DNA from: an uncultured Alphaproteobacteria bacterium
Lineage (GTDB): Bacteria > Pseudomonadota > Alphaproteobacteria > HIMB59 > GCA-002718135
NCBI GenBank assembly: GCA_902612825.1
Contig: CACMET010000003.1
Coordinates: 50,536 to 114,535 of the forward strand
Length of the DNA stretch: 64,000 nucleotides
Direction: 5' to 3'
The position numbers and the translations under genes are program-made. Shown one piece after another: positions 1 through 64,000 of the stretch. The notes under the pieces are model-generated. The model did no database searches and was not told the origin of the DNA. It saw nothing but the letters and a program-made list of their open reading frames with translations. Every line of letters begins with the position of its first letter. Position 1 is the first letter of the stretch.

Positions 1-229
1 AATTAAAAATAAAATTTCTATACTCTTTTATTCTTTGCCAATTACAATAATCATCATAAAATATCTCTTGATTATTTTCTTCTTCATAAACACATTTATA
101 TTTACTTGGGTTTTTAAAATTATGCTCAACACCCTTTCTTAGTTCTTCAATCCATTTTTGATCAATAATTCTTTTTAGTAATACAACTCCATTATTCTGA
201 AACTCATTACTAGTATTTTTTTCAATCAT
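1..229 (-). CDS. Partial CDS (N-terminal 76 codons, continues beyond window start): PhyH-like 2OG/Fe(II) dioxygenase
   Basis: ATG at 229..227 directly abuts the stop of the upstream permease. My translation MIEKNTSNEFQNNGVVLLKRIIDQKWIEELRKGVEHNF... stays open to position 1. The N-terminal pattern resembles the phytanoyl-CoA dioxygenase family, but the catalytic motifs lie outside the window. Confidence 0.4.
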   Translation of the reverse strand, partial: MIEKNTSNEFQNNGVVLLKRIIDQKWIEELRKGVEHNFKNPSKYKCVYEEENNQEIFYDDYCNWQRIKEYRNFIFN

Positions 230-991
230 TTAATCTTTAATTCTATATCCTTTTGAAAATGTATATGTGATAAATATTATGCATCCAATTAGAATTGTTA
301 GGATAGTTAATGTACTTGTAAGTAGTGATACATCTGAAACTTCATAAAAACTATATCTGAAACCGCTTATTAAATATAAAACAGGATTAAGTAATGATAT
401 TTTCTGCCAAAATTCTGGAAGCATATTAATAGAGTAAAAACTTCCACCTAAAAAAACTAACGGTGTAATTATTAGAATTGGAATAATTTGTAATCCTTCA
501 AAGCCCTCGGCATACATTCCAATTATAAAGCCAAATAAAGCAAATGTAATGGATGTTAGAATTAAAAAAAACATCATGAGAAGAGGGTGATCTATTCTTA
601 CATCTACAAAAAAATTAGCTGTTAGAATAATTACACATCCAATTATTAATGATTTGGATGCTGCGGCTCCTACAAAACCAAGTACTATCTCAAATGATGA
701 TAATGGTGCAGCAAGTATTTCATAGATAGTATTTGTAAATCTTGGAAAATAAAAAGCAAAAGAAGCATTTGAAATTGATTGAGTCAAGATAGTTAACATA
801 ATCATTCCTGGTACGATATAAGAGCCATAATTTATTCCATCTATCTCTGTAATTCTTGAACCAATTGCAGACCCAAAAACTACAAAGTAAAGAGAAGTTG
901 TGATTATTGGCGAGGCAAGACTTTGAAATAAGGTTCTTCTAAACCTTTCCATTTCATGAATATATATTGCTTTAATTCCGTACCAATTCAT
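230..991 (-). CDS. ABC-2 type transporter permease (YadH-like)
   Basis: 253 aa with about 6 TM segments and an ABC-2 family layout. It overlaps the upstream ATPase gene by 20 nt. Confidence 0.85.
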   Translation of the reverse strand: MNWYGIKAIYIHEMERFRRTLFQSLASPIITTSLYFVVFGSAIGSRITEIDGINYGSYIVPGMIMLTILTQSISNASFAFYFPRFTNTIYEILAAPLSSFEIVLGFVGAAASKSLIIGCVIILTANFFVDVRIDHPLLMMFFLILTSITFALFGFIIGMYAEGFEGLQIIPILIITPLVFLGGSFYSINMLPEFWQKISLLNPVLYLISGFRYSFYEVSDVSLLTSTLTILTILIGCIIFITYTFSKGYRIKD

Positions 992-1916
992 TATTATTTT
1001 CCTTTATTAGTTTAATGAAAATCTCTTCCAGTGAACTTTGCTCAGTATTAATATCTTTTATTTCATAACCATCTTTTTTTACATCATTTAATAGTTCAGT
1101 AATATCAGTTGTGTTTGAGTTTAAATTATAGGTATGTGAGATAATTTTATTTGTTTGATCTAAAGTAAAATTATATTTTGATAAATTGCCATTTATTTTT
1201 TCTATAGGTTCAAATAATTCAATTTTAATTGTTTTTTCTCCAAGTTTTTTAATTAATTTATCTTTTTCATCGACTAAAATTATTTTACCATCGTTTATAA
1301 CTGCCACTCTATCACTTAACTCTTCAGCTTCTTCAATATAATGTGTTGTTAAAATAATTGTTACTCCATCTTCATTTAATTTTTTTACAACATCCCACAT
1401 GTCTTTTCGTAATTCAACATCCACACTAGCTGTTGGTTCATCTAAAAATAGTAATTTAGGTTGGTGAGATAAAGCTTTAGCTATCAGAACCCTTCTTTTC
1501 ATTCCACCCGATAGTTCTTTAATTTTATTATCTTTTTTGTCCCATAAGGATAGTTTTTTCAAAAGCTTTTCTATATAATTATGGTCAGGCTTCTTACCAA
1601 AAAGACCTCTAGAATAATTAACATTGTTCCAGACAGTTTCAAAAGATTCAAGATTTAATTCTTGAGGAACAATACCTGTTATTTTTCTAGTAGTTCGATA
1701 ATTTTTAATAATATCCATATTATTTATTTTTATTGTTCCTGTATTAAAATTTACAATTCCACAAATTGAGTTTATCAATGTTGATTTTCCTGCACCATTT
1801 GGTCCAAGTAGAGCAAATATTTCTCCTTCTTTAATATTAAGATTTACATTTTCTAATGCTTTAACTGAATTTTTATAAAATTTAGTTACATTATTTATCT
1901 CAAGTATATTCTTCAT
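972..1916 (-). CDS. ABC transporter ATP-binding protein (YadG-like)
   Basis: Walker A GPNGAGKST, signature LSGGMKRR, Walker B LLFLDEP. Confidence 0.9.
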   Translation of the reverse strand: MKNILEINNVTKFYKNSVKALENVNLNIKEGEIFALLGPNGAGKSTLINSICGIVNFNTGTIKINNMDIIKNYRTTRKITGIVPQELNLESFETVWNNVNYSRGLFGKKPDHNYIEKLLKKLSLWDKKDNKIKELSGGMKRRVLIAKALSHQPKLLFLDEPTASVDVELRKDMWDVVKKLNEDGVTIILTTHYIEEAEELSDRVAVINDGKIILVDEKDKLIKKLGEKTIKIELFEPIEKINGNLSKYNFTLDQTNKIISHTYNLNSNTTDITELLNDVKKDGYEIKDINTEQSSLEEIFIKLIKENNNELVRN

Positions 1917-1919
1917 AAT

Positions 1920-3098
1920 TTAAATTTTTTTAATTAGATTTGGAATATTTTGTTTAAATTTGAAATAACCTTTTTTTGAAAAAATCCAACTATTAAGATC
2001 ATATTTTCTATTAAAAATTATAAAATTAATTGATGGGTATTTTGTAATTATTTTTTTATAAATTTTTTTCCAATTTCCCTTTGTAACATAGGGTAAATAA
2101 ATTTCTTGAATTTGAAATTTTTCTATCCATTTATCTAAATTTTCAAAATAACTTTCAAAATGAATATCAATTTTAATATTTTTATAAAAATCATCATCAC
2201 TGAAACATGAAATACAAATACTTTTTATATGTTTAATTATTTTTTCAGAGAAATAGTGATCATTATAATCTTCTAGTGGCAAACCTGTAAAAACATTTAC
2301 TTTTTTATGATTTAAATCTTTTAGAATATTTAATTCATCAGTTGGTATTAAAATATATTTTATCTCTTCAAGATTATAATCAGAATTTAAATTTAGTTCA
2401 TTTACATTATAAATTTTTTCTTCAATTAAAGGATTTGCATTTTCATTTAAAATTTCATTATCTGATATTTCAATATTACTATATTTTTCTATATTACTTT
2501 TTCTTGCCAAATAATTTTTACCCTTAGTCTGTATACCGGCAACCCATCTCCATGATAGAGTATTAGATGCTGGATCGCCATCCAATAAATGTTGCATAAA
2601 AAAATCTGCTCCAAGTTGCCAAGGTAAATTAAGAGTAAAAATCCAAATTGAGGCAAACCACATTCTTACATGGTTATGCAAGTATCCATTTTCTTTAAGA
2701 TTATTTACCCAATTATTAAAAAATGATAGATTTGTATTTCCAGAAATTGCATTTAAATAAAATTTTTTATTACCAAATTCTTCAATTAATTTATTTCTAT
2801 CTTCTAAATAATCAGAATAAACCGAAGGTCTATGTTCAAGCCAGCCTTTCCAATAAGTTCTCCAATAAATTTCTTGGATAAATTTCTCACATTCTCTAGG
2901 ATCATATTTTTTTAAGACTTCCCCCAGAACTTGTTCTTCAGAAATTAGCCTATATCTTATGAAGGGAGATAATAGAGATGTAGTATTATCATTAGATCTG
3001 TCTTCACTGTAATTTCTATTTGCTTCATAATATTTTCCAGTTTTTGGCAAATAAGATAGGAGTTGCTCTTCAGCAAAGCTGATATTTGATTTTAACAT
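1920..3098 (-). CDS. Photolyase/cryptochrome superfamily protein with inverted domain order (NewPHL-type)
   Basis: The FAD-binding helical domain motifs sit in the N-terminal half (TSLLSPFIRYRLIS, EIYWRTYW, GYLHNHVRMWFASIW, LLDGDPASNTLSWRWVAG). They are followed by about 180 aa of alpha/beta-like sequence, and no N-terminal antenna domain is present. Confidence 0.7.
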   Translation of the reverse strand: MLKSNISFAEEQLLSYLPKTGKYYEANRNYSEDRSNDNTTSLLSPFIRYRLISEEQVLGEVLKKYDPRECEKFIQEIYWRTYWKGWLEHRPSVYSDYLEDRNKLIEEFGNKKFYLNAISGNTNLSFFNNWVNNLKENGYLHNHVRMWFASIWIFTLNLPWQLGADFFMQHLLDGDPASNTLSWRWVAGIQTKGKNYLARKSNIEKYSNIEISDNEILNENANPLIEEKIYNVNELNLNSDYNLEEIKYILIPTDELNILKDLNHKKVNVFTGLPLEDYNDHYFSEKIIKHIKSICISCFSDDDFYKNIKIDIHFESYFENLDKWIEKFQIQEIYLPYVTKGNWKKIYKKIITKYPSINFIIFNRKYDLNSWIFSKKGYFKFKQNIPNLIKKI

Positions 3099-3109
3099 TT
3101 TAATATTAA

Positions 3110-3496
3110 TTAATCGTCAGGTAATTTTTTAGAGCGCCTATTAAGTATTTCCATGTGACGCACTCTTAATACTACAATTGCGATTGCTAATATCAATATT
3201 GCTACAGACTCATACACATATGCAGATGGATCTACATCTTTTCTTTGCATAATTATCATTCTGGCTAGAGCTGTCATTGCAATGAAAAGAGGGTAGCTCA
3301 TTCTTATCATTTTAGAAACCCAGTATTCTTTGATCATTCCAATAATTTCAATATAAATAAATAATAAAAGAATGTCTGCAAGTGTAACTTTGTAGTTTGC
3401 AATCATACCTTGTATTTCCATTCCAATCGCTATGATTGTACAAACAATAAGTACTGACAGTACTATCTTCTCTAATAACTCAAAATAATTATTCAT
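3110..3496 (-). CDS. PsiE-like small membrane protein
   Basis: 128 aa, 4 TM; overall pattern resembles the phosphate-starvation-inducible PsiE family. Confidence 0.45.
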   Translation of the reverse strand: MNNYFELLEKIVLSVLIVCTIIAIGMEIQGMIANYKVTLADILLLFIYIEIIGMIKEYWVSKMIRMSYPLFIAMTALARMIIMQRKDVDPSAYVYESVAILILAIAIVVLRVRHMEILNRRSKKLPDD

Positions 3497-3859
3497 TTAA
3501 ATTCTTTCTAATTTATTTAGTTGATTCTTGTTTTTGTAAAATAGAATTAATGCAAAAGCTTCATAAATAACCCAAGAAATCTGATATATTATTGGTTTTC
3601 TAATAATTTTTGCCAAAAACCTGTATTTTGGTATCTCTAACCACATTTCAATAAAAGCATCAACTCCTGAAAAAACTTTATTATTTTTTTTTGTATGTAG
3701 ACGTCTTAAAAGCTCTTTTGCATTTTTATTTGTTTCTAATTTTGATTCATTTACATTGTTTATGTCCACCCACTCAATATTATTCTTAGTTTTTTTATAG
3801 TGATTGATTTCAAAACTACAAATACTGCATGATTTGTTATAAAAAACTTTTGTCTCCAT
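3497..3859 (-). CDS. DCC-family thiol-disulfide oxidoreductase (DUF393)
   Basis: N-terminal VFYNKSCSICSFEINHY (CxxC) and about 120 aa length are typical of the DCC1-like family. Confidence 0.7.
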   Translation of the reverse strand: METKVFYNKSCSICSFEINHYKKTKNNIEWVDINNVNESKLETNKNAKELLRRLHTKKNNKVFSGVDAFIEMWLEIPKYRFLAKIIRKPIIYQISWVIYEAFALILFYKNKNQLNKLERI

Positions 3860-3873
3860 AATAATTAAATAAC

Positions 3874-4668
3874 TTAAATATATTCAAATTCAATTGAACC
3901 CAATTGATTAAAATCAGCTTTAATTTTACTTTTAGGATAAATTCTAAATGCTTTAGTGCAAGATCCAGAACTAATAAACTGACCTTTTAGCATTGGCTCG
4001 CCTTTTTCTGCAAGATTGTTTATCAGCCAAAGAACTGCGTTTAATGGATTATCCAATACATTTTTTGTATTTCCAGTATCTACAATTGTGTCATTTATTA
4101 ATAAACTTACATCAAAATTGTTAAGATCTACATCTTTAATTTTAATTAAATTTTCATCACGTATCCAAAATTCTGAGGCTCCATTAGTTGATATTACATT
4201 TAATGCACCAATCTCTGATAATGGTTTTCTAAATCTAAAATCAACTATTTCAACTGAACAAAATAAACCATCTAATAAGTTATCTAAGTCTTTAAATATG
4301 AAAGGTGCTTTAGAAATATTTATATCATCTTTTATTCTGAAACTAATTTCTGGCTCAACATAGGGTTCAAAGAAATTTTTAGAATTCAATAAATTAATAT
4401 TTTTTGAACTGTATCGGTTAAATAAATTTCCATAGAAAGGTTCTTTTATATTCATTTGTTTCTGTGCAGCTTGAGAAGTGCATCCAATTTTTTTTCCAAT
4501 ACAGAAATTATCTTTCAGTTCTAAGTATCTAAGTTTTAAATTATCTTGAATCGCATAAGCTTCATTCATTGTTTGAGGTTCTAAATTTTTCAAAGAACTT
4601 AAACCAGTTTTATTTAATCTATGTTCAAATAAAATTTTTGATGCCTCTTGAATATCTTCTTTAATCAT
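3874..4668 (-). CDS. 2-keto-4-pentenoate hydratase / FAH-fold hydratase-decarboxylase family (MhpD-like)
   Basis: 264 aa with AYAIQDNL near the N-terminus and a C-terminal FAH-fold pattern. Confidence 0.65.
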   Translation of the reverse strand: MIKEDIQEASKILFEHRLNKTGLSSLKNLEPQTMNEAYAIQDNLKLRYLELKDNFCIGKKIGCTSQAAQKQMNIKEPFYGNLFNRYSSKNINLLNSKNFFEPYVEPEISFRIKDDINISKAPFIFKDLDNLLDGLFCSVEIVDFRFRKPLSEIGALNVISTNGASEFWIRDENLIKIKDVDLNNFDVSLLINDTIVDTGNTKNVLDNPLNAVLWLINNLAEKGEPMLKGQFISSGSCTKAFRIYPKSKIKADFNQLGSIEFEYI

Positions 4669-5378
4669 ACTTCAATTGCGTATTTATTAATTTCTTCATA
4701 TATGTCTAAACATTCTTTATAAATATTTTCATAAGTTTTTGGTACAATATATTCTTTAGAATTTTTGGTGTTAAAAGTAGTAGAGGAGATTACATCTTGA
4801 TACCAAACTTTAGACCAAATACCATCTGTATCTCTATAGCCTTTTGGCCAATTAAGCATATTTTGATCAAAATCTAAATTTAATTTTTGACACAAAATTT
4901 TTAAATACTTTTCAGGACTTGCTAATAAATAATCAGAGTTTATTACTATAGGCTCTTTTGAATTTAATAATTTAAAAATTTCATAAAGTTTTTTAAAACC
5001 TACATCTTGAATTGATTTTAAAGTATTTTTTTTTAAATATGAGACAATTACTTTAGCAGGATCACGGATTAAAAAGCAATTTATACCTTTGTTAATCCAA
5101 TCTAAGCGTGTTTCATCTAAAATATGATGAGTCATATGTTTTTGATAAAATATTTTATACTTATTATCTTCTTTAGTGATTAAATTAATAACCTCATCTT
5201 CATCTGTATGATAGTGATCTATAATTTCATCTTTCATTGGATGATTTAAGTTAGTTTTTCTTAAATAATATGCATAAAAAGGTTCATCATAAACTTTTGT
5301 GTCTTTTCTATTTTCAAAAGATCGCATCAATGCAGTACTAATATTTCTTGGTCCAGACCAAACGAATAAATTAATCAT
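4665..5378 (-). CDS. Sulfotransferase-like protein
   Basis: N-terminal WSGPRNISTAL resembles a 5'-PSB loop. There is a 4-nt overlap with the downstream gene. Family assignment is tentative. Confidence 0.4.
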   Translation of the reverse strand: MINLFVWSGPRNISTALMRSFENRKDTKVYDEPFYAYYLRKTNLNHPMKDEIIDHYHTDEDEVINLITKEDNKYKIFYQKHMTHHILDETRLDWINKGINCFLIRDPAKVIVSYLKKNTLKSIQDVGFKKLYEIFKLLNSKEPIVINSDYLLASPEKYLKILCQKLNLDFDQNMLNWPKGYRDTDGIWSKVWYQDVISSTTFNTKNSKEYIVPKTYENIYKECLDIYEEINKYAIEV

Positions 5379-6269
5379 TTAAAATAAATTATTATAAAAA
5401 TTAGTTAATTCTTTAGTAATAGGATTTTTCTTTAATGAGTATTTTTTTTTATTTATTTGATTTACAGGTACAATTCCTGCAAAAGACCCTGTACAAAATG
5501 CTTCATCTGCACTTAACACTTCGTTTAATTTAAAATTTTTTTCTTTTACTTTTATTTTATTTTTTTTACATAGATCTATAATTTTCTGTCTTGTAATTCC
5601 TGTAACACAATATTTCCCTGTTGAAGTAAAAACAGTATTATTTTTCACAAAGAAGAAATGAGTGCTATTATTTGTAGCAACATTTCCATTAATATCAAAC
5701 ATTAGTGCTTCATCAGCATTCTTTTTATTAGCTTCAATACATGCTAAAATACAATTTAATTTACTAAGTGAGTTTATTTGTGGATTTTGAACATTGATTG
5801 GCCCCCTAATCGTTTTTACTGTAACTAATTTTAATCCTTTCTTGTATGCTTTAATATCTGGTTTTTTATATTCAGGAATTATGATTATGGTTGGTTTGGA
5901 TATTGTAACTTTAGGTGATTGATAAGGTGTTGATTTAATGCCCCTAGAAACAATGATTCTTAAATGAACATTTGTTTTCATCTTATTTATTTTGATAGTC
6001 TTTATTAGTGCCTCTGAAATTTTTTTGCGGTTCAAATGTATTTTTAAATCAATAAGCTTTGCATCTTTGTATAACCTATCTAGATGTTCTTTTAGAAAAA
6101 CGAAATTATCATTGTGATATCTTAACGAATCCCAGATGCCATCCCCAAGCATTGTTGAAGAATCAAAAACTGATATTTTAGCATCTTTTCTTTTATAAAA
6201 TTTTCCGTTGATATAAATTTTAATATTTTTATTTCTTTTATCATCTACAAAATCATGACTTGAAACCAT
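5379..6269 (-). CDS. Class IV aminotransferase (branched-chain / D-amino-acid aminotransferase family)
   Basis: 296 aa with a fold-type IV pattern (EALMFDINGNVATNNSTHFFFV, CTGSFAGIVPV). Confidence 0.8.
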   Translation of the reverse strand: MVSSHDFVDDKRNKNIKIYINGKFYKRKDAKISVFDSSTMLGDGIWDSLRYHNDNFVFLKEHLDRLYKDAKLIDLKIHLNRKKISEALIKTIKINKMKTNVHLRIIVSRGIKSTPYQSPKVTISKPTIIIIPEYKKPDIKAYKKGLKLVTVKTIRGPINVQNPQINSLSKLNCILACIEANKKNADEALMFDINGNVATNNSTHFFFVKNNTVFTSTGKYCVTGITRQKIIDLCKKNKIKVKEKNFKLNEVLSADEAFCTGSFAGIVPVNQINKKKYSLKKNPITKELTNFYNNLF

Positions 6270-6387
6270 AATTATTTTTATCTTAATAGTAAATATTGTC
6301 TACTTATTAATTTTATTAACTTTTATTGTAAATCAAAGAGTGACATGTGATCAAATTAATATAACCAATTAGAAATTATCTTTTGTA

Positions 6388-7548
6388 ATGTTTAATAAAA
6401 ATTTTATTGTTATTTGTATTTCTTCTACAATTGCGGGTTTTCCACCTATGGCTGTAGTTTTATTAGGTGGAATAATTACATCCCAAATAATGATGAAGGA
6501 TTCATTAGCAACAGTGCCAATGACATTAATGATTATAGGTATAGCAATAAGTGCACCTATAGCATCTAGGTTTATGAGTATCTGGGGGAGGCAGAAAGGA
6601 TTTTTATTTTCATCTTTATTAAGTTGTTTAGCTCTAATTATTTGTTCGATTGCAATTTATTTGGAAAATTTTTTTATTTTTGCATTAGGTAATTTTTTAA
6701 TAGGCAGCTCACAAGCTTTTATTCATCAGTATCGATTTGCTGCGTCTGAATCAGTCAAAAAAGAATTTATTCCAAGATCTATTTCAATTATATTATTATT
6801 AGGTATAGTTTCTGCATTACTTTCATCTAATTTTGCAGAATATTTTAAAGATTTTTTTCCAAGTTATTTATTTCTTGGTAGTTATATTTTCTTATCTTTT
6901 ACAGCAATCATTCCTTTTTTTGTTCTGCTTTTTTATGAGGAAACAAAAAATACTATTAATCAAAGTAAATTTGAAATTGAAACTATTTTCAAACTTTTAA
7001 AAAATATTAAAATTATACAATCAATCGTAAGCGCTGGTCTTGGTTATTTTACAATGGCTATAATCATGACTGCTACCCCTTTACATATGCATCTTGTTAA
7101 TAAATTTACTTTGTTTGAAACAAGTATCGTAATTCAACTTCACGTCATTGGTATGTTTTTACCCTCTTTATTTTCTGGAGATTTAATTAAAAGGTTTGGA
7201 AATACAAATATTATATATGCAGGAGTAATTATTTTGTTGTTAAGTATATTAACCAATACATTCTTTGATTTCTATTATTCTTATATGTTAGGTTTAATAC
7301 TACTTGGTATTGGCTGGAATTTTTTATTTGTTTCAGGCTCGAGTTTGTTAGTTGTTTCTTATGAAGAAAAGGATAAATTTACAGCACAAGGTCTAAATGA
7401 TTTCATCGTTTTTTCTACTCAAGGCATAGGATCATTATCAGCTGGTTTTCTTTTATATTTTTCAAATTGGATAGTTATAAATCTTTTATGTGTTCCTCTA
7501 CTAATCATTGTTTTAGTAGTTTCTTTTATTTCATCAAGAAATAATTAA
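6388..7548 (+). CDS. MFS transporter
   Basis: 386 aa with about 12 TM segments. Confidence 0.7.
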   Translation: MFNKNFIVICISSTIAGFPPMAVVLLGGIITSQIMMKDSLATVPMTLMIIGIAISAPIASRFMSIWGRQKGFLFSSLLSCLALIICSIAIYLENFFIFALGNFLIGSSQAFIHQYRFAASESVKKEFIPRSISIILLLGIVSALLSSNFAEYFKDFFPSYLFLGSYIFLSFTAIIPFFVLLFYEETKNTINQSKFEIETIFKLLKNIKIIQSIVSAGLGYFTMAIIMTATPLHMHLVNKFTLFETSIVIQLHVIGMFLPSLFSGDLIKRFGNTNIIYAGVIILLLSILTNTFFDFYYSYMLGLILLGIGWNFLFVSGSSLLVVSYEEKDKFTAQGLNDFIVFSTQGIGSLSAGFLLYFSNWIVINLLCVPLLIIVLVVSFISSRNN

Positions 7549-7597
7549 ACTTGATAATTCACTTTTAAATAATAAAATTTTCACTATAGTTATTATT

Positions 7598-8458
7598 ATG
7601 AGCAATATAGGTTTTATAGGTGTTGGCTATATGGGCTATGGAATGGCTAAAAATTTATTAAAAAAACATAATGTATTTATTTTTGCTCATAAAAATAGAA
7701 AACCTATAAACAAATTAAAAAAGATTGGGGCTATAGAATTAAAATCATATAATGAAATCAAAAAACAAAAACTTGATTGTTTAATGATATGCGTAACAAA
7801 TACACCAGTAGCATTAAATGTTGCAAAAAAAATTAAACAAGAACTTGATAGTAAAACACTTATAATTGATTTAACAACGCATAACAAAAATGGTGCTGTA
7901 AAAATGGATAAAATTTTTAAATCAAAAAAAATAAGCTATAATTTTTGTGGAGTAATGGGAGGTCCAGTTCAAAGTGAGCAGGGTATATTAGGTGGAATTT
8001 ATGGAGGTAAAAAAAGTAATTTTTTAAAATGTAAAAAATTTCTTAATTCTTTTTGTAAGTCTGTTTTTAATTTTGGTGATGTATCAAAGGCATCTTCTGC
8101 AAAATTATTATCTAACTTTTTATCATTAATGACTACCACTAGTGTTATTGAATTTTTTAAATCTGCAAAAAAACTAGATATTAATATTAAACTTTTATGT
8201 GATGTTGCTAGATTGGGTTCAGGAAATTCAGGAGCTTTGGATAGAATTTCAGATAAAGCTATAAAAGGTAATTATAAAGGATATGTTTTTTCTGTAGATA
8301 ATACATACAAAGATTTAAATTATATTAATGACCTTGTTTCAGATTTACCAAATGCCAATAAACTCTCAAAAATGGCAAAATCATTTTACAAACAAGCTTC
8401 AAAAAAAGGATTTGGAGATTTACTAGTGAGTGAATTAATCGATAAGGAAAAATATTAA
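7598..8458 (+). CDS. NAD(P)-dependent 3-hydroxyisobutyrate dehydrogenase-family oxidoreductase
   Basis: N-terminal Rossmann motif IGFIGVGYMGYGMA; 286 aa. Confidence 0.8.
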   Translation: MSNIGFIGVGYMGYGMAKNLLKKHNVFIFAHKNRKPINKLKKIGAIELKSYNEIKKQKLDCLMICVTNTPVALNVAKKIKQELDSKTLIIDLTTHNKNGAVKMDKIFKSKKISYNFCGVMGGPVQSEQGILGGIYGGKKSNFLKCKKFLNSFCKSVFNFGDVSKASSAKLLSNFLSLMTTTSVIEFFKSAKKLDINIKLLCDVARLGSGNSGALDRISDKAIKGNYKGYVFSVDNTYKDLNYINDLVSDLPNANKLSKMAKSFYKQASKKGFGDLLVSELIDKEKY

Positions 8459-8461
8459 TAA

Positions 8462-8632
8462 ATGGATAAGCTTGTTCCAATTATTTATATGATTGGGGTG
8501 CTTTTATTGGTTTTACCGTCTTTCTTAAGCTCGAATAATAATCTAAAAACTTTTTTTACAAATTTATCTATTTGGGTAGCTATAGTATTGGTTGTTTTAT
8601 CTATTTACTTTGCCTACAATTATTTTTTTTGA
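8462..8632 (+). CDS. Small 2-TM membrane protein (56 aa), below the ORF-track cutoff
   Basis: The ATG lies 3 nt after the upstream stop. My translation is MDKLVPIIYMIGVLLLVLPSFLSSNNNLKTFFTNLSIWVAIVLVVLSIYFAYNYFF. It has two hydrophobic helices. Confidence 0.35.
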   Translation: MDKLVPIIYMIGVLLLVLPSFLSSNNNLKTFFTNLSIWVAIVLVVLSIYFAYNYFF

Positions 8633-8700
8633 TTCATTAAATCAAATTTAATTTATTTAGATGTAGACTAATTTAATACAAATATTTATACGAGTCATCC

Positions 8701-9810
8701 ATGCCCAATCAATTAGTAGCTAAATCAAGAAGGTTGAGAAGTACTATTTATTCTTCCAGAATTGAAAAACAGGGTGTTACCTCTTATACAATATACAATC
8801 ATATGTTACTTCCTGCAGGTTTTGAGGGAAGTCTTGAAGAAACATATAACCATTTAAAAAATTATGTTCAAATATGGGATGTAGCAGCTGAAAGACAAAT
8901 AGAAATTAAAGGTAAGGACGCTTATCAATTAGTTCAATTAATGACTTGTAGGGATTTAAGTAAGGCTAAAGAAGGTAAATGTTATTATTGTCCAATAATT
9001 GATGAAAATGGGGGAATGATTAATGATCCCGTAGTGCTTAAATTTAATAATGAAAAATGGTGGATTTCAATTGCTGATTCAGACGTAATGTTATTTGCTA
9101 AAGGTCTTGCTATAGGGAAAAATTTTGAAGTTTCTATTACTGAACCTGATGTAAATATTATGGCTGTTCAAGGTCCTAAGGCTTTTGATTTGTTAGAGAA
9201 AGTTTTTGGTAAAGAAATTTTAGAATTAAAATTTTATAATTTTAAATATTTTAATTTTAAAAATACCAAACATTTAATTGCTAGATCTGGTTGGTCAAAA
9301 CAGGGCGGAGTAGAAATTTATGTGGAAGATACTAAATCAGGTTTAGAATTATACGATTTATTATTTGAAGAAGGTAAAGAGCTTAAAGTTAAACCAGGTT
9401 GTCCTCATTTAATTGAAAGAATTGAAGGTGCTTTACTTTCTTATGGTAACGATATGGATATAAATGATAATCCATTTGAATGTGGATTAGATAAATTTGT
9501 TAATCTAGAAAATGATATTAAATTTCTTGGAAAAGAAAATTTAATTCAAATTAAAGAAAATGGAATTAATAAAAAATTAATGGGAGTAAAGATTAATATT
9601 GATAAAATTAATTTAAGATCAGCAATCCACTTAACAATTGGTGATAAAATAATTGGCGAAATTAGATCTGCAGTCTTTTCACCTACATTTAACATGGTTA
9701 TTGGAATTGCAATGATAAATAAACCATACTTTTTAACTAAAGATCAATTTGATATCATTATTAAAAATAAAAAATACAAAGGAGAAATTTGCGATATTCC
9801 ATTCGTATAA
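8701..9810 (+). CDS. dmdA: GcvT-family aminomethyltransferase, probable DMSP demethylase
   Basis: 369 aa. The N-terminal [29 protein letters not shown] and SGWSKQGG motifs, and the length, match my recollection of Pelagibacter DmdA. No alignment was run. Confidence 0.65.
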
Positions 9811-9813
9811 CCT

Positions 9814-10701
9814 ATGAATAATAATTTAAAAGCTATTATTTTAGCTTTAGTTGCCTCTGTATCAGGGGTAACAATGAACGTTCTTATTAAATTTTCCCTT
9901 CAGGATATAAATGTATTTACTGCTGGATTTTTAAGATTTCTTTTTGGATTTATTTTAATTCTTCCTTTTATTTTTTATTCTAAATTTGAAAATTTTAAGA
10001 CACCAAATTTAAAAATTCATTTTACGAGAGGTATTTTAAATATACCTATGATGTTGTTAGGTTTTTCTGCACTTCAATTTATACCTTTAGAACAAATTAA
10101 AGCTATTTCATTTGTTACTCCTATAATTGTTGTTGTTCTAAGTGTTATATTTTTAAAAGAAAAAATTTATTTAATTCGTATTGGAGCGTTGTTAATTGGT
10201 TTAATTGGAGTTTTTGTAATTTTAAGACCAGGTATTGTTCCTATTAATGTAGGAGCATATTTAGTTTTATGCTCTTGTTCAATTTGGTCAGTAGTTGTTA
10301 TAATTACCAAATTTGCAGCTAGAGTTGACAGTGCATTCACAATATTATCTTACCAATACACTTTGGTAACATTTTTATCATTTCCAATTGCTTTATATTT
10401 TTGGCAATCACCAACATCAGAAACTTTAATTTATTTAATTTTTGCTGGTATAGCTGGAACAATAGTACATCTTTGTATTAATACGGCTTATAAATTAACA
10501 GATCTTTCTGTTTTACAACCAGTTAACTTTTCTCGATTATTAATAGCATCATTATTTGGTTTTTTAATCTTTGATGAAATACCTGATATTTGGACAATTA
10601 TTGGAGGATTAATAATTTTTTCATCTATACTAATTATTACTTATAGAGAAAATTATCTAAAAAAAGATATAGCAAAGCAATCAATTCCAGTTAAGCTTTA
10701 A
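9814..10701 (+). CDS. DMT superfamily (EamA) transporter
   Basis: 295 aa, 10 TM, two EamA repeats. Confidence 0.85.
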   Translation: MNNNLKAIILALVASVSGVTMNVLIKFSLQDINVFTAGFLRFLFGFILILPFIFYSKFENFKTPNLKIHFTRGILNIPMMLLGFSALQFIPLEQIKAISFVTPIIVVVLSVIFLKEKIYLIRIGALLIGLIGVFVILRPGIVPINVGAYLVLCSCSIWSVVVIITKFAARVDSAFTILSYQYTLVTFLSFPIALYFWQSPTSETLIYLIFAGIAGTIVHLCINTAYKLTDLSVLQPVNFSRLLIASLFGFLIFDEIPDIWTIIGGLIIFSSILIITYRENYLKKDIAKQSIPVKL

Positions 10702-10706
10702 AATTT

Positions 10707-11594
10707 ATGAATAATAATATCAAAGCTGTTCTATTAACAATTTCAGCATCATTCTTTGCAGTGTTGATGGAGGCGTTAATTAAAGCGGCACAATATGATT
10801 CAAATGTATATACTATAGGTTTTTTTAGATTTTTTTTTGGTTTTTTAATAATTCTTCCTTATTTAGTAACCAAAAAATTCAACACATATAAAACTAAAAA
10901 TTTAAAGTTTTACATTATTAGAGGTGCTTTTAACATACCTGTGATGATCTTAGGTTTTGGTGCATTAGTCTATGTTCCTTTAGAACAATTTAAAGCTATG
11001 CATTTTTTAAGTCCAATAATTGTTGTACTTTTGAGTTTTATTATTTTTAGAGAGAAAATATATAGATTTAGAATTTTTGCTTTAATAATTGGTTTCTTAG
11101 GAATGTTAATTATTGTGAGGCCTGGTTATGTTGATTTTAATATTGGTACTATAATGATTCTAGTTTCATTAACATTTTGGTCATTTATAATTATTTTATC
11201 AAAATTTGTATCTAAAGATGATTCTCCTATTACAATGGTAACTTATCAATACACTTTAATGACTATTTTCGCTTTTCCTTTAGCAATTTATTTTTGGCAA
11301 ATGCCATCCTTAATATCTATATTACTTGTATTTATTGCTGCAGCATCGGGAACTATACTGCATTTATGTCTTGGATTGGCTTATAAATATGCAGACTTAT
11401 CTGTAACTCAGCCAATTTGGTTTACAGGTTTAATATTTGGCTCAGGATTTGGTTATTTTGTTTTTAATGAAATACCAGATTTTTGGACTTGGATAGGAGG
11501 AATAGTTGTTTTTAGTTCTGTTTTAGTAATAACTTATTTTGAAAAAAATAAAGAGGAAAAAAATAAAAAAAATATTTTAAGTTCTGTAGAATAG
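10707..11594 (+). CDS. DMT superfamily (EamA) transporter, tandem paralogue of the preceding gene
   Basis: 295 aa and colinear with 9814..10701 (for example FRFFFGFLIILPY vs LRFLFGFILILPF, and YQYTL in both). Confidence 0.85.
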   Translation: MNNNIKAVLLTISASFFAVLMEALIKAAQYDSNVYTIGFFRFFFGFLIILPYLVTKKFNTYKTKNLKFYIIRGAFNIPVMILGFGALVYVPLEQFKAMHFLSPIIVVLLSFIIFREKIYRFRIFALIIGFLGMLIIVRPGYVDFNIGTIMILVSLTFWSFIIILSKFVSKDDSPITMVTYQYTLMTIFAFPLAIYFWQMPSLISILLVFIAAASGTILHLCLGLAYKYADLSVTQPIWFTGLIFGSGFGYFVFNEIPDFWTWIGGIVVFSSVLVITYFEKNKEEKNKKNILSSVE

Positions 11595-11614
11595 TATTTA
11601 ATAATAGAATATTT

Positions 11615-13591
11615 ATGGAACTTAACAAAGTAAGAATTAATCATGGCTTTTGGAAAAAACGTAAAGATTTAAACATTAATTCATCATTTTATGCAGTATT
11701 AAATTCTTTTAAAAAATCTGGAAGAATTCGAGCACTAACAAATGAACATTATAGCAATGAAAAACCTCACATATTTTGGGAGTCAGATTTAGCAAAATTA
11801 ATGGAAGGTGCATTTTTTACAATGCAACAAAAAAAAAATAAAAAATTATTAGAAATTTGTAATTTAATAATAGATAAAATCATTTCTAATCAAGAGAAGA
11901 ATGGTTACTTAAATTTCTATTTTTCTTTTCATGAGCCTAAAAATAAATTTACTAATTTAAGAGATAGGCACGAATTATATTGTGCTGGACATCTATTAGA
12001 GTCTGCAATTGAGCATTGTAAAGCTACTGGTGATAAAAGATTTTTTTATTCTATAGAAAAATATATAGATCATATAATTTCAATATTTGGAAAAGCAAAA
12101 GGAAAAAAAAGAGGATATCCTGGACACCAAGAAATTGAATTAGCTTTAATAAAAGCATATAATTTTACAAAAAAGAAAAAGTTTCTTGATCTAGCTACAT
12201 ATTTTATAGATGAGAGAGGAACTGATAATAAAAATAATAAACATTACTTTATAGAAGAAAGAAAAAAAATTTTAGAAAAAGAGGATGATTTTGATCCATC
12301 AAACTTGCCTGCATCAATTAGGGATTTTCTCAATTTTGGACCAGATCCTCATGGTACTACATCGGGTAAGTTAGGTGATTTACAAGGAAGTGTTTTTAGA
12401 GATTTAGAATATTGGCAATCACATTTAGAGCCAATAAATCAAAATACTGCAGAAGGTCATTCTGTTCGAGCTTTATATATGTTTACAGCTATGGCTGATT
12501 TAGCAAGAATAAATAAAAATAATAAATTACTTAAAACTTGTAAAACTTTATGGAGAAATATTGTTGATAAAAGAATGTACATTCATAGCGGAGTAGGTAG
12601 TGCACATATTGGAGAAAGGTTTAGTTTTGACTATGACTTACCAAACGATATGGCATATGCAGAAACTTGTGCAACAATTGCATTAATATATTTTGCAAAT
12701 CGACTTTCCAAGATTGAACTTAATAGTGAATATGCTGATATAATTGAAAACAGTTTATATAATTTATTATTAGCTAGTACATCACAAGATGGAAAAGGTT
12801 TCTTTTATGATAATTACTTAGAATGCAATCCTGGCTATTTACATTTTCAACAAAGACGACACGGTGTTAGAGATAAATACCATACCTGTTCCTGTTGCCC
12901 ACCAAATATTACTCGATTTATAGCAAGTATGGACATGTATATTTACAATGAATATAGAAATTGTCTAGTTGTGGATCAGTATATTTCATCTGAGTTAAAT
13001 ATATCTAATGGCTCACAAGGATTGAAATTAAATCAAATAAGTGATTTTCCTGAAAAAGGTTATTCTAAAATTAATATTTTACAATCCAATAATAAAAAAT
13101 CTTATATTTATTTTCGTATTCCTTCATGGGACAAAAATATGAAAATACTTATTAATCGAAAAAAAATAAAGTATGAAACATTTAATGGTTATGCAAAAAT
13201 TAAATATCTTTGGAAAAAAGGAGACAAGATTGAGTTATTATTTAATTTTGAACCAAGACTAGTTCGAACAAATCCAAATGTTAGATATAATATAAGAAAA
13301 GCTTGCTTGTTTAGAGGTCCAATTCTTTATTGTTTAGAGGAAAGAGATAATGGCAGAAACTTAAATAAATTCATTTTAGATTCATCAAATAATATAACTG
13401 AAAAAAATATAAAAATTAATTCTCAAAAAGTTATTTCATTATTAACAAAGGCTTATTTATATAAAGATACAAAAAAACTATATTTAAATGATAAACCTAA
13501 GTATTCTAAAAAAAATATTAAATTTATTCCATATTATAAATGGTCTAATAGAGGAGAAAATGAAATGTTAGTATGGATAAATGAAAAATAA
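11615..13591 (+). CDS. Glycoside hydrolase family 127 (beta-L-arabinofuranosidase-like, DUF1680)
   Basis: 658 aa with HELYCAGHLLESAIEH, and HTCSCCPPNITRF matching the Cys-rich Zn/catalytic motif of GH127. Confidence 0.8.
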   Translation: MELNKVRINHGFWKKRKDLNINSSFYAVLNSFKKSGRIRALTNEHYSNEKPHIFWESDLAKLMEGAFFTMQQKKNKKLLEICNLIIDKIISNQEKNGYLNFYFSFHEPKNKFTNLRDRHELYCAGHLLESAIEHCKATGDKRFFYSIEKYIDHIISIFGKAKGKKRGYPGHQEIELALIKAYNFTKKKKFLDLATYFIDERGTDNKNNKHYFIEERKKILEKEDDFDPSNLPASIRDFLNFGPDPHGTTSGKLGDLQGSVFRDLEYWQSHLEPINQNTAEGHSVRALYMFTAMADLARINKNNKLLKTCKTLWRNIVDKRMYIHSGVGSAHIGERFSFDYDLPNDMAYAETCATIALIYFANRLSKIELNSEYADIIENSLYNLLLASTSQDGKGFFYDNYLECNPGYLHFQQRRHGVRDKYHTCSCCPPNITRFIASMDMYIYNEYRNCLVVDQYISSELNISNGSQGLKLNQISDFPEKGYSKINILQSNNKKSYIYFRIPSWDKNMKILINRKKIKYETFNGYAKIKYLWKKGDKIELLFNFEPRLVRTNPNVRYNIRKACLFRGPILYCLEERDNGRNLNKFILDSSNNITEKNIKINSQKVISLLTKAYLYKDTKKLYLNDKPKYSKKNIKFIPYYKWSNRGENEMLVWINEK

Positions 13592-13608
13592 TTTTAATTT
13601 TATTAATT

Positions 13609-14430
13609 TTATTTTGTTCCTAAGGCAAAACCTCTTAATAAATATTTTTGAAAGTATACTAAAAGAAAAATAGTTGGAATAGTAGAAATAATAATTCCCG
13701 CTAAGGATGTGCCCATATACATACTCAATCTATTTCCTAACTGAAGAGACATACCAACCTGAAGTGTTCTCATATGCTGTTCTGAAGCAGAAACAAGAGG
13801 CCATATATAATCATTCCAGGCACCACCAAAGTTCACTATGGCTACTGTAAAAATCGCAGGTAGTGCTAATGGCAGCATAATTCTTACAAAAATTTGCAAA
13901 CGATTAGCTCCATCAATAACAGAAGCTTCCTCTACTTCTTTTGGAACACCCTTAAAATATTGTGTCATAATAAAAACTCCAAATGGTACGCCAAGCTTTG
14001 GAAGAAATAAACCCGTATGCGTGTTATGTAATCCTAAAGAACTAAATTGTGTAAAGAGAGGGATAAATAATAATTCACCGGGTATCATTAATCCAGCAAG
14101 AACAAGTGGATATATAAATTTACGACCAAAAAAATCAATTCTTGCAAATGCGTAACCTGCCATTGAGCAAAATAATGTAGTAAAAAAAGTTGCACATAAC
14201 GCTACTATTAAAGTGTTCATAACCCATATATCAAAGCTTGAACTCCACATTTTAATATAATTTTCAATAGTAAAAGGAATGGGAAAAAATCCAAATAGGA
14301 AATTTGTAGTTGTTTTTTGTAATAATTCATTTGGTTGAAAAGACAGAGAGATTACCCATACAACTGGTGTAAACCATATTAAGCATGCTATTAAAATTAC
14401 AAAAAAATTAAGGGTTAATCTTTTACTCAT
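13609..14430 (-). CDS. Carbohydrate ABC transporter permease (MalG-like)
   Basis: 273 aa, 6 TM, EAA-loop-like EEASVIDGANRLQIFVRIMLP. Confidence 0.9.
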   Translation of the reverse strand: MSKRLTLNFFVILIACLIWFTPVVWVISLSFQPNELLQKTTTNFLFGFFPIPFTIENYIKMWSSSFDIWVMNTLIVALCATFFTTLFCSMAGYAFARIDFFGRKFIYPLVLAGLMIPGELLFIPLFTQFSSLGLHNTHTGLFLPKLGVPFGVFIMTQYFKGVPKEVEEASVIDGANRLQIFVRIMLPLALPAIFTVAIVNFGGAWNDYIWPLVSASEQHMRTLQVGMSLQLGNRLSMYMGTSLAGIIISTIPTIFLLVYFQKYLLRGFALGTK

Positions 14431-15505
14431 TTTCTTTAAATAACCTAAATTGTAAAAAGGTAAAAAAACCTATGATTAAAAATAGTACTACTGAAACCGC
14501 AGCACCTGATCCCATTCTCATATCTCTAAAAGAATATTCGTAAATTAATTGAACTAAAGTTCTTGAATTATTATTTGGCCCACCTCCTGTTAAAAGTTGT
14601 GACTGAGCAAATATTTGTAAATGAGCAATAATTTGTAAAACGGATACAAGAAGGAAAATTCTACTTACTCCTGGTAAAGTTATATACCAAAACATTTGAC
14701 TATTTGATGCGCCATCTATTCTTGCTGCTTCGTATCTTTCATCAGGAATTTGTTGAAGGGCAGCAATAAATAAAATCATTGGCAAGCCAATTGTCCACCA
14801 AACAGTTGCAAAAATGATAACAAATCTACCTGCAATTGTTTTTTGTGTAAATGGATAAGGATCATAACCAAAAGCCTCTAAAGCATTATTAAATAAACTT
14901 CCATATCCACCAAAAAGTTGGGAGAATACTAATGATAACCCCACAACTCCAACACCACCAGTTGCCCAGAACATCGTTCTAATAATGGTAAACGTTACAC
15001 CTTTTTTATTTGTTGCAATGGCTATAATGATAGCAATGAAGGTAACACCATAGGCAGAATAAAAAGCTAAAATAATTGTATTTCTTACAGTCTTCCAAAA
15101 TAGATCGTCTTCCCAATATGCATCTTCAGTTGGTTTAATTCCATTCATAAAATAAACAATTAGAGCAAATATAAAGAAAAACTTTAAACCAACATTATGC
15201 TTTAATATTTCGTTTTTATGAAAAATATAAATAGTAGCAATTATCAATAAAAGCAGGCAAATTTTAATTGGAGTTAAAAAAACAGTAAAATCATAATAAA
15301 CGCCTTCACCAGCTAATAAATATATATAATTTTCAAATCCAATAAATTCTGCGTTATCTGGATTGATAGCTACGGCCATCAAATTCCAATCATAAAAACT
15401 CATATAAAATAACTTGCCAAATGGATAGATAAGAAAACACAAAAAGAAGACCATAAAAGGCAATATTAATAAATATGCATAAAAATTATCATTCTTTATC
15501 TTCAT
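14423..15505 (-). CDS. Carbohydrate ABC transporter permease (MalF-like)
   Basis: 360 aa with EAA loop YEAARIDGASNSQMFWYITLP. It overlaps the downstream permease by 8 nt. Confidence 0.85.
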   Translation of the reverse strand: MKIKNDNFYAYLLILPFMVFFLCFLIYPFGKLFYMSFYDWNLMAVAINPDNAEFIGFENYIYLLAGEGVYYDFTVFLTPIKICLLLLIIATIYIFHKNEILKHNVGLKFFFIFALIVYFMNGIKPTEDAYWEDDLFWKTVRNTIILAFYSAYGVTFIAIIIAIATNKKGVTFTIIRTMFWATGGVGVVGLSLVFSQLFGGYGSLFNNALEAFGYDPYPFTQKTIAGRFVIIFATVWWTIGLPMILFIAALQQIPDERYEAARIDGASNSQMFWYITLPGVSRIFLLVSVLQIIAHLQIFAQSQLLTGGGPNNNSRTLVQLIYEYSFRDMRMGSGAAVSVVLFLIIGFFTFLQFRLFKENE

Positions 15506-15593
15506 AATACTATTAAAAATTAACTTGATTTTTTTGTAAATTCAATCTCTAATATTCAACATAATAAGTTTTTTAATTAAAATGGGAGAAAAA

Positions 15594-16838
15594 ATGAAAA
15601 ACATAAAACTAATATTTTTTGCTTCATTCCTTTCATTAATAAGTTTTAGTGTATCGGCAGTAGATATTACTATAGCTAGATTTTTTGGTGATTGTGAAGA
15701 TGCAGGAAGTGATACTAAGGCAACATCAGGGGAGGCATGTATTATTCAATCAATAATTAATGCTTTTAATGAACAAAATCCTGATATTAATGTTACTACT
15801 GAAGTCCTTGATTGGGGACAAACATACAACATTCTTCAAACAAGATATGCTGATAATAGTGCGCCTGATATCCATATCATGCACAGACACCGTATTCCTC
15901 AATTTTCTTCAATTGGAGCTATTGCAGATTTAAGTGGTGAATTAGAGAAATATGGAATGGACTCTAGTGATATTGTTCCAATGATGATGGATGCATTAAC
16001 GTATGATGGCGGTATGTGGGGTTTACCACTTGATATTCATGCTGGTTTGTTCCATACCAATCTGGATCTTATGGCAAAAGCTGGCTTAGTCAAAGATGGA
16101 AAACCAATTTATCCTACTAGTCCTGCAGAAATGTTAGAGCATGCAAATGCCTGTAAAGCTGTTGGAGCTGATTATTTAGCAAGTGGACAAACAAGAGCTA
16201 TCTATGGTCTAACGTGGCAGCAAAATGCTAATTTCTTTGAGGGAAAAAAAGCAACCCTCAACACTGATGAAGTGAGAAATGCAGTTCAGCTTTATCTTGA
16301 TCTTAAAGCAGCGGGCGCTTACCAACCTGAACTAGATTATGGTAGTGCTGAAAAATTCTGGATGGATGGTAATGCATGTATTTTATATAATGGTACATGG
16401 GTTGTAGATTATTATTCTCAGAATGTTGACTTCAATTACTATGTTGGACCTATGCCAACAATTTATGAAAAGGGAGCAACATGGGCTGATTCACATATGT
16501 GGTCAATTCCAGCAGCATTAAAATCTTCAAGTCCTGAAAAATATGATGCTGTTATGAAGCTAGCAAAGTTTATGTGGGATCACAGTATTGATTGGTCAAG
16601 AACTGGCCACATGTCTTATAGATCATCTGTTATTAACAGTGATGCATATATGAATTTACCGCATAGAATGGAGTATGCATCTACAGCTGAGATAATGACT
16701 GATACTCCGCATTCCATAAATTATGGAGCCATTGTTCAGTTATTGGACACAGAAATTGGAGCTATAATGCTTGGTGAGAAAGACATGGATTCAGGTCTTA
16801 AGGATGCAAACAATAAATTAAAGAAATTAATTCGTTAA
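15594..16838 (+). CDS. Sugar ABC transporter substrate-binding protein (family 1 SBP)
   Basis: Signal peptide MKNIKLIFFASFLSLISFSVSA. I prefer the ATG at 15594, preceded by GGGAGA, over the track start at 15582. Confidence 0.85.
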   Translation: MKNIKLIFFASFLSLISFSVSAVDITIARFFGDCEDAGSDTKATSGEACIIQSIINAFNEQNPDINVTTEVLDWGQTYNILQTRYADNSAPDIHIMHRHRIPQFSSIGAIADLSGELEKYGMDSSDIVPMMMDALTYDGGMWGLPLDIHAGLFHTNLDLMAKAGLVKDGKPIYPTSPAEMLEHANACKAVGADYLASGQTRAIYGLTWQQNANFFEGKKATLNTDEVRNAVQLYLDLKAAGAYQPELDYGSAEKFWMDGNACILYNGTWVVDYYSQNVDFNYYVGPMPTIYEKGATWADSHMWSIPAALKSSSPEKYDAVMKLAKFMWDHSIDWSRTGHMSYRSSVINSDAYMNLPHRMEYASTAEIMTDTPHSINYGAIVQLLDTEIGAIMLGEKDMDSGLKDANNKLKKLIR

Positions 16839-16852
16839 TTTCCCTTTTATAT

Positions 16853-16880
16853 AATGGAGGTGTTTTTTACACCTCCATTT
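16853..16880 (+). terminator. Intercistronic hairpin / partial terminator after the SBP gene
   Basis: AATGGAGGTGT-TTTTT-ACACCTCCATT forms an 11-bp perfect stem 15 nt after the SBP stop. The U tail is short. Confidence 0.5.
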
Positions 16881-16904
16881 ACTCGATAAAAAAAGATAGG
16901 AAGT

Positions 16905-18737
16905 ATGAGAAAAGAACATCCAAGACCACAGTTTGTAAGAAAAGATTGGTTAAACCTAAATGGAATTTGGACTTGTGAATATTCAAAAAATATTAAAGGT
17001 TTAAAAAAATCTAAATTAAATTCAAAAAAATTTTCAAAAAAAATAAATGTACCTTTTTGTCCTGAAAGTAAATTATCAGGAATTGGAAACACCGATTTCA
17101 TGCAAGAAGTTTGGTATCATAAAAGTTTTAAATTAAATAATAATTGGAAAGATAAAAAAATATCCATTCATTTTGGTGGAGTTGATTATAAGTGTGATGT
17201 ATTTGTAAACAAAACTAAAGTTGGTTCAAATATAGGTGGTCAAGCGCCTTTTAGTATTGATATTTCAAAAGCAGTAAATTTTACTAAAAATAATGATTTA
17301 ATTGTTTATGTAATAGATGAAAGATGTCCTGGAAGTATGAACCCATCTCCTTGGTATAAAGGAAGATTTACACCAAAAAAAATAGCAATAGCAAAAAAAT
17401 GGGCTTTAGATAAACGCAGAACACAACCTAGGGGTAAACAATCTTCTTTTTTACATTCTTATCAATGTGTTTACACAAGAACAACAGGCATATGGCAGAC
17501 AGTTTGGCTAGAAGCTACTGATAAGAAACATATAAAGAGTGTTTCAATTGTTCCTAACTTAAAAACTTCATGTTTTGAATTTACTCCTGATTTTTCAGCA
17601 AACGTAAATGATAATTTTAGGGTTGATATTACATTTAAAAATAAAAAAATATCTTCTTCTATTTTCAATACAAAAATAAAAAAAATTAAAATTAGAATTC
17701 CAAAACCAAAGTTGTGGTCTATTGAGCAACCAAACCTTTATGATTTTGTTTTCACTTTAATAAGTAAAAAAAATAACAAAACTTTAGATAGAGTTAAGAG
17801 TTATGGAGGAATGCGCTCTATAGAAGTGAAGAAAAATAAAGTATATCTTAATAATAAACCTCTTTATCAAAGATTGGTTTTGGATCAGGGATTTTACCCA
17901 GATGGAATTTGGACAGCGCCAACTGATAAAGCTCTAAAAAATGACATTATTTTATCAATGAAGGCTGGTTTTAATGGAGCGAGGTTACATGAAAAGGTAT
18001 TTGAAGATCGTTTTCATTATTGGGCTGATAAATTAGGCTACATAACATGGGCTGAATGGGGTAATTGGGGTGCAAACGAAAATGCAAAAGGTACCGAGAC
18101 TGCTTTTATGCATGAATGGCCAAAAATAGTAGAGCATTTAAAAAATCACCCTTCAATTATTACATGGACACCTTTTAATGAAACTAATACTTTGGAATGC
18201 AATGCTCAACATAAAAAATTAATGCGTTTAGCATATGATGTGACAAAGAAAATAGATCCAACAAGACCAGTAAATGAAACAAGTGGTTATCAACATCAAA
18301 AAACAGATATTTGGACAGTACATCATTATGAACCAAAACCTGAAAAATTAATGCAAGCTTTAAATCCAAAAAAAGGAGTTTATAGAAATTTTCCTAAGTT
18401 TGAAACAACCTATAAAAATCAACCTTATATAATTGATGAATATGGAGGAGCTTGGTGGCTTCCTTTAAATCTAAGAAATAAATTTTTCTCATGGGGTCAC
18501 GGAGATCATGTAAGACCTAAGACAATTCAAGAAGTTTATGATCGTATGGATAGCTTAACTGAAGTAGTTTTAAAAACAAAACACATTCAAGGATTTTGTT
18601 ACACACAACTAACTGATGTGGAGCAAGAAACTAATGGGGTATATCTTTACGATAGAAAAACAAAATTTAATATGAACAAGATCAAGAAAATATTCAAAGA
18701 TAAATCTCTAAAATTGAAAAAAGGTTATATTCAGTAA
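16905..18737 (+). CDS. Glycoside hydrolase family 2
   Basis: 610 aa with a GH2-like N-terminus (HPRPQFVRKDWLNLNGIW), an acid/base-like WTPFNE and a nucleophile-like IIDEYGG. Confidence 0.75.
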   Translation: MRKEHPRPQFVRKDWLNLNGIWTCEYSKNIKGLKKSKLNSKKFSKKINVPFCPESKLSGIGNTDFMQEVWYHKSFKLNNNWKDKKISIHFGGVDYKCDVFVNKTKVGSNIGGQAPFSIDISKAVNFTKNNDLIVYVIDERCPGSMNPSPWYKGRFTPKKIAIAKKWALDKRRTQPRGKQSSFLHSYQCVYTRTTGIWQTVWLEATDKKHIKSVSIVPNLKTSCFEFTPDFSANVNDNFRVDITFKNKKISSSIFNTKIKKIKIRIPKPKLWSIEQPNLYDFVFTLISKKNNKTLDRVKSYGGMRSIEVKKNKVYLNNKPLYQRLVLDQGFYPDGIWTAPTDKALKNDIILSMKAGFNGARLHEKVFEDRFHYWADKLGYITWAEWGNWGANENAKGTETAFMHEWPKIVEHLKNHPSIITWTPFNETNTLECNAQHKKLMRLAYDVTKKIDPTRPVNETSGYQHQKTDIWTVHHYEPKPEKLMQALNPKKGVYRNFPKFETTYKNQPYIIDEYGGAWWLPLNLRNKFFSWGHGDHVRPKTIQEVYDRMDSLTEVVLKTKHIQGFCYTQLTDVEQETNGVYLYDRKTKFNMNKIKKIFKDKSLKLKKGYIQ

Positions 18738-18820
18738 AAATAAAATAAATCTTTGTGTGAAAAAAATTAATAATTAAATCTTTTAAAATTGAATCAAAGT
18801 TTCTATAAGATCTTAAAGAA

Positions 18821-19741
18821 ATGAATAATAAATATAAATACAAAGGTATGTGGCCAGTTGCACCAACACCATTTCATGAAAATGGTGAAGTTGATTACGA
18901 AGGAATGGGTAGGGTAATTGATTGTATGGTTGATCAAAAAGTTGAAGGTATTTGTATTTTAGCTAATTATTCTGAGCAATTTTTAATTTCAGACGAAGAA
19001 AGAGAGAAATTAACAAAACTTTGTATGAAAAAAATTGATGGAAGAGTAAAAACTATTGTTACAGTTTCTCATTTCGCTACTGATATTGTTCGCCCAAGAG
19101 CTGAATTAGCAAAATCACTTGATGCAGATATTATAATGATGATGCCTCCTTATCATGGAGCATTGTTAAAGGGTAATCCAGATCAAATATTTGAGCAATT
19201 TAATGAAATTTCTAAAGTTAAAATTCCAATCATGATCCAAGATGCACCTTTATCTGGAATTGAACTTTCAGTACCTCTTCTAACAAAAATGATCAATGAA
19301 ATTGAATACTTAACATGTTTTAAAATTGAAAGTGCTAATGCTGCATCAAAAATAAGAGCACTTATTAAAAATTGTAGTGAAAGACTAGATGCACCTTTTG
19401 ATGGTGAAGAAAGTATTACTTTATATGCGGACTTAGAAGCTGGAATTTCTGGTAGTATGAGCTCAGCATTACTTCCAGAAAAAATAGCTCCAGTAATTGA
19501 TCATTTTTGGAATAATGAAAAAGATAAAGCTGAGCAAATCTATAATAGCATTCTTCCTTTAATAAATTTTGAAAATAGACAATGTGGTTTCAGAGCTACT
19601 AAAACAGTAATGAAAGAGGGCGGGGTAATAAAATCAGATTTTTGTAGAGATCCAATTAAACCTTTAGATGAAGATACAAAAAATTTATTACTTAATTTTG
19701 CAAAAAGATATGATTTACTTACTTATAAATGGGGTAAATAG
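18821..19741 (+). CDS. DHDPS/NAL-family class I aldolase or dehydratase
   Basis: 306 aa with WPVAPTPFHENGEVDYEG and a Schiff-base-lysine context FKIES. Confidence 0.75.
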   Translation: MNNKYKYKGMWPVAPTPFHENGEVDYEGMGRVIDCMVDQKVEGICILANYSEQFLISDEEREKLTKLCMKKIDGRVKTIVTVSHFATDIVRPRAELAKSLDADIIMMMPPYHGALLKGNPDQIFEQFNEISKVKIPIMIQDAPLSGIELSVPLLTKMINEIEYLTCFKIESANAASKIRALIKNCSERLDAPFDGEESITLYADLEAGISGSMSSALLPEKIAPVIDHFWNNEKDKAEQIYNSILPLINFENRQCGFRATKTVMKEGGVIKSDFCRDPIKPLDEDTKNLLLNFAKRYDLLTYKWGK

Positions 19742-19785
19742 TAAAATTTAATTGACAAATATTATTTAAAAATTACTTATTATTT

Positions 19786-20304
19786 ATGCGTAGAGTTTTT
19801 GAAGGACTACTTGAAAGAGCAATGTTTTCGAGCAGATGGGCATTAGCTCCTGTTTATGTTGCGCTATGTCTTACTCTACTAGTTATTACATATAAAGTTA
19901 TCGCGTTATTCATATATGAGATTACACACTTAAATGAACTAACATTAAATGAACTTCTTGTATTTGTATTACATATTGTTGACTTAGCTCTTGTTGGAAA
20001 TTTAGTTTTAATGGTTATATTTGCAGGCTATGAAAATTTTGTTTCAAAAATTGATATTGCAAATCAATCTGAAGATAAACCAGAGTGGATGGGTAAATTA
20101 GATTTTTCAGGTTTAAAATTAAAACTTATTGCTTCAATAGTAGCTATTTCAAGTATTGGTTTGCTAGAAGCTTTTATTGATGTTGGTTCAAAAACATCAG
20201 AAGAAATTTACTTAATGATATTTATTCATGCTGTATTTATTTTATCAGGCTTAGTTATAGCAATAATGGATTATATAAGCGGAATTACTAAACATCACCC
20301 ATAA
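19786..20304 (+). CDS. YqhA-family (UPF0114) membrane protein
   Basis: 172 aa; the N-terminus FEGLLERAMFSSRWALAPVY is typical of YqhA. Confidence 0.7.
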   Translation: MRRVFEGLLERAMFSSRWALAPVYVALCLTLLVITYKVIALFIYEITHLNELTLNELLVFVLHIVDLALVGNLVLMVIFAGYENFVSKIDIANQSEDKPEWMGKLDFSGLKLKLIASIVAISSIGLLEAFIDVGSKTSEEIYLMIFIHAVFILSGLVIAIMDYISGITKHHP

Positions 20305-20315
20305 TTAAATAAAAA

Positions 20316-21602
20316 ATGAAACTTGATAAGTTTTTTGATGAAAAAACTGTCATTGATTTAAGTTTTTTTAATTTCTCTAATGCTGTCACTGCAGCTTATT
20401 TTGCCAACAGAAACTTAGAAGTTTTGCGAGTAAATAAAAATTTTAAAAAATTTTTTCCAATCCTTAAAACTGTCAATAATATTCCTTTTACTAGTATTTT
20501 AGAGCAACTTGGAGTTGGTGATGAATATATTAAAAATTTTCAACAAAATTTAGAAAAAAATGGTTTTGTTATTATTCCTAAAATTGAAATCAAAATTGGT
20601 GATGAAATAAAAGTATATTCTTTACTTTCTGCTTATACTGAAAACAAAGATTTCCCTTTTTTAAATGGTATTCAAGGACAATTTGTTGATCGAACAGATG
20701 AATATAATCTTCGAAGGGAGAAGGAAGAATTACTTGATCAAAAATTAAAAGATAGAGAATTGATTGAAGAAAAAACTAAAAGATTAGAAAATATTGCTAA
20801 TAGGTTATCAAAATATCTTTCACCTCAAGTATATAAGTCTATTTTTGATGAAGAAGAGTCAGGCAAAAAAACAAAAGAAAACTATGTCAGGAAAAATTTA
20901 ACAATATTTTTTTCTGATATTGTAAATTTTACTGATTTATCTGATTCATTAGAAGCAGAAAAACTTGCTTTAATCTTAAATAATTATCTAAGTGAAATGA
21001 GTTTAATTGCAATAAATTCAAATGCTACAATTGATAAATTTATAGGTGATGCAATTCTTTCCTTTCATGGAGCTCCTGAAACATTAGGAGATGAAAACGA
21101 TGCTATAAATTGTATAAGTATGGCACTAGAAATGAAAGAACGAGTTGATGAGCTTCAATCATTTTGGATTAGACAAGGTGTTAAAGATGGATTGAAAGTG
21201 AGATACGGTATTTCTTCTGGATTTGCAAATGTCGGTGATTTTGGGTCTAGTGTAATGAGTGATTATACGGCTATAGGTTCTTCTGTAAATTTAGCTTCTA
21301 GATTACAATCTATTGCTCCAGAAAATGAAATTATAATCTCTGATACAACGTATAATTTAGTGAAAAATCAAATAAACTGCGAAGAGTATGAAGAAATAAC
21401 TCCTAAAGGTTTTGTTAGGCCCGTTAAGACTTACAAGGTAATTAGTTTTAAAAATAAAACTAATATTAAAACAAAAAAATCATATTCAAAAAAAGGGAAC
21501 CACGTGGATATTCAAATATTTGATAGTTCTGATATGAAGGCTGCAATAAAAGAATTAAAAAAACTACAAGAAGATTTTAGTAAAGAAAATGGCGAAGAGT
21601 AG
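20316..21602 (+). CDS. Class III adenylate/guanylate cyclase with an N-terminal PAS-like sensor region
   Basis: Cyclase motifs FFSDIVNFTDLSD, FIGDAILSFHGAP and GSSVNLASRL. A coiled-coil linker precedes the catalytic domain. Confidence 0.85.
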   Translation: MKLDKFFDEKTVIDLSFFNFSNAVTAAYFANRNLEVLRVNKNFKKFFPILKTVNNIPFTSILEQLGVGDEYIKNFQQNLEKNGFVIIPKIEIKIGDEIKVYSLLSAYTENKDFPFLNGIQGQFVDRTDEYNLRREKEELLDQKLKDRELIEEKTKRLENIANRLSKYLSPQVYKSIFDEEESGKKTKENYVRKNLTIFFSDIVNFTDLSDSLEAEKLALILNNYLSEMSLIAINSNATIDKFIGDAILSFHGAPETLGDENDAINCISMALEMKERVDELQSFWIRQGVKDGLKVRYGISSGFANVGDFGSSVMSDYTAIGSSVNLASRLQSIAPENEIIISDTTYNLVKNQINCEEYEEITPKGFVRPVKTYKVISFKNKTNIKTKKSYSKKGNHVDIQIFDSSDMKAAIKELKKLQEDFSKENGEE

Positions 21603-21612
21603 GGGAATTATT

Positions 21613-23283
21613 CTATTTTAAAAAATTAATTATTGCATTCTTAATATCATTAACAAGATTTTTATTTTCATCTTTAGTTAATTGACTTTCATTTTTTTTC
21701 TTATCAAGTTTTAACTTTCTTTGAGCTAAAATATTTGCAACATAATCATACACATTAGGATTTTTAGAAAATATATCTTTTATTATATCCTTGCTTACTT
21801 TTATAACTATGCAAGGAGTTTCAGCTATAACATTAGCAGATCTAGGTTCACCGGTAAGAAGACTTCCTTCACCAACAAAGTCCCCAACACCAAGTTTTGC
21901 TAAAAATACTTTATCTTTATTTTCATTATCTAAGTAAACAGATACTACTCCGTCATTTATAACGTAAAGAGAATCTCCAGAATCATTTTGTTTAATAATG
22001 TAATCGTCTTTTTCAAAATGGAGCCTTTCAGCATTTTCAGCAATTTCATCTAAATCTTCAGGATTTAAAGACATAAAAATAGGAATTTTTTGGAGTAGGA
22101 CCCTATTTTTTACTGACTCATTATAAGGATTAAATTCACTAACCTGTCTTTTTTCAAAATCCTCTCGACTTCTGAGTGTATCAAGAGCATGTAGCCCTGT
22201 ATCTTCTTCAAGTTTCCCATAAAGTTTTCCAGCAGACATTTGAACGCCTGCATGTCTTAAAGTTTTATGTATTTCCATCATCACACTATCTTGCATTGAA
22301 TTTTTTAAAATTCTTTTTGTGCAATCAAAAGCAACAACAAATTCTAATCCAAATTCATTAGCACCTATAAAACGAACCCACTGTAAATTTAATTGCTCTC
22401 TACCATCAACTGGCTTAGCTTTTTTAAGAGCATTATAGAGTAACTTAGAGATATTTTCTGGGTCATGAGATGGATGAAAATATAATTTATTAAAAATATG
22501 AAATCCTTCACTCATTTTTTCTTTATCTTGTTTGCTCCAATTAGTTAAAATTGAATCTGCAACAATTTCATTTGGAATGATTACTTCAGTATTTTGAAAT
22601 GTTCTTATCCTTGTACTTCTCCAGGTAATATTTTCTACATAACCTGTTTTATCATCAACAGTAATCCAGTCATTTATTGCAAACGGTCTTTCAATATTTA
22701 CAAAAATTCCTTTAATTAAATCTGATAAGCTTGATTGTAAAGAAAGTGCAATAGCTGCAAAAACTATACCACCTGCAGCAAGAATACTTGTAAGCTCTAA
22801 ATTAAAAACAAAGGATAAAACTAAAAATGCAGGTATTGCAAATAATAAAAACTGAAAAAGAAATGTTATTATCTCAGGTATTGTTGTTCCTGATTTATCA
22901 TTTAGTGATAATACTTCGTATTTATAAAACATCATTATGAATATTGATGGAATAAAATATAAAGTTATCAGTAAGATTTTATTTGTAAGGTTACTTATAG
23001 TTTCATTAATTAAAAAAATTTCCTTTTGAATAACTATATCATAGGAAAAATTTACCATTAGATATGATAAAATAGGAAGTATAATGATAGTAAATAGTAC
23101 TCGTGTAAATTTCTTTAATTTGTTTAGCTGTATTACAGAGCCAATAATGAATACAGAAATGAGTATATATAAAGAATTTAAAGTAACTGCATTATTATAA
23201 AATAATAGAATAGATAAAATACATAATAAGCTTATTAAAATAATACTAATCTTAGATAGTAGGTAAAAAATGTTAATTTTCAT
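21613..23283 (-). CDS. MscS-family mechanosensitive channel fused to a C-terminal cyclic-nucleotide-binding domain (bCNG-type)
   Basis: Multi-TM N-terminus; MscS core (IERPFAINDWITVDDKTGYVENITWRSTRIRT); CNBD phosphate-binding cassette GEGSLLTGEPRSANV. Confidence 0.85.
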   Translation of the reverse strand: MKINIFYLLSKISIILISLLCILSILLFYNNAVTLNSLYILISVFIIGSVIQLNKLKKFTRVLFTIIILPILSYLMVNFSYDIVIQKEIFLINETISNLTNKILLITLYFIPSIFIMMFYKYEVLSLNDKSGTTIPEIITFLFQFLLFAIPAFLVLSFVFNLELTSILAAGGIVFAAIALSLQSSLSDLIKGIFVNIERPFAINDWITVDDKTGYVENITWRSTRIRTFQNTEVIIPNEIVADSILTNWSKQDKEKMSEGFHIFNKLYFHPSHDPENISKLLYNALKKAKPVDGREQLNLQWVRFIGANEFGLEFVVAFDCTKRILKNSMQDSVMMEIHKTLRHAGVQMSAGKLYGKLEEDTGLHALDTLRSREDFEKRQVSEFNPYNESVKNRVLLQKIPIFMSLNPEDLDEIAENAERLHFEKDDYIIKQNDSGDSLYVINDGVVSVYLDNENKDKVFLAKLGVGDFVGEGSLLTGEPRSANVIAETPCIVIKVSKDIIKDIFSKNPNVYDYVANILAQRKLKLDKKKNESQLTKDENKNLVNDIKNAIINFLK

Positions 23284-23317
23284 TTTGTAATTTTTGCTAT
23301 AAAGAATTTATATAAAA

Positions 23318-24058
23318 ATGAATTCATTTTCAAAGTATTTATTCGAACACTTGCATTTTGGTCTTGAAGAGAAGGATTTTACTCTTATTGAAAAAATTAT
23401 ATTCTTTCTCATTATATTGAACTGTGTTTTTGTTGTTATTGAGTCAGAAAAATTGATTTACGAGCAATATAATCAGCTCTTTGACTCAGCAAAACTTTTT
23501 TTTGGTATAGTATTTTTAATTGAGTATATTTGTAGATTAATTGCCGTAGATCAAATTGATAAATTTAAAGGATTTAAAGGCAAGATAAATTATATTTTTA
23601 CAGTACCTGCTTTAATTGATGCAATTGCACTTATTCCATTATTTTTAATTGGTATCAATGAAGGTTTCTTAGTACGATTGTTAAGAGCTATAAGAATATT
23701 TAGCATTCTTCGTTTTGGGCGTTTTAGTGAGTCAGTAGATTTTATTCTTCATGCGATATATGACAGGAGACATGAATTAATATTCTCACTTCTGATTACT
23801 TTAAGTTTAATGTTATTATCTGCAACTTTACTTTATGTCGTAGAAGGGGATTTGCAACCAGAAGCTTTTGGTTCAATCCCAAGATCTCTTTGGGTTAGTT
23901 CTGCTGCTTTATTGTCAACTGGTTATGGCGATTATACTCCTATTACGTTTTTAGGAAGGTTTGCAGCAGTATGCACTGCATTGTTTGGAATAGGAGCAGT
24001 TGCTTTACCAGCCGGTATATTAGCAAGTGCTTTTACAGACAGAAAAAATAAAGATTAA
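23318..24058 (+). CDS. Voltage-gated K+ channel (6TM, Kv-like)
   Basis: S4 with LVRLLRAIRIFSILRFGRF; selectivity filter TGYGD. Confidence 0.85.
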   Translation: MNSFSKYLFEHLHFGLEEKDFTLIEKIIFFLIILNCVFVVIESEKLIYEQYNQLFDSAKLFFGIVFLIEYICRLIAVDQIDKFKGFKGKINYIFTVPALIDAIALIPLFLIGINEGFLVRLLRAIRIFSILRFGRFSESVDFILHAIYDRRHELIFSLLITLSLMLLSATLLYVVEGDLQPEAFGSIPRSLWVSSAALLSTGYGDYTPITFLGRFAAVCTALFGIGAVALPAGILASAFTDRKNKD

Positions 24059-25869
24059 TTAATAACTTGAGTTGTAAAATTTTCTAAACTTTTATTCATT
24101 TCTTCATCCGGTAGATGAAAACCTTTAATTGTCTCTTTCCAATCTAATTTTGAATAATCATCATATTTATTAACAAAATATTTATTTTCTTTTAGATTAA
24201 TTTCATTATCCTTTTCTTTTAATGAAAATAAAAGGAATATCCAAGATCGTGGCTCCAACTCTTTAATTTTTTGAGCTTGAGTTATGCAAACATCATAATC
24301 TTTTTTACAAAAATATCCTAATACAAGATCTCTATATCTGTTATCTGATGTTTTTTGGCCAGCAGGAATAGGGTCTAACTCAAGCGCTTTGTGAAGTAAT
24401 TCTAAACCTTGATCAATTTTTTTATTTCTTACTAATATTTCTCCATAAACTGCTAGGACTCTTGGATCATTTGGATTCATAGAATAGGCAATCTTTCCGT
24501 GTTCTTCTGATTCTTCATATTTTTTTTGCATTAAGGAAATAGCTGAGCTAATTCTTCTTACTTCATAATCATTCTCATCGTGCTCTAAACTTTTTTCAAT
24601 ATGGTGAAAAATCATTTTCATCATTTTATCATTATCTTCATAATATTGTTTACCTAGGCCACCACCAATTGTACAAGCTTTAAGTGAATGCGCTCTTGCA
24701 TTCGTTTCATCTTGTTCGAGAGCTTTATCAAAGTGAAATAAAGCTTTATCATTATGTTCTTTTGCTGATGATTGTCTAAGCCAATGATATCTTCCAATAA
24801 CTAAATTTTCATAAGAATTTAAATTTTCAGTGGGTTTTCTTTTGATATTTTGTAAATTTGTAATTTCTATATTACCTAATAATTCTTTTGATATCTTTTG
24901 TACAATTTCATCTTGAATATCAAAAATGTCTTCAAGAACTCTATCATATCGATCACCCCATATAATAGAACCATCTTTTGCATTAGTTAAATCTACTGCT
25001 ACTCTTAATCTATTACCAGCTGATCTAATATTTCCACCAACTAAAAAATCTATTTTATGTTTTTTCGCAAATGTAAGTGCATCTTCATTACTTTTATCAT
25101 GATCGTCACATGTCTTTTTTGATACAACATCAAATTCTTTCATTCTGGAAAACTCTATAATTAAATCACCTGTAATAGCTTCTACCAAAAATTCACTGTC
25201 ATCATTTTTGCTAACATTCTTAAATGTTAGTATAGCTATTTTCGGTTGAGAAGAATTTCGTGAAATAATTACATTATCATCTTGTTTATTATTTTCATCT
25301 TCATTCTTCTCCTCATTAACTGCTTCAGAGAAGAAATCATCTTCATCAATTTTTAAACCTTTTACTTTGAAAACCTCGAATTCATCACTAATATTTTTTA
25401 GTTTTCTTGTACCATCAGCTTCTATTGAATAATCAATTCTTTTATCAACTTGATCTTTGACAATTTTTGACACGAGGATTTTACCTGGTTCACTTTGACT
25501 TTCTAGTCTTGCAGCAACATTAACACCTGAACCCATTATATTATTATTTTCTACAATCACATCATCAACATGAATACCAACTCTCCAGCTTAATTGTAAC
25601 TTAGTTAAAGAATGTTCATTTCTTTCATATAATTTATCCTGAAATTTAATAGCAGCTTTAACACATTGTACAGGACTAGAGAATTCAGCAACAACTGAAT
25701 CACCAGCAGTTGAAAAAATTTTACCACCAAATTCAGCTATAACTTCATCAATTATTTTTCTGCAATCATTAAGATTAGTGAGTGTAAGCTCTTCGCTATC
25801 CTCCATATGTTTACTAAAATTAACACAATCGGTAGCAAGAATAGTTGCTAATTTTCTTTCAGAATTCAT
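24055..25869 (-). CDS. Class III adenylate/guanylate cyclase with a C-terminal TPR region
   Basis: N-terminal cyclase domain (ILATDCVNFSKHM, TAGDSVVAEF, GSGVNVAARLES), a central TolB-N-like segment and C-terminal TPR-like repeats. Confidence 0.85.
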   Translation of the reverse strand: MNSERKLATILATDCVNFSKHMEDSEELTLTNLNDCRKIIDEVIAEFGGKIFSTAGDSVVAEFSSPVQCVKAAIKFQDKLYERNEHSLTKLQLSWRVGIHVDDVIVENNNIMGSGVNVAARLESQSEPGKILVSKIVKDQVDKRIDYSIEADGTRKLKNISDEFEVFKVKGLKIDEDDFFSEAVNEEKNEDENNKQDDNVIISRNSSQPKIAILTFKNVSKNDDSEFLVEAITGDLIIEFSRMKEFDVVSKKTCDDHDKSNEDALTFAKKHKIDFLVGGNIRSAGNRLRVAVDLTNAKDGSIIWGDRYDRVLEDIFDIQDEIVQKISKELLGNIEITNLQNIKRKPTENLNSYENLVIGRYHWLRQSSAKEHNDKALFHFDKALEQDETNARAHSLKACTIGGGLGKQYYEDNDKMMKMIFHHIEKSLEHDENDYEVRRISSAISLMQKKYEESEEHGKIAYSMNPNDPRVLAVYGEILVRNKKIDQGLELLHKALELDPIPAGQKTSDNRYRDLVLGYFCKKDYDVCITQAQKIKELEPRSWIFLLFSLKEKDNEINLKENKYFVNKYDDYSKLDWKETIKGFHLPDEEMNKSLENFTTQVIN

Positions 25870-25978
25870 ATATTTTTTTTAACTAAATTTTTTTTAAAAT
25901 ACCAGCCAAATATGGTAACTATTGTCACAGAATCTTAAAAAACAAATGTATATATAAATAATTTTATAGGAGGGTTTT

Positions 25979-26395
25979 ATGGTTGAAAGTTTTAATGGAA
26001 TTTTTTATTTGATTTTATACATAATTAATATTGCTTTAGCTGGTTATTACTCATTTACATTTTTATTTAATAAAGAAAAAGAATTTGCAAAATATAATAC
26101 TGATTCAAGTGCTGCACCTGCAGCAAATTTTGGAATTTTTTGGGTTACTGCTTTTTTCTTTGTTGGTCTTTATATTTTATTTACTGGACCGGATGGTACT
26201 TGGCCTTTCTTTATAATTAATGTTATTGTCTTTGCAATGGCAACTGTCTACAATTTTTGTTTTCATTTTAAAATAGCTTTCCTTTTTGGAAGAGATAAAG
26301 TTAATTCGACAATAGAACAACCAATTGTATCAGCAGTAGTTCTAGTATTAAACTTATTTATAATTTATGGTTTATCCGATAAAATATATTTATAA
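25979..26395 (+). CDS. 4-TM membrane protein, unknown family
   Basis: 138 aa with SD AGGAGGG upstream. It is a paralogue of the next gene. Confidence 0.6.
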   Translation: MVESFNGIFYLILYIINIALAGYYSFTFLFNKEKEFAKYNTDSSAAPAANFGIFWVTAFFFVGLYILFTGPDGTWPFFIINVIVFAMATVYNFCFHFKIAFLFGRDKVNSTIEQPIVSAVVLVLNLFIIYGLSDKIYL

Positions 26396-26431
26396 TTATA
26401 ATTTGATCGATAATTCAATGAAGGAGAAAAT

Positions 26432-26836
26432 ATGATCGAAGCTTGGGGAGGTACTCTAAATCTAATTTTATATCTAATTAGTATGTTGGGTTTAGGATAC
26501 TATGCATTTCTTACAGTTTTAAGTCCTAATACATTAGTCACTAGATATGATTTAGGAGAAAAATCAGTTCCTATTATAAGAATTGTTGGAACTTTTGTAT
26601 TGCCAATTTTAATTTTGGGAATTTATTTACTTTTTCGAGGACCTGAAGGTGCTTGGATTTTTCTTGTATTAAACTTTCTTGTTTCAACACATCAGGTAAT
26701 TTTAGGCTGGGCTACTAGGTTTAAAATTATAGACCCTGATTCAAAGCAAGATGTTGGTGATGAGATAGTAGGGCATGTATTTGTTATTATAGCAATTGTT
26801 CTGATCTACAGACTTTCTTATACAATATACGCTTAG
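26432..26836 (+). CDS. 4-TM membrane protein, tandem paralogue of 25979..26395
   Basis: 134 aa with shared blocks LILYxI, GYYxF and LFxGPxGxW. SD GAAGGAG lies upstream. Confidence 0.6.
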   Translation: MIEAWGGTLNLILYLISMLGLGYYAFLTVLSPNTLVTRYDLGEKSVPIIRIVGTFVLPILILGIYLLFRGPEGAWIFLVLNFLVSTHQVILGWATRFKIIDPDSKQDVGDEIVGHVFVIIAIVLIYRLSYTIYA

Positions 26837-26843
26837 TTATATT

Positions 26844-26867
26844 AAGCTGGGATTTAAATCCCAGCTT
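26844..26867. terminator. Bidirectional intrinsic terminator (perfect 24-nt palindrome)
   Basis: AAGCTGGGATTT/AAATCCCAGCTT followed by TTT, lying between convergent genes. Confidence 0.65.
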
Positions 26868-26868
26868 T

Positions 26869-27405
26869 TTATCTTAATGAAAATTCTTTAATTTCTGAAA
26901 ATTCAAAACCATCAAAAGCATCTTTTTCAGAGTATTTAGATCTTATTACAACTCCTTCTTTATCAAGAAAGAAATCTGCAGTCATTATATCTAAGTAGCC
27001 GCCAAGTTTAATAGGAATATAACCCTTGAGCATAGCAGAAAGTGCTTTTGGGAATTTAAAAATAAATGCATTCATTAATTTAGTCATTGATCTATCAATT
27101 TCATATTTTTTGTAATAGGTAAAATCTGGATCAGCAAGAACTGTAAATGGAAGAGGTCCGTGTTTTTTCATTTGTTTATTTAAAAACTCAACACTAGAAT
27201 GAAATACTAAAACAATTTCAAAATCTTTTCCAAATTCACTATGTTTATTTTTTAAAAGATTAACTTCTAAATTACAAAACATACAAGAAGCAAATCTCAT
27301 GTATTTTAAATATACTTTTTTTCCTTTAAAATTATTAAGATCAAAATCTGATCCATCCATTTTCTTTAATTTTAGTTCTGGTGCATCACCTTTTTTTATT
27401 TTCAT
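26869..27405 (-). CDS. Peroxiredoxin-like / AhpC-TSA family thioredoxin-fold protein
   Basis: 178 aa with a CxxC in FASCMFCN; thioredoxin-fold pattern. Confidence 0.6.
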   Translation of the reverse strand: MKIKKGDAPELKLKKMDGSDFDLNNFKGKKVYLKYMRFASCMFCNLEVNLLKNKHSEFGKDFEIVLVFHSSVEFLNKQMKKHGPLPFTVLADPDFTYYKKYEIDRSMTKLMNAFIFKFPKALSAMLKGYIPIKLGGYLDIMTADFFLDKEGVVIRSKYSEKDAFDGFEFSEIKEFSLR

Positions 27406-27453
27406 ATTATAACTTTAATACTATAATTACATAAAAAGTAATATTTAATTTTG

Positions 27454-27879
27454 ATGACATTAATAATAACACTAAAATTTATACACTACCTTGCAATTGT
27501 TTTTTCAGGTGGAGTTTTAGTTGGTGGTGGAGTAATTCAATCTGTTTATGCTAAAGCAAATCAAATTCCTGATTTAAATACAGCAAAGATATTGAAGTTA
27601 CTTGGCTATATTGGTCTTATATCCCTAATTGTTTTATGGATATCCGGAATTGTACTATCAATTAATCTCTATGGCGGTTTTATAATTAACAGTGCATTTA
27701 CAATTAAAATAATTGCAGCAGGTATACTTTTAGGGTTGTCTACTTTTGTAAATTTTCATGTATTTAATTCCTCAAAAAATAATTTACCGCCAAATAAAAC
27801 TATAATGAAAATAGCTACAATGAGTGGAAGAGGGTTACTGATAATAGTACTGATATCTGCTGCTATAGCTTTTTATTAA
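27454..27879 (+). CDS. 4-TM membrane protein, unknown function
   Basis: Open frame with hydrophobic helices. I prefer the ATG at 27454 over the TTG at 27451. Confidence 0.5.
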   Translation: MTLIITLKFIHYLAIVFSGGVLVGGGVIQSVYAKANQIPDLNTAKILKLLGYIGLISLIVLWISGIVLSINLYGGFIINSAFTIKIIAAGILLGLSTFVNFHVFNSSKNNLPPNKTIMKIATMSGRGLLIIVLISAAIAFY

Positions 27880-27895
27880 ATTACATTATTATATT

Positions 27896-28414
27896 TTATT
27901 TAAAAAATTCTTCTAATTTATTTAGAGAGCTTTCATTATTTAGAGTTTCATTAAAAATTTCCTCAACTAAATACTTTCCATCTTGAAACTCAGATATGAG
28001 AGTTAAAGTATAAGGTTTAATATCTGCACATATTTTTTGCCTATTTTTAGGATCTTTAACAATACCAGTAGTACATGAAACTAACCACTGCATTCGCATG
28101 TCACTAATATCAACATCATGTGTGGGAGTAATTTGAAGTTCATCTGTATGGTTTGTTATGAAAGTTTTATAAGTTTCACTATTAATTTTTGCATCGTTTA
28201 AAATATTAACTATTCTTTTACACTTTGATTTATCTCCATCTAAAACATGAACTACTGCGTTAATTCTTATATCTCGTACAATCGGTATTTCTCCAAAGCC
28301 AAAATATTGCATTCCACACATACAGACTCTATTCTCCACATCACAATTTCCAGCATTTGAGACATTAAAAAAGCTTAAGCATAGCAAAACAATTAAAGAG
28401 TAAAAAATTTTCAT
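27896..28414 (-). CDS. Secreted Cys-containing protein, unknown function
   Basis: Signal peptide MKIFYSLIVLLCLSFFNVSNA; no recognisable family. Confidence 0.5.
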   Translation of the reverse strand: MKIFYSLIVLLCLSFFNVSNAGNCDVENRVCMCGMQYFGFGEIPIVRDIRINAVVHVLDGDKSKCKRIVNILNDAKINSETYKTFITNHTDELQITPTHDVDISDMRMQWLVSCTTGIVKDPKNRQKICADIKPYTLTLISEFQDGKYLVEEIFNETLNNESSLNKLEEFFK

Positions 28415-28452
28415 ATATTTTCTTTAAATATTGTTACTAATAATAAGAAAAT

Positions 28453-28504
28453 ATTTAAATTTAATAGTTATAATTTTTATTTAAATTTAATAGTTATAAT
28501 TTTT
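28453..28504. repeat. Perfect tandem duplication, 2 x 26 bp (ATTTAAATTTAATAGTTATAATTTTT)
   Basis: Copies at 28453..28478 and 28479..28504 are identical. The second copy contains the last three sense codons and the stop codon of the integrase. Confidence 0.9.
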
Positions 28505-29552
28505 TTGCTGCACTTGTCTCTTTAATATTTGTTAGCTTTGTATATCTATCTATCATTTGTGTTGTTTTATGACCACTTTGAGCCATAATTTCATGAGTGG
28601 GTACTCCATTCATTCTAGCCTGAGTAATTGAACCTATTCTTAGACTATGACCAGAAATTTTATCACAATTTTCTATGCCTGCGTCTTCGGCTCTTTTCTT
28701 TAAAATTAAAACAAAACTTGTGTCAGTCAAACTTATTTTTTGATTTTTATTATTAAGAATATATTTTTCTATATTGTTAGCTTTGTTAATTTTATAAAAG
28801 AGAGGACCTGAGTCAATTAATGCAACGTCTAACCAATTCTTTAACGCAGATACAGGACAATAAGGTGAGTTATTTTTAGGTAAATAGATCATTCTCCCTT
28901 CACCTTTTTGATCAGTTTTAGAAAAAGGAATTAAAACCTGAACACCATCATCTTCAAAATTTAAATGCTCATATTTCATTCCTAACAATTCTGATCTTCT
29001 GCAAAAACTATAAAATCCAATTAATATTAGAGCTTTATCTCTTATGTTTCTAAAATCATCATTATCCTCTGGAATTTTATTAATTATTTTCTCAATATCT
29101 GCTTTCAAAAGCTCCTTTGCTTGACCAGATTTATTATTTCTTTCATCTCTTACAATTGCACTTATCGTTTCTGATATGTTGGGATTTTTTCTATCAAACT
29201 GAAAACCATTAATTCTATATTTATAAGTTATAGAGGCTAAAATTCTTTGTATAGTTGACGCTTTATAGGCTGATGAAGAGTAGGGGTTATTATTTAACTT
29301 TTCTCTTCCTGGAATATTACTTGTTCCTTTCAATATTTTTGCTTCTGGATCTTCATGAAGCCAATCCATATAATTAGCAGTTAAAGCATATGCACTTTCT
29401 AAATCATCAACATCTAATGGACTGCAATTGTATTTATTTTTGCAATAGTCGATAAATTTAAGCCAATCTCCGTTGTATTTGTCCTGAGTATTCTTTGCCT
29501 TAGACTTTTCCTTTAATTTATTTACATTATCATTTAGTGATATTTTAACCAT
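28494..29552 (-). CDS. Tyrosine site-specific recombinase / integrase
   Basis: C-terminal catalytic pattern SGHSLRIGSITQA...HKTTQMIDRYTK (H-x-x-R ... Y), with RRSEL (Arg I) upstream. Confidence 0.9.
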   Translation of the reverse strand: MVKISLNDNVNKLKEKSKAKNTQDKYNGDWLKFIDYCKNKYNCSPLDVDDLESAYALTANYMDWLHEDPEAKILKGTSNIPGREKLNNNPYSSSAYKASTIQRILASITYKYRINGFQFDRKNPNISETISAIVRDERNNKSGQAKELLKADIEKIINKIPEDNDDFRNIRDKALILIGFYSFCRRSELLGMKYEHLNFEDDGVQVLIPFSKTDQKGEGRMIYLPKNNSPYCPVSALKNWLDVALIDSGPLFYKINKANNIEKYILNNKNQKISLTDTSFVLILKKRAEDAGIENCDKISGHSLRIGSITQARMNGVPTHEIMAQSGHKTTQMIDRYTKLTNIKETSAAKKL

Positions 29553-29713
29553 ATTATATATTACGATAATTACAGTTATCGTAAATAATAGTCAAGATAT
29601 AAATATTATATATATAAATCAATAATTTATATCTATTATCTAAATCAATTTAAAATATTACAAACAAGATATAGATTTTCACGTGTAATAAAATACTGTA
29701 TATAGTGTATCAA

Positions 29714-30439
29714 ATGGAACAATTACCCCAGATTTCAGCTGATTCCCAGATCTTTGTATTAACGGGTGCTGGTATAAGTAAAGAGTCTGGGATTGAGACA
29801 TTCAGAGACTCTGATGGACTCTGGAATAATCATAGGATTGAGGATGTTGCCAGTCCTGAAGGATTCTATAGAAACCCTACTCTTGTATACGATTTTTATA
29901 ATAAACGCCGAAAGGAACTAAACTCAGGAATTAAGCCAAATAAGGCCCATTTTTTACTGCATGAATTAGAAAAAACATATAAAATTCATATAGTTACACA
30001 AAATATCGATAATTTACATGAGATTGGTGGCTCATCATCAATTATTCACATGCATGGTGAGTTAAATAAAGCGAGATGTATCATTAATGAAAACCATGTG
30101 TTTGAATGGCTAGAGGACCTAAATGAGACCCATAAATGCCCTAAATGTAACGCTCAATTAAGACCTCATATTGTTTGGTTTGGAGAAATGCCTATGCAAA
30201 TGGATGAAATTCATGATTTAGCTCAACAATCTAGTCTGTTTGTTTCTATAGGTACTTCAGGACAGGTCTACCCTGCTGCAGGTTTCGTTTCGATGTTTAG
30301 AGATATGCGCAAACCAACAATTGAATTAAATCTGCAGCCATCAAGTAATCAAGATCAATTTGATTTTGCTATTCATAAACCTGCTACAGTTGCTGTTGAA
30401 GAATTTAAAAATCTACTTTTAAGCAGTTTAAAAAATTAA
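29714..30439 (+). CDS. cobB: NAD-dependent protein deacylase, Sir2 family (CobB)
   Basis: GAGISKESGIETFR, catalytic HMHGEL, Zn-ribbon cysteines (ARC ... CPKC), and a VYDFYNKRR Tyr/Arg pair as in class III sirtuins. An alternative GTG start is at 29705. Confidence 0.85.
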   Translation: MEQLPQISADSQIFVLTGAGISKESGIETFRDSDGLWNNHRIEDVASPEGFYRNPTLVYDFYNKRRKELNSGIKPNKAHFLLHELEKTYKIHIVTQNIDNLHEIGGSSSIIHMHGELNKARCIINENHVFEWLEDLNETHKCPKCNAQLRPHIVWFGEMPMQMDEIHDLAQQSSLFVSIGTSGQVYPAAGFVSMFRDMRKPTIELNLQPSSNQDQFDFAIHKPATVAVEEFKNLLLSSLKN

Positions 30440-30705
30440 TTTATTCACGTTATTAAATTTTTTTAAACAAAAAATTTTTTCTAGAACTTTTTTTATAAAG
30501 AATCATTAGCATTAATGTTTTTATGACAAGAAAACGTCCTGATTACACTGAAGCACGTAAATATTATATCAAAGGAGAGGGAAATACTTAAATTCAAATG
30601 ATTTAAGTAAATGGAATAATTTAAATTTTTAATATTTTAATTTGATCTTAATATTACCTTAATCATTTCTCATTTTTATCAAAATTTATTTTTATAGAAG
30701 TTTTA

Positions 30706-31455
30706 GTGGCACCAGTTATCAAAAGAATTATAATTTTTCTATTCTCCCTCCTTATTATTGTTCTCCTTCTAGCTGGTGCTGCTAAAGGTGATCAATTATT
30801 AAGTTCCAAAGAATTTATTAAAAAAGAACTTCCCCTTGATCAAGGGAATGACAAACTCATTATTACTGAAGCACAAGAATATCCTAAAAGAACATTTTAT
30901 TTTGATCCTTTAGTTGTTTTTGATGAGCAAGATGAGGTAAGTTTATGTGGGTATGAACTTACTACAGTTGATTTTACTGGAACAAGGATCGTTGTAAGCC
31001 TTTACGCAGCTCTTTTTGATGATGCACCAGCAATTATCAATTACGTAAGATTAGAAACGTTACAATTAACACCTTTTGATAAAGAATTATCCTTTAGTGA
31101 TATGAAAAAATTAGAACTCTACCCCTACACAATGGAAATTATAAAAAATAATACTTTATTTGAATCTCTTGAAAGAAATAATTCCAAAGCAAGTGCTATT
31201 ATTCATGAATCATCCAATAATTATGTCTTAAATAAAGGTAAAATCTTAAAAGAATTTTATATGGGTGGATACGACTTACATGTAGAGTTTATTAGAGGAT
31301 ACCCTGTTCACATCCCTATTCCGCAAAATATTAAATTTTTAAATGCTAAAATTGATCTCATTGACCACTGTCTTATAGAATTAAGAAAGAATGAGAAAAA
31401 AACTAAGATACCTGAAGAAAACTTTTTGAAAGAAGCATCTTATAGAATTCAATAA
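30706..31455 (+). CDS. Membrane-anchored protein, unknown function
   Basis: 249 aa, GTG start, a single N-terminal TM (IIIFLFSLLIIVLLLAGAA). Confidence 0.45.
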   Translation: MAPVIKRIIIFLFSLLIIVLLLAGAAKGDQLLSSKEFIKKELPLDQGNDKLIITEAQEYPKRTFYFDPLVVFDEQDEVSLCGYELTTVDFTGTRIVVSLYAALFDDAPAIINYVRLETLQLTPFDKELSFSDMKKLELYPYTMEIIKNNTLFESLERNNSKASAIIHESSNNYVLNKGKILKEFYMGGYDLHVEFIRGYPVHIPIPQNIKFLNAKIDLIDHCLIELRKNEKKTKIPEENFLKEASYRIQ

Positions 31456-31495
31456 ATCTATTTAAAACATAATTAAAAACTATTATTATTAAATT

Positions 31496-31885
31496 ATGTC
31501 TAACCCTTTTATTTTAATAGCTAGAATACGTGTAAAAGAAGGTAAGGTTGAAGAATATCTCAAGATAGCAAAAGAAGCTGATGACGCCGTTAATGCATCA
31601 GAACCAGATATGCTCATTCATACCTTTGATCAAGATCCAACAGATCCATTAGAATTTACTTGGAGTGAAGTCTACCGTACAAGTGAGGCAATGGTTCATC
31701 ACATTAATAATCCTCCTGTTGTAGCTTATGTAGAAAAACATCAAGAAATAGCAGATAAATTTGAAATAGAAGTTTATGGTAATATTACTAATGAAACAAT
31801 CAAAGCAATTGAAGCTTTAAATGTACCTTTCAAGCACTTTAAAACAACAGAAGTTGGTTACATAAGAAAAGAAAAATTTATTTAA
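31496..31885 (+). CDS. ABM-like (dimeric alpha+beta barrel) protein
   Basis: 129 aa; FILIARIRVKEGKVEEYL is typical of antibiotic-biosynthesis-monooxygenase-like domains. Confidence 0.55.
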   Translation: MSNPFILIARIRVKEGKVEEYLKIAKEADDAVNASEPDMLIHTFDQDPTDPLEFTWSEVYRTSEAMVHHINNPPVVAYVEKHQEIADKFEIEVYGNITNETIKAIEALNVPFKHFKTTEVGYIRKEKFI

Positions 31886-31897
31886 TTTAATGAAAAA

Positions 31898-31919
31898 AAG
31901 CACTCTAGTTTGAGTGCTT
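31898..31919. terminator. Bidirectional terminator hairpin
   Basis: AAGCACTC-TAGTTT-GAGTGCTT flanked by an A-run and TT, between convergent genes. Confidence 0.6.
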
Positions 31920-31925
31920 CTTAAA

Positions 31926-32243
31926 TTAAGAAGTGGGAGGAGAAAAATCTACTTTATTTCCCATTTCTCTTACTTTGTTTAAATTAACTGACTCTAAAGT
32001 TACTGCTTCAACAAGAGTGCCTGCTGCTTTTGCTTTTAAAGCACATGCAGCCATACTTTCAAATGACTCTGCCTCAGCTATCATGACAAAATCATACTGA
32101 CCTCTTGTTATATGATAATCAATTAATTTACCTCCAACACTGCTAACCATTTTTTCCATAGCTGCTTTTCTGTCTGAGTCTCCATTAATGATACCATCTG
32201 CACCTTTTTGGGAATAAATACCAAGTGATACAAAAATTGACAT
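31926..32243 (-). CDS. GYD domain protein
   Basis: 105 aa with RGQYDFVMIAEA (GYD signature); strong SD AAAGGAGGA. Confidence 0.7.
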   Translation of the reverse strand: MSIFVSLGIYSQKGADGIINGDSDRKAAMEKMVSSVGGKLIDYHITRGQYDFVMIAEAESFESMAACALKAKAAGTLVEAVTLESVNLNKVREMGNKVDFSPPTS

Positions 32244-32476
32244 TTAACATCCTCCTTTCAATTTAATTATAAATTAATATAGAATTTTTTATTAAAAATT
32301 TATCAAGATCAACAACCTTTTTATTAATAAAACTAAAAGGTTTGAATAACTATTCGTCAATATTTATTATTTTTTATTAATAATATTTTTTGCTTAACTT
32401 AATTATTATTCAATAATAGAATATTCATAAAATTGTAAAATTTGATTTTTAAATTTTAAAAAACAAAAGGAGATTT

Positions 32477-32797
32477 ATGTTATTTGAAAAATTACAAAAA
32501 GCATTTGAAGAAAAAGATGCAAAAGCTCACAGAGCTCTTTTCCATGAAGACCATGAATTTATTAGTCACAAGCAAAATAAAGTTTTTAAAAAAAGTGAAG
32601 GAAGTGAAGAACAAACATTAGAAATGTTCAATAATATAACTCAAGATAAAGTTCGTTGTATTTATGAAAATGATGAAATTTTAGTCACACATCGTTTTAA
32701 TACTTATGCATCTGGAGACAAAGAAGCTTTAATGATGGTTGCATTAAAAAAAGATGGATTAATTTGGAGAACAGAGACTGGTGCTACAGAAATGTAA
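32477..32797 (+). CDS. Small soluble protein, unknown function
   Basis: 106 aa with SD AAAGGAG; no confident family. Confidence 0.45.
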   Translation: MLFEKLQKAFEEKDAKAHRALFHEDHEFISHKQNKVFKKSEGSEEQTLEMFNNITQDKVRCIYENDEILVTHRFNTYASGDKEALMMVALKKDGLIWRTETGATEM

Positions 32798-32822
32798 ATA
32801 AACTTATTTTTAAGGAGGAACT

Positions 32823-33092
32823 ATGAAAATTATTATGAATGTTAAATTAAAAGAAGGCTATGAAAAATGGAAAAATCTTTTTCTTAGTGTCGATACGCAT
32901 AGAGAAAAATATGGAATAAAAGTTTTAGCATATGGTCATCCCAAAGATGATGAAAATAAAATTTATCAAGTATTAGAGATTGAATCGATGGAAAAAATGC
33001 AAGAAGCTATGAAAGATCCAGAATTAGCAAAACTGAGAACCGATGCTGGTGTTGATCTAGACAGCCAAGAATTAGTTTTCTTAGTCGAGTAG
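32823..33092 (+). CDS. Small alpha+beta protein, unknown function
   Basis: 89 aa with strong SD AAGGAGG. Confidence 0.5.
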   Translation: MKIIMNVKLKEGYEKWKNLFLSVDTHREKYGIKVLAYGHPKDDENKIYQVLEIESMEKMQEAMKDPELAKLRTDAGVDLDSQELVFLVE

Positions 33093-33176
33093 ATTAAAAA
33101 CAAATCTTACACTATATTATTATGGGGTATAAAGCCCTCTCCACTGAGGGAGTTTTGCCCCACTTATTAAATTATA

Positions 33177-34112
33177 TTAAGTTCTAAGCGTAGTTTCAGC
33201 CACAACTAATTCTTCACGTTTATTTTCTCTAAATACAACAAAGATACCGCTTGCAATAATAAGAAAAATTCCAATAAATGAATTTATATCAGGTATTTCT
33301 GAAAAAATTATGATGCCTATAATTATAGCAAAGATAAGATGTACGTACTCTGCTATACTGTTTACTAACGGTGAGCCAACTCTGTAGGCTGCAATCAAAC
33401 AAAATATTCCAATACACCCAGTTGTAGAAATAAATAGAATTAATCCAATTGTTTGCACATCATTTAGTACCCATGGATTACTGAGAATTGAAAAAATTGA
33501 TAAGTTTAAATCCGAATTATGTAGCAAAATACTAATCGCACTGCCTCCAATAAAAGCACCTATATAAATGTGAGAGGTTTGCTGAAATAAATTATCGTTT
33601 TTTGAAGTTTTTTTCGCCAAGGTCATTGATAATGCATATGTAGCAGCTGCAATAATTGGAAATAGCATATAAATATTTATGTCATTAAATTCTGGTTTGA
33701 TAATTAAAAGTGTTCCAGAAAAGCCAACAAAAATTGAGAAGATCCTATTTAACCCAATTTTAATATTCAAAATAAAATAAGAATAAATTGTTATAAAAAA
33801 TGGACTAACAAAATATAAACTTGTTGCTTCAGCTAAAGTAATTTGACTTAACGAAATAAAGAACAGTGTAAAACCAAAAAAGAATGTTGAGGCTCTAAAA
33901 ATAGCAATATAAGGATGTGCTGTACCAAAATAAATTGGCTGTTTTGAATATATAAAATATATACATAACAATATAAGACCTATCCCACTTCTGAATACAA
34001 GAATTTGCATGAGAGAGGCATCTTGAATAATATATTTAATTAAAACGTCCTGCGTAATCATAAATAACATCCCGATAATAATTAAAATCAGGCCTTTTAT
34101 ATTATTATTCAT
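33177..34112 (-). CDS. DMT superfamily (EamA) transporter
   Basis: 311 aa, 10 TM. Confidence 0.85.
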   Translation of the reverse strand: MNNNIKGLILIIIGMLFMITQDVLIKYIIQDASLMQILVFRSGIGLILLCIYFIYSKQPIYFGTAHPYIAIFRASTFFFGFTLFFISLSQITLAEATSLYFVSPFFITIYSYFILNIKIGLNRIFSIFVGFSGTLLIIKPEFNDINIYMLFPIIAAATYALSMTLAKKTSKNDNLFQQTSHIYIGAFIGGSAISILLHNSDLNLSIFSILSNPWVLNDVQTIGLILFISTTGCIGIFCLIAAYRVGSPLVNSIAEYVHLIFAIIIGIIIFSEIPDINSFIGIFLIIASGIFVVFRENKREELVVAETTLRT

Positions 34113-34175
34113 TAAATTATCCTTATTGTAATTTAGGTATTAGTTTAGAAAAAAAAATAATATATAATTATTTCA

Positions 34176-35195
34176 ATGATTTTTTATTTAGTAACACCGC
34201 TAATTTTGATTTTTGCTAGTTCTTTAGGATTAATCATTAATCCCTCTTGGTCAATTTCACCTTTTATTTGGGTTTTCGTATTAGTTCCAATTATTGACCT
34301 TGTATTACCTTACTTAAGTAAAGATGATGTTGAGCTTGATGAAAGTGTGTTTCACAATTTTTCTATTTTAATCGTGCTTCCCTGTATTTTATTTTTAATT
34401 ATATTTGGCTTAATCGTTGTTTCTGATTCTAGTATTACTTTATTAACTGCTGCTGCCTTAGGAGCAGCTGTTGGCATGTCTGGTGGCTCAATAGGAATTA
34501 CTACAGCTCATGAACTTATTCATCGAAAAAATAAATTTATGCGAGGTATTGGAGTATTGCTTCTAGTTTTATGTTGTTATGGACATTTTCGTATTGAACA
34601 TATTTATGGTCATCATTTAAATGTAGCTACTAAAGAAGATCCTGCTACAGCTAGAAGAGGTGAAAATTTTTATTTTTATTTTATTCGCTGTGTAATCAAT
34701 AGTGTGATTTCATCATGGAATATTGAAAAAAATATTCTTTATAGAAAAAATCAAAATACCTTCAGTTTTAAAAATAGAATGATACATTACTTTGCATTAG
34801 AATTTTTATTTTTAGTATTTGCATATTTAATCGCTGGCATGAACGGTTTAGTTTTTGTTATCTTTCATTCTTTTGTCTCAATAATCTTATTGGAGTTAGT
34901 AAATTATATTCAACATTATGGTTTAGAAAGAAAAAAAGAAAATGGAAGATACGAAAGATTTACAGATCTTCATTCTTGGAACAGTCGTCACATCTCTGCA
35001 AATTGGTCGACATTTAATTTAGGTCTTCATGCAGAACATCATCAAAGTGCTTCAAAGCCCTATCCTCTTTTATCTCAAGAAGAAAAAGCAATAGAGATGC
35101 CTGCTAACTATTCCGTCATGCTAATTATGGCATTAATACCTCCATTGTGGTTTTTTGTTATGGATAGAAAAATTGATAATTTAAAAACTATTTAA
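34176..35195 (+). CDS. AlkB-like membrane di-iron alkane 1-monooxygenase / fatty-acid-desaturase family
   Basis: His boxes HELIHR, EHIYGHH, NYIQHYGL and LHAEHHQ, in the same order as AlkB. Confidence 0.8.
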   Translation: MIFYLVTPLILIFASSLGLIINPSWSISPFIWVFVLVPIIDLVLPYLSKDDVELDESVFHNFSILIVLPCILFLIIFGLIVVSDSSITLLTAAALGAAVGMSGGSIGITTAHELIHRKNKFMRGIGVLLLVLCCYGHFRIEHIYGHHLNVATKEDPATARRGENFYFYFIRCVINSVISSWNIEKNILYRKNQNTFSFKNRMIHYFALEFLFLVFAYLIAGMNGLVFVIFHSFVSIILLELVNYIQHYGLERKKENGRYERFTDLHSWNSRHISANWSTFNLGLHAEHHQSASKPYPLLSQEEKAIEMPANYSVMLIMALIPPLWFFVMDRKIDNLKTI

Positions 35196-35201
35196 ACAAC
35201 T

Positions 35202-35885
35202 ATGATAGATTTTTTTTCTAAGTTAAAAGATAATCGTATATTTCAATTTTCTGTTGTTGTTATAATTATATTAAATGCCATTCTTATTGGTGCTACAACA
35301 TATCAATTAGACCCTATATTTTTAAATACTATTCATTTACTTGATTATACAATTACTGTTTTTTTTGTTATTGAAATTTTAATTCGTTTTATTGGCGAAA
35401 AAGAAAAGAAAAATTTTCTAAAAGATGGCTGGAATGTTTTTGATACAATAATTGTAGCAATTTCACTTATCCCAATTCCAAATAATTCAAGTTTCTTAGT
35501 CTTACGTCTTCTTCGTATATTTAGAGTACTAAGATTAATTTCTGTAATACCTGAATTAAAAAAAATTATAGAAGCTATTCTTGCATCTATAAAAAGAGTA
35601 TTTTTTGTCAGCCTACTTCTATTTATTATTCTCTATATTTATGCAACAATGGGTTCAATTTTATTTGGAGAAAATGATCCAGAACGATGGGCCGATCTAG
35701 GAATATCGTTAATTACACTTTTTCAAGTTTTAACATTATCTAGTTGGGAAAATGTTATGCTACCTATGCAAGCTATTTATTGGTGGGCTTGGATTTATTT
35801 CTTTAGTTTTATTTCAATTTGCTCAATCACAATATTGAATTTGGTGATTGCTATCCTTGTTGATGTTGTAAATCACCAAAAATAA
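35202..35885 (+). CDS. NaChBac-family voltage-gated cation channel, NavRh-type
   Basis: S4 VLRLLRIFRVLRLISV; pore FQVLTLSSWENV with T178-L-S-S-W-E183. The protein ends about 10 aa after S6. Confidence 0.85.
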   Translation: MIDFFSKLKDNRIFQFSVVVIIILNAILIGATTYQLDPIFLNTIHLLDYTITVFFVIEILIRFIGEKEKKNFLKDGWNVFDTIIVAISLIPIPNNSSFLVLRLLRIFRVLRLISVIPELKKIIEAILASIKRVFFVSLLLFIILYIYATMGSILFGENDPERWADLGISLITLFQVLTLSSWENVMLPMQAIYWWAWIYFFSFISICSITILNLVIAILVDVVNHQK

Positions 35886-36027
35886 CCTGTAAAAATTACA
35901 TAAATATTCAAATATCATGCCTTTTATGCTATTTATTAATTATTAAAGCAGTTGAAGCAACCTGCTCAATCAAAACTCCTGCAGTAGTGATAATTCACCT
36001 GCATTACCAAAACTATTGGGAGGTATA

Positions 36028-36480
36028 ATGTTTGATAAAAAAGAAGATAATACAAGTTCAACACCTGATGTGTTTAGACCTGCAAAGGGATCTGCAAAAG
36101 TTGTCATTGGTCAAGGTGTAGTTATTAATGGTGAAATTAAAAAAGCTGATGAAGTTCAGATTGATGGTGAAGCTGATGTTACGATGAAAACAGATAATTT
36201 AGTTGTTGGCGTTACTGGTGATTGCAAAGGTGATATTGAAACTCATAATGCTGACATTTGGGGTGCTTTTGATGGTGATATTAAAGCATCTGGTACGCTT
36301 ACAATTCAAGAACAAGGGAAAGTATCAGGCAAAATTGAGTATCAAAATTTACAAATTAAACTTGGTGGTCAAATAAGTGGTGATATTAAACTTTCTGAAA
36401 AAATTCAATCAATTAAAAAAGATACAAAACCAGTAGAAGATAATAATATTTCTTTACAAGAATCTGTGAAAAAAGATTAA
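36028..36480 (+). CDS. Bactofilin
   Basis: Beta-helical repeat pattern (VVIGQGVVINGEI ... VGVTGDCKGDI ... GKVSGKIEYQNLQIKLGGQISGDI). I prefer the ATG at 36028, preceded by GGGAGG, over the TTG at 36016. Confidence 0.85.
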   Translation: MFDKKEDNTSSTPDVFRPAKGSAKVVIGQGVVINGEIKKADEVQIDGEADVTMKTDNLVVGVTGDCKGDIETHNADIWGAFDGDIKASGTLTIQEQGKVSGKIEYQNLQIKLGGQISGDIKLSEKIQSIKKDTKPVEDNNISLQESVKKD

Positions 36481-36490
36481 TGATTGGAAT

Positions 36491-36895
36491 ATGAAAGAAA
36501 CATTATTTAAACCATTACACTGGATTATGTTAATTCTCTTATCACTTGATTTTATCGATACTACATATCGTATTACATATGGTTATTTTTCTGGCCAAGG
36601 TGTAGAACCTCCAATTGGAGATTTTAATGTACAAATATCAACATTAGATTTCATTGTAAGTTTTATCTTTCAATTGGCAATCGCTTACACAATTTATATG
36701 TTATACAGTATGAAAAGAAGTGGTGGATATTATTTGGTAGGTTTAAATATTCTTTTCGTAATTTATGGATTTGTTATAGGTCCGTTTAGTACAGTACCAG
36801 CTGGAGAAGTTTTACCTCTTATTGCCGGCTTTATGGTTTTTTATATTATTTTAGTTATTGGTATACCTTACTTGTATTCTGATAAATATGATTGA
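36491..36895 (+). CDS. 4-TM membrane protein, unknown function
   Basis: 134 aa, hydrophobic; 10 nt after the bactofilin stop. Confidence 0.5.
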   Translation: MKETLFKPLHWIMLILLSLDFIDTTYRITYGYFSGQGVEPPIGDFNVQISTLDFIVSFIFQLAIAYTIYMLYSMKRSGGYYLVGLNILFVIYGFVIGPFSTVPAGEVLPLIAGFMVFYIILVIGIPYLYSDKYD

Positions 36896-36896
36896 T

Positions 36897-37214
36897 TTAT
36901 AAAAGTATATCTTTGTATTTTTTTTTAAATTGATTTAATTTTCCTCTAACATCAAAATCTAATCTGTAAGAAGTATAAAAGTCTTGCTTGGTTCCCATAT
37001 TAATTTTAGTCATTCTAACAAATTGTAGATCCATTTCTTCTACTTTATCGACATTTCTTACTAGTAAAGCTAATTTCCATTCTAGTTCCTTACTACGTAA
37101 ATTATTAGGAATGGTATGTTCTTCTGTTTTATTTTTATCATTTAAATTAAATAATTTTGAAATGTTTTGTATCATGATTATTAATAAACTTAGATTTAGT
37201 ATTTTATTATTCAA
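36897..37214 (-). CDS. Hypothetical protein (weak call)
   Basis: 105-aa ORF with no SD and no family. It may not be expressed. Confidence 0.3.
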   Translation of the reverse strand: MNNKILNLSLLIIMIQNISKLFNLNDKNKTEEHTIPNNLRSKELEWKLALLVRNVDKVEEMDLQFVRMTKINMGTKQDFYTSYRLDFDVRGKLNQFKKKYKDILL

Positions 37215-37361
37215 TAGGGTTAATTTTACTAAGATGAACTAACAAATATTAACAGTATTAATATTTTTAATTGAAATGTAATAATTATGTAATATTTAAT
37301 CTATGAACGATTTGACTCTATTGCGGTTTACAAGCAGCTAAAATGAGATACGTATAAATTT

Positions 37362-37400
37362 ATCCTCCCATTAAGAAAAATGGTGAGGATATTTTTTTTT
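37362..37400 (+). terminator. Intrinsic terminator immediately upstream of an SD and start codon (attenuator or sRNA 3' end)
   Basis: ATCCTCCCAT-loop-ATGGTGAGGAT forms 10 bp with one bulge, followed by A+T9. AGGAGA and the ATG at 37412 come next. Confidence 0.6.
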
Positions 37401-37411
37401 AGGAGATAATT

Positions 37412-37669
37412 ATGAATTTATGTGTTGTATCAAAAGGATCTTTTACCAAAGAAGATTACATGGAATTATACAATTTTTTTAAAGATGATATTGCCAAATA
37501 TACAGATGCATTTGATATGGCTTTCGTTAAAGATGGCCATGTAATGATTATGTGTAATGTTACTGATGAAGAAAAATTTTATGCTTTATTTGATGATCCA
37601 AAATCTAAAGAATTTGATTCAAAATTTAATAGTACAGATACAGTCTATTCTTTACAAAAAGTAGAATAG
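37412..37669 (+). CDS. Small soluble protein, unknown function
   Basis: 85 aa with SD AGGAGA. Confidence 0.5.
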   Translation: MNLCVVSKGSFTKEDYMELYNFFKDDIAKYTDAFDMAFVKDGHVMIMCNVTDEEKFYALFDDPKSKEFDSKFNSTDTVYSLQKVE

Positions 37670-38281
37670 TTATAATCCACCTTGAGAAATTAAGAAGTCA
37701 GAAATTTTTTCAATTCCGTTATTATTTTTCATTTCACCAAAAATATAAGGTAAACCATTTCTGGCTTCATTCACATCCTCTTTCATTTGCTCTAAATCAA
37801 CATTAACATATGGAGCAAGGTCAACTTTATTAATTATGAGTAAATCAGACTTTCTAATTGCTGGTGCTTTTTTTCTCGGTATGTCGGCACCTTGAGCCAC
37901 ATCTATCATATAAATTGTTAAATCAACTAACTCTGGACTAAAAGTTGCTGCTAAATTATCACCACCTGACTCAATAAGGATTAACTCTAAATCTGGAAAT
38001 TTTTTTTTCATTTCATCAACTGCAAGTAAATTGATACTACAATCTTCTCTTATAGCAGTATGTGGACATCCCCCAGTTTCAACACCTTTAATTCTCTCTA
38101 TTGGTAGAACTTGTGCTTTCATTAGATATTCGGCATCTTCAGTTGTATAAATATCATTTGAAATAACTGCCATAGAGAATTTTTTAGATAAATAACGACA
38201 TAACGCTTCTGTTAAACTTGTTTTACCAGTCCCTATTCCGCCTCCAATACCAACTTTTAAAGGTCCATTTATATTATTCAC
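37670..38281 (-). CDS. ureG: Urease accessory GTPase UreG
   Basis: P-loop GGIGTGKTS; CPH metal motif ([11 protein letters not shown]); NKVDL. Confidence 0.95.
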
Positions 38282-38913
38282 GTTAAATAAATCCTTGAGT
38301 CTAAATATTCATGCTTAATGGCAAAAATATCACCAATAAAAAAACTTGAACCTATATCTTTAAGAGTCAGCTTATCTGAATGACTTAAAAATTCTTGAAT
38401 TTGATTAATAAAAATAACATTAAGACTCTGTCCATCTTTTTGAGACATTGGGATATGTTTTACACATACATTGATTAAATTAGTAATGAATGATTGTAGA
38501 TAAAACTTAATTAAATCATCAAACTTAATATTAAAATGTAATCCAGCTTTTGTTAAACAATATATAAATGATGTATTTTCAGGTAAAGATAATTCCCAAC
38601 TATCTTTCATGATTTTACGAAAAGAATTTCCCATATCTATCATTTCTATTTGCCTTTCTTTAGAAGAAGCACTTGCTAAGATTAATTGATTAATTTCATC
38701 ACCTTTGTAAATAGACTTAATAAAAATATAGTCATTTCTTAATGTTCCATAAAATAAAAGGGCATTTAAAAATTCTTTAACATCATTATTATTTTTAATT
38801 TTTTTATCATCAATCAGAGCTTCTAAACCATGAGAGTATGCGTAAGAACCTATAGGAAAAGAAGATGAAAACCATACTTGTAGTATTTGATGAGGATCTT
38901 TAAATTTTTTCAT
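38278..38913 (-). CDS. ureF: Urease accessory protein UreF
   Basis: [13 protein letters not shown] motif. I chose the start at 38913 (MKKFKDPHQ), just after the ureE stop, rather than the track start at 38979. Confidence 0.85.
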
Positions 38914-38914
38914 T

Positions 38915-39358
38915 TTAATGTTTGTGGCTATGTGTTCTGCCCATACCATAAGCACCACCTTCAGGTTTAAATTTTTCAAAAACTTTTTTTACATTTCCGT
39001 GTAATTTTAGAACCATATCAAGAATTACAGCATCATCTTGAATAAGAATTCTGTTTTCTTCAATTTGACATGGCAGATGTCTATTTCCTATGTGCCATAT
39101 GATTTGCTTTAAATTTTCACCCGTTATTTCAATTAGATTTTCTTCTTTAGATATAACTTTAATTAATTTTCCATTGTCTAATTCAAAATAATAATTTTCA
39201 TCAACACTGACGGTTTCTTCAAGATTAACTAAAAATTCAGTACCATTATTTGCTATAAGTTTTTTTCTACGAATGAATCTTTCTTCATAAGATAGTGAAA
39301 TTTCATCAAATACTTCTTTATCATTTTTGTGATGAATAATTTTGAATGAAGTATCCAT
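38915..39358 (-). CDS. ureE: Urease accessory protein UreE
   Basis: 147 aa with IGNRHLP and a His-rich tail THSHKH. Confidence 0.85.
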   Translation of the reverse strand: MDTSFKIIHHKNDKEVFDEISLSYEERFIRRKKLIANNGTEFLVNLEETVSVDENYYFELDNGKLIKVISKEENLIEITGENLKQIIWHIGNRHLPCQIEENRILIQDDAVILDMVLKLHGNVKKVFEKFKPEGGAYGMGRTHSHKH

Positions 39359-39359
39359 T

Positions 39360-41066
39360 TTAGTACATAAAATAACGTTGAGCTAAAGGTAGTGTTTCAG
39401 CTGGCTCACAAGTAATTAATTCACCATCTGCTAAAACTTCGTAAGTTTCTGGATTCACTTCGATTTTTGGACAATAATCATTAAATATCATATCCTTTTT
39501 TGAAATTTTTCTGATATTTTTAACTGGCAATAAAGATTTACTAATTCCAGAATTTTTGAATGAATTTTTATCAAGAGATGCTTTACTTACAAATGTTGTG
39601 GTAGATTTTTCTAATGATTTTCCAAAGGAAGAAAACATTGGTCTTGAGTATACTGGTTGTGGTGTCGGTATAGATGCATTAGGATCACCCATTTGTGCGC
39701 AAGCAATACTTCCACCTTGCAAAACCATTTCAGGTTTAACACCAAAAAAAGCAGTGTCCCAAATAACAATATCAGCACGTTTATTTTTTTCAATACTTCC
39801 AATATATTCGGAAATACCATGGGCAATTGCAGGATTAATTGTATATTTAGCAATATATCTTTTAACTCTTACATTGTCGTTATCACCCTGCTCTTCTTTT
39901 AATTGTCCCCGTTGAACTTTCATTTTATGTGCTGTTTGCCATGTTCTAATAATAACCTCACCAACACGACCCATAGCTTGACTATCAGAAGCAATAATTG
40001 AAAAAGCACCCATGTCATGCAGTATATCTTCTGCAGCAATTGTTTCCTTTCGAATTCGACTTTCAGCAAAAGCAACGTCTTCAGGTATTGATTTATCTAA
40101 GTGATGACAAACCATTAACATATCCAAATGCTCTTCAACTGTATTAACTGTATAGGGCCTAGTTGGATTAGTTGAAGAAGGAATAACATATTCTTCACCA
40201 CAAACTTTTATAATATCAGGTGCATGACCACCACCAGCTCCTTCAGTATGAAAAGCATGAATTGTTCTTCCATTAATTGCTTTAATTGTGCTTTCCACAA
40301 AACCACTTTCATTTAATGTATCTGTGTGAATCATAACTTGGATATCATAGTCATCAGCTACATTTAAACAATTATCTATTGCTGCCGGGGTTGTTCCCCA
40401 ATCTTCATGTAATTTTAGTGAACTTGCACCAGCAATTACTTGTTCTAAAAGTGCTTTAGGCAATGAACTATTTCCTTTACCTGCAAAAGCCAAGTTCATA
40501 GAAAAAGCATCTGCTGATTGTATCATTTTTTCTATATGCCATGGTCCAGGTGTAACTGTAGTTGCCAAAGTGCCATGTGCAGGTCCAGTTCCACCTCCCA
40601 ACATTGTTGTGATACCTGAATGAAGAGCATCGTCAATTTGCTGAGGACAAATAAAATGGATATGACTATCAAATCCGCCAGCTGTTATAATTTTACCTTC
40701 CCCAGCAATTATTTCTGTTCCTGGTCCAATAATAATATTTACATTTGGTTGTGTATCCGGATTACCAGCCTTTCCAATCTCATTAATTAAACCATCTTTA
40801 AGTCCAATATCTGCTTTATAAATTCCATTTACATCTATTATTAAAGCGTTTGTTATGACTGTATCAACAGCACCATCTATACGAGATACTTGAGATTGTC
40901 CCATTCCATCTCGAATGACCTTTCCTCCACCAAATTTTACTTCTTCTCCATATGTTGTTAAATCTTTTTCCACTTCAATAAAAAGTTCAGTGTCAGCAAG
41001 TCTAACTTTATCACCAGTTGTTGGTCCATACATATCGGCATAAGCTTCTCTTTTTATTTTTTTCAT
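39360..41066 (-). CDS. ureC: Urease alpha subunit
   Basis: 568 aa with [17 protein letters not shown] and the carbamylated-Lys context LKLHEDWG. Confidence 0.97.
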
Positions 41067-41374
41067 TACAATTGACCCATAACTTTCTTATTAAAACCAA
41101 ATATCTTTCTATTTCCGGTTATCGGAATTAATTCTATATCTTTTGATTGACCTGGTTCAAATCGAACAGCTGTACCAGATGGTATATCTAAGCGCATACC
41201 ATGTGATTTATCTCTATCAAATTTTAAATATTTATTTGTTTCTGCAAAATGATAATGACTACCAACTTGAATTGGTCGATCTCCACTATTTGAAACTTTT
41301 ATAGTGATTGATTGTCTTTCACCATTCAAATTAATGTCACTATTTTGTTTTGTTATTATCTCACCAGGTTTCAT
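41066..41374 (-). CDS. ureB: Urease beta subunit
   Basis: 102 aa with MKPGEI..., [13 protein letters not shown] and RFEPG. Confidence 0.95.
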
Positions 41375-41676
41375 TATCTTATCGGTTTATGTACTGTTAC
41401 TAATTTTGTTCCATCAGGAAATGTTGCTTCTACCTGTACTTCAGGTATCATATCTGGAATACCATCCATGCAATCTTCTTTTTTTACTACGTGAGCCCCT
41501 GTTTCCATTAACTCTGATACCATTTTTCCATCTCTTGCACCTTCTATTACAAAATCTGTTATCAACGCTATAGCTTCTGGATAATTAAGTTTTACACCTC
41601 TTTCTAAACGTTTTCTGGCAACATTAGCTGCCATACTCACCATCAACTTATCTTTTTCTCTTGGTGTTAATTTCAT
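41374..41676 (-). CDS. ureA: Urease gamma subunit
   Basis: 100 aa with [12 protein letters not shown]... and [14 protein letters not shown]. Confidence 0.95.
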
Positions 41677-42471
41677 TTATAGATTCCAACTTTTTGGTAG
41701 TTTATCATTTATTACATTTTTCATAATAAAATTTAGTGTTTTTTTTAAATCATAATTATCATTGGCTAAGCACCTAATTACAATTTTATCATCAAATTTT
41801 GTCATTTCACAATAATGATTTTCTAAGTTTTTTGTAACTTTACTTATTTCAGACTCAAGTTGATGAATAATATCACCAAAAATTAAAACTGTTGCTAAAG
41901 ATGATTGATTATTAAATGTATAATTATTATTAAAATTATCAATCGTTGATCCTTTTATATTAATTGCTTCAAAATGCTTTATGGAAGAATTCGTAAAAAT
42001 TTTCCATTGATCAGAAAAAGAAATATTTTTAATTTTTTCAAACATTGCTTTTCTTCCAAAAATTGTAGTTTCACAAAAAATCAAATTAGAATTATCTGAT
42101 AGATTAACATTTATATTTCTTCTTAATTTTGAATTATCAAATAAAATTAACTCTTTGGGCAACCAATACAAAGTTGAATTATTTAAATTGATATTTATGT
42201 TAACTTTAGCAGGATCACCAATGCCAGCATAAATTTTTTCAGCAGCTTGAGTACAAATACTTAATTGAGAATTATGAATTGTAGCATTAATATCAATACT
42301 ATCATTACAAGTAATTCCACCTGCAGTGTTAATTAAAACTAATTCTTTATTATCATTATAATTTTTTGGATTTAAAATTTTACAACAACCGCTTTGAAAT
42401 AATTTTTTAAAATTATTATCTAGTAATTCGATATTAATTTTCCCATTTGACCTTTGAAGTAATTTATCCAT
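41677..42471 (-). CDS. ureD: Urease accessory protein UreD
   Basis: 264 aa at the first position of the ureDABCEFG array, with a UreD-like pattern. Confidence 0.8.
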   Translation of the reverse strand: MDKLLQRSNGKINIELLDNNFKKLFQSGCCKILNPKNYNDNKELVLINTAGGITCNDSIDINATIHNSQLSICTQAAEKIYAGIGDPAKVNININLNNSTLYWLPKELILFDNSKLRRNINVNLSDNSNLIFCETTIFGRKAMFEKIKNISFSDQWKIFTNSSIKHFEAINIKGSTIDNFNNNYTFNNQSSLATVLIFGDIIHQLESEISKVTKNLENHYCEMTKFDDKIVIRCLANDNYDLKKTLNFIMKNVINDKLPKSWNL

Positions 42472-42521
42472 AATTATTTAATTAAGTATAATCGAAACAA
42501 AATATATGAAAATGAATATTT

Positions 42522-42598
42522 GGCGTGCCCGGCATGATTCGAACATGCGGCCCCCAGATTAGGAATCTGGTGCTCTATCCTACTGAGCTACGAGCACT
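42522..42598 (-). tRNA. tRNA-Arg (anticodon CCU), CCA encoded
   Basis: Reverse complement GUGCUCGUAGCUCAGUAGGAUAGAGCACCAGAUUCCUAAUCUGGGGGCCGCAUGUUCGAAUCAUGCCGGGCACGCCA folds as a 7/4/5/5-bp cloverleaf with anticodon loop UUCCUAA. Confidence 0.9.
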
Positions 42599-42604
42599 CC
42601 TAAT

Positions 42605-42889
42605 TTAATTATTATGATTTAATGTTACTTCACCAGTATTTGTGTCAACAACATCAAAAGTTTTTTCATTATTACTCATTCTTTTAGCTCTAGCTACTGA
42701 AGCACGCTCCATTGCATCATTATCGGCATATAGTGACACCGCCATTACAGTTGTATCACTTAAACGAATTTGTAGTAATTGTTGTGCTTCAGGAAATTCA
42801 ATTGGAGCTTTTGCTGAATAATCTTTAATAGACTGATCAGCATCTTCTTTAGATTTAAAGTTAATTGTCGTTATTCTCGCAACGGTCAT
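42605..42889 (-). CDS. Small alpha+beta protein, unknown function
   Basis: 94 aa with strong SD AAGGAGGAAG. The stop lies 6 nt before the tRNA 5' end. Confidence 0.55.
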   Translation of the reverse strand: MTVARITTINFKSKEDADQSIKDYSAKAPIEFPEAQQLLQIRLSDTTVMAVSLYADNDAMERASVARAKRMSNNEKTFDVVDTNTGEVTLNHNN

Positions 42890-42940
42890 TCTTCCTCCTT
42901 ATAAATTTGACAAAATTAATATAAGAGTTGATACGATATC

Positions 42941-43921
42941 TTAAAAAACATTATTTTTTAATATTAAATTTTCTAATTCAGTAATATTTACAATAATATC
43001 TTTTCTTAATTTTTCCCCTAATTTTTCTGTTTTATTAAAATGAAATAAATTAAATCTGTTACCAAGATTTAATTTTGTAGTAAATTCGCCATCAATATTC
43101 GATCTAATTTCTATTACATTAATTTTATTTGGTACAAATAATAAATTTGTAATAGAAGCACCATGCACTATTATTACATTTTTTGCCTTAGAAAATTTAT
43201 CAATTTGATCATCAACACTTAAATTTGAACAGTCTATCATTTGATAATTATATTTTGATAATAACTTTTCTACCTCCTCCTCATTGATAACTTTTCTATT
43301 AGTAACATTTCCCCTTCTTATGTATAAATTATTTAAAGGTTTTTTATCAATAAATTTCCCAATTACATTATTATAAAAATCATATGCAAATTTTATACTT
43401 GGTCTTGAGGGAATAAATAAATTTTCAAATTTATATAATTGATTAATTCTATTTATTTTAATAAATTTAACATTTTCTAGTTTCATTTGTTTAATGATTT
43501 TTAAAATAAATAATTGAAACTTATCCAAAATATCAGAATTTATTAATATTAAAGTATTATTTAGATTTATTTCTTTTAAACAAATTAATCTTGGAAGATA
43601 ATCCATTAATAAATGCCAATAATTATTTTCACCACCAAGTAAAAAATAGTTTCCTTTTATCTCATTTGTTAGCTGAAGTTTTTTTATTAAATCACTTTGA
43701 CGCTTTAATATATGATCTTGATGGGTAAGATTTGAATATACTCTTTCAAAATCTTTAAAAAGATAAAAATCTTTAGTTATTACTGTCCATAAATAAGAGT
43801 ATAAATAAATATTTTTGATGTTGGTTAGTGATATTTTTGAATCTTTATTATTATTTAAATTTATATCAATTATCTTCAAATTATTTTCTAATTGATAATC
43901 TGAAAAATTTATTTCCTTCAT
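42941..43921 (-). CDS. GT61 / DUF563-like glycosyltransferase
   Basis: 326 aa with NYWHLLMDYLPRL and a C-terminal HGASITNL, typical of DUF563. Confidence 0.6.
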   Translation of the reverse strand: MKEINFSDYQLENNLKIIDINLNNNKDSKISLTNIKNIYLYSYLWTVITKDFYLFKDFERVYSNLTHQDHILKRQSDLIKKLQLTNEIKGNYFLLGGENNYWHLLMDYLPRLICLKEINLNNTLILINSDILDKFQLFILKIIKQMKLENVKFIKINRINQLYKFENLFIPSRPSIKFAYDFYNNVIGKFIDKKPLNNLYIRRGNVTNRKVINEEEVEKLLSKYNYQMIDCSNLSVDDQIDKFSKAKNVIIVHGASITNLLFVPNKINVIEIRSNIDGEFTTKLNLGNRFNLFHFNKTEKLGEKLRKDIIVNITELENLILKNNVF

Positions 43922-44752
43922 TTATTTAACAGCACCCTCTGTTAAACCAGAAACAAAATATTTTCCTATAAAAACAAATAATAAAATTACAGGTAAACTA
44001 GCAAGAACAGCTCCTGACAATAAAAATCCCCAATCAATTTGGTATTGTCCAACAATTCCAGCTAATCCAACAGGTAAGGTTTTTAAATCATCACCACTTA
44101 TTAATATAGAGGCAAAAAGATATTCAGTCCAAGATATAATAAAACAAAAAATTGCGACACTTGCTATACCTGGAGCAGCTAATGGAATAATAATTCTTGA
44201 AATTACAACATATCTTGATGCTCCATCAATATATGCTGCCTCCTCTATCTCATTAGGTATTAGCTTAAAAAAAGCTTTTAACATCCAAACTGCAAATGGA
44301 GTGGCAAATAAAACATTAACAATAATCAATGCAAAGTAGCTATTAAGTAGATTTACTTTCGCAAATAATAAATAAATAGGCACTAATAAAATGACTCCTG
44401 GAAATGCATATGTCACTAGAAGGGAATATTCTACAAATTTATTTCCGTAAAATTTAAGTTTATGTAAACCATAAGCCGCTGATACAGATAAAATGATGGA
44501 AATTATCATAGAGGAAAATGAAACAATTAAACTGTTTTTTAAATATATAAAAAAATCTGAGTTAAATAATATTTTATTATAATGTTCTAAAGTAAAAGAT
44601 CTTGGAATAATAGTTGTAGATGTAGCAATAATTTCTTCAGGACTTTTAAAAGATGATGTAATTATCCAAAAAAAAGGAAAGAAAAAAATAAGTATAATTA
44701 ACAATAAAGATAAGCTTAAAAATATAAATTTGATATTATTTTCTTTAATCAT
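43922..44752 (-). CDS. Carbohydrate ABC transporter permease
   Basis: 276 aa with EAA loop EEAAYIDGASRYVVISRIIIP. Confidence 0.9.
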   Translation of the reverse strand: MIKENNIKFIFLSLSLLLIILIFFFPFFWIITSSFKSPEEIIATSTTIIPRSFTLEHYNKILFNSDFFIYLKNSLIVSFSSMIISIILSVSAAYGLHKLKFYGNKFVEYSLLVTYAFPGVILLVPIYLLFAKVNLLNSYFALIIVNVLFATPFAVWMLKAFFKLIPNEIEEAAYIDGASRYVVISRIIIPLAAPGIASVAIFCFIISWTEYLFASILISGDDLKTLPVGLAGIVGQYQIDWGFLLSGAVLASLPVILLFVFIGKYFVSGLTEGAVK

Positions 44753-45626
44753 TTTCTTTTGGCGCCATAGATTTGATAAATATTATTGAGAATAGTAATA
44801 ATAAAAAACTAGTAACTATTGACAAGGTTGCAGCTTGACTAATTCTAAATTTAGTAAACGCTGTTTCATAAATTAATAATGGTAATGTAGTTGTAGCACT
44901 TGATGGCCCACCTTTTGTAATTAGCCATATAATATCAAATATATTAAATGATAATAACGTCCCAACTAAACCTAAAACAAAAAGGACACTTTTAAGATTT
45001 GGAAATGTGATGAAAAGAAATTGTTGAATAAAATTTGCTCCATCAACTTTAGATGCATCATACATTTCTCGATTTATGGAATTTAATCCAGAAAGAATAA
45101 TTAATGCTAAAAAAGGACTCCAACGCCATGAGTTTATTAGAACTAAACTTATAAAAGCTTTATTAGGAGAACTAAAGAAACCTGTTGCTTCATTTAATAA
45201 TCCAATATCAATTAAAACTGAATTTATAACACCACTACTACTACTCAACATTAATTTCCAAATTACAACAACAACTACTGTTGGGATAATAAATGACAAA
45301 ATAATCCAGTTAGCCATAATTTTTTTACCAGGAAATTTATAATTAATAGTTAAGGCAATAGTGAACGCAAAAAATGTTTGACAGATTGCATTTCCAATTA
45401 TCCAGTAAAAGCTATTTAATGAAGCATTTACAAATTTTGATTTACCAAATAATTTTATGTAGTTATCAATACCTACGAATTTTCCTGATGTACCAATAAT
45501 CTTAACGTTAAATAAGCTTAATTCGAATGCTATGTAAATTGGAACTAAAATAATAAGGGATATCCAAATAACTAATGGAGATACAAACAGCCAGCCTTCA
45601 ATATTATTTTTTTTCACAAAAATCAC
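44745..45626 (-). CDS. Carbohydrate ABC transporter permease
   Basis: 293 aa with YDASKVDGANFIQQFLFITFP; GTG start. Confidence 0.88.
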   Translation of the reverse strand: MIFVKKNNIEGWLFVSPLVIWISLIILVPIYIAFELSLFNVKIIGTSGKFVGIDNYIKLFGKSKFVNASLNSFYWIIGNAICQTFFAFTIALTINYKFPGKKIMANWIILSFIIPTVVVVVIWKLMLSSSSGVINSVLIDIGLLNEATGFFSSPNKAFISLVLINSWRWSPFLALIILSGLNSINREMYDASKVDGANFIQQFLFITFPNLKSVLFVLGLVGTLLSFNIFDIIWLITKGGPSSATTTLPLLIYETAFTKFRISQAATLSIVTSFLLLLFSIIFIKSMAPKEND

Positions 45627-45648
45627 AGCACCTCTAAAAGAGGTGCTG
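45626..45648 (-). promoter_or_regulatory. Intercistronic hairpin after the SBP gene that contains the permease SD
   Basis: The minus strand reads CAGCACCTC-TTTTA-GAGGTGCTG followed by TGATTTTTG. The 3' arm GAGGTG is the only SD-like element before the GTG at 45626. Confidence 0.5.
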
Positions 45649-45661
45649 AAAATGTTATATA

Positions 45662-46933
45662 TTACTCAATAGCTTCAGTCATTATTTCCATACCTTCACT
45701 AACTGCATCTTTTGCACTTTTGTCATCGATTAAAGTTAGTTGAAGAGTTTGAGCTAATAAATTTTGAGCAGATATAGATGATATGCTTGTAAAAGTATTA
45801 CCATTTGTAAAACCAAATAGACTTCCTCTAGTTGAATTATCTAACATTGTTTCTACTTGTGATTTATATTTTACAACAACCGGATCATCCCAATAAGTTG
45901 AATCTTTACTTCCAGCTTCAGTTATTGGTAAAAATAATCCAGGCTCCATGTTAATAAATCTTCCATAGTTTCCAGGTTCCATTAAGAAACTTAAAAACTT
46001 TTTAGATGCTTCCATTTTTGCTTCATCATCTGTCATAATCATTGCAGAATTTACATATGAAACAGTTCCAGCTCTATGAGCTTTACCATTTGCATAAGGG
46101 ATTTGGATAACGCCTAAGTCGCTAGCATCTCCACCAGCTTGCGAGTCATATGTAGAAATAACAGTGAACTGCAATATCATTGCACAGCCTTTACTTGCAA
46201 AACATGCTTCTGCTTCACCCCATGTCCAGTTGGCTGCATCAGGTGCTGAATATTGATATAATTCTTTATAAACATCATATGCTGCTACAGTTTGAGGATT
46301 ATCAAATCTCAAAGTACCATCAGAATTATAAATTTCTTCTGCTCCTGAATTAACCATAAAACTATAGATTGTTTGATCAGTATAAAGTTGTTTATTGCCA
46401 GGAAGGCCTATTCCATAAACACCATCTTTAGTTAGCGCTTTAGCAGCTTTCTTTAAATCAGACCAAGTTTTCGGTGGTTTAATTCCAGCAGCTTCAAAAT
46501 CACTTTTTCTATACCATAATGATAAACCCATATTCCATAAAGGAACAGCCCAAGTATGACCATTATAAGTATATTGATCGAGAGCTTTTTGATAAAAACC
46601 ATATTTTGAATCTAACTCTGCAACAAAATCCTCAACTGGTTGTGCTGCACCCATATCAGCAAGTATAGGTGTAAAATCTGGAATACCAACTAATATTTCT
46701 GGTGCAGTTCCAGCGGCAACTGATGCAGGAGCTTTAGCATAAATTTCACCCCAGTTTTGAACTTCTTGAGTTACATTAATATCTGGATTAGCAGAATTAA
46801 ATTCATCTATTAATGTTTGAATTCTATCTACTCTATGTGGAACACCTTCCATATGCCAAAAAGTAACATTTGTTACAGCATAAGCATTCAAAGAAAATAG
46901 AATTGTAATAAAAAATAATAATATTTTATTCAT
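45662..46933 (-). CDS. Sugar ABC transporter substrate-binding protein (family 1 SBP)
   Basis: 423 aa with signal peptide MNKILLFFITILFSLNAYA. Confidence 0.85.
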   Translation of the reverse strand: MNKILLFFITILFSLNAYAVTNVTFWHMEGVPHRVDRIQTLIDEFNSANPDINVTQEVQNWGEIYAKAPASVAAGTAPEILVGIPDFTPILADMGAAQPVEDFVAELDSKYGFYQKALDQYTYNGHTWAVPLWNMGLSLWYRKSDFEAAGIKPPKTWSDLKKAAKALTKDGVYGIGLPGNKQLYTDQTIYSFMVNSGAEEIYNSDGTLRFDNPQTVAAYDVYKELYQYSAPDAANWTWGEAEACFASKGCAMILQFTVISTYDSQAGGDASDLGVIQIPYANGKAHRAGTVSYVNSAMIMTDDEAKMEASKKFLSFLMEPGNYGRFINMEPGLFLPITEAGSKDSTYWDDPVVVKYKSQVETMLDNSTRGSLFGFTNGNTFTSISSISAQNLLAQTLQLTLIDDKSAKDAVSEGMEIMTEAIE

Positions 46934-47004
46934 TTTTCCTCACTTAATTTATGATTAATATTTTAATATCAATATGCTGATATTATCAACTAAATTAGAG
47001 ACTT

Positions 47005-48492
47005 TCACCAAATATTATTTAATGACTCTCTTAATTTTTTATATTTTTGATATTTATCATTAAGATATTTGGATTGTTTTCTTTGGGGTGTGTAAATATG
47101 ACCAATATTTTGGTGATCATTAATTAAATTTTTTAAATCTTTTTTATGTAAATAACTGTCAATTAAGAATGAAATACCTAATGCACCTAGTTCAGAATTA
47201 GTTAAAATTTTAACTTTAATATTTAAAACATTTGAAATTATTTGAGGTAAAATTTTACTTTTTGATGCACCTCCTGCAAGATAAAGACTGTCTTCATTTT
47301 TAATTTTATTCGCATAACAATCTTTAATAGATAATGCCAAACCTTCATAACAAGCAGTCATTATATCAAAATTATTATGATGTGGTAAAATTCCAAAAAT
47401 TTCAGCTTTAGAATTTAAATTTACAAATGGAGATATAGATCCTCCATAATTTATATAAGGAAGAAATATCAATGAATTTTCTGGATATTTAAAAGTTAAA
47501 TATTTTTTTTCAAAATTATTAATTATTTTTATTTTATCTGAATACTTTTTTGAATTTTTATAAAAATTATCAATAACCCAATCAATATTAGTTGTTCCTG
47601 CAACGTTTATTTTAGTCTCTAACCATGTATTATTTAAAGAAGCAAAAAATAATCCTGAGCCATCTTTAGATATTATTGAATTATTTTTAACTATAATATT
47701 GTGACATGTAGTTCCAACTATACTTATTTTTTTATTATGGTTAATTCCTCCAGCCCCTAAAATAGAAGCTATTACATCACCACATCCTATTATAACTGGA
47801 GTACCAATTTTTAAATTTGTTAATTTTGATGCACTTTTAGTAACGTATCCGCCTAATTCATTTGATTTTTTTATTTCTGGAAATAATTTAAAATATTTAG
47901 TATTTAAATTAAAAATTTTAAAAATTTTTTTTGATAATTTTTTATTTTTTATATCTCCTGGATATACTGAAACTTCCGTTTCATCATTATTTATATTACC
48001 TGTTAATTTAAATCTTAACCAATCTTTACAAGTTAATATATATTTAATTTTTTTTAAATTTTCTTTTTCAAATTTAGTCATCCACTTAAGAATAGGTATA
48101 GTACACCCGTATTGCGCGATAGAGCCTGTAATTTTATAAATTTGATCAAATATTTTTTTATTAGTGAAAACTTTTTGACTTCTTGTGTCATTCCACAAAA
48201 TTGCATTTCTTACTGGTTTATTTGTATTATTAATAGACCAAAATCCGACCATATTTCCAGTTATGCCTAAACCAACAATTGATTGTGACTGAATTTTAGA
48301 TTTTTTTATTAAAAGTTTAATACACTTTGCTGTTAGTAACCAAAATTTTTCCATTTCAATTTCAGATTTACCAAATTTATCAGTTAAGACTGGATTTTTT
48401 ACACTATAAGAATTTATTTGTTTGAAATTTGTATTGAAAATTACAGTCTTTATTACTGAAGTCCCTGCATCAATTGCAATATAATATTTCAA
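47005..48492 (-). CDS. FGGY-family carbohydrate kinase
   Basis: N-terminal YIAIDAGTSVIKTV and C-terminal GGASKS; TTG start. Confidence 0.85.
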   Translation of the reverse strand: MKYYIAIDAGTSVIKTVIFNTNFKQINSYSVKNPVLTDKFGKSEIEMEKFWLLTAKCIKLLIKKSKIQSQSIVGLGITGNMVGFWSINNTNKPVRNAILWNDTRSQKVFTNKKIFDQIYKITGSIAQYGCTIPILKWMTKFEKENLKKIKYILTCKDWLRFKLTGNINNDETEVSVYPGDIKNKKLSKKIFKIFNLNTKYFKLFPEIKKSNELGGYVTKSASKLTNLKIGTPVIIGCGDVIASILGAGGINHNKKISIVGTTCHNIIVKNNSIISKDGSGLFFASLNNTWLETKINVAGTTNIDWVIDNFYKNSKKYSDKIKIINNFEKKYLTFKYPENSLIFLPYINYGGSISPFVNLNSKAEIFGILPHHNNFDIMTACYEGLALSIKDCYANKIKNEDSLYLAGGASKSKILPQIISNVLNIKVKILTNSELGALGISFLIDSYLHKKDLKNLINDHQNIGHIYTPQRKQSKYLNDKYQKYKKLRESLNNIW

Positions 48493-48508
48493 AAGTTATC
48501 TCTTATAT

Positions 48509-48688
48509 TTACAACCATGAGTAACCAACACAAACTAAAGCTATAATCAAAAAAAAATTCATAACTCTTTTTCTATTTTTTATCTGCTGATCATTTAGTT
48601 CTTTACTTCTAGAAAGATAATATAAGTAGCATCCAATTGCAAAAGCTACAAATCCTAATAAATAAGCATACCATTGTAAGTCTGTCAT
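48509..48688 (-). CDS. Small 2-TM membrane protein (59 aa), below the ORF-track cutoff
   Basis: My translation is MTDLQWYAYLLGFVAFAIGCYLYYLSRSKELNDQQIKNRKRVMNFFLIIALVCVGYSWL. It ends 16 nt before the kinase start. Confidence 0.35.
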   Translation of the reverse strand: MTDLQWYAYLLGFVAFAIGCYLYYLSRSKELNDQQIKNRKRVMNFFLIIALVCVGYSWL

Positions 48689-48737
48689 TTATTTAATTTA
48701 TATATTATTATATAAAATTTTATAATTATTTTTAAGA

Positions 48738-49766
48738 ATGCCGTACAAAGCTAATACAAAAAGATATCAAAAATTAATCTACAGAAGATGTGGAAATAGC
48801 GGATTACTTTTACCCCCTATTACGCTTGGTCTTTGGCATAACTTTGGTGGTAAAAAATCTATGTCAAAAGAAGCAAAGAGGATGCTTTTTAGAGCATTTG
48901 ACAGAGGTGTAACTCATTTTGATTTAGCAAATAATTATGGTCCACCAGCAGGATCTGCAGAAGAAAATTTTGGTAAAGTTATGAACGCTGATTTTAAAAA
49001 ATATAGAGACGAAATGATAATATCAAGTAAGGCAGGTTATCACATGTGGGATGGTCCATATGGTGAATGGGGATCAAAAAAATATTTAACTGCAAGCCTT
49101 GATCAAAGTTTAAAAAGAATGAAATTAGAATATGTGGATATATTTTATTCTCATCGTTTTGATCCATTAACACCATTAGAAGAGACAGCAGATGCATTAG
49201 CTCAATCAATCACAAGTGGCAAGGCTTTGTACGTAGGAATTTCATCATATAGTTCAAAACAAACAATTAAAATAAACAAGTTATTAAAAGATAGAGGAGT
49301 TAGTTGTTTAATTCATCAACCATCTTACTCCATGATTAATAGATGGGTGGAAAAAGATCTATTATCTACACTAAAAAAATTAGGTATAGGGTGTATTGCA
49401 TTCTCTCCTCTTGCTCAAGGAATGTTATCGGGAAAATATTTAAATAAAATACCTAAAGTATCAAGGATTTCAGATAATTCATCTCTTGATAAAAAAATGA
49501 TTACAAAAAGTTATTTAATTAAAATTAAAGAGTTAACAAAAATTGCAAAAAGAAGAGGACAATCTTTACCTCAAATGGCTCTTTCGTGGATACTTCGTCA
49601 TCCAAATATGACATCTGCTCTAATTGGCGCAAGAACAGTTAAGCAATTAGATGAGTGTTTAGATAGTCAAAATAATCTAACTTTTAGTAATTCTGAATTA
49701 AAAGAAATAGATAAATATGCAAAAGAAGAAAATATAAATCTTTGGTCAAGGTCAAGTAAAGATTAA
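48738..49766 (+). CDS. Aldo-keto reductase (YghZ / Kv-beta-like subfamily)
   Basis: 342 aa with GLWHNFG, FDLANNYGPPAGSAE and SPLAQGMLSGKY. Confidence 0.88.
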   Translation: MPYKANTKRYQKLIYRRCGNSGLLLPPITLGLWHNFGGKKSMSKEAKRMLFRAFDRGVTHFDLANNYGPPAGSAEENFGKVMNADFKKYRDEMIISSKAGYHMWDGPYGEWGSKKYLTASLDQSLKRMKLEYVDIFYSHRFDPLTPLEETADALAQSITSGKALYVGISSYSSKQTIKINKLLKDRGVSCLIHQPSYSMINRWVEKDLLSTLKKLGIGCIAFSPLAQGMLSGKYLNKIPKVSRISDNSSLDKKMITKSYLIKIKELTKIAKRRGQSLPQMALSWILRHPNMTSALIGARTVKQLDECLDSQNNLTFSNSELKEIDKYAKEENINLWSRSSKD

Positions 49767-49809
49767 TTTTTTAATTGTAAAATAATAATTTTGAAATAAG
49801 TTATAATTT

Positions 49810-51315
49810 ATGATCATTTTGAGATATTTGTTTTCAATTTTATTAATCTTTCTTTTATTAAATTTTATTTTTGATTTAAAATTTATCAATCTTCAAACTA
49901 GCAATCAAATAAAAAATTTTGTTTATACTTATATTCTTCCTCATAAACATGCTGTCAATTTGGAAAAAGAAATTAAAGAGTTAAGAAAAGATCGTAACCA
50001 AATTGATAAAAGAAGAATTTTATATGAGGAAGCTTTTCAAGATTTGATGGAAGATAGACCCTATCTTGAATATGACAGTCTTTTACTAGAAAAATTATTA
50101 ACACAATTTGATCCCTATGAGTTTGACATTAGTTTGATAAATAATTCAAGTAATCTTGAATATAGTTATAACTCTGAACACAGCTTTTCAAATGACTCTA
50201 TTGATGTAAATATTTTTGGTCCAACATCAAATATATTTATGTATGGTATAGCAAACCAATATCCAGGAAGTGGATATTTAGAAACTCATAATGATAATTT
50301 AATTATTATGTCAGCAAGTGGGATTTTAGGATTTTCAAATATTGAAATTAATAATATTAAGAATGATCTTTTTTTTCAACAAATTAAAACAAATATCAGT
50401 AAATTTATTGGTATAGAGCAATTTAAAAAATCTCGAATTCATGATTTTGATTGGCTTGAAGGAGGGTGGTTTTCTTTAAAAGACATTGAAATTTACAATG
50501 ATGAAATTTATGTTTCTTATACAAGAGAAGTTTCTAATAATTGTTGGAATACAAGTTTAATTTATGGAAAAATGAATTATCAATTTATTGAATTTGATAA
50601 TTTTTTTACTTCTGATGAGTGTGTACATTTTTATGATAATATTGATGAAGAATTTAATGCTCATCAATCAGGTGGTAGAGTAATTAGTTTAGAAAATGAT
50701 AAAGTATATTTTTCTACTGGTGATTTTAGAAGTAGGCATCGAACTCAAAAAATAGATAGTATGTTTGGTAAAGTTATTGAGATCGATAAAGTTTCTAAAA
50801 ATTATAAAGTAATTAGTATGGGGCATAGAAACCCTCAAGGTTTATATTATAATAAAGAAGATAATTTTTTAATAGAAGCTGAGCATGGACCTCAAGGTGG
50901 AGACGAAATAAATATAATTAAACTAAATCAAAAAGAAATACCAAATTATGGATGGGCAATTTCTAGCTATGGAGAACATTATGGTGGTGCGAATGCTTCA
51001 TATAATCAGAAAACATATGAAAAATATCCACTTTACAAATCTCATTCTGATTATGGTTTTATTGAACCAATTAAATACTTTGTTCCTTCAATTGGTATTT
51101 CACAGATTGTAGGTTTAGATAAAAAAAACCATTATGTTGTTGCCTCATTAAAAGATAGTTCACTTTATTTTTTTGAACTAAAGGATAATAAAGAAATAAT
51201 AAATATAAAAAGAATTGAAATAGGTGAGAGAATTAGAGATATGATTAAGTATAATAATCAACTATATTTATTTTTAGAAGATACAGCATCATTTGCACAA
51301 GTAATTTTAAAATAA
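49810..51315 (+). CDS. Membrane-anchored PQQ-dependent sugar dehydrogenase-like beta-propeller (sGDH/YliI family)
   Basis: N-terminal TM; C-terminal motifs GHRNPQGL, EHGPQGGDEIN and NYGW. Confidence 0.7.
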   Translation: MIILRYLFSILLIFLLLNFIFDLKFINLQTSNQIKNFVYTYILPHKHAVNLEKEIKELRKDRNQIDKRRILYEEAFQDLMEDRPYLEYDSLLLEKLLTQFDPYEFDISLINNSSNLEYSYNSEHSFSNDSIDVNIFGPTSNIFMYGIANQYPGSGYLETHNDNLIIMSASGILGFSNIEINNIKNDLFFQQIKTNISKFIGIEQFKKSRIHDFDWLEGGWFSLKDIEIYNDEIYVSYTREVSNNCWNTSLIYGKMNYQFIEFDNFFTSDECVHFYDNIDEEFNAHQSGGRVISLENDKVYFSTGDFRSRHRTQKIDSMFGKVIEIDKVSKNYKVISMGHRNPQGLYYNKEDNFLIEAEHGPQGGDEINIIKLNQKEIPNYGWAISSYGEHYGGANASYNQKTYEKYPLYKSHSDYGFIEPIKYFVPSIGISQIVGLDKKNHYVVASLKDSSLYFFELKDNKEIINIKRIEIGERIRDMIKYNNQLYLFLEDTASFAQVILK

Positions 51316-51318
51316 TTT

Positions 51319-52284
51319 GTGTTAAAAATAAAAGATAAATGGGTTTGGGATTTCTGGTTAGCAAATGATGATAACAAATGGTACTGTTATTTTTTACAAG
51401 CAGATAAATCATTAAAAGATCCAGATTTACGACATAATAATGTTACTCAAGGTCTTGCTACCTCGAAAGATTTAATAAACTGGGATTATTATGGAACAGT
51501 TTTATCACCTTCAAAAAAAGAAAATTTTGATGATTATACTGTATGGACAGGATCAATATTAAAAGAAAAGTCACAATGGCATTACTTCTATACTGGAAGA
51601 AATAAAAGTGAAAAAGGTGTTAAACAAAGAATTGGTCATGCATTAGGCAATACACCCTACTCTTTTAAAAGATGTGGTAATGGATTAGCTTTAGATTTAG
51701 ATTCAAATATTTATTTAGAATTTGCTGAAAATGGATTTTGGAAAGATCAAGCTATGAGAGATCCATGGGTAATGAAACATCCTCATGAAAATAAATATAT
51801 AATGGCTTACACAGCAAGAGCAGCAATTAATAATGATCCATATCAATGTGGCGTTATTGGAATGGCAGAATCAAATGATCTTTACGAATGGAAATCTACT
51901 AAACCTTTGTTTGGAGGTTTATTTAGTCAGTTGGAAGTCCCACAAATATTTAAAGTTAAAAATAAATGGTATTGTTTATTTTGCAATCATCCTGAAGATT
52001 GGTCCAGCGAATTTAAGAAAAATTATAATGGACCAAATAAGCGAGGCACACATTATTTAATTGCTGATAAATTTGATGGTCCTTGGAAATTAGCACCTGG
52101 ACCTTATTTAACATCAAATTCTGAAATAGAGCTTTATGCTGGTAGAATTATTGAAAAAGATATGAAATTCTTCTTAATGGCATTTTTACATGATGATGAA
52201 GATGGAAATTTTATTGGAGAAATATCAGATCCAATTCCAATTAATTTTGACAAAGATGGTTTAATGAATTTAAATTTTAATTAA
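51319..52284 (+). CDS. Clan GH-J (GH32/GH68-like) five-bladed beta-propeller glycosidase
   Basis: VWDFW (nucleophile motif), MRDPW (RDP motif) and a LEVPQ candidate acid/base. GTG start. At 321 aa it is short for the family. Confidence 0.6.
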   Translation: MLKIKDKWVWDFWLANDDNKWYCYFLQADKSLKDPDLRHNNVTQGLATSKDLINWDYYGTVLSPSKKENFDDYTVWTGSILKEKSQWHYFYTGRNKSEKGVKQRIGHALGNTPYSFKRCGNGLALDLDSNIYLEFAENGFWKDQAMRDPWVMKHPHENKYIMAYTARAAINNDPYQCGVIGMAESNDLYEWKSTKPLFGGLFSQLEVPQIFKVKNKWYCLFCNHPEDWSSEFKKNYNGPNKRGTHYLIADKFDGPWKLAPGPYLTSNSEIELYAGRIIEKDMKFFLMAFLHDDEDGNFIGEISDPIPINFDKDGLMNLNFN

Positions 52285-53131
52285 TATTTCTCCACGAATA
52301 TTCTGGTTTAAATCCTAATACTTTTTTAGCCTTCTCATTACTCAATAATGTTTTATTTTTTCCTATCTCTCCCTTAATTTGAATATTTGGAAATACTTTA
52401 TCGAGAAGTGATTTATTATCTTCTTCCATAACAGTGTCATCTGCAGCTATAATAAAATTATCAGCACCTTTTAAATTACTTTCTATAGCTAATAGACAGG
52501 CTTGAGCTACATCTCTAGCATCTATATATCCCCAAAAGTTCCATTTTCGTAAAAAAGGATCATTTTGAAAAGATTTAAATTGTTTGTAATCATGTTCTTC
52601 CATTATATTGGAATAACGAAGTCCAAATATTTTCATCTCTGGATTTCTCCTACAATATTGTCTGGCCATTTCTTCACCCATCACTTTAGAAAGTGAATAG
52701 CTTGACTCTGGTCGTGGATCATATTCTTCATCAACAGGTACATAAGGTGGATAAGTATCAAATGGTAAACCTAGAACTGTTTCACTTGATGCCCATACAA
52801 TATTATTTATTTTCATAACTTTTGAAGCTTGGAAAATATTATAAGTGCTTAGAGTATTAGCTTTAAAAGTTTTATGATTTGCTTCTAAACCGGAGGCAGG
52901 AATAGCTGCTTGATGAATTACCGCATCTATGCCATTAATACGGTCATCAATTTCAGAAACTACTTCCATAGCATCACCAAAATCCTCTAAATCAACCCTT
53001 GTAAAAGGAACGCCTAAATCAGAGTTATTTACAAAATCAACATTAAAAACATTATAATTATTTTTCAATAATAGTTTTATTGTTGCTCTACCAGCTTTAC
53101 CTGAGCCCCCAGTAACTAAAATATTTTTCAT
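52277..53131 (-). CDS. NAD-dependent epimerase/dehydratase (extended SDR)
   Basis: VTGGSGKAG Rossmann motif and YSLSK catalytic motif. Confidence 0.85.
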   Translation of the reverse strand: MKNILVTGGSGKAGRATIKLLLKNNYNVFNVDFVNNSDLGVPFTRVDLEDFGDAMEVVSEIDDRINGIDAVIHQAAIPASGLEANHKTFKANTLSTYNIFQASKVMKINNIVWASSETVLGLPFDTYPPYVPVDEEYDPRPESSYSLSKVMGEEMARQYCRRNPEMKIFGLRYSNIMEEHDYKQFKSFQNDPFLRKWNFWGYIDARDVAQACLLAIESNLKGADNFIIAADDTVMEEDNKSLLDKVFPNIQIKGEIGKNKTLLSNEKAKKVLGFKPEYSWRNIN

Positions 53132-53203
53132 TTAATTTACTTTAATGACTTTTTTATAAAGAATCATCAATTTTATGATTAATATGTTTGTAAAGGAGAT
53201 TTT

Positions 53204-53635
53204 ATGGCTGAATATATTTTAGAAGCTGGAGGAACAATGGCATTTACATTCCATGTTTTATTTATGCTTTTCAATTTATTTATTATATATCAATTTTATT
53301 TTAATGATAAATTTTTCAATGAATTAGGATTTTCAAATGAAGAACCTAAGTTAGTTTTTAGAGGTCCATTAGGTGCTGTTTTTTTAACAATGTTATTAAT
53401 GTCAATATTGTTAACTTTTGACGTAACTGGAAATACTTATGAAGAAAATGTAGTACAATATAAATTCTGGTATTCATTTTTATTTATGCTTATGGCTATT
53501 GCTTTAATTAGTTCAGTAGTTAGGTATTTTAATCTTGTAAATAATTATGGAATTACTCCAAATATAAGAGGAGTTATGTTTCCATTAGTTGGACTTGTTT
53601 TAATAATTCTTAGAACAGTATTTGAGGGTTACTAA
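53204..53635 (+). CDS. 4-TM membrane protein, unknown function
   Basis: 143 aa with SD AAAGGAG. Confidence 0.5.
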   Translation: MAEYILEAGGTMAFTFHVLFMLFNLFIIYQFYFNDKFFNELGFSNEEPKLVFRGPLGAVFLTMLLMSILLTFDVTGNTYEENVVQYKFWYSFLFMLMAIALISSVVRYFNLVNNYGITPNIRGVMFPLVGLVLIILRTVFEGY

Positions 53636-53641
53636 TTAATT

Positions 53642-53665
53642 ACAAGCGGTTTAATAACCGCTTGT
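53642..53665. terminator. Bidirectional terminator hairpin
   Basis: ACAAGCGGTT-TAAT-AACCGCTTGT followed by TTT, between convergent genes. Confidence 0.6.
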
Positions 53666-53666
53666 T

Positions 53667-54065
53667 TTAATTAAAGTAACTTCTAATCCTATTTCTTGAT
53701 GCAAAATGTAAGATTATTGAAACTATAAATATAAATAAAACAAAATAGTATTCTCTAAATTCAACTTGACTTGTGTAAAAAACAAATAAACAACAAACTG
53801 TAAATGATTTAATATAAATTTCTAAAAACTGAATAGGATAAAGTTTTTCTGTTTGAAAAAAAAGATATCTAAAACCAAAGTAAGCAAAAGTTAGAAAAAC
53901 AGCTAATCTTACTGAAGTAATTCTATGATATGGTATTTCTTGTTTTTCAACAATAGTGTATGGAAAATAGATAGTTACACCCATAATCTCTGCAATTATA
54001 AATCCTAATGCCCATAAACTTAATATACCTATTATAATTTTAGCTAATGTTTTTACCATAATCAA
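53667..54065 (-). CDS. Membrane protein, unknown function
   Basis: 132 aa, about 4 TM. Confidence 0.45.
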   Translation of the reverse strand: MIMVKTLAKIIIGILSLWALGFIIAEIMGVTIYFPYTIVEKQEIPYHRITSVRLAVFLTFAYFGFRYLFFQTEKLYPIQFLEIYIKSFTVCCLFVFYTSQVEFREYYFVLFIFIVSIILHFASRNRIRSYFN

Positions 54066-54177
54066 ATTTATGGCCTTTTTTTTACTAGGGTTTTGACCAA
54101 CCTATTCAAATATTTTAACTAAATTTTAATAAAAAATACATAAATTTTGATTTGATTGCAGAAAACTAAGTTATTTC

Positions 54178-54573
54178 TTATCTAAAATTATCTTTAATTG
54201 GAGAAAAATATAAAAGAATCAAAATTGCGCCACTTATTAATCCACCAATTTGATCCAGCACACCACTAAAAGCAGTATAGATAACAGAACCACTAAGATA
54301 ATTTAGAACTATGCCAGCTACTACTAAAAATAAATATAATGGTTTGCCGTAAGAGATAAATCTATAAAGTAAATTTAAAGTAAATAGATATAGAAAGAAT
54401 AAACTAATAGATACTATTCGAGAAAAATTTTCAAAATTAGATAATAATCCATCATTTAAATTTTCATAAAGATTAGAAATTTCCGATGGTTGATACATAG
54501 ATGAAATAACCATTAAAATTATAACAATAAAATCTGCTAGAATTAAATTTTTAAAAATCTTTTCAATTTCCAT
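54178..54573 (-). CDS. Membrane protein, unknown function
   Basis: 131 aa, about 4 TM. Confidence 0.45.
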   Translation of the reverse strand: MEIEKIFKNLILADFIVIILMVISSMYQPSEISNLYENLNDGLLSNFENFSRIVSISLFFLYLFTLNLLYRFISYGKPLYLFLVVAGIVLNYLSGSVIYTAFSGVLDQIGGLISGAILILLYFSPIKDNFR

Positions 54574-54684
54574 AATAAATATAAATTCAAATAAATATGC
54601 TATTTAACTTAGATATGTAGTTTGAATATTACAATAAGATTATTAAAATCTATTTAAAAATAAATTAGATATTAAAAATTATAT

Positions 54685-55017
54685 TTACCACATTGAATGG
54701 ATAACATCTGAACTATTAATTTTTACTAAATTCTCACATTTACTTTCAAAATCACTAAAATCATCTCTAAAAGTTGCTCCATTATTTTGTGCTTGCTCAA
54801 AATGATTATCTATTCCTTCTTGATTTTCATAAACCTCTGTTAGAATTAGAGAAATATTGCCTGTTTTATTTCCATCTTTAAATTCAGGGCCTATAGACCA
54901 ATTTAACATTAAAAGTGCATTATTACCTTCCTTTGTATGTGTTTCCTCCATCCATTTTGTATGATCTTCAGCAATTCTTTTTGCAATATCAATAAGTTTA
55001 GGTTTAAAAAAATCCAT
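54685..55017 (-). CDS. Small soluble protein, unknown function
   Basis: 110-aa ORF with no SD of its own; see the uORF finding. Confidence 0.45.
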   Translation of the reverse strand: MDFFKPKLIDIAKRIAEDHTKWMEETHTKEGNNALLMLNWSIGPEFKDGNKTGNISLILTEVYENQEGIDNHFEQAQNNGATFRDDFSDFESKCENLVKINSSDVIHSMW

Positions 55018-55101
55018 AAATACTGAAGTTGTTTTTATTTTGAAACATATTTCCTCCTTTTAAAAAAAATACTAGTAAGTTAAGAAAATATTTCAAATAA
55101 A

Positions 55102-55941
55102 TTATTGTTGAGAATCATTTTCCAATGTTTGTACATGAATATCTAAGTTTTCTATCACAGCATCATTATTAATATTTCCATAAAAAACACCCTTAATAGG
55201 TGATGCGTAACTTGCATCAAGTCCACAAGAAACACGTACGTATCTTTCATCTGGACTGCACTTATTTGTAGGATCAAATCCCACCCAACCTAAATCATGT
55301 ATATAAAATTCTGCCCACGCATGTGTAGATTGAAATTCTGAAGAATGGGAATTGTTATGCATATAACCATTAACGTATCTAGCAGGTATTCCTAAAGTTT
55401 TTGCTGCGGCAATCATAATATGTGCTTGATCCTGACAGACTCCCTTTTTCTGATTAAATGCTTCAATAGCTGTTGTTTGATTATTTGTCGTTAAAGGTTT
55501 GTATTCAATTTTTTCAGCTATTAGATTCATCAGATTATGAGATGTTTCTAGATTTTCATTTTCATTAAAACCATTTTTAGCTTCAATAGCTAAATTTTTT
55601 ATATCCGCATTTGCTTTTGTTAAATTTGATTCTCTTAAGTAAACTAAAGGATCTATTTTATCAGAAGCACTATGGTAAATTCCTTTTGTATCAAATGTTT
55701 CAACTTTTCCAAGAACTGTAAATTGTATTTTTTTCACCTTGTTTGTATTTGTAAAACTTTGAATATTATTAGCCTCACCATCCTGATAAATTTTTGATTT
55801 TTTGGCTGAGTCGTTATGGACATTCCACTTTAAAATTTTAAGACCATTATATTCTGAAGGATGCAGTTTAGTGGTTTGAATTAATCCCGCAACTGGATTT
55901 TTATATTCATACTTAGTTGTGTGTTCGATTATTAGTTCCAT
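55102..55941 (-). CDS. Transglutaminase-like cysteine peptidase family protein (Bact_transglu_N + transglutaminase core)
   Basis: GVCQDQAHIM (Cys), HAWAEFY (His) and GFDPTN (Asp). I chose the start at 55941 (MELIIEHTTKYEY), just after the alpha-E stop. Confidence 0.85.
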   Translation of the reverse strand: MELIIEHTTKYEYKNPVAGLIQTTKLHPSEYNGLKILKWNVHNDSAKKSKIYQDGEANNIQSFTNTNKVKKIQFTVLGKVETFDTKGIYHSASDKIDPLVYLRESNLTKANADIKNLAIEAKNGFNENENLETSHNLMNLIAEKIEYKPLTTNNQTTAIEAFNQKKGVCQDQAHIMIAAAKTLGIPARYVNGYMHNNSHSSEFQSTHAWAEFYIHDLGWVGFDPTNKCSPDERYVRVSCGLDASYASPIKGVFYGNINNDAVIENLDIHVQTLENDSQQ

Positions 55942-55942
55942 A

Positions 55943-56878
55943 TTAATTAAAAAACTCCTTATGTATTTCGTTATCAACACTAGATATTTTTCTAATAAAT
56001 TGTGTTACAAATTGATGAAGTCCATATTCAACAATAGTTTCTATTTTTTCTTCTTGAATTTTAGTATTTAGATCTTTTAAATTATTATAAATTCTTGCAA
56101 CTTTTTCTGGACTGCATGTTAGGTTAGTTAAATGTTTAACAATATTCTGAATACAAAAACTTAAAGATCTAGGGCAATTATTATTTAAAACTAAAAAGTC
56201 AGCAATTTTAGTTGCGGTAATATTACCATCGTATGCCCATCTAAAAGCTCTAAAAGAAGATAAAGAGCGAAGCAATATACTCCATTGCATATTATCGATA
56301 TTACCACCTACATATTGAGGCTTAGGTAATAAAACAAAATACTTTACATCTAATAATCTGGCAGAATTATCAGCCCTCTCAATAAATAAACCAAGAAAAA
56401 GAAAATTATAACCATCATTTCTAAGCAAAGAACTTAATGATCCTCTAAATAAGTTTACTTGTTCTATTGTCCACTCTGTCAGATCAGGTAAATCAGATTT
56501 TGTAAATTTTTGTTCTTTTAAGTTTAGTATCTCTTGATAAGTTTTATTAATTGCTAACCAAGACTCAGGGGTAAAGGAAGTTCTAACTACTAATGCGTTA
56601 TTTCGCGCATTAAGAATACAATTGTAAACAGATGAAGGATTACTTTCATCAAAAAATAAATAATCTTCCACATTTTTCTGTTCAATTGTATCATATTTAT
56701 TTTTATACCCCTCAATTGCTCCAGCAGCAGATAAAACTGATTCCCATTCATTATTATAACCACTTGGATTTGGAAAAAGAGACATTCTATAACCAACATC
56801 TAAAAGCCTGGCTGTAGTTTCAGCTCTTTCCATATAACGACTGATCCAATATAGATATTCAGCAGTTCTACTTAACAT
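55943..56878 (-). CDS. Alpha-E domain protein (DUF403, COG2307)
   Basis: MLSRTAEYLYWISRYMERAE... and a second ERADNSARLLDV repeat, typical of alpha-E. Confidence 0.85.
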   Translation of the reverse strand: MLSRTAEYLYWISRYMERAETTARLLDVGYRMSLFPNPSGYNNEWESVLSAAGAIEGYKNKYDTIEQKNVEDYLFFDESNPSSVYNCILNARNNALVVRTSFTPESWLAINKTYQEILNLKEQKFTKSDLPDLTEWTIEQVNLFRGSLSSLLRNDGYNFLFLGLFIERADNSARLLDVKYFVLLPKPQYVGGNIDNMQWSILLRSLSSFRAFRWAYDGNITATKIADFLVLNNNCPRSLSFCIQNIVKHLTNLTCSPEKVARIYNNLKDLNTKIQEEKIETIVEYGLHQFVTQFIRKISSVDNEIHKEFFN

Positions 56879-56887
56879 TTTTATTCC

Positions 56888-58297
56888 TCATTCAGCCAAA
56901 ACCCATGTGTCTTTCACTCCGCCTCCTTGGCTAGAATTGACAACAAAAGAACCTTCATTCATTGCAACTCTGGTTAAACCACCAGAACTTAATTGAGCTT
57001 GCTCTCCAATTAAACAAAATGGACGTAAATCTACCCTTCTTCCCTCAACTTGATTTTTGATTAGTGTTGGTGAAAATGAAAGATCAAGTAAAGGTTGAGC
57101 TATATATCCTTTTGGATTTGTTGAGAGTTTTGTTTTAAATTCATCTATAGAGGATTTAGAAGATTTTGGACCTATTAACATCCCATAACCTCCAGATCCA
57201 TCAACCTCTTTTACGACAAGTTCATTTATATTATCTAAAACATATTTTAATTCTTGTTCCTTTTCACAATTCCATGTTTCAACATTATCTAAGATTGGTT
57301 GTTCGCCTAAATAAAATTTGATCATCTCAGGTACATAAATATAAATTGCTTTGTCATCAGCTATGCCTGCTCCAGGAGCTGAACAGATATTGACACCACC
57401 TGTTCTATAAACATCCATAATTCCTGGAATACCAATTACAGATTGAGGATTAAAACATAAAGGATCTAAAAAATCGTCATCTATTCTTCTGTAAACTACA
57501 TCTACTCTTTTTGGACCATCAACTGTTTTCATATAAAGATATTTTCCTTCAACAAATAAATCTGTTGATTCAACCATTTCAATACCCATTTGATCTGATA
57601 AAAAACTATGTTCGTAGTAAGCGCTATTTAAAGGACCAGGTGTAAGTAACACACATACTGGTTCTGGATTTTCACATTTAATAGGAGCTAAACTCATCAA
57701 GGTTTGCAAAAGTCTTGTTGGGTAGTCATCTATTGGTGTTACCCTGTTGTTATGAAATAAATCAGGAAACATTCGCATCATTATTTCTCTATTTTCTAGC
57801 ATGTAAGAAACACCACTTGGTGTTCGACAATTATCTTCTAAAACAAAATAATCATTGGGACCTGTTCTTACTAAATCAATACCAATTATAGGACTATAGA
57901 TATCTCTAGGAGGAGAAAAACCAAACATTGAAGGTTCAAAAGATTTTTTTTTGTAAATTATTTCTTTAGGAATTATATTAGCTTTTATTATTTCACCTTG
58001 ATTATAAATATCAGCAAGAAACGCATTAAGTGCTTTAGCTCTTTGGATTACTCCTCTTTCTAATCTTAACCATTCAGTATAGGTAAATATCCTTGGAATT
58101 AAATCAAACGGAATAATTCTTTCTCTTGCAGTTTCATTATTTGTAGAAAATGTAATTCCAATATTTCTAAAATGAGTTTCAGCTTCAGCATTCTTTTCAA
58201 GAATAACTTTTGAAGTCATTTGATCTAACCAATCATTAATATTGTTATAATGATTTCTTATAACTGTTTCAGATTGATACATTTCATTAAACATCAA
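56888..58297 (-). CDS. Circularly permuted type-2 ATP-grasp protein (DUF404/DUF407, COG2308)
   Basis: GITFS, IIPFDLIPRIFTYTEW, VLEDNCRTPSGVSYMLENR. The start is TTG 58297 or ATG 58294, with AGAGG upstream. Confidence 0.9.
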   Translation of the reverse strand: MMFNEMYQSETVIRNHYNNINDWLDQMTSKVILEKNAEAETHFRNIGITFSTNNETARERIIPFDLIPRIFTYTEWLRLERGVIQRAKALNAFLADIYNQGEIIKANIIPKEIIYKKKSFEPSMFGFSPPRDIYSPIIGIDLVRTGPNDYFVLEDNCRTPSGVSYMLENREIMMRMFPDLFHNNRVTPIDDYPTRLLQTLMSLAPIKCENPEPVCVLLTPGPLNSAYYEHSFLSDQMGIEMVESTDLFVEGKYLYMKTVDGPKRVDVVYRRIDDDFLDPLCFNPQSVIGIPGIMDVYRTGGVNICSAPGAGIADDKAIYIYVPEMIKFYLGEQPILDNVETWNCEKEQELKYVLDNINELVVKEVDGSGGYGMLIGPKSSKSSIDEFKTKLSTNPKGYIAQPLLDLSFSPTLIKNQVEGRRVDLRPFCLIGEQAQLSSGGLTRVAMNEGSFVVNSSQGGGVKDTWVLAE

Positions 58298-58422
58298 TGA
58301 GTGAACCTCTTGAGATTTGAATAGAATATTTTTTTATTATCTAACTTTTTAACCATAGTTATAACAAACCTTTCTTATCCGTTATAATTCATGCTTAGCT
58401 ATGGAAATTAATAATAAGATCC

Positions 58423-58474
58423 GCGTTCCTTCAGCTTTAGCCTACTTCCGATCTGTTAATACAGATTGAACGAT
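58423..58474 (-). promoter_or_regulatory. Glutamine riboswitch aptamer (glnA RNA motif), gene-proximal copy
   Basis: Minus strand UCGUUCA-AUCUGUAUUAACAGAU-CGGAAGUA-GGCUAAAGCU-GAAGGAACGC, with P1 CGUUC/GAACG and two internal hairpins. Confidence 0.75.
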
Positions 58475-58488
58475 TTAATAACTTGCAT

Positions 58489-58541
58489 GCGTTCCTTCAA
58501 CTTTCGTTTACTTCCGTTTTGAATTATTCAAAATGAACGAT
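58489..58541 (-). promoter_or_regulatory. Glutamine riboswitch aptamer (glnA RNA motif), distal copy
   Basis: Minus strand UCGUUCA-UUUUGAAUAAUUCAAAA-CGGAAGUA-AACGAAAGUU-GAAGGAACGC. The conserved blocks are the same, and the hairpin sequences differ but keep their pairing. Confidence 0.75.
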
Positions 58542-58643
58542 GAAATTTTAATAATAAAATTTATTTATTTTTAAAAATGAATTTCATACTTATTTGATAT
58601 GCATTTTTTGCATATACAAAATAATATTGAATTACTTATGGTT

Positions 58644-59351
58644 TTAATAGTCTTTTATCGATCTAAGAAAACAAATATAAATAAAATAACCCGTACAAAT
58701 TAACCATATTAAAAGAACAATTGTATCATTTATAATTAAGTTTATTTCTGATTTTGTTACTAATCGCAGTGTTGTTGCTGCCCAAACAACAGTAAAAAAA
58801 ATTGTTAAATTTCTAAATGATTTTACTCTTAGTGGATGAACAAACTTCCATGGAACGAATGTCAATACTGATAGAACAATTATCACAATTAGGTTTATCC
58901 ATTCATTCGTATTTAATATAAAGAAATATAAAACCACAACATTCCAGACTGCAGGAAAACCTTGGAAATAATAATCTTCCGTTTTCATATTGACGTTGAT
59001 AAAAGTGTACAAAGAAACACCAAATATAAGAGCAGGCATAATCATTTCAAAACCTGATGGTACCATTTGAAACCAGTAAATCATTAAAGCTGGGTTGATA
59101 ACATAATTTAGATAATCAATAATGGAGTCTAAAATGATTCCATCTAGGTTTGGCGCTTTTTCCTCAACACCAACTTTCCTGGCTAAAGTTCCATCAACAC
59201 CATCTACAAGTAAGGCCATACCAAGCCACAAAAAACTGCCAACTTGATCATTATTTAATATTGATATTAGGGCAAGAAAACCAAGTATAGCTCCAGAACC
59301 AGTGAAAGCATGAACCCCCCATGCGGATATTTGATCTTTATCAACTTTCAT
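58644..59351 (-). CDS. pcs: Phosphatidylcholine synthase (CDP-alcohol phosphatidyltransferase family)
   Basis: LLVDGVDGTLARK ... DSIIDY, MKTEDYYFQGFPAVWN and FVHPLRVK match rhizobial Pcs as I recall it. Confidence 0.8.
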   Translation of the reverse strand: MKVDKDQISAWGVHAFTGSGAILGFLALISILNNDQVGSFLWLGMALLVDGVDGTLARKVGVEEKAPNLDGIILDSIIDYLNYVINPALMIYWFQMVPSGFEMIMPALIFGVSLYTFINVNMKTEDYYFQGFPAVWNVVVLYFFILNTNEWINLIVIIVLSVLTFVPWKFVHPLRVKSFRNLTIFFTVVWAATTLRLVTKSEINLIINDTIVLLIWLICTGYFIYICFLRSIKDY

Positions 59352-59447
59352 AAATGAAGTTGGTCTTTATCATTAAAACAAAAGAAAATAAAATTTTTGA
59401 AAAAAAAAGTAGAAAAATTACGGTTTTAAAGGTTTTTAAAATTAGAC

Positions 59448-59825
59448 TTATAATAATTTTATAATGTCACTATCTCCTTCAGCAAAATTATAATTTTTAA
59501 ATTCATTTTTTGTAACCCAAGCCGAGTCCTCGTGTTCACACAAAATAATTTCACCATTAAAATGAGAGCATATAAAATAATGTAATTTTACATTTATTTT
59601 GTCATCTTGATAATTTTCTTCACCTAATTTACTATTAATATTTATTTCGATATTGAGTTCTTCTTTTATTTCTCTTTTAAGTGCAATTTCAAAAGTTTCC
59701 CCATTTTCCACTTTTCCACCTGGAAACTCCCAACTTAATCCCATATGTTTATTTCTATTTCTTTGCGCAATAAAATATTTACCATTTTTTATTATTATTG
59801 CTGCAACAACATCGAATTTATCCAT
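59448..59825 (-). CDS. mutT: NUDIX hydrolase, MutT-like
   Basis: Nudix box GGKVENGETFEIALKREIKEELNI; 125 aa. The ATG shares a base with the upstream TAA (TAATG). Confidence 0.75.
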   Translation of the reverse strand: MDKFDVVAAIIIKNGKYFIAQRNRNKHMGLSWEFPGGKVENGETFEIALKREIKEELNIEININSKLGEENYQDDKINVKLHYFICSHFNGEIILCEHEDSAWVTKNEFKNYNFAEGDSDIIKLL

Positions 59826-61306
59826 TAATTAGTATTATCACGAATAAACTGATTTGCTTTCTTTATTATATGATGTTTTCTCTCAGTATTCATCTTATCG
59901 TAGATATTAACCATCATATTTAAACGAGGATTAGATTGAAAAAATTTTCTATTTTTATTAATAAAACGCCAATACAATCCGTCCATAATATCATTCCAAT
60001 TACCTTTTTTAAAATTCATCATTTTCATAAAATAACTTGAACCACAAATATAAGGTTTAGTACTAAATATACCTCCATCACTAAACAATCCCATACCATA
60101 AACATTAGGTGACATTACCCAATCAGAGCTATCTACAAACATTTCCATAAACCAATTATAAACTTCATTAGGTTTAATTTCACATAAGTTCATAATGTTA
60201 CATAAAACCATTAGTCTCTCAATATGATGAGTGTACCCATATTTTTGAGCATTTTTAATTGAGTGATCTAAAGGATCTAATCCCGTTGTACCATCATACC
60301 ATTTTTTAGTAAGAGAATTTTTATGTTGAAAGAAATTATTTTCTTCTAATTTTTGATCATAATTTTGGTAAATTCCTCTAATGAATTCTCTCCATCCAAT
60401 AATTTGCCTAATATAACCTTCATAAGAATTAATTTTAATTTTATTTTCAACTTTTCTTACCCTCTCAATTATTAGATCTGGTGTCAATAAACCTAAATTA
60501 ATCATGGGGCTTAGAACACTATGAAATAAAAAGTTATTATTAGTATCAACTGCATCTTCGTAATCACCAAATAAATTAAATTTTTTAATAATAAAATAAT
60601 CTAACCATTTAACTGCATCATCATAAGTTGTAGGTAGCCAAAAATTATCAACTTGGCCTGGGTGATTTTTAAAAATTGTGTTTATTTGTTGTTTTAAAGC
60701 TTTTGTATGTTTTGTTTCTTTTGCAGTAATCATTTCTGGTATTTTAATATCTTTAGGGAGTTTTTTTCTGTTATCTTCATCAAAGCTCCATTTTCCACCT
60801 TTGGGCTTATTATTTTCCATCAAAATATCTATTTTTGCACGGGCAATTTTATAAAAATTTGCCATAAAAGGTTTTTTTGTTTTACTTAAATAATTTTTAA
60901 ATTCATCTCTTGAATTTAAAAACATGGGTGATTGTATAAAAGTTAATTTAATCTTATTTTTTTTACATAAGGTGCTTATTTTTTTTTCAAAAAATTTATC
61001 TTCAATTTCAAAAGAAATTAATTCTTTGAATTTATTTTTTTTTATAAAATTTTCTAATTTTTTTTCGTAGGAAATTTTAAAATCCTTTTTTAAATCAATA
61101 TAATTAACTTTAAATTTATTTTTTTTTAGTTCATCAGCATAAGATCTCATTGAGGACAGAAAAAGAATGAGTTTTAATTTATGATGTTTTTGAAAAGTAC
61201 AAAGATCAAAACTTTCACACATAAAAATAGTTGAGTCTTTATATTTTCTTAGGTGTTTATGAGGGAATAATTGATTTCCAAGAATTAAAAATACACTTTT
61301 CATCAA
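59825..61306 (-). CDS. Cryptochrome/photolyase family protein, DPRP / FeS-BCP ((6-4) photolyase-like) class
   Basis: 493 aa with N-terminal VFLILGNQLF, GWREFIRG, YTHHIERLMVLCN and PYICGSSY, typical of COG3046 proteins. Confidence 0.8.
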   Translation of the reverse strand: MMKSVFLILGNQLFPHKHLRKYKDSTIFMCESFDLCTFQKHHKLKLILFLSSMRSYADELKKNKFKVNYIDLKKDFKISYEKKLENFIKKNKFKELISFEIEDKFFEKKISTLCKKNKIKLTFIQSPMFLNSRDEFKNYLSKTKKPFMANFYKIARAKIDILMENNKPKGGKWSFDEDNRKKLPKDIKIPEMITAKETKHTKALKQQINTIFKNHPGQVDNFWLPTTYDDAVKWLDYFIIKKFNLFGDYEDAVDTNNNFLFHSVLSPMINLGLLTPDLIIERVRKVENKIKINSYEGYIRQIIGWREFIRGIYQNYDQKLEENNFFQHKNSLTKKWYDGTTGLDPLDHSIKNAQKYGYTHHIERLMVLCNIMNLCEIKPNEVYNWFMEMFVDSSDWVMSPNVYGMGLFSDGGIFSTKPYICGSSYFMKMMNFKKGNWNDIMDGLYWRFINKNRKFFQSNPRLNMMVNIYDKMNTERKHHIIKKANQFIRDNTN

Positions 61307-61399
61307 TATTTAAATAGTAAGTTATTACAAAATTTATATGATTTATTAAAATTAATTGCTTATTTTAGACAATTTTTAACTATAATAATTTATAATTTA

Positions 61400-61909
61400 A
61401 TGACCAAATTAGTAAAATTATTGGTAATTCCCCTGATAATTAGTTTTGCACTAATCTCTTGTAATACAACATCTCCAAATAAAGTAAAAAAATCTGATGC
61501 ACAAAAAGTAACTAATATTGAATATGGAACAATTAAAACCTCTCTTCCAGTAAAAATTGAAGGTGAAAGTGATTGGATTGGAGCAACTGCTGGAGCAATG
61601 ATAGGAGGTCTTTTAGCTTCTCAAATATGTGGAGAAGAAGAAATATTAGGAACTAAGTGTCAAGATATTGCTATAGTATATGGAACTATTGGAGGAGCCG
61701 CTATGGGCTCAGTAATTCAAGCTAAAATTGGCAATCATGATGGCTTCCAATATATAGTGAATATTGATGAATGTGGTAATAACACTTCTAATTGCCAAAA
61801 TGATCAAGAAAAGGCTTTTGTACAAGGAGATAATAATGCCCTTCCGAATGGGCAAAGAGTTGTAATTATTTATGGAGATGTAATAAGAGTTATGCCTTAT
61901 GAAGAATAA
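61400..61909 (+). CDS. Lipoprotein with glycine-zipper segments
   Basis: Lipobox ALISC; GATAGAMIGGLLA and GTIGGAAMGSV. Confidence 0.6.
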   Translation: MTKLVKLLVIPLIISFALISCNTTSPNKVKKSDAQKVTNIEYGTIKTSLPVKIEGESDWIGATAGAMIGGLLASQICGEEEILGTKCQDIAIVYGTIGGAAMGSVIQAKIGNHDGFQYIVNIDECGNNTSNCQNDQEKAFVQGDNNALPNGQRVVIIYGDVIRVMPYEE

Positions 61910-62756
61910 TTTAGTAAAATTGATTTTTAGTATTTTTTTATTATTACCATTTCATCTGAATGCAGAATTAATATTTGAAGATAATTTTCCAAAAGATATG
62001 CAAGGTATTTGGAGTGATGATTGCGACTCAGAATATCAAGTATTTATAATATCAAATAATACAAGTATGTGGATTGACGAGACATATGTTGGATTTAATG
62101 TTTCCAAAACATCAAAGGTACAAGATTGGTCAGCTTATAAATGGGGAGAATTAGATGGAAGTTATTATTATTTTTTAAAAAAAGATGGAGATAATTTACT
62201 TGAAGTTACTGCTCCTGATGGTTGGGATGGTATAGATTATTCTTTTTTAAATTCATCAGAGTATTCTGTTTATGAAAAATGTGAATCAATCCCTAGTGTC
62301 TTTCAAATTATTTATGGAGAAATTATTAACTTAATGAATTCTCAATTAATTGAAACATGTAATAATGATAGCAATCCCGCAAATTGTATTAATGAAACTT
62401 TTTCATTTTTAGATGTATCACAAGATGATGAATTATCTGTAGCAGAATTAACACGTGCAGCAAGAATAGCTATTTATTTTACCTTTATTGACAAAAGACA
62501 AGAAGAAGACAGAGAAATAGGATTTGCAACTTATACAACTACATCACTAATATTTCCTGCATTATCAAAAATATTAATTGGGAATTATGATTATGATAAT
62601 TCAAATACAATTTCTTTAAAAGAAATTTATACGGATCGTATTGATACATTAGACTATCAAAATTTATTTAAAGAAAATTTAAAAGGACTAGATCCAGAAG
62701 AAATAAGACGATTAATTGAAAACTTAGATTTCCTAAAATCATTAATGTTAAATTAA
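61899..62756 (+). CDS. Secreted protein with two EF-hand-like Ca-binding loops
   Basis: Signal peptide. DVSQDDELSVAE and DYDNSNTISLKE fit the 12-residue EF loop (positions 1, 3, 5, 12). It overlaps the lipoprotein gene by 11 nt. Confidence 0.55.
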   Translation: MKNNLVKLIFSIFLLLPFHLNAELIFEDNFPKDMQGIWSDDCDSEYQVFIISNNTSMWIDETYVGFNVSKTSKVQDWSAYKWGELDGSYYYFLKKDGDNLLEVTAPDGWDGIDYSFLNSSEYSVYEKCESIPSVFQIIYGEIINLMNSQLIETCNNDSNPANCINETFSFLDVSQDDELSVAELTRAARIAIYFTFIDKRQEEDREIGFATYTTTSLIFPALSKILIGNYDYDNSNTISLKEIYTDRIDTLDYQNLFKENLKGLDPEEIRRLIENLDFLKSLMLN

Positions 62757-62800
62757 TTTAGTATCTTGACTTTTAAGTATAATTTTAATTATAAATAGAT

Positions 62801-62884
62801 ATGAACAAAAGAAATTTATACGCAGCTATTGCGATAGTATTTATCTTTGCAGCTTTAAATTTAACTATATATTTTTTCTATTAA
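62801..62884 (+). CDS. Possible 27-aa single-TM peptide
   Basis: My translation is MNKRNLYAAIAIVFIFAALNLTIYFFY. It ends 3 nt before the next ATG. Very short and AT-rich, so this is speculative. Confidence 0.2.
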   Translation: MNKRNLYAAIAIVFIFAALNLTIYFFY

Positions 62885-62887
62885 ATT

Positions 62888-63091
62888 ATGGTTATCAGAA
62901 GAAAATCTAGTATTTATAAAAAATTATATGAAATTAATGGTCAGAAAATGATGTTCGGTCACGATAATATACATTTTAAAACAATTAACTTACCAGCAAA
63001 ACAGAGATACAAAAATCTATGCAGTAAATTTGGTTTAAAAAAAATTAAATCTTCAGGCAAAAAAAATTTTCAAATAATTAATATTAATTAA
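62888..63091 (+). CDS. Small basic protein, unknown function
   Basis: 67-aa Lys/Arg-rich ORF; no family. Confidence 0.35.
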   Translation: MVIRRKSSIYKKLYEINGQKMMFGHDNIHFKTINLPAKQRYKNLCSKFGLKKIKSSGKKNFQIININ

Positions 63092-63092
63092 T

Positions 63093-64000
63093 GTGAAAAA
63101 TATTGCAATAATTGGAGCTGGGATGACTGGTTTGTCTCTTGCTTATAATCTTCAAGAACATAATATTACAATTTTTGATAAATCATGGAGACCAGGAGGA
63201 AGAGTTTCTACTAGAAAGCATGATAATTATCTTTTTGATCATGGTGCACATTATCTATCGACAAATCATTCTGTAGCTCAATTAAATGAAGTAATAAGTA
63301 AATATAATTTGGGGCAAGTAATAGAAATAGATTTTGCAACAGATTATTTAAAAAATAAAAAGATCAGAAAAAAAATTATTATTGGTCAAAATGGAATGAA
63401 TTCTATTCCAAAGTCTATTTTTGATAATATTAAAGTAAAAAGTTATTTAAATTCAAAAATAATTAAAATTTCAAAAAATAGTAATGATCTCTTCTCGCTA
63501 TTTTCTGAAAAGGAAGAATTTAAAGATTTTGATTATATTTTAATTTGTATACCTTATTTACAATCAAAAGAACTTTTAAAAGATTTGATTGATTTTACTC
63601 AGATTGTTAGCGAACCATCTTATGACCCAATACATTCTATAATGTTAAGCTATAAAGATAATAACAACATTAAAGTTAAAGCTGGATTAAATCTTCATAA
63701 AGATATTAGTTTCTTTATGAATCAAAATATAAAATTTAATGAATTATCCCATGATTGTTGGGTATTAAATATGAGTTCTGAATATACAAAAAATAATATT
63801 GATATAGACAAGACTGAACTAGAAAAATATGCTCAATCAATATTTGAAGAAACATTTGATATAAAGAATAATGTTAGTTTTATTAAATCACACAGGTGGT
63901 TATATGCGCAAACAAAATTGAGTTATAATACTATATCAAAAAAAAATTGGATTAATTCTAAGGATAATAAAATATTTTTAAGTGGAGACTGGGTTCAAGG
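63093..64000 (+). CDS. Partial CDS (runs off the window end): NAD/FAD-dependent oxidoreductase, COG3380/renalase-like
   Basis: GTG start 1 nt after the upstream stop. My translation VKNIAIIGAGMTGLSLAYNL...FDKSWRPGGRVSTR...SHRWLYAQ...LSGDW stays open to position 64000. Confidence 0.7.
   Translation, partial: MKNIAIIGAGMTGLSLAYNLQEHNITIFDKSWRPGGRVSTRKHDNYLFDHGAHYLSTNHSVAQLNEVISKYNLGQVIEIDFATDYLKNKKIRKKIIIGQNGMNSIPKSIFDNIKVKSYLNSKIIKISKNSNDLFSLFSEKEEFKDFDYILICIPYLQSKELLKDLIDFTQIVSEPSYDPIHSIMLSYKDNNNIKVKAGLNLHKDISFFMNQNIKFNELSHDCWVLNMSSEYTKNNIDIDKTELEKYAQSIFEETFDIKNNVSFIKSHRWLYAQTKLSYNTISKKNWINSKDNKIFLSGDWVQ

Follow-up and report, generated by a model that had tools for sequence, protein, structure and literature searches.

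A 64,000-nt stretch of DNA from an uncultured Alphaproteobacteria bacterium (GCA_902612825.1, CACMET010000003.1:50536-114535; hereafter the window) carries on its minus strand three tightly packed genes preceded by two glutamine riboswitch aptamers. The first gene (56888..58294) encodes a circularly permuted ATP-grasp protein of 468 aa (COG2308; CP_ATPgrasp_2 / CP_ATPgrasp_1, PF14403 and PF04174, E 4e-153 in Pfam), which displays homology over its full length to PDB 3n6x, a 'putative glutathionylspermidine synthase' (E 6e-175). The second gene (55943..56878, minus strand) encodes an Alpha-E protein of 311 aa (COG2307; PF04168, E 1e-86 in Pfam). Its AlphaFold2 model consists of helices only (pLDDT 85) and matched no PDB fold (best E 0.22, TM 0.13), and its sequence found no match among PDB sequences. 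The third gene (55102..55941, minus strand) encodes a transglutaminase-like Cys peptidase of 279 aa (COG1305), with the domains Bact_transglu_N PF08379 and Transglut_core PF01841 (E 5e-12 and 2e-24 in Pfam). Alignment to PDB 3isr and 6g49 reveals that Cys169, His207 and Asp223 are kept, in the contexts GVC169QD, H207AW and FD223P. A search of the proteins against NCBIfam returned no names. The gene identities given in an earlier note on this DNA are borne out by the Pfam matches to all three families, and the coordinates reproduce the gaps it reported, 9 nt between the ATP-grasp and Alpha-E genes and 1 nt between Alpha-E and the transglutaminase-like ATG (55941). With three families in order and Cys-His-Asp retained, the locus belongs to the CP-ATP-grasp / Alpha-E / transglutaminase-like operon class, reportedly the subject of Iyer 2009 and of Valas & Bourne 2008. 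The order ATP-grasp to Alpha-E is found in 80/80 genome loci, and the transglutaminase-like gene follows Alpha-E in 78/78 loci that extend far enough, the count leaving out L026 and L047, which stop inside Alpha-E. No Anbu gene adjoins the triad: the next ORF (54685-55017, 110 aa) has no Pfam or NCBIfam match. The three proteins would probably combine ATP-dependent formation of amide or peptide bonds with their Cys-dependent hydrolysis, in nitrogen scavenging or in protein/peptide turnover.

Two glutamine riboswitch aptamers of RF01739 lie on the triad strand, ~125 nt upstream of the ATP-grasp gene. Aptamer 1 (58486..58541, minus strand) scores 66.0 bits (E 2e-12, Rfam) and aptamer 2 (58420..58474, minus strand) 64.2 bits (E 7e-12, Rfam), compared with a gathering score of 35 bits, and both span the whole model, positions 1-53 of 53. 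These scores confirm the earlier proposal of two glutamine aptamers ahead of the triad. In a set of 22 homologous leaders, drawn from the triad, amt and glutamine-synthetase types, helices P2 and P3 display compensatory changes, with both sides altered in 17/19 pairs of the two aptamers, and P1 and the junctions are invariant. By score and helix covariation the aptamers are members of the glnA RNA motif class, and ligand binding is predicted from their sequence. A consensus scan revealed no minus-strand promoter-like or terminator-like sites between the aptamers and the ATP-grasp gene. Thus the separate promoter that, according to the earlier note, would have uncoupled the triad from the aptamers has no promoter-like counterpart in that scan, and the aptamers hold a leader position that is kept in at least 27 lineages.

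The leader comprises, in order, an upstream palindrome, aptamer 1, a linker, aptamer 2, a box, a hairpin, a leader ORF and the ATP-grasp start codon. The perfect palindrome ATATGCA-N5-TGCATAT (58597..58615, minus strand) is a candidate transcription factor binding site upstream of a promoter-like site. It occurs once in the window; all triad leaders keep it, as do the amt leaders L208, L215, L266, L282, L305 and L317 from metagenomes. The promoter-like site TTAAAA-18-TAAAAT (58545..58574, minus strand; consensus scan) ends 4 nt before aptamer 1 and is weak evidence, such sites being no commoner in the region than in shuffled sequence. The linker C-AUGC-AA-GUUAU (58478..58489, minus strand) is the 3' tail of aptamer 1 and, according to RNAalifold, pairs with the box as the 5' strand of a helix enclosing aptamer 2. 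The pairing involves CAUGC:GCAUG in 22/22 leaders and GUUAU:AUAGC in 90% of cells; the helix is nearly invariant, with covariation only from A-U to G-U, and for that reason covariation cannot prove it. The segment at 58389..58422 (minus strand) contains the aptamer 2 tail GGAU, an AU-rich loop and the box UUUCC-AUAGCUAA-GCAUGA, which does not vary among triad and amt leaders but takes the form of a UUUCAUAACUAGAGCAUGA variant in glutamine-synthetase leaders. The proposal is that both aptamer tails hold the box, which would act as an anti-initiation segment. Its complementarity to the translation initiation region lies above shuffles in most leaders (p 0.00-0.12 in 10/17), is marginal for the subgroup to which the window belongs (p 0.08) and is not significant in triad group 4. 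This clearer but uneven signal came from a narrower 16-nt segment compared with a wider range of positions; for the whole post-aptamer segment against positions -20 to +16, complementarity was not significant in triad leaders. The hairpin UUAUAAC...GUUAUAA (58359..58387, minus strand) presents a Shine-Dalgarno-like AAGAAAGG in its loop (58375-58369), a kind of motif that is rare in the genome (8/42 long ORFs), and its stem covaries between subgroups (ATAACGG/TTTGTTAT, ATAACAG/CTGTTAT, ATAGCAG/CTGTTAT and ATAACAAA/TTTGTTAT). When 12 leaders were folded thermodynamically, either freely or with the aptamer helices enforced, Shine-Dalgarno/AUG accessibility showed no consistent change, and the ON and OFF readings were not told apart.

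The hairpin is followed by a leader ORF of 20 codons (MVKKLDNKKIFYSNLKRFTH; 58294..58356, minus strand), the A of whose TGA stop is the A of the ATP-grasp ATG. ORFs of 16-20 codons occupy the same position in 27/27 leaders examined, starting 30-32 nt past the box. Their stops range from 8 nt past the ATP-grasp ATG to 6 nt short of it, and the probability of meeting an ORF like this by chance is 0.07-0.11 per lineage. The peptide sequence differs between subgroups; all that is kept is the presence of the ORF and the place where it ends, at the ATP-grasp ATG. A role of the peptide as a RiPP-like substrate or sensor was considered and rejected, as its sequence is unconserved between subgroups and its composition tracks AT-rich codons. 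In position and frame the ORF resembles translationally coupled leader ORFs, which suggests coupling to ATP-grasp translation. The absence of a Shine-Dalgarno site at the ATP-grasp gene is weak evidence for such coupling because starts of this kind are normal in the genome, and the window's subgroup has its own AAGAGG ahead of the ATP-grasp ATG.

The aptamers are present in 26/26 species-level genomes with an ATP-grasp protein of 86% identity or higher, and, because the arrangement is seen again in all of these species representatives of the same clade, it is not a product of chance. They are also found in one further, more divergent metagenomic relative, L323, which has aptamers and triad without a leader ORF. 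The nearest other relatives are Pelagibacteraceae, with 73-77% identity. Aptamers are lacking in 18 loci of Pelagibacteraceae, in 37 from other Alphaproteobacteria (Rhodobacterales for the most part) and in a single locus of high GC. Among the three relatives picked through the Alpha-E protein (L321, L322 and L323), the aptamer is absent from L321, of high GC and with Anbu, a Proteasome-family gene, and from L322, of Pelagibacteraceae type. Upstream of the triads of the 37 other alphaproteobacterial loci no sigma-54 motif (TGGCAC-N5-TTGC-like) was found. TGCACAA-like repeats occur in other alphaproteobacterial triad loci, again mostly Rhodobacterales. In a sample, not a census, of 120 metagenome and 120 viral (IMG/VR) contigs picked by the aptamer pattern, the triad stood beside the aptamers in 0/120 and 0/120, respectively, among the matches listed. 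The link between riboswitch and triad is thus confined to one low-GC clade. The co-occurrence that the earlier note proposed to survey in other marine genomes extends to at least 27 lineages and is not unique to one genome, but it stays within that clade. Where the genomic context differs (L022-L025 and L015) the link persists, and glutamine control of the triad, as predicted from sequence by the earlier note, is well supported by this conservation, the aptamers accompanying the triad across at least 27 lineages despite changed flanking genes.

On metagenomic contigs, nearly the same leader module stands ahead of amt genes and of glutamine-synthetase genes, and the triad would therefore belong with them to one glutamine regulon. 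A nitrogen tie of the operon was already known, whereas the earlier note knew of no substrate or physiological role that had been shown. In P. putida and B. cenocepacia it is among the operons most strongly induced by nitrogen limitation in an NtrC/sigma-54-dependent manner: the P. putida operon is ~16-fold up on nitrate versus ammonium and was described as 'most upregulated' under nitrogen limitation, and its expression falls 6- to 9.4-fold in a B. cenocepacia ntrC mutant. Nitrogen control of the operon is thus established knowledge and the riboswitch route is the new part. With somewhat better than even confidence, a conserved tandem glutamine riboswitch controls the triad as part of an RNA-based nitrogen regulon of amt, glutamine-synthetase and triad genes in a low-GC Pelagibacterales-related lineage. 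This reading includes the OFF mechanism proposed below, and its amt and glutamine-synthetase leaders are known from metagenomic contigs, perhaps of other organisms.

In the proposed mechanism, transcription would start just upstream of aptamer 1, and the shared palindrome may add protein-level control. Each aptamer 3' tail opens with a C, at 58489 and 58423 respectively, that would pair inside the glutamine-bound aptamer, and each tail would pair with one half of the invariant downstream segment UUUCC / AUAGCUAAGCAUG. At low glutamine the tails would hold this segment, leaving the Shine-Dalgarno hairpin and the leader-ORF AUG free; the leader ORF would be translated, and ribosomes ending at or beside the ATP-grasp AUG would re-initiate there. 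At high glutamine the tails would be drawn into the aptamers and the freed segment would pair with the initiation region; the leader ORF would be translated less, and so would the ATP-grasp gene and, given the tight packing, the remaining genes of the operon. The triad would then be made under nitrogen limitation, like its Pseudomonas and Burkholderia orthologs under NtrC/sigma-54. In 40/53 short metagenomic leaders the first four tail nucleotides (CACC, CATC, CACT or CAAT) are exactly complementary to the Shine-Dalgarno site, compared with 7/53 in shuffles, and Klähn 2018 (PMC6212724) describes a C after P1 that pairs, with adjacent nucleotides, with the ribosome binding site in a duplex melted by glutamine. 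Since the tails of the triad leader appear to pair with the box, itself complementary to the initiation region, this three-segment chain would invert the logic of Shine-Dalgarno-pairing tails. Repression by glutamine is favoured by this platform logic and by analogy, and, if the switch is OFF with glutamine, nitrogen scavenging would fit better than buffering.

The same riboswitch could also act with the opposite sign, a possible if doubtful reading in which glutamine stabilises the aptamers and the enclosing helix, the box is kept off the initiation region and the triad is made at high glutamine. The triad would then serve nitrogen buffering, storage or detoxification, for example through an amide-linked product such as that of cyanophycin synthetase, a role that the earlier note had entertained as 'N buffering'. 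The argument is equally simple, as a ligand that stabilises P1 would stabilise the helix enclosing aptamer 2 as well, and in many of the predicted minimum-free-energy folds the initiation region stays unpaired when the structure is fully folded (P0 and hairpin). The sole characterised glutamine riboswitch, that of gifB, is an ON switch (Klähn 2018, PMC6212724). In SAR11 HTCC1062 one Amt paralog (SAR11_1310) is made only under nitrogen-replete conditions while its mRNA stays constant, which makes a glutamine-ON amt leader conceivable. Against such a sign, the tails pair with a segment that is not a Shine-Dalgarno site, whereas in ON-type leaders the tail is itself the anti-Shine-Dalgarno, and the segment they release is complementary to initiation regions. 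Nitrogen limitation, moreover, induces the amt and glutamine-synthetase genes that share this control, as well as the orthologs of the triad in three other Proteobacteria.

It is improbable that the riboswitch controls the leader ORF alone, as a micropeptide gene comparable to the small proteins encoded downstream of most glutamine riboswitches, with the triad expressed independently from its own start signals. Most metagenomic glutamine riboswitches do precede ORFs of 40-100 aa, and the AAGAGG of the window's subgroup could serve as such a signal. The ORF and its end point are nevertheless kept while the peptide is not, no terminator-like or minus-strand promoter-like site separates the ORF from the triad, the aptamers accompany the triad into new genomic contexts, and in L323 they do so with no sORF at all. 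Least probable is a reading in which the aptamers have no effect on the triad, either as a relic that has lost its function or as part of the 3' UTR of the CDP-alcohol phosphatidyltransferase gene upstream. Their location in the 350-nt intergenic region after that gene would allow it, and nothing specific speaks for it; both aptamers exceed the threshold by ~30 bits, carry compensatory changes and are kept in at least 27 lineages, including ones with a different upstream gene.

Returning to repression by glutamine, a fuller proposal is put forward tentatively, its likelihood somewhat below even. The triad would be a core nitrogen-starvation module of Proteobacteria that stayed in the nitrogen regulon while, in a streamlined marine lineage, a tandem glutamine riboswitch took the place of NtrC/sigma-54; the riboswitch would be glutamine-OFF, two tails caging one anti-initiation sequence, with its output passing through a translationally coupled leader ORF. 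To our knowledge the COG2308 / COG2307 / COG1305 triad is among the most widespread bacterial operons with no known substrate, and the sole earlier physiological clue that we know of is its NtrC-dependent induction in a few Proteobacteria. A glutamine sensor before the triad, in an unrelated regulatory setting, provides independent and convergent evidence for a function in nitrogen economy, the sensor being common to amt and glutamine-synthetase leaders and glutamine being the central nitrogen-status signal. The riboswitch link alone does not disclose the chemistry of the triad. It offers an RNA-plus-enzyme system that is small and testable, from a lineage abundant in the ocean, and the extended tandem leader could be the first glutamine riboswitch with OFF logic. 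SAR11 HTCC1062 is without PII and NtrBC, and the present system may help explain the control of nitrogen assimilation in PII/NtrC-less marine bacteria. No accessible paper ties the triad to a glutamine riboswitch, a scope outside which lie the supplementary gene tables of Klähn 2018, as well as Ames & Breaker 2011, Iyer 2009 and the tandem-riboswitch review PMC9481103; in the accessible parts of the texts of Klähn 2018 (PMC6212724) and Weinberg 2010 (PMC2864571) the triad is not among the genes associated with glutamine riboswitches.

The closest known gene system is the Anbu operon (COG2308-COG2307-COG1305-Anbu; P. putida PP_2685-2688, B. cenocepacia I35_5080-83), which shares the three orthologs in the same order and membership of a nitrogen regulon; ATPase activity has been shown for the Yersinia ATP-grasp protein. 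In contrast, no Anbu (proteasome-beta-like) gene follows the triad here, and the regulator is predicted to be a glutamine-sensing RNA instead of NtrC/sigma-54. With the Synechocystis gifB glutamine riboswitch (glnA RNA, type 1; Klähn 2018, PMC6212724) the leader shares the aptamer class RF01739 and, as proposed here, translational control via the nucleotides directly after P1. Marine glnA RNA motifs had earlier been noted to occur in tandem and to accompany nitrogen genes such as amt, glutamine synthetase and GOGAT (Weinberg 2010, PMC2864571). Unlike in gifB and the marine glnA RNAs, the ATP-grasp / Alpha-E / transglutaminase triad is the output, the tails find their partner in a conserved box lying in between and not in the Shine-Dalgarno site, from which OFF logic is predicted, and a leader ORF joins the switch to the first enzyme gene. 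The overlap of the leader ORF stop with the downstream start, or its distance of at most 6 nt, recalls translationally coupled leader ORFs (termination-reinitiation, overlapping UGAUG/UAAUG), whereas here the ORF's own initiation site is the presumed riboswitch target and the peptide is unconserved, with no obvious sensor codons. Similarly, the tandem glycine riboswitches and Pelagibacter's SAM-II/SAM-V tandem present two aptamers with one expression platform and a streamlined marine genome; in contrast, the two tails of the triad leader appear to share one anti-initiation segment, each of them holding half of it.

Two complete glutamine riboswitch aptamers (RF01739) are located on the minus strand at positions 58541-58486 and 58474-58420 (Rfam 66.0 and 64.2 bits, respectively; gathering score 35). 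They lie upstream of three minus-strand genes encoding a circularly permuted ATP-grasp protein (58294-56888; Pfam E 4e-153), an Alpha-E protein (56878-55943; Pfam E 1e-86) and a transglutaminase-like protein with Bact_transglu_N and Transglut_core domains (55941-55102; Pfam), separated by gaps of 9 nt and 1 nt. The paired aptamers, the gene identities and the spacing described in the earlier note are thus borne out. The transglutaminase-like protein retains the Cys169, His207 and Asp223 motifs, and the ATP-grasp protein is homologous over its full length to 3n6x, an uncharacterised structural-genomics entry. No solved relative of the Alpha-E protein was found by sequence or by fold search. The ORF that follows the triad matches no family in Pfam or NCBIfam, so this locus has no gene for Anbu, the proteasome-beta-like protein encoded beside the triad elsewhere.

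A search with the ATP-grasp protein as query, keeping one genome per species, yielded 80 loci. The order ATP-grasp then Alpha-E is kept in all 80, and the transglutaminase-like gene comes next in all 78 that reach far enough. Aptamers lie directly upstream in 26 of 26 loci with an ATP-grasp identity of at least 86%, both being present in 25 and one interrupted by a contig end; these loci derive from single-cell genomes and MAGs that bear the name 'uncultured Alphaproteobacteria'. No aptamer was detected in the 17 Pelagibacteraceae loci (73-77% identity; pattern and Rfam) or, by pattern only, in 37 other alphaproteobacterial loci (mostly Rhodobacterales, 61-64%). Three further relatives were recovered via the Alpha-E protein: a low-GC contig with an 88% identical ATP-grasp protein (L323) carries tandem aptamers, and a Pelagibacteraceae-type contig (L322) and a high-GC genome with Anbu (L321) carry none. 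The aptamers remain with the triad where the flanking genes differ (subgroup 4, L022-L025) and where 2.4 kb is inserted upstream (L015). Judged from this distribution over loci and from its persistence despite changed flanks, the aptamer-triad link is conserved and selected, yet limited to one clade; the co-occurrence that the earlier note proposed to survey extends beyond a single genome. A reverse search by aptamer pattern alone placed the triad on 0 of 120 viral and 0 of 120 metagenomic contigs among the matches listed, so the triad is a minor part of the overall gene set of this riboswitch.

The aptamer-less operons display upstream elements of their own. Those of Pelagibacteraceae (L026-L043 and L322) share the motif TGTCAATTTGGCAA(A/T)(G/T)GCATAAAATTAA approximately 55 nt upstream of the ATP-grasp ATG. 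Many of the mostly Rhodobacterales loci (L044-L080) contain repeated TGCACAA or TTGCAC-like elements 100-250 nt upstream of the ATP-grasp gene, which may be NtrC-type sites; a sigma-54 -24/-12 motif was found upstream of the triad in none of these loci.

The tandem leader opens with a perfect palindrome, ATATGCA-N5-TGCATAT (58597-58615), approximately 55 nt upstream of aptamer 1. It occurs once in the window, is kept in all triad leaders and also in metagenomic ammonium-transporter (amt) leaders, and may be a transcription-factor site providing a second layer of control. A weakly indicated promoter-like site ends 4 nt before aptamer 1. The linker C-AUGC-AA-GUUAU, the 3' tail of aptamer 1, connects the two aptamers, and aptamer 2 is followed by the tail GGAU with an AU-rich loop and then by the invariant box UUUCC-AUAGCUAA-GCAUGA. 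On the 3' side of the box, a hairpin whose stem covaries between subgroups displays GAAAGG or AAGGAG in its loop and precedes the ATG of a 16-20 codon ORF. Complementarity between linker and box predicts a helix that encloses aptamer 2; all 22 leaders can pair CAUGC:GCAUG, and 90% of cells can pair GUUAU:AUAGC. As there is hardly any variation in either strand, covariation neither proves nor disproves this helix. Two variant leaders were observed. The tandem aptamers of L323 (2326-2585) are joined to another platform, a strong GUGGGAUG...CAUCCCAC hairpin that carries CCCUCC in its loop. The same type of tandem leader in metagenomic contig L252 (243-450) has a hairpin of approximately 60 nt inserted in the linker and stands before an ORF of 127 aa whose N-terminus resembles a signal peptide.

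Nearly the same module was found among metagenomic contigs selected by the aptamer pattern, those bearing it being of low GC (0.27-0.32). It precedes ammonium-transporter genes in L215, L266, L305, L317 and L318 (with a variant in L297), where the palindrome, the linker CATGCAAAGTTATTAAAT and CGGAxCTTAT...ATTTCCATAGCTAAGCATGA match the triad leaders. With the variant box TTTCATAACTAGAGCATGA it also precedes glutamine-synthetase-like genes (L250 and L293; L260 and L263 are cut). The triad thus has one regulatory cassette in common with canonical nitrogen-assimilation genes, on contigs of possibly different organisms, and this constitutes the strongest evidence here for its membership in a nitrogen regulon. 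Comparative evidence, in the form of the conserved aptamer link and the shared cassette, thus supports well the proposal that the triad is under glutamine control, and we rate the triad as a further member of the glutamine-riboswitch regulon, with a putative expression platform.

Further aptamer contexts in the listed metagenomic sample are gltB, glnA and type II glutamine synthetase, besides numerous ORFs of 40-100 aa. Among the matches listed (L201-L320), about 50 leaders place the start of such a 40-100 aa ORF 18-32 nt 3' of the aptamer, and recurrent peptide families comprise '...INGNGTSG' and YRG-repeat proteins. The gltB leaders L213 and L285 have one aptamer and, 3' of it, four segments complementary to one another, CACCAAACT, AGAGTTTGGTG, CATCAAACTCTAG and TAGAGTATG, a chain that suggests an ON-type switch for glutamate synthase.

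The sole functional test of a glutamine riboswitch identified gifB as an ON switch: when glutamine is absent, the C that follows P1 and the nucleotides next to it pair with the ribosome binding site (Klähn 2018, PMC6212724). In 53 short metagenomic leaders the tail 4-mers CACC, CATC, CACT or CAAT covary with the Shine-Dalgarno site, the first four nucleotides after P1 being exactly complementary to it in 40 of 53 leaders versus 7 of 53 in shuffles. This covariation supports the principle, already published, that glutamine disrupts the tail helix and, the tail partner being the Shine-Dalgarno site, gives a predicted ON switch for short leaders. In the tandem module each tail is instead complementary to one half of the invariant box. 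For a 16-nt box segment, complementarity to the initiation region was compared in 17 leaders and exceeded that of shuffles in most (p 0.00-0.12 in 10 of 17; subgroup 4 not significant). In amt leaders the complementary stretches are UUUCCAU and AUGGAGG, in glutamine-synthetase leaders AUUUCAU and AUGAAAU, in the window's own subgroup CCAUAG and CUAUGG, and in subgroups 2 and 3 AAAAUCCA and UGGAUUUU. Such a chain of three segments (tail, box and initiation region) would invert the logic of the short leaders: on glutamine binding the tails would let go of the box, which would then block initiation.

Glutamine thus probably switches the triad OFF. The opposite sign, in which a ligand-stabilised P1 favours the helix enclosing aptamer 2 and turns the triad ON, is the less probable reading, although translation of one HTCC1062 Amt only when nitrogen is replete points in that direction. 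Folding calculations on 12 leaders, with versus without enforced aptamer helices, gave no consistent change in Shine-Dalgarno/AUG accessibility. Induction of the triad under nitrogen limitation in other bacteria argues against ON and, by analogy, agrees with repression by glutamine. With the gltB four-segment chain predicting ON, the resulting set would be physiologically sensible: IF17 and GOGAT ON; amt, glutamine synthetase and the triad OFF.

A leader ORF of 16-20 codons was found in 27 of 27 leaders examined, always starting 30-32 nt 3' of the box and stopping from 8 nt inside to 6 nt before the ATP-grasp ATG; the L323 leader has no ORF of this size. The peptides are unrelated between subgroups (MVKKLDNKKIFYSNLKRFTH, MIGIKFGFINTSFISSY, MIDFKFGFFNNFFNSF, MIEWLFKKNFLFLITLFSSF), and the chance of such an ORF by shuffling is 0.07-0.11 per lineage. 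Since position and end are kept and the peptides differ, the conserved property is translation and its end point, not the peptide, a pattern consistent with termination-reinitiation coupling to the ATP-grasp gene. No Shine-Dalgarno site precedes the ATP-grasp ATG in 13 leaders, which is weak evidence because few genes of this genome have such a motif: in the whole window it lies within 17 nt of the first ATG for only 8 of 42 long ORFs. The conserved Shine-Dalgarno-like sequences of riboswitch-controlled leaders are exceptions to this scarcity.

Comparative genomics had defined the triad under the name Anbu operon (Iyer 2009, through later papers). The only activity reported for its products is that the ATP-grasp protein of Yersinia hydrolyses ATP, and the earlier statement that no substrate had been shown holds. 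A nitrogen link of the operon was already established. The operon is among 'the most upregulated genes' of nitrogen-limited P. putida, with approximately 16-fold induction on nitrate versus ammonium, and a B. cenocepacia ntrC mutant expresses it at a 6- to 9.4-fold lower level. In Bradyrhizobium the ATP-grasp gene lies behind a sigma-54 promoter. The abundance of triad domains tracks that of urea-metabolism domains in marine metagenomes. On the safest reading, the triad comprises a putative ATP-dependent amide ligase, a helical partner and a Cys-dependent enzyme (amidase, peptidase or transamidase), and serves under nitrogen scarcity. The gamma-glutamyl cycle proposed in the earlier note is a possible, hypothetical chemistry; with an OFF switch, a role in scavenging or turnover would suit the triad better than one in buffering a nitrogen surplus.

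A urease cluster (UreD, urease alpha, UreF and UreG; 37670-42471, minus strand) lies 15 kb from the triad. An Rfam '5_ureB_sRNA' match (113.8 bits; 40628-40917, plus strand), antisense within the urease alpha gene, may reflect only coding-sequence conservation.

Glutamine riboswitches, some of them tandem, were earlier reported before PII, glutamine synthetase, GOGAT and amt genes, and SAR11 HTCC1062 is without PII and NtrBC. No paper connecting the triad with a glutamine riboswitch turned up in the accessible literature, several relevant sources lying outside that scope. Unlike the Anbu operon of P. putida and B. cenocepacia, the window's triad has no Anbu gene beside it. The nitrogen link of the operon is shared with those systems and not new; new, as far as checked, are the control by a riboswitch, the cassette in common with other nitrogen genes and the leader ORF.

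Follow-up and report, generated by a model that had tools for sequence, protein, structure and literature searches.

What does the leader RNA of an uncharacterised three-gene operon in an AT-rich alphaproteobacterial genome sense, and in which direction would it pass the signal on to the genes behind it? We use the term window for the whole stretch of DNA that was analysed, 64,000 nucleotides in length. A covariance-model scan of the entire window against Rfam 15 (cmscan) recovered four matches that reach the gathering score, of which two belong to the glutamine riboswitch model RF01739 (gathering score 35) and lie next to each other in a 5' leader, on the same strand as the operon that they precede:

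58541..58486, minus strand: glutamine riboswitch aptamer 1 (RF01739; 66.0 bits, E 2.1e-12), P1 to P1 at 58539..58490
58474..58420, minus strand: glutamine riboswitch aptamer 2 (RF01739; 64.2 bits, E 6.8e-12), P1 to P1 at 58472..58424

Each of these matches covers model positions 1-53 of 53, all the upper-case consensus positions of RF01739 are matched in both copies, and the plus strand of the window gave no RF01739 match in the same scan. The core single strands CGGAAGUA and GAAGGAACG, together with a C residue directly after P1 (58489 in aptamer 1 and 58423 in aptamer 2), are found in both copies and are invariant in alignment A1, which comprises the 26 orthologous leaders of those relatives whose ATP-grasp protein is 86-100% identical to that of the window; P1 and the two internal hairpins are likewise kept across these leaders. 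Since the Glutamine-II model (RF01704, the Downstream-peptide motif) reached only a sub-threshold 16.8 bits against its gathering score of 33, and this on aptamer 2 only, in a permissive scan of the leader, we assign the aptamers to type 1. By sequence and fold, the two are a genuine tandem type-1 glutamine riboswitch, and it is very probable that they act as a functional switch controlling the ATP-grasp operon, with glutamine as the predicted ligand.

The preliminary description of this DNA had recognized a tandem glnA motif on the minus strand with an ATP-grasp gene as its target, and the Rfam and Pfam matches bear this out. Its remark that the internal hairpins have changed in sequence from one copy to the other but still pair is correct, and its 52-nt units lying 15 nt apart agree with ours under its own definition of the unit, the linker from P1 to P1 being 17 nt. 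It had placed the pair about 125 nt upstream of the ATP-grasp start; the distance from aptamer 2 to the ATG at 58294 is 129 nt, so that the placement holds approximately and the figure is corrected. Of the checks that it proposed, the RF01739 search on the minus strand returned the two scores given above against 35, the Downstream-peptide model stayed below threshold, and the comparison of orthologous leaders revealed conservation with some covariation. The conserved expression platform of the leader was missed by that description.

The operon that follows consists of three genes, for none of whose products is there an NCBIfam name:

58294..56888, minus strand: gene 1, circularly permuted ATP-grasp protein, 468 aa from the ATG (Pfam CP_ATPgrasp_2, PF14403, E 4.3e-153)
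56878..55943, minus strand: gene 2, Alpha-E domain protein (Pfam Alpha-E, PF04168, E 1.1e-86)
55980..55102, minus strand: gene 3, transglutaminase-like protein (Pfam Bact_transglu_N and Transglut_core, PF08379 and PF01841)

The Alpha-E gene follows the ATP-grasp gene in each of the 48 loci compared, and the order ATP-grasp, Alpha-E, transglutaminase is kept from SAR11 to Rhodobacterales wherever the sequence extends that far. The small ORFs past the operon, for which we obtained no Pfam or NCBIfam match, are conserved in close relatives only; upstream, on the same strand, Pfam identifies a CDP-alcohol phosphatidyltransferase, a NUDIX protein and a photolyase-related protein. Urease genes are also present in the window, about 17 kb from the operon.

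The preliminary description held that the target is not a classical nitrogen-assimilation gene; there are, however, indirect links of the operon to nitrogen, which rest in part on the riboswitch module that it shares with glnA and amt. In Pseudomonas putida, PP_2688, an ATP-grasp protein likened by annotation to the type found in the window, responds to the nitrogen source: when nitrate replaces ammonium, PP_2688 and PP_2685 are induced with log2 fold changes of about 4 and 4.4 (approximately 16- to 22-fold), accompanied by urease and urea-transport genes (PMC8050072, Table 2). In marine metagenomes, an ecogenomic study reported that DUF403/404/407 and Bact_transglu_N co-vary with domains of urea metabolism. 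The P. putida system differs from that of the window in that its neighbor PP_2685 is a proteasome-like beta subunit, whereas the window has the three core genes and an RNA sensor. The control of PP_2685 and PP_2688 is presumably exerted by protein regulators (NtrC-type). We consider it likely that the operon of the window is coupled, through the tandem riboswitch in its 5' leader, to intracellular glutamine, itself a reporter of nitrogen status.

To what lineage does this arrangement belong? We compared the ATP-grasp protein with one genome per GTDB species, which gave 546 relatives, and kept the best 80 of these 546. They fall into three sets: (i) proteins 86-100% identical, from marine single-cell genomes labelled "uncultured Alphaproteobacteria bacterium AG-..." and from "Pelagibacteraceae bacterium AG-337-I02", whose copy is 90% identical and has the same riboswitch upstream; (ii) proteins 73-77% identical, from genomes labelled Pelagibacteraceae or Pelagibacterales; (iii) proteins approximately 62-64% identical, mostly from Rhodobacterales. 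These labels make "SAR11-type" a fair description of the genome, and the same term in the preliminary description agrees with the G+C content of the window (27.5%) and with the identical or near-identical ATP-grasp genes of the marine alphaproteobacterial and Pelagibacteraceae single-cell genomes. Among the best 80 of 546, the aptamer pair keeps its position with respect to the ATP-grasp start in 26 of the 26 loci of the closest set (L001-L025 and L041; G+C 26-29%; one locus ends at a contig end), and an Rfam scan of representative carriers confirmed RF01739. In the 17 loci of the 73-77% set, neither a pattern scan nor Rfam at its gathering threshold found RF01739 upstream of the ATP-grasp gene, and the leaders there are short, unrelated to that of the window and bear another conserved motif; a pattern scan of the 37 Rhodobacterales and other GC-rich loci (L044-L080) likewise found no riboswitch. 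The association of riboswitch and ATP-grasp gene is fixed in one AT-rich clade of Pelagibacteraceae type and missing from its sister.

Within A1, 99.4% of the cells belonging to aptamer pairs are paired, versus 26-53% in slid controls. Double-sided changes are seen at two aptamer pairs, in the second hairpin of each aptamer, along with several wobble changes. The conservation is thus good but the covariation modest, because the divergence within A1 is small, and the identification of the aptamers comes mainly from the model scores.

Outside the aptamers proper, the leaders keep two further sequences that are complementary to each other:

58489..58473, minus strand: inter-aptamer linker CAUGCAAGUUAUUAAAU, 17 nt, nearly invariant in A1
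58489..58478, minus strand: 5' strand of the relay helix, formed by linker bases (RNAalifold pairing with the 3' element)
58407..58388, minus strand: near-invariant 3' element UUUCCAUAGCUAAGCAUGAA (A1)
58402..58390, minus strand: 3' strand of the relay helix, AUAGCU-AA-GCAUG (RNAalifold)

The first base of the linker is the conserved C after P1 of aptamer 1; after aptamer 2, A1 displays a variable AU-rich spacer and then the invariant element (U)CCAUAGCUAAGCAUGA. RNAalifold on A1 joins linker and element in a relay helix of 11 bp, in which CAUGC/GCAUG and AGUUAU/AUAGCU are arranged around a small internal loop and which has aptamer 2 lying inside it. The linker/element duplex of the present leader comes to -8.8 kcal/mol, where the controls, random windows of the same contigs, average about -2, and in 98 non-redundant leaders from the three gene groups considered below it ranges from -8.8 to -10 against about -2; the median share of controls that do as well is at most 0.4%, and all 98 leaders fall within the best 5%. 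The substitutions in the helix are wobble-compatible (A-U to G-U, U-G to U-A), there is no double-compensatory change among 116 leaders, and the two inner pairs are lost in 18 of these 116. The relay helix is thus well supported by complementarity and joint conservation, but it is unproven by covariation.

Between this element and the ATP-grasp gene lie a hairpin and a short upstream ORF (uORF), and a palindrome stands before the first aptamer:

58615..58597: palindrome ATATGCA-AAAAA-TGCATAT, approximately 74 nt upstream of aptamer 1, candidate transcription-factor operator
58387..58359, minus strand: hairpin H3 (UUAUAACGGAU / GUUUGUUAUAA), present in the minimum-free-energy and centroid folds
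58356..58294, minus strand: uORF of 20 codons (MVKKLDNKKIFYSNLKRFTH), whose TGA stop overlaps the ATP-grasp ATG (TGATG)

The order palindrome, aptamer 1, linker, aptamer 2, 3' element, hairpin and a uORF that ends on the main start codon is conserved. H3 has a purine-rich loop (AAGAAAG) and a stem that varies by subclade with its pairing kept (AUAACAG/CUGUUAU, AUAGCAG/CUGUUAU). A uORF of 16-20 codons, starting 55-65 nt before the main ATG, is present in 27 of 27 leaders and has its stop within -6 to +8 of that ATG in every one of them, as TGATG or TAATG in the subclade of the window, and yet its peptide sequence is wholly different between subclades. It is accordingly translation itself and the site at which it stops that are conserved and not the peptide, the pattern to be expected of translational coupling. 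The palindrome, as ATGCA-N5-TGCAT at -73/-74 from aptamer 1, was counted in 22 of 28 leaders before ATP-grasp genes, 15 of 35 before amt and none of 40 before glnA; it is probably an operator that adds a layer of transcriptional control common to amt. We make no claim for a transcription start, since the 14 matches of the promoter scan do not exceed expectation (9.1 ± 3.0). No intrinsic terminator was predicted in the leader.

Constrained folding suggests how these parts might be connected. With both aptamers enforced, the relay helix forms and the AUG of the uORF is unpaired in the predicted structure (-45.4 kcal/mol); on blocking the C+AUGC tail, the uORF AUG becomes paired (-42.8/-42.7), at a cost of about 2.6 kcal/mol. 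The CCAUAG and CAUG segments of the element have an alternative pairing with the uORF start region: CCAUAG/CUAUGG stacked on top of H3 is the minimum-free-energy fold of the 3' part of the leader taken alone, and a CAUG:(U)AUG closure over H3 can be drawn in every subclade. Random windows do as well as this element/start-site pairing in a median 5-10% of cases, in 7-12% for the leader of the window and in about 50% for subclade L022-L025. We hence treat this pairing as a hypothesis, modestly better than random windows and weak in L022-L025. Complementarity between the tail of aptamer 2 and the 5' portion of the element is weak, being equalled by a median 10-24% of controls, and is not counted as firm. 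A tiny ORF that begins with the invariant AUG in GCAUGA varies in length and frame (2-5 codons, or fused) and is rejected as conserved coding sequence. The stability of the whole-leader fold does not differ from that of shuffled sequences (z = -0.18).

The module is not confined to the ATP-grasp operon. The preliminary description regarded the glnA motif as unusual in an AT-rich alphaproteobacterium ahead of such an operon; the RNA is less rare outside cyanobacteria than that view implies, long-linker tandems being abundant on AT-rich marine contigs, where they stand before glnA and amt. We found at least 120 of them in metagenome contigs with a G+C content of 25-38%; among the matches listed, approximately 95 of 110 have a linker of the family CAUGC-A(1-4)-(A/G)GUUAU and the downstream genes encode a type I glutamine synthetase, an ammonium transporter or the ATP-grasp protein. 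A matching 3' element, AUA(G/A)CU-..-GCAUGA, is present in all three gene groups. The glnA and amt tandems thus share with the window both the linker (CAUGC-A(n)-AGUUAU) and the element ((U)UUCC/UUUC-AUA(G/A)CU-..-GCAUGA), and the amt-type leaders have in addition the upstream palindrome at the same spacing. They differ in that their conserved elements are placed exactly around the start codons and SD sequences, with a normal SD and the GlnA or Amt start codon and without a uORF, whereas the window has a uORF, an element of the amt type and an SD-like AUGG turned into the start of that uORF. The element moreover finds better partners in the start regions of amt genes than in that of its own leader. 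With element and palindrome both of the amt type, the leader of the ATP-grasp gene has the look of a copy taken over from amt, the AUGG that once belonged to the SD region having become the start of the uORF. The glnA-type leaders come directly after a gene ending in ...IRIRTGEKDSDAV, an ending that we take to resemble that of a PII protein; on account of this PII-like neighbor, the organisms that carry the glnA-type version may differ from the SAR11 that lack PII.

The viral tandems present a different picture. Viral contigs yielded at least 120 tandem aptamers (L081-L200) and a single long-linker tandem. Like the window, the viral and marine tandem glnA RNAs have two RF01739-type aptamers head to tail in a 5' leader; however, the viral ones are joined by linkers of 6-11 nt, in place of the 17-nt linker, the relay helix around aptamer 2, the hairpin and the uORF of the window. 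In the viral platform an anti-SD (CACCU/CAUCU) directly after P1 of aptamer 2 pairs with an SD some 30 nt before the start codon of a small phage gene. The aptamer-2 tail of the window has weak partners only, and we found no platform of the cyanobacterial or cyanophage type there, the aptamer-1 tail pairing with the relay element and the start codon lying 129 nt off.

The closest experimental point of reference is the gifB leader of Synechocystis, which has the same aptamer sequence and fold as the window and in which the C 3' of P1 likewise begins a helix with downstream sequence (PMC6212724). In the account of the class mechanism given there in citing Ren 2015, binding of glutamine draws the C after P1 into a long-range G-C pair, and the short helix joined to P1 melts. 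The melted helix is proposed to mask the ribosome-binding site in gifB, so that glutamine turns the gene on; gifB is the only type-1 glutamine riboswitch characterised in vivo, and it is an ON switch (PMC6212724). The two systems differ in several respects: a cyanobacterium with one aptamer as against an AT-rich heterotroph of Pelagibacteraceae type with two; a glutamine synthetase inactivating factor as the target as against an ATP-grasp operon reached via a uORF; and a tail directed to the ribosome-binding site as against one directed to a relay element, with OFF as the predicted sign.

Briefly, we advance the following mechanism for the window. In the absence of bound glutamine, the linker would pair with the 3' element to form the relay helix, leaving the start codon of the uORF free; the uORF would then be translated, and ribosomes terminating at TGATG would re-initiate on the ATP-grasp gene. 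Upon binding of glutamine, the C after P1 of aptamer 1 would be captured into the aptamer and the attached helix would melt, whereupon the freed element (CCAUAG/CAUG) might pair across H3 with the CUAUGG of the uORF start region and shut off translation. Because the partner of the aptamer-1 tail is the relay element and not a ribosome-binding site, the logic of gifB would be turned round and the switch would amount to a double negative. An OFF sign fits the company of glnA and amt as well as the induction of the P. putida genes on nitrate relative to ammonium. Modelled in this way, a translational switch that acts through the relay and is off at high glutamine is our tentative preference, with chances that we place slightly short of even.

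Other readings of the same leader have to be set beside this one. The sign could be the opposite, with glutamine turning the operon on as in gifB and the melting of the tail helices exposing the initiation region, as might suit, for example, an operon that uses surplus glutamine or glutamate. The sole type-1 riboswitch characterised in vivo does activate translation with glutamine (Klahn 2018, PMC6212724), the pairing that would sequester the start site in our preferred mechanism has modest support, and it is plausible that ATP-grasp ligases use up amino acids at times of nitrogen surplus. Nevertheless, the aptamer-1 tail of the window pairs with the relay element and not with a ribosome-binding site, the same sensor and relay precede glnA and amt, whose induction at high glutamine would be physiologically odd, and the related P. 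putida genes are induced on the poorer nitrogen source. We hence regard an ON switch as unlikely.

Alternatively, the aptamers could act on transcription or RNA stability, through Rho-dependent termination in the leader or through access of RNases, with the uORF serving as a shield. The length (129 nt) and AT-richness of the spacer would accommodate this, as would the unconstrained peptide sequence of the uORF. Translation of uORFs commonly modulates the access of Rho. However, there is no intrinsic terminator in the leader, the conserved elements of the glnA and amt versions sit exactly around start codons and SD sequences, and the uORF stop stays at the main ATG, a sign of translational coupling; action at the level of transcription or stability is thus quite improbable. 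Least credible of all, to the point of being barely conceivable, is that the pair arose by chance or is in decay and does nothing at present, or that it is a repeat at the level of DNA: two adjacent full-length matches each have E-values of about 1e-12, and across 26 species-level genomes their position and core are invariant while flanks and stems change with the pairing preserved.

How much of this is new? There is nothing unusual in the aptamers themselves: their class is known, and any annotation that uses Rfam would pick them up. Reports of 2010-2011 described the motif, identified glutamine as its ligand and placed it with PII, glnA, gltB and amt genes in marine metagenomes; the tandem occurrence of glnA RNAs in such metagenomes was already noted by Weinberg et al. 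2010 (PMC2864571), whose list of gene classes includes glnA and amt. As of Klahn 2018 (PMC6212724), glutamine riboswitches in sequenced genomes were considered exclusive to cyanobacteria, the owners of the metagenomic glnA-associated copies were unknown, and the mode of action of the class was described as unclear. Later papers mention in passing RF01739 matches in pelagiphage-like phages, SAR86 and a Pelagibacter genome bin. Where a nitrogen-limitation study of Pelagibacter ubique HTCC1062 refers to the glutamine riboswitch, it names cyanobacteria and metagenomes as the only sources. We found no literature linking the riboswitch to an ATP-grasp/Alpha-E/transglutaminase operon, and the supplements of Weinberg et al. 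2010, including part of the glnA alignment, show no DUF404, COG2308 or transglutaminase term. The assignment to a lineage and the regulated operon are new; the relay platform may be so too, an earlier mention in Ames & Breaker 2011 or Ren et al. 2015 being possible.

Against this backdrop, a conserved tandem copy of the glutamine riboswitch is now placed in a lineage of Pelagibacteraceae type, namely that of the window and 26 related single-cell genomes. The helix between linker and 3' element suggests how a tandem glutamine riboswitch might transduce binding. The wiring of the operon to a glutamine sensor, one common to glnA and amt, offers a way to test what this operon family, uncharacterised though widespread in bacteria, is for, and it agrees with both the induction in P. 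putida and the co-variation with urea genes in the ocean. In a wider reading, which we hold to be possible with the balance lying somewhat against it, glnA, amt and the ATP-grasp operon would form an RNA-based nitrogen regulon in streamlined AT-rich marine bacteria, in which a relay built around aptamer 2 inverts the cyanobacterial ON switch to OFF. If so, SAR11-type cells would have a direct sensor of glutamine, and the operon formerly known by its DUF403/404/407 domains would join the nitrogen-starvation response, for example by the tagging and turnover of proteins or peptides that recycles their nitrogen.

The leader of the riboswitch operon in the window, which encodes ATP-grasp, Alpha-E and transglutaminase-like proteins, contains a further element beyond the tandem glutamine aptamers, namely an inverted repeat preceding the first of them:

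58597-58615: palindrome ATATGCA-N5-TGCATAT, 74 nt upstream of aptamer 1

The palindrome recurs at identical spacing in many of the leaders of ammonium transporter (amt) genes on metagenome contigs (e.g., L212, L214 and L217); in the glutamine synthetase (glnA) leaders, compared at this same spacing, it is not shared with the window. We regard it as a candidate operator, at which some nitrogen regulator would bind. The SAR11 ATP-grasp loci L028-L043, which lack the riboswitch, present a different conserved motif within a short leader that adjoins a divergent gene:

Locus position ~3910-3940: TGTCAATTTGGCAA(A/T)(G/T)GCATAAAATTAA, ~60-90 nt before the ATP-grasp start codon (ATG)

This motif might constitute an alternative regulatory site for the same ATP-grasp operon.

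The window additionally codes for urease, separated from the riboswitch operon by a sugar-type ABC transporter, an FGGY kinase and a glycoside hydrolase:

36900-42500, minus strand: urease gene cluster (ureD, small subunits, ureC and accessory-size ORFs)
39360-41066, minus strand: urease alpha-subunit gene
42524-42597, minus strand: tRNA gene, after the urease cluster

An Rfam match to RF02514 (5' ureB sRNA; 113.8 bits; 40628-40917, plus strand) falls within the alpha-subunit gene in antisense orientation. This family was described in Helicobacter, and a 2025 paper also lists it for a Pelagibacterales genome bin. In the window, the match probably stems from the conserved coding region of urease and not from a genuine sRNA.

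The tandem architecture itself is also found outside the window. Its short-linker version occurs on at least 120 viral contigs from IMG/VR (L081-L200; G+C 34-42%), where it precedes small, conserved genes (MTKYQ..., MTMWTRYCRE...) and features an anti-SD (CACCU/CAUCU) pairing with the SD. On metagenome contigs, we found another family of linker (CGCCGUUAACAGGAAAACG...), which can fold into a hairpin of its own. In L238 (8080-8254, plus strand) it joins three RF01739 aptamers in tandem, scoring 66-68 bits each, upstream of a gene for a porin-like Gcw_chp protein; in L243 and L224 it precedes a type-II-like glutamine synthetase. Separately, some metagenome contigs (L286, L217, L244 and L252) each carry two distinct tandem riboswitches ~2 kb apart, with amt-like genes downstream of both in L286.

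Finally, in the glnA-type leaders (L204-L248 and others), the tandem riboswitch is directly preceded, 130 nt upstream of aptamer 1, by a gene ending in ...IRIRTGEKDSDAV*. This ending resembles the C-terminus of a PII protein; if so, these loci would represent a glnB-riboswitch-glnA arrangement.
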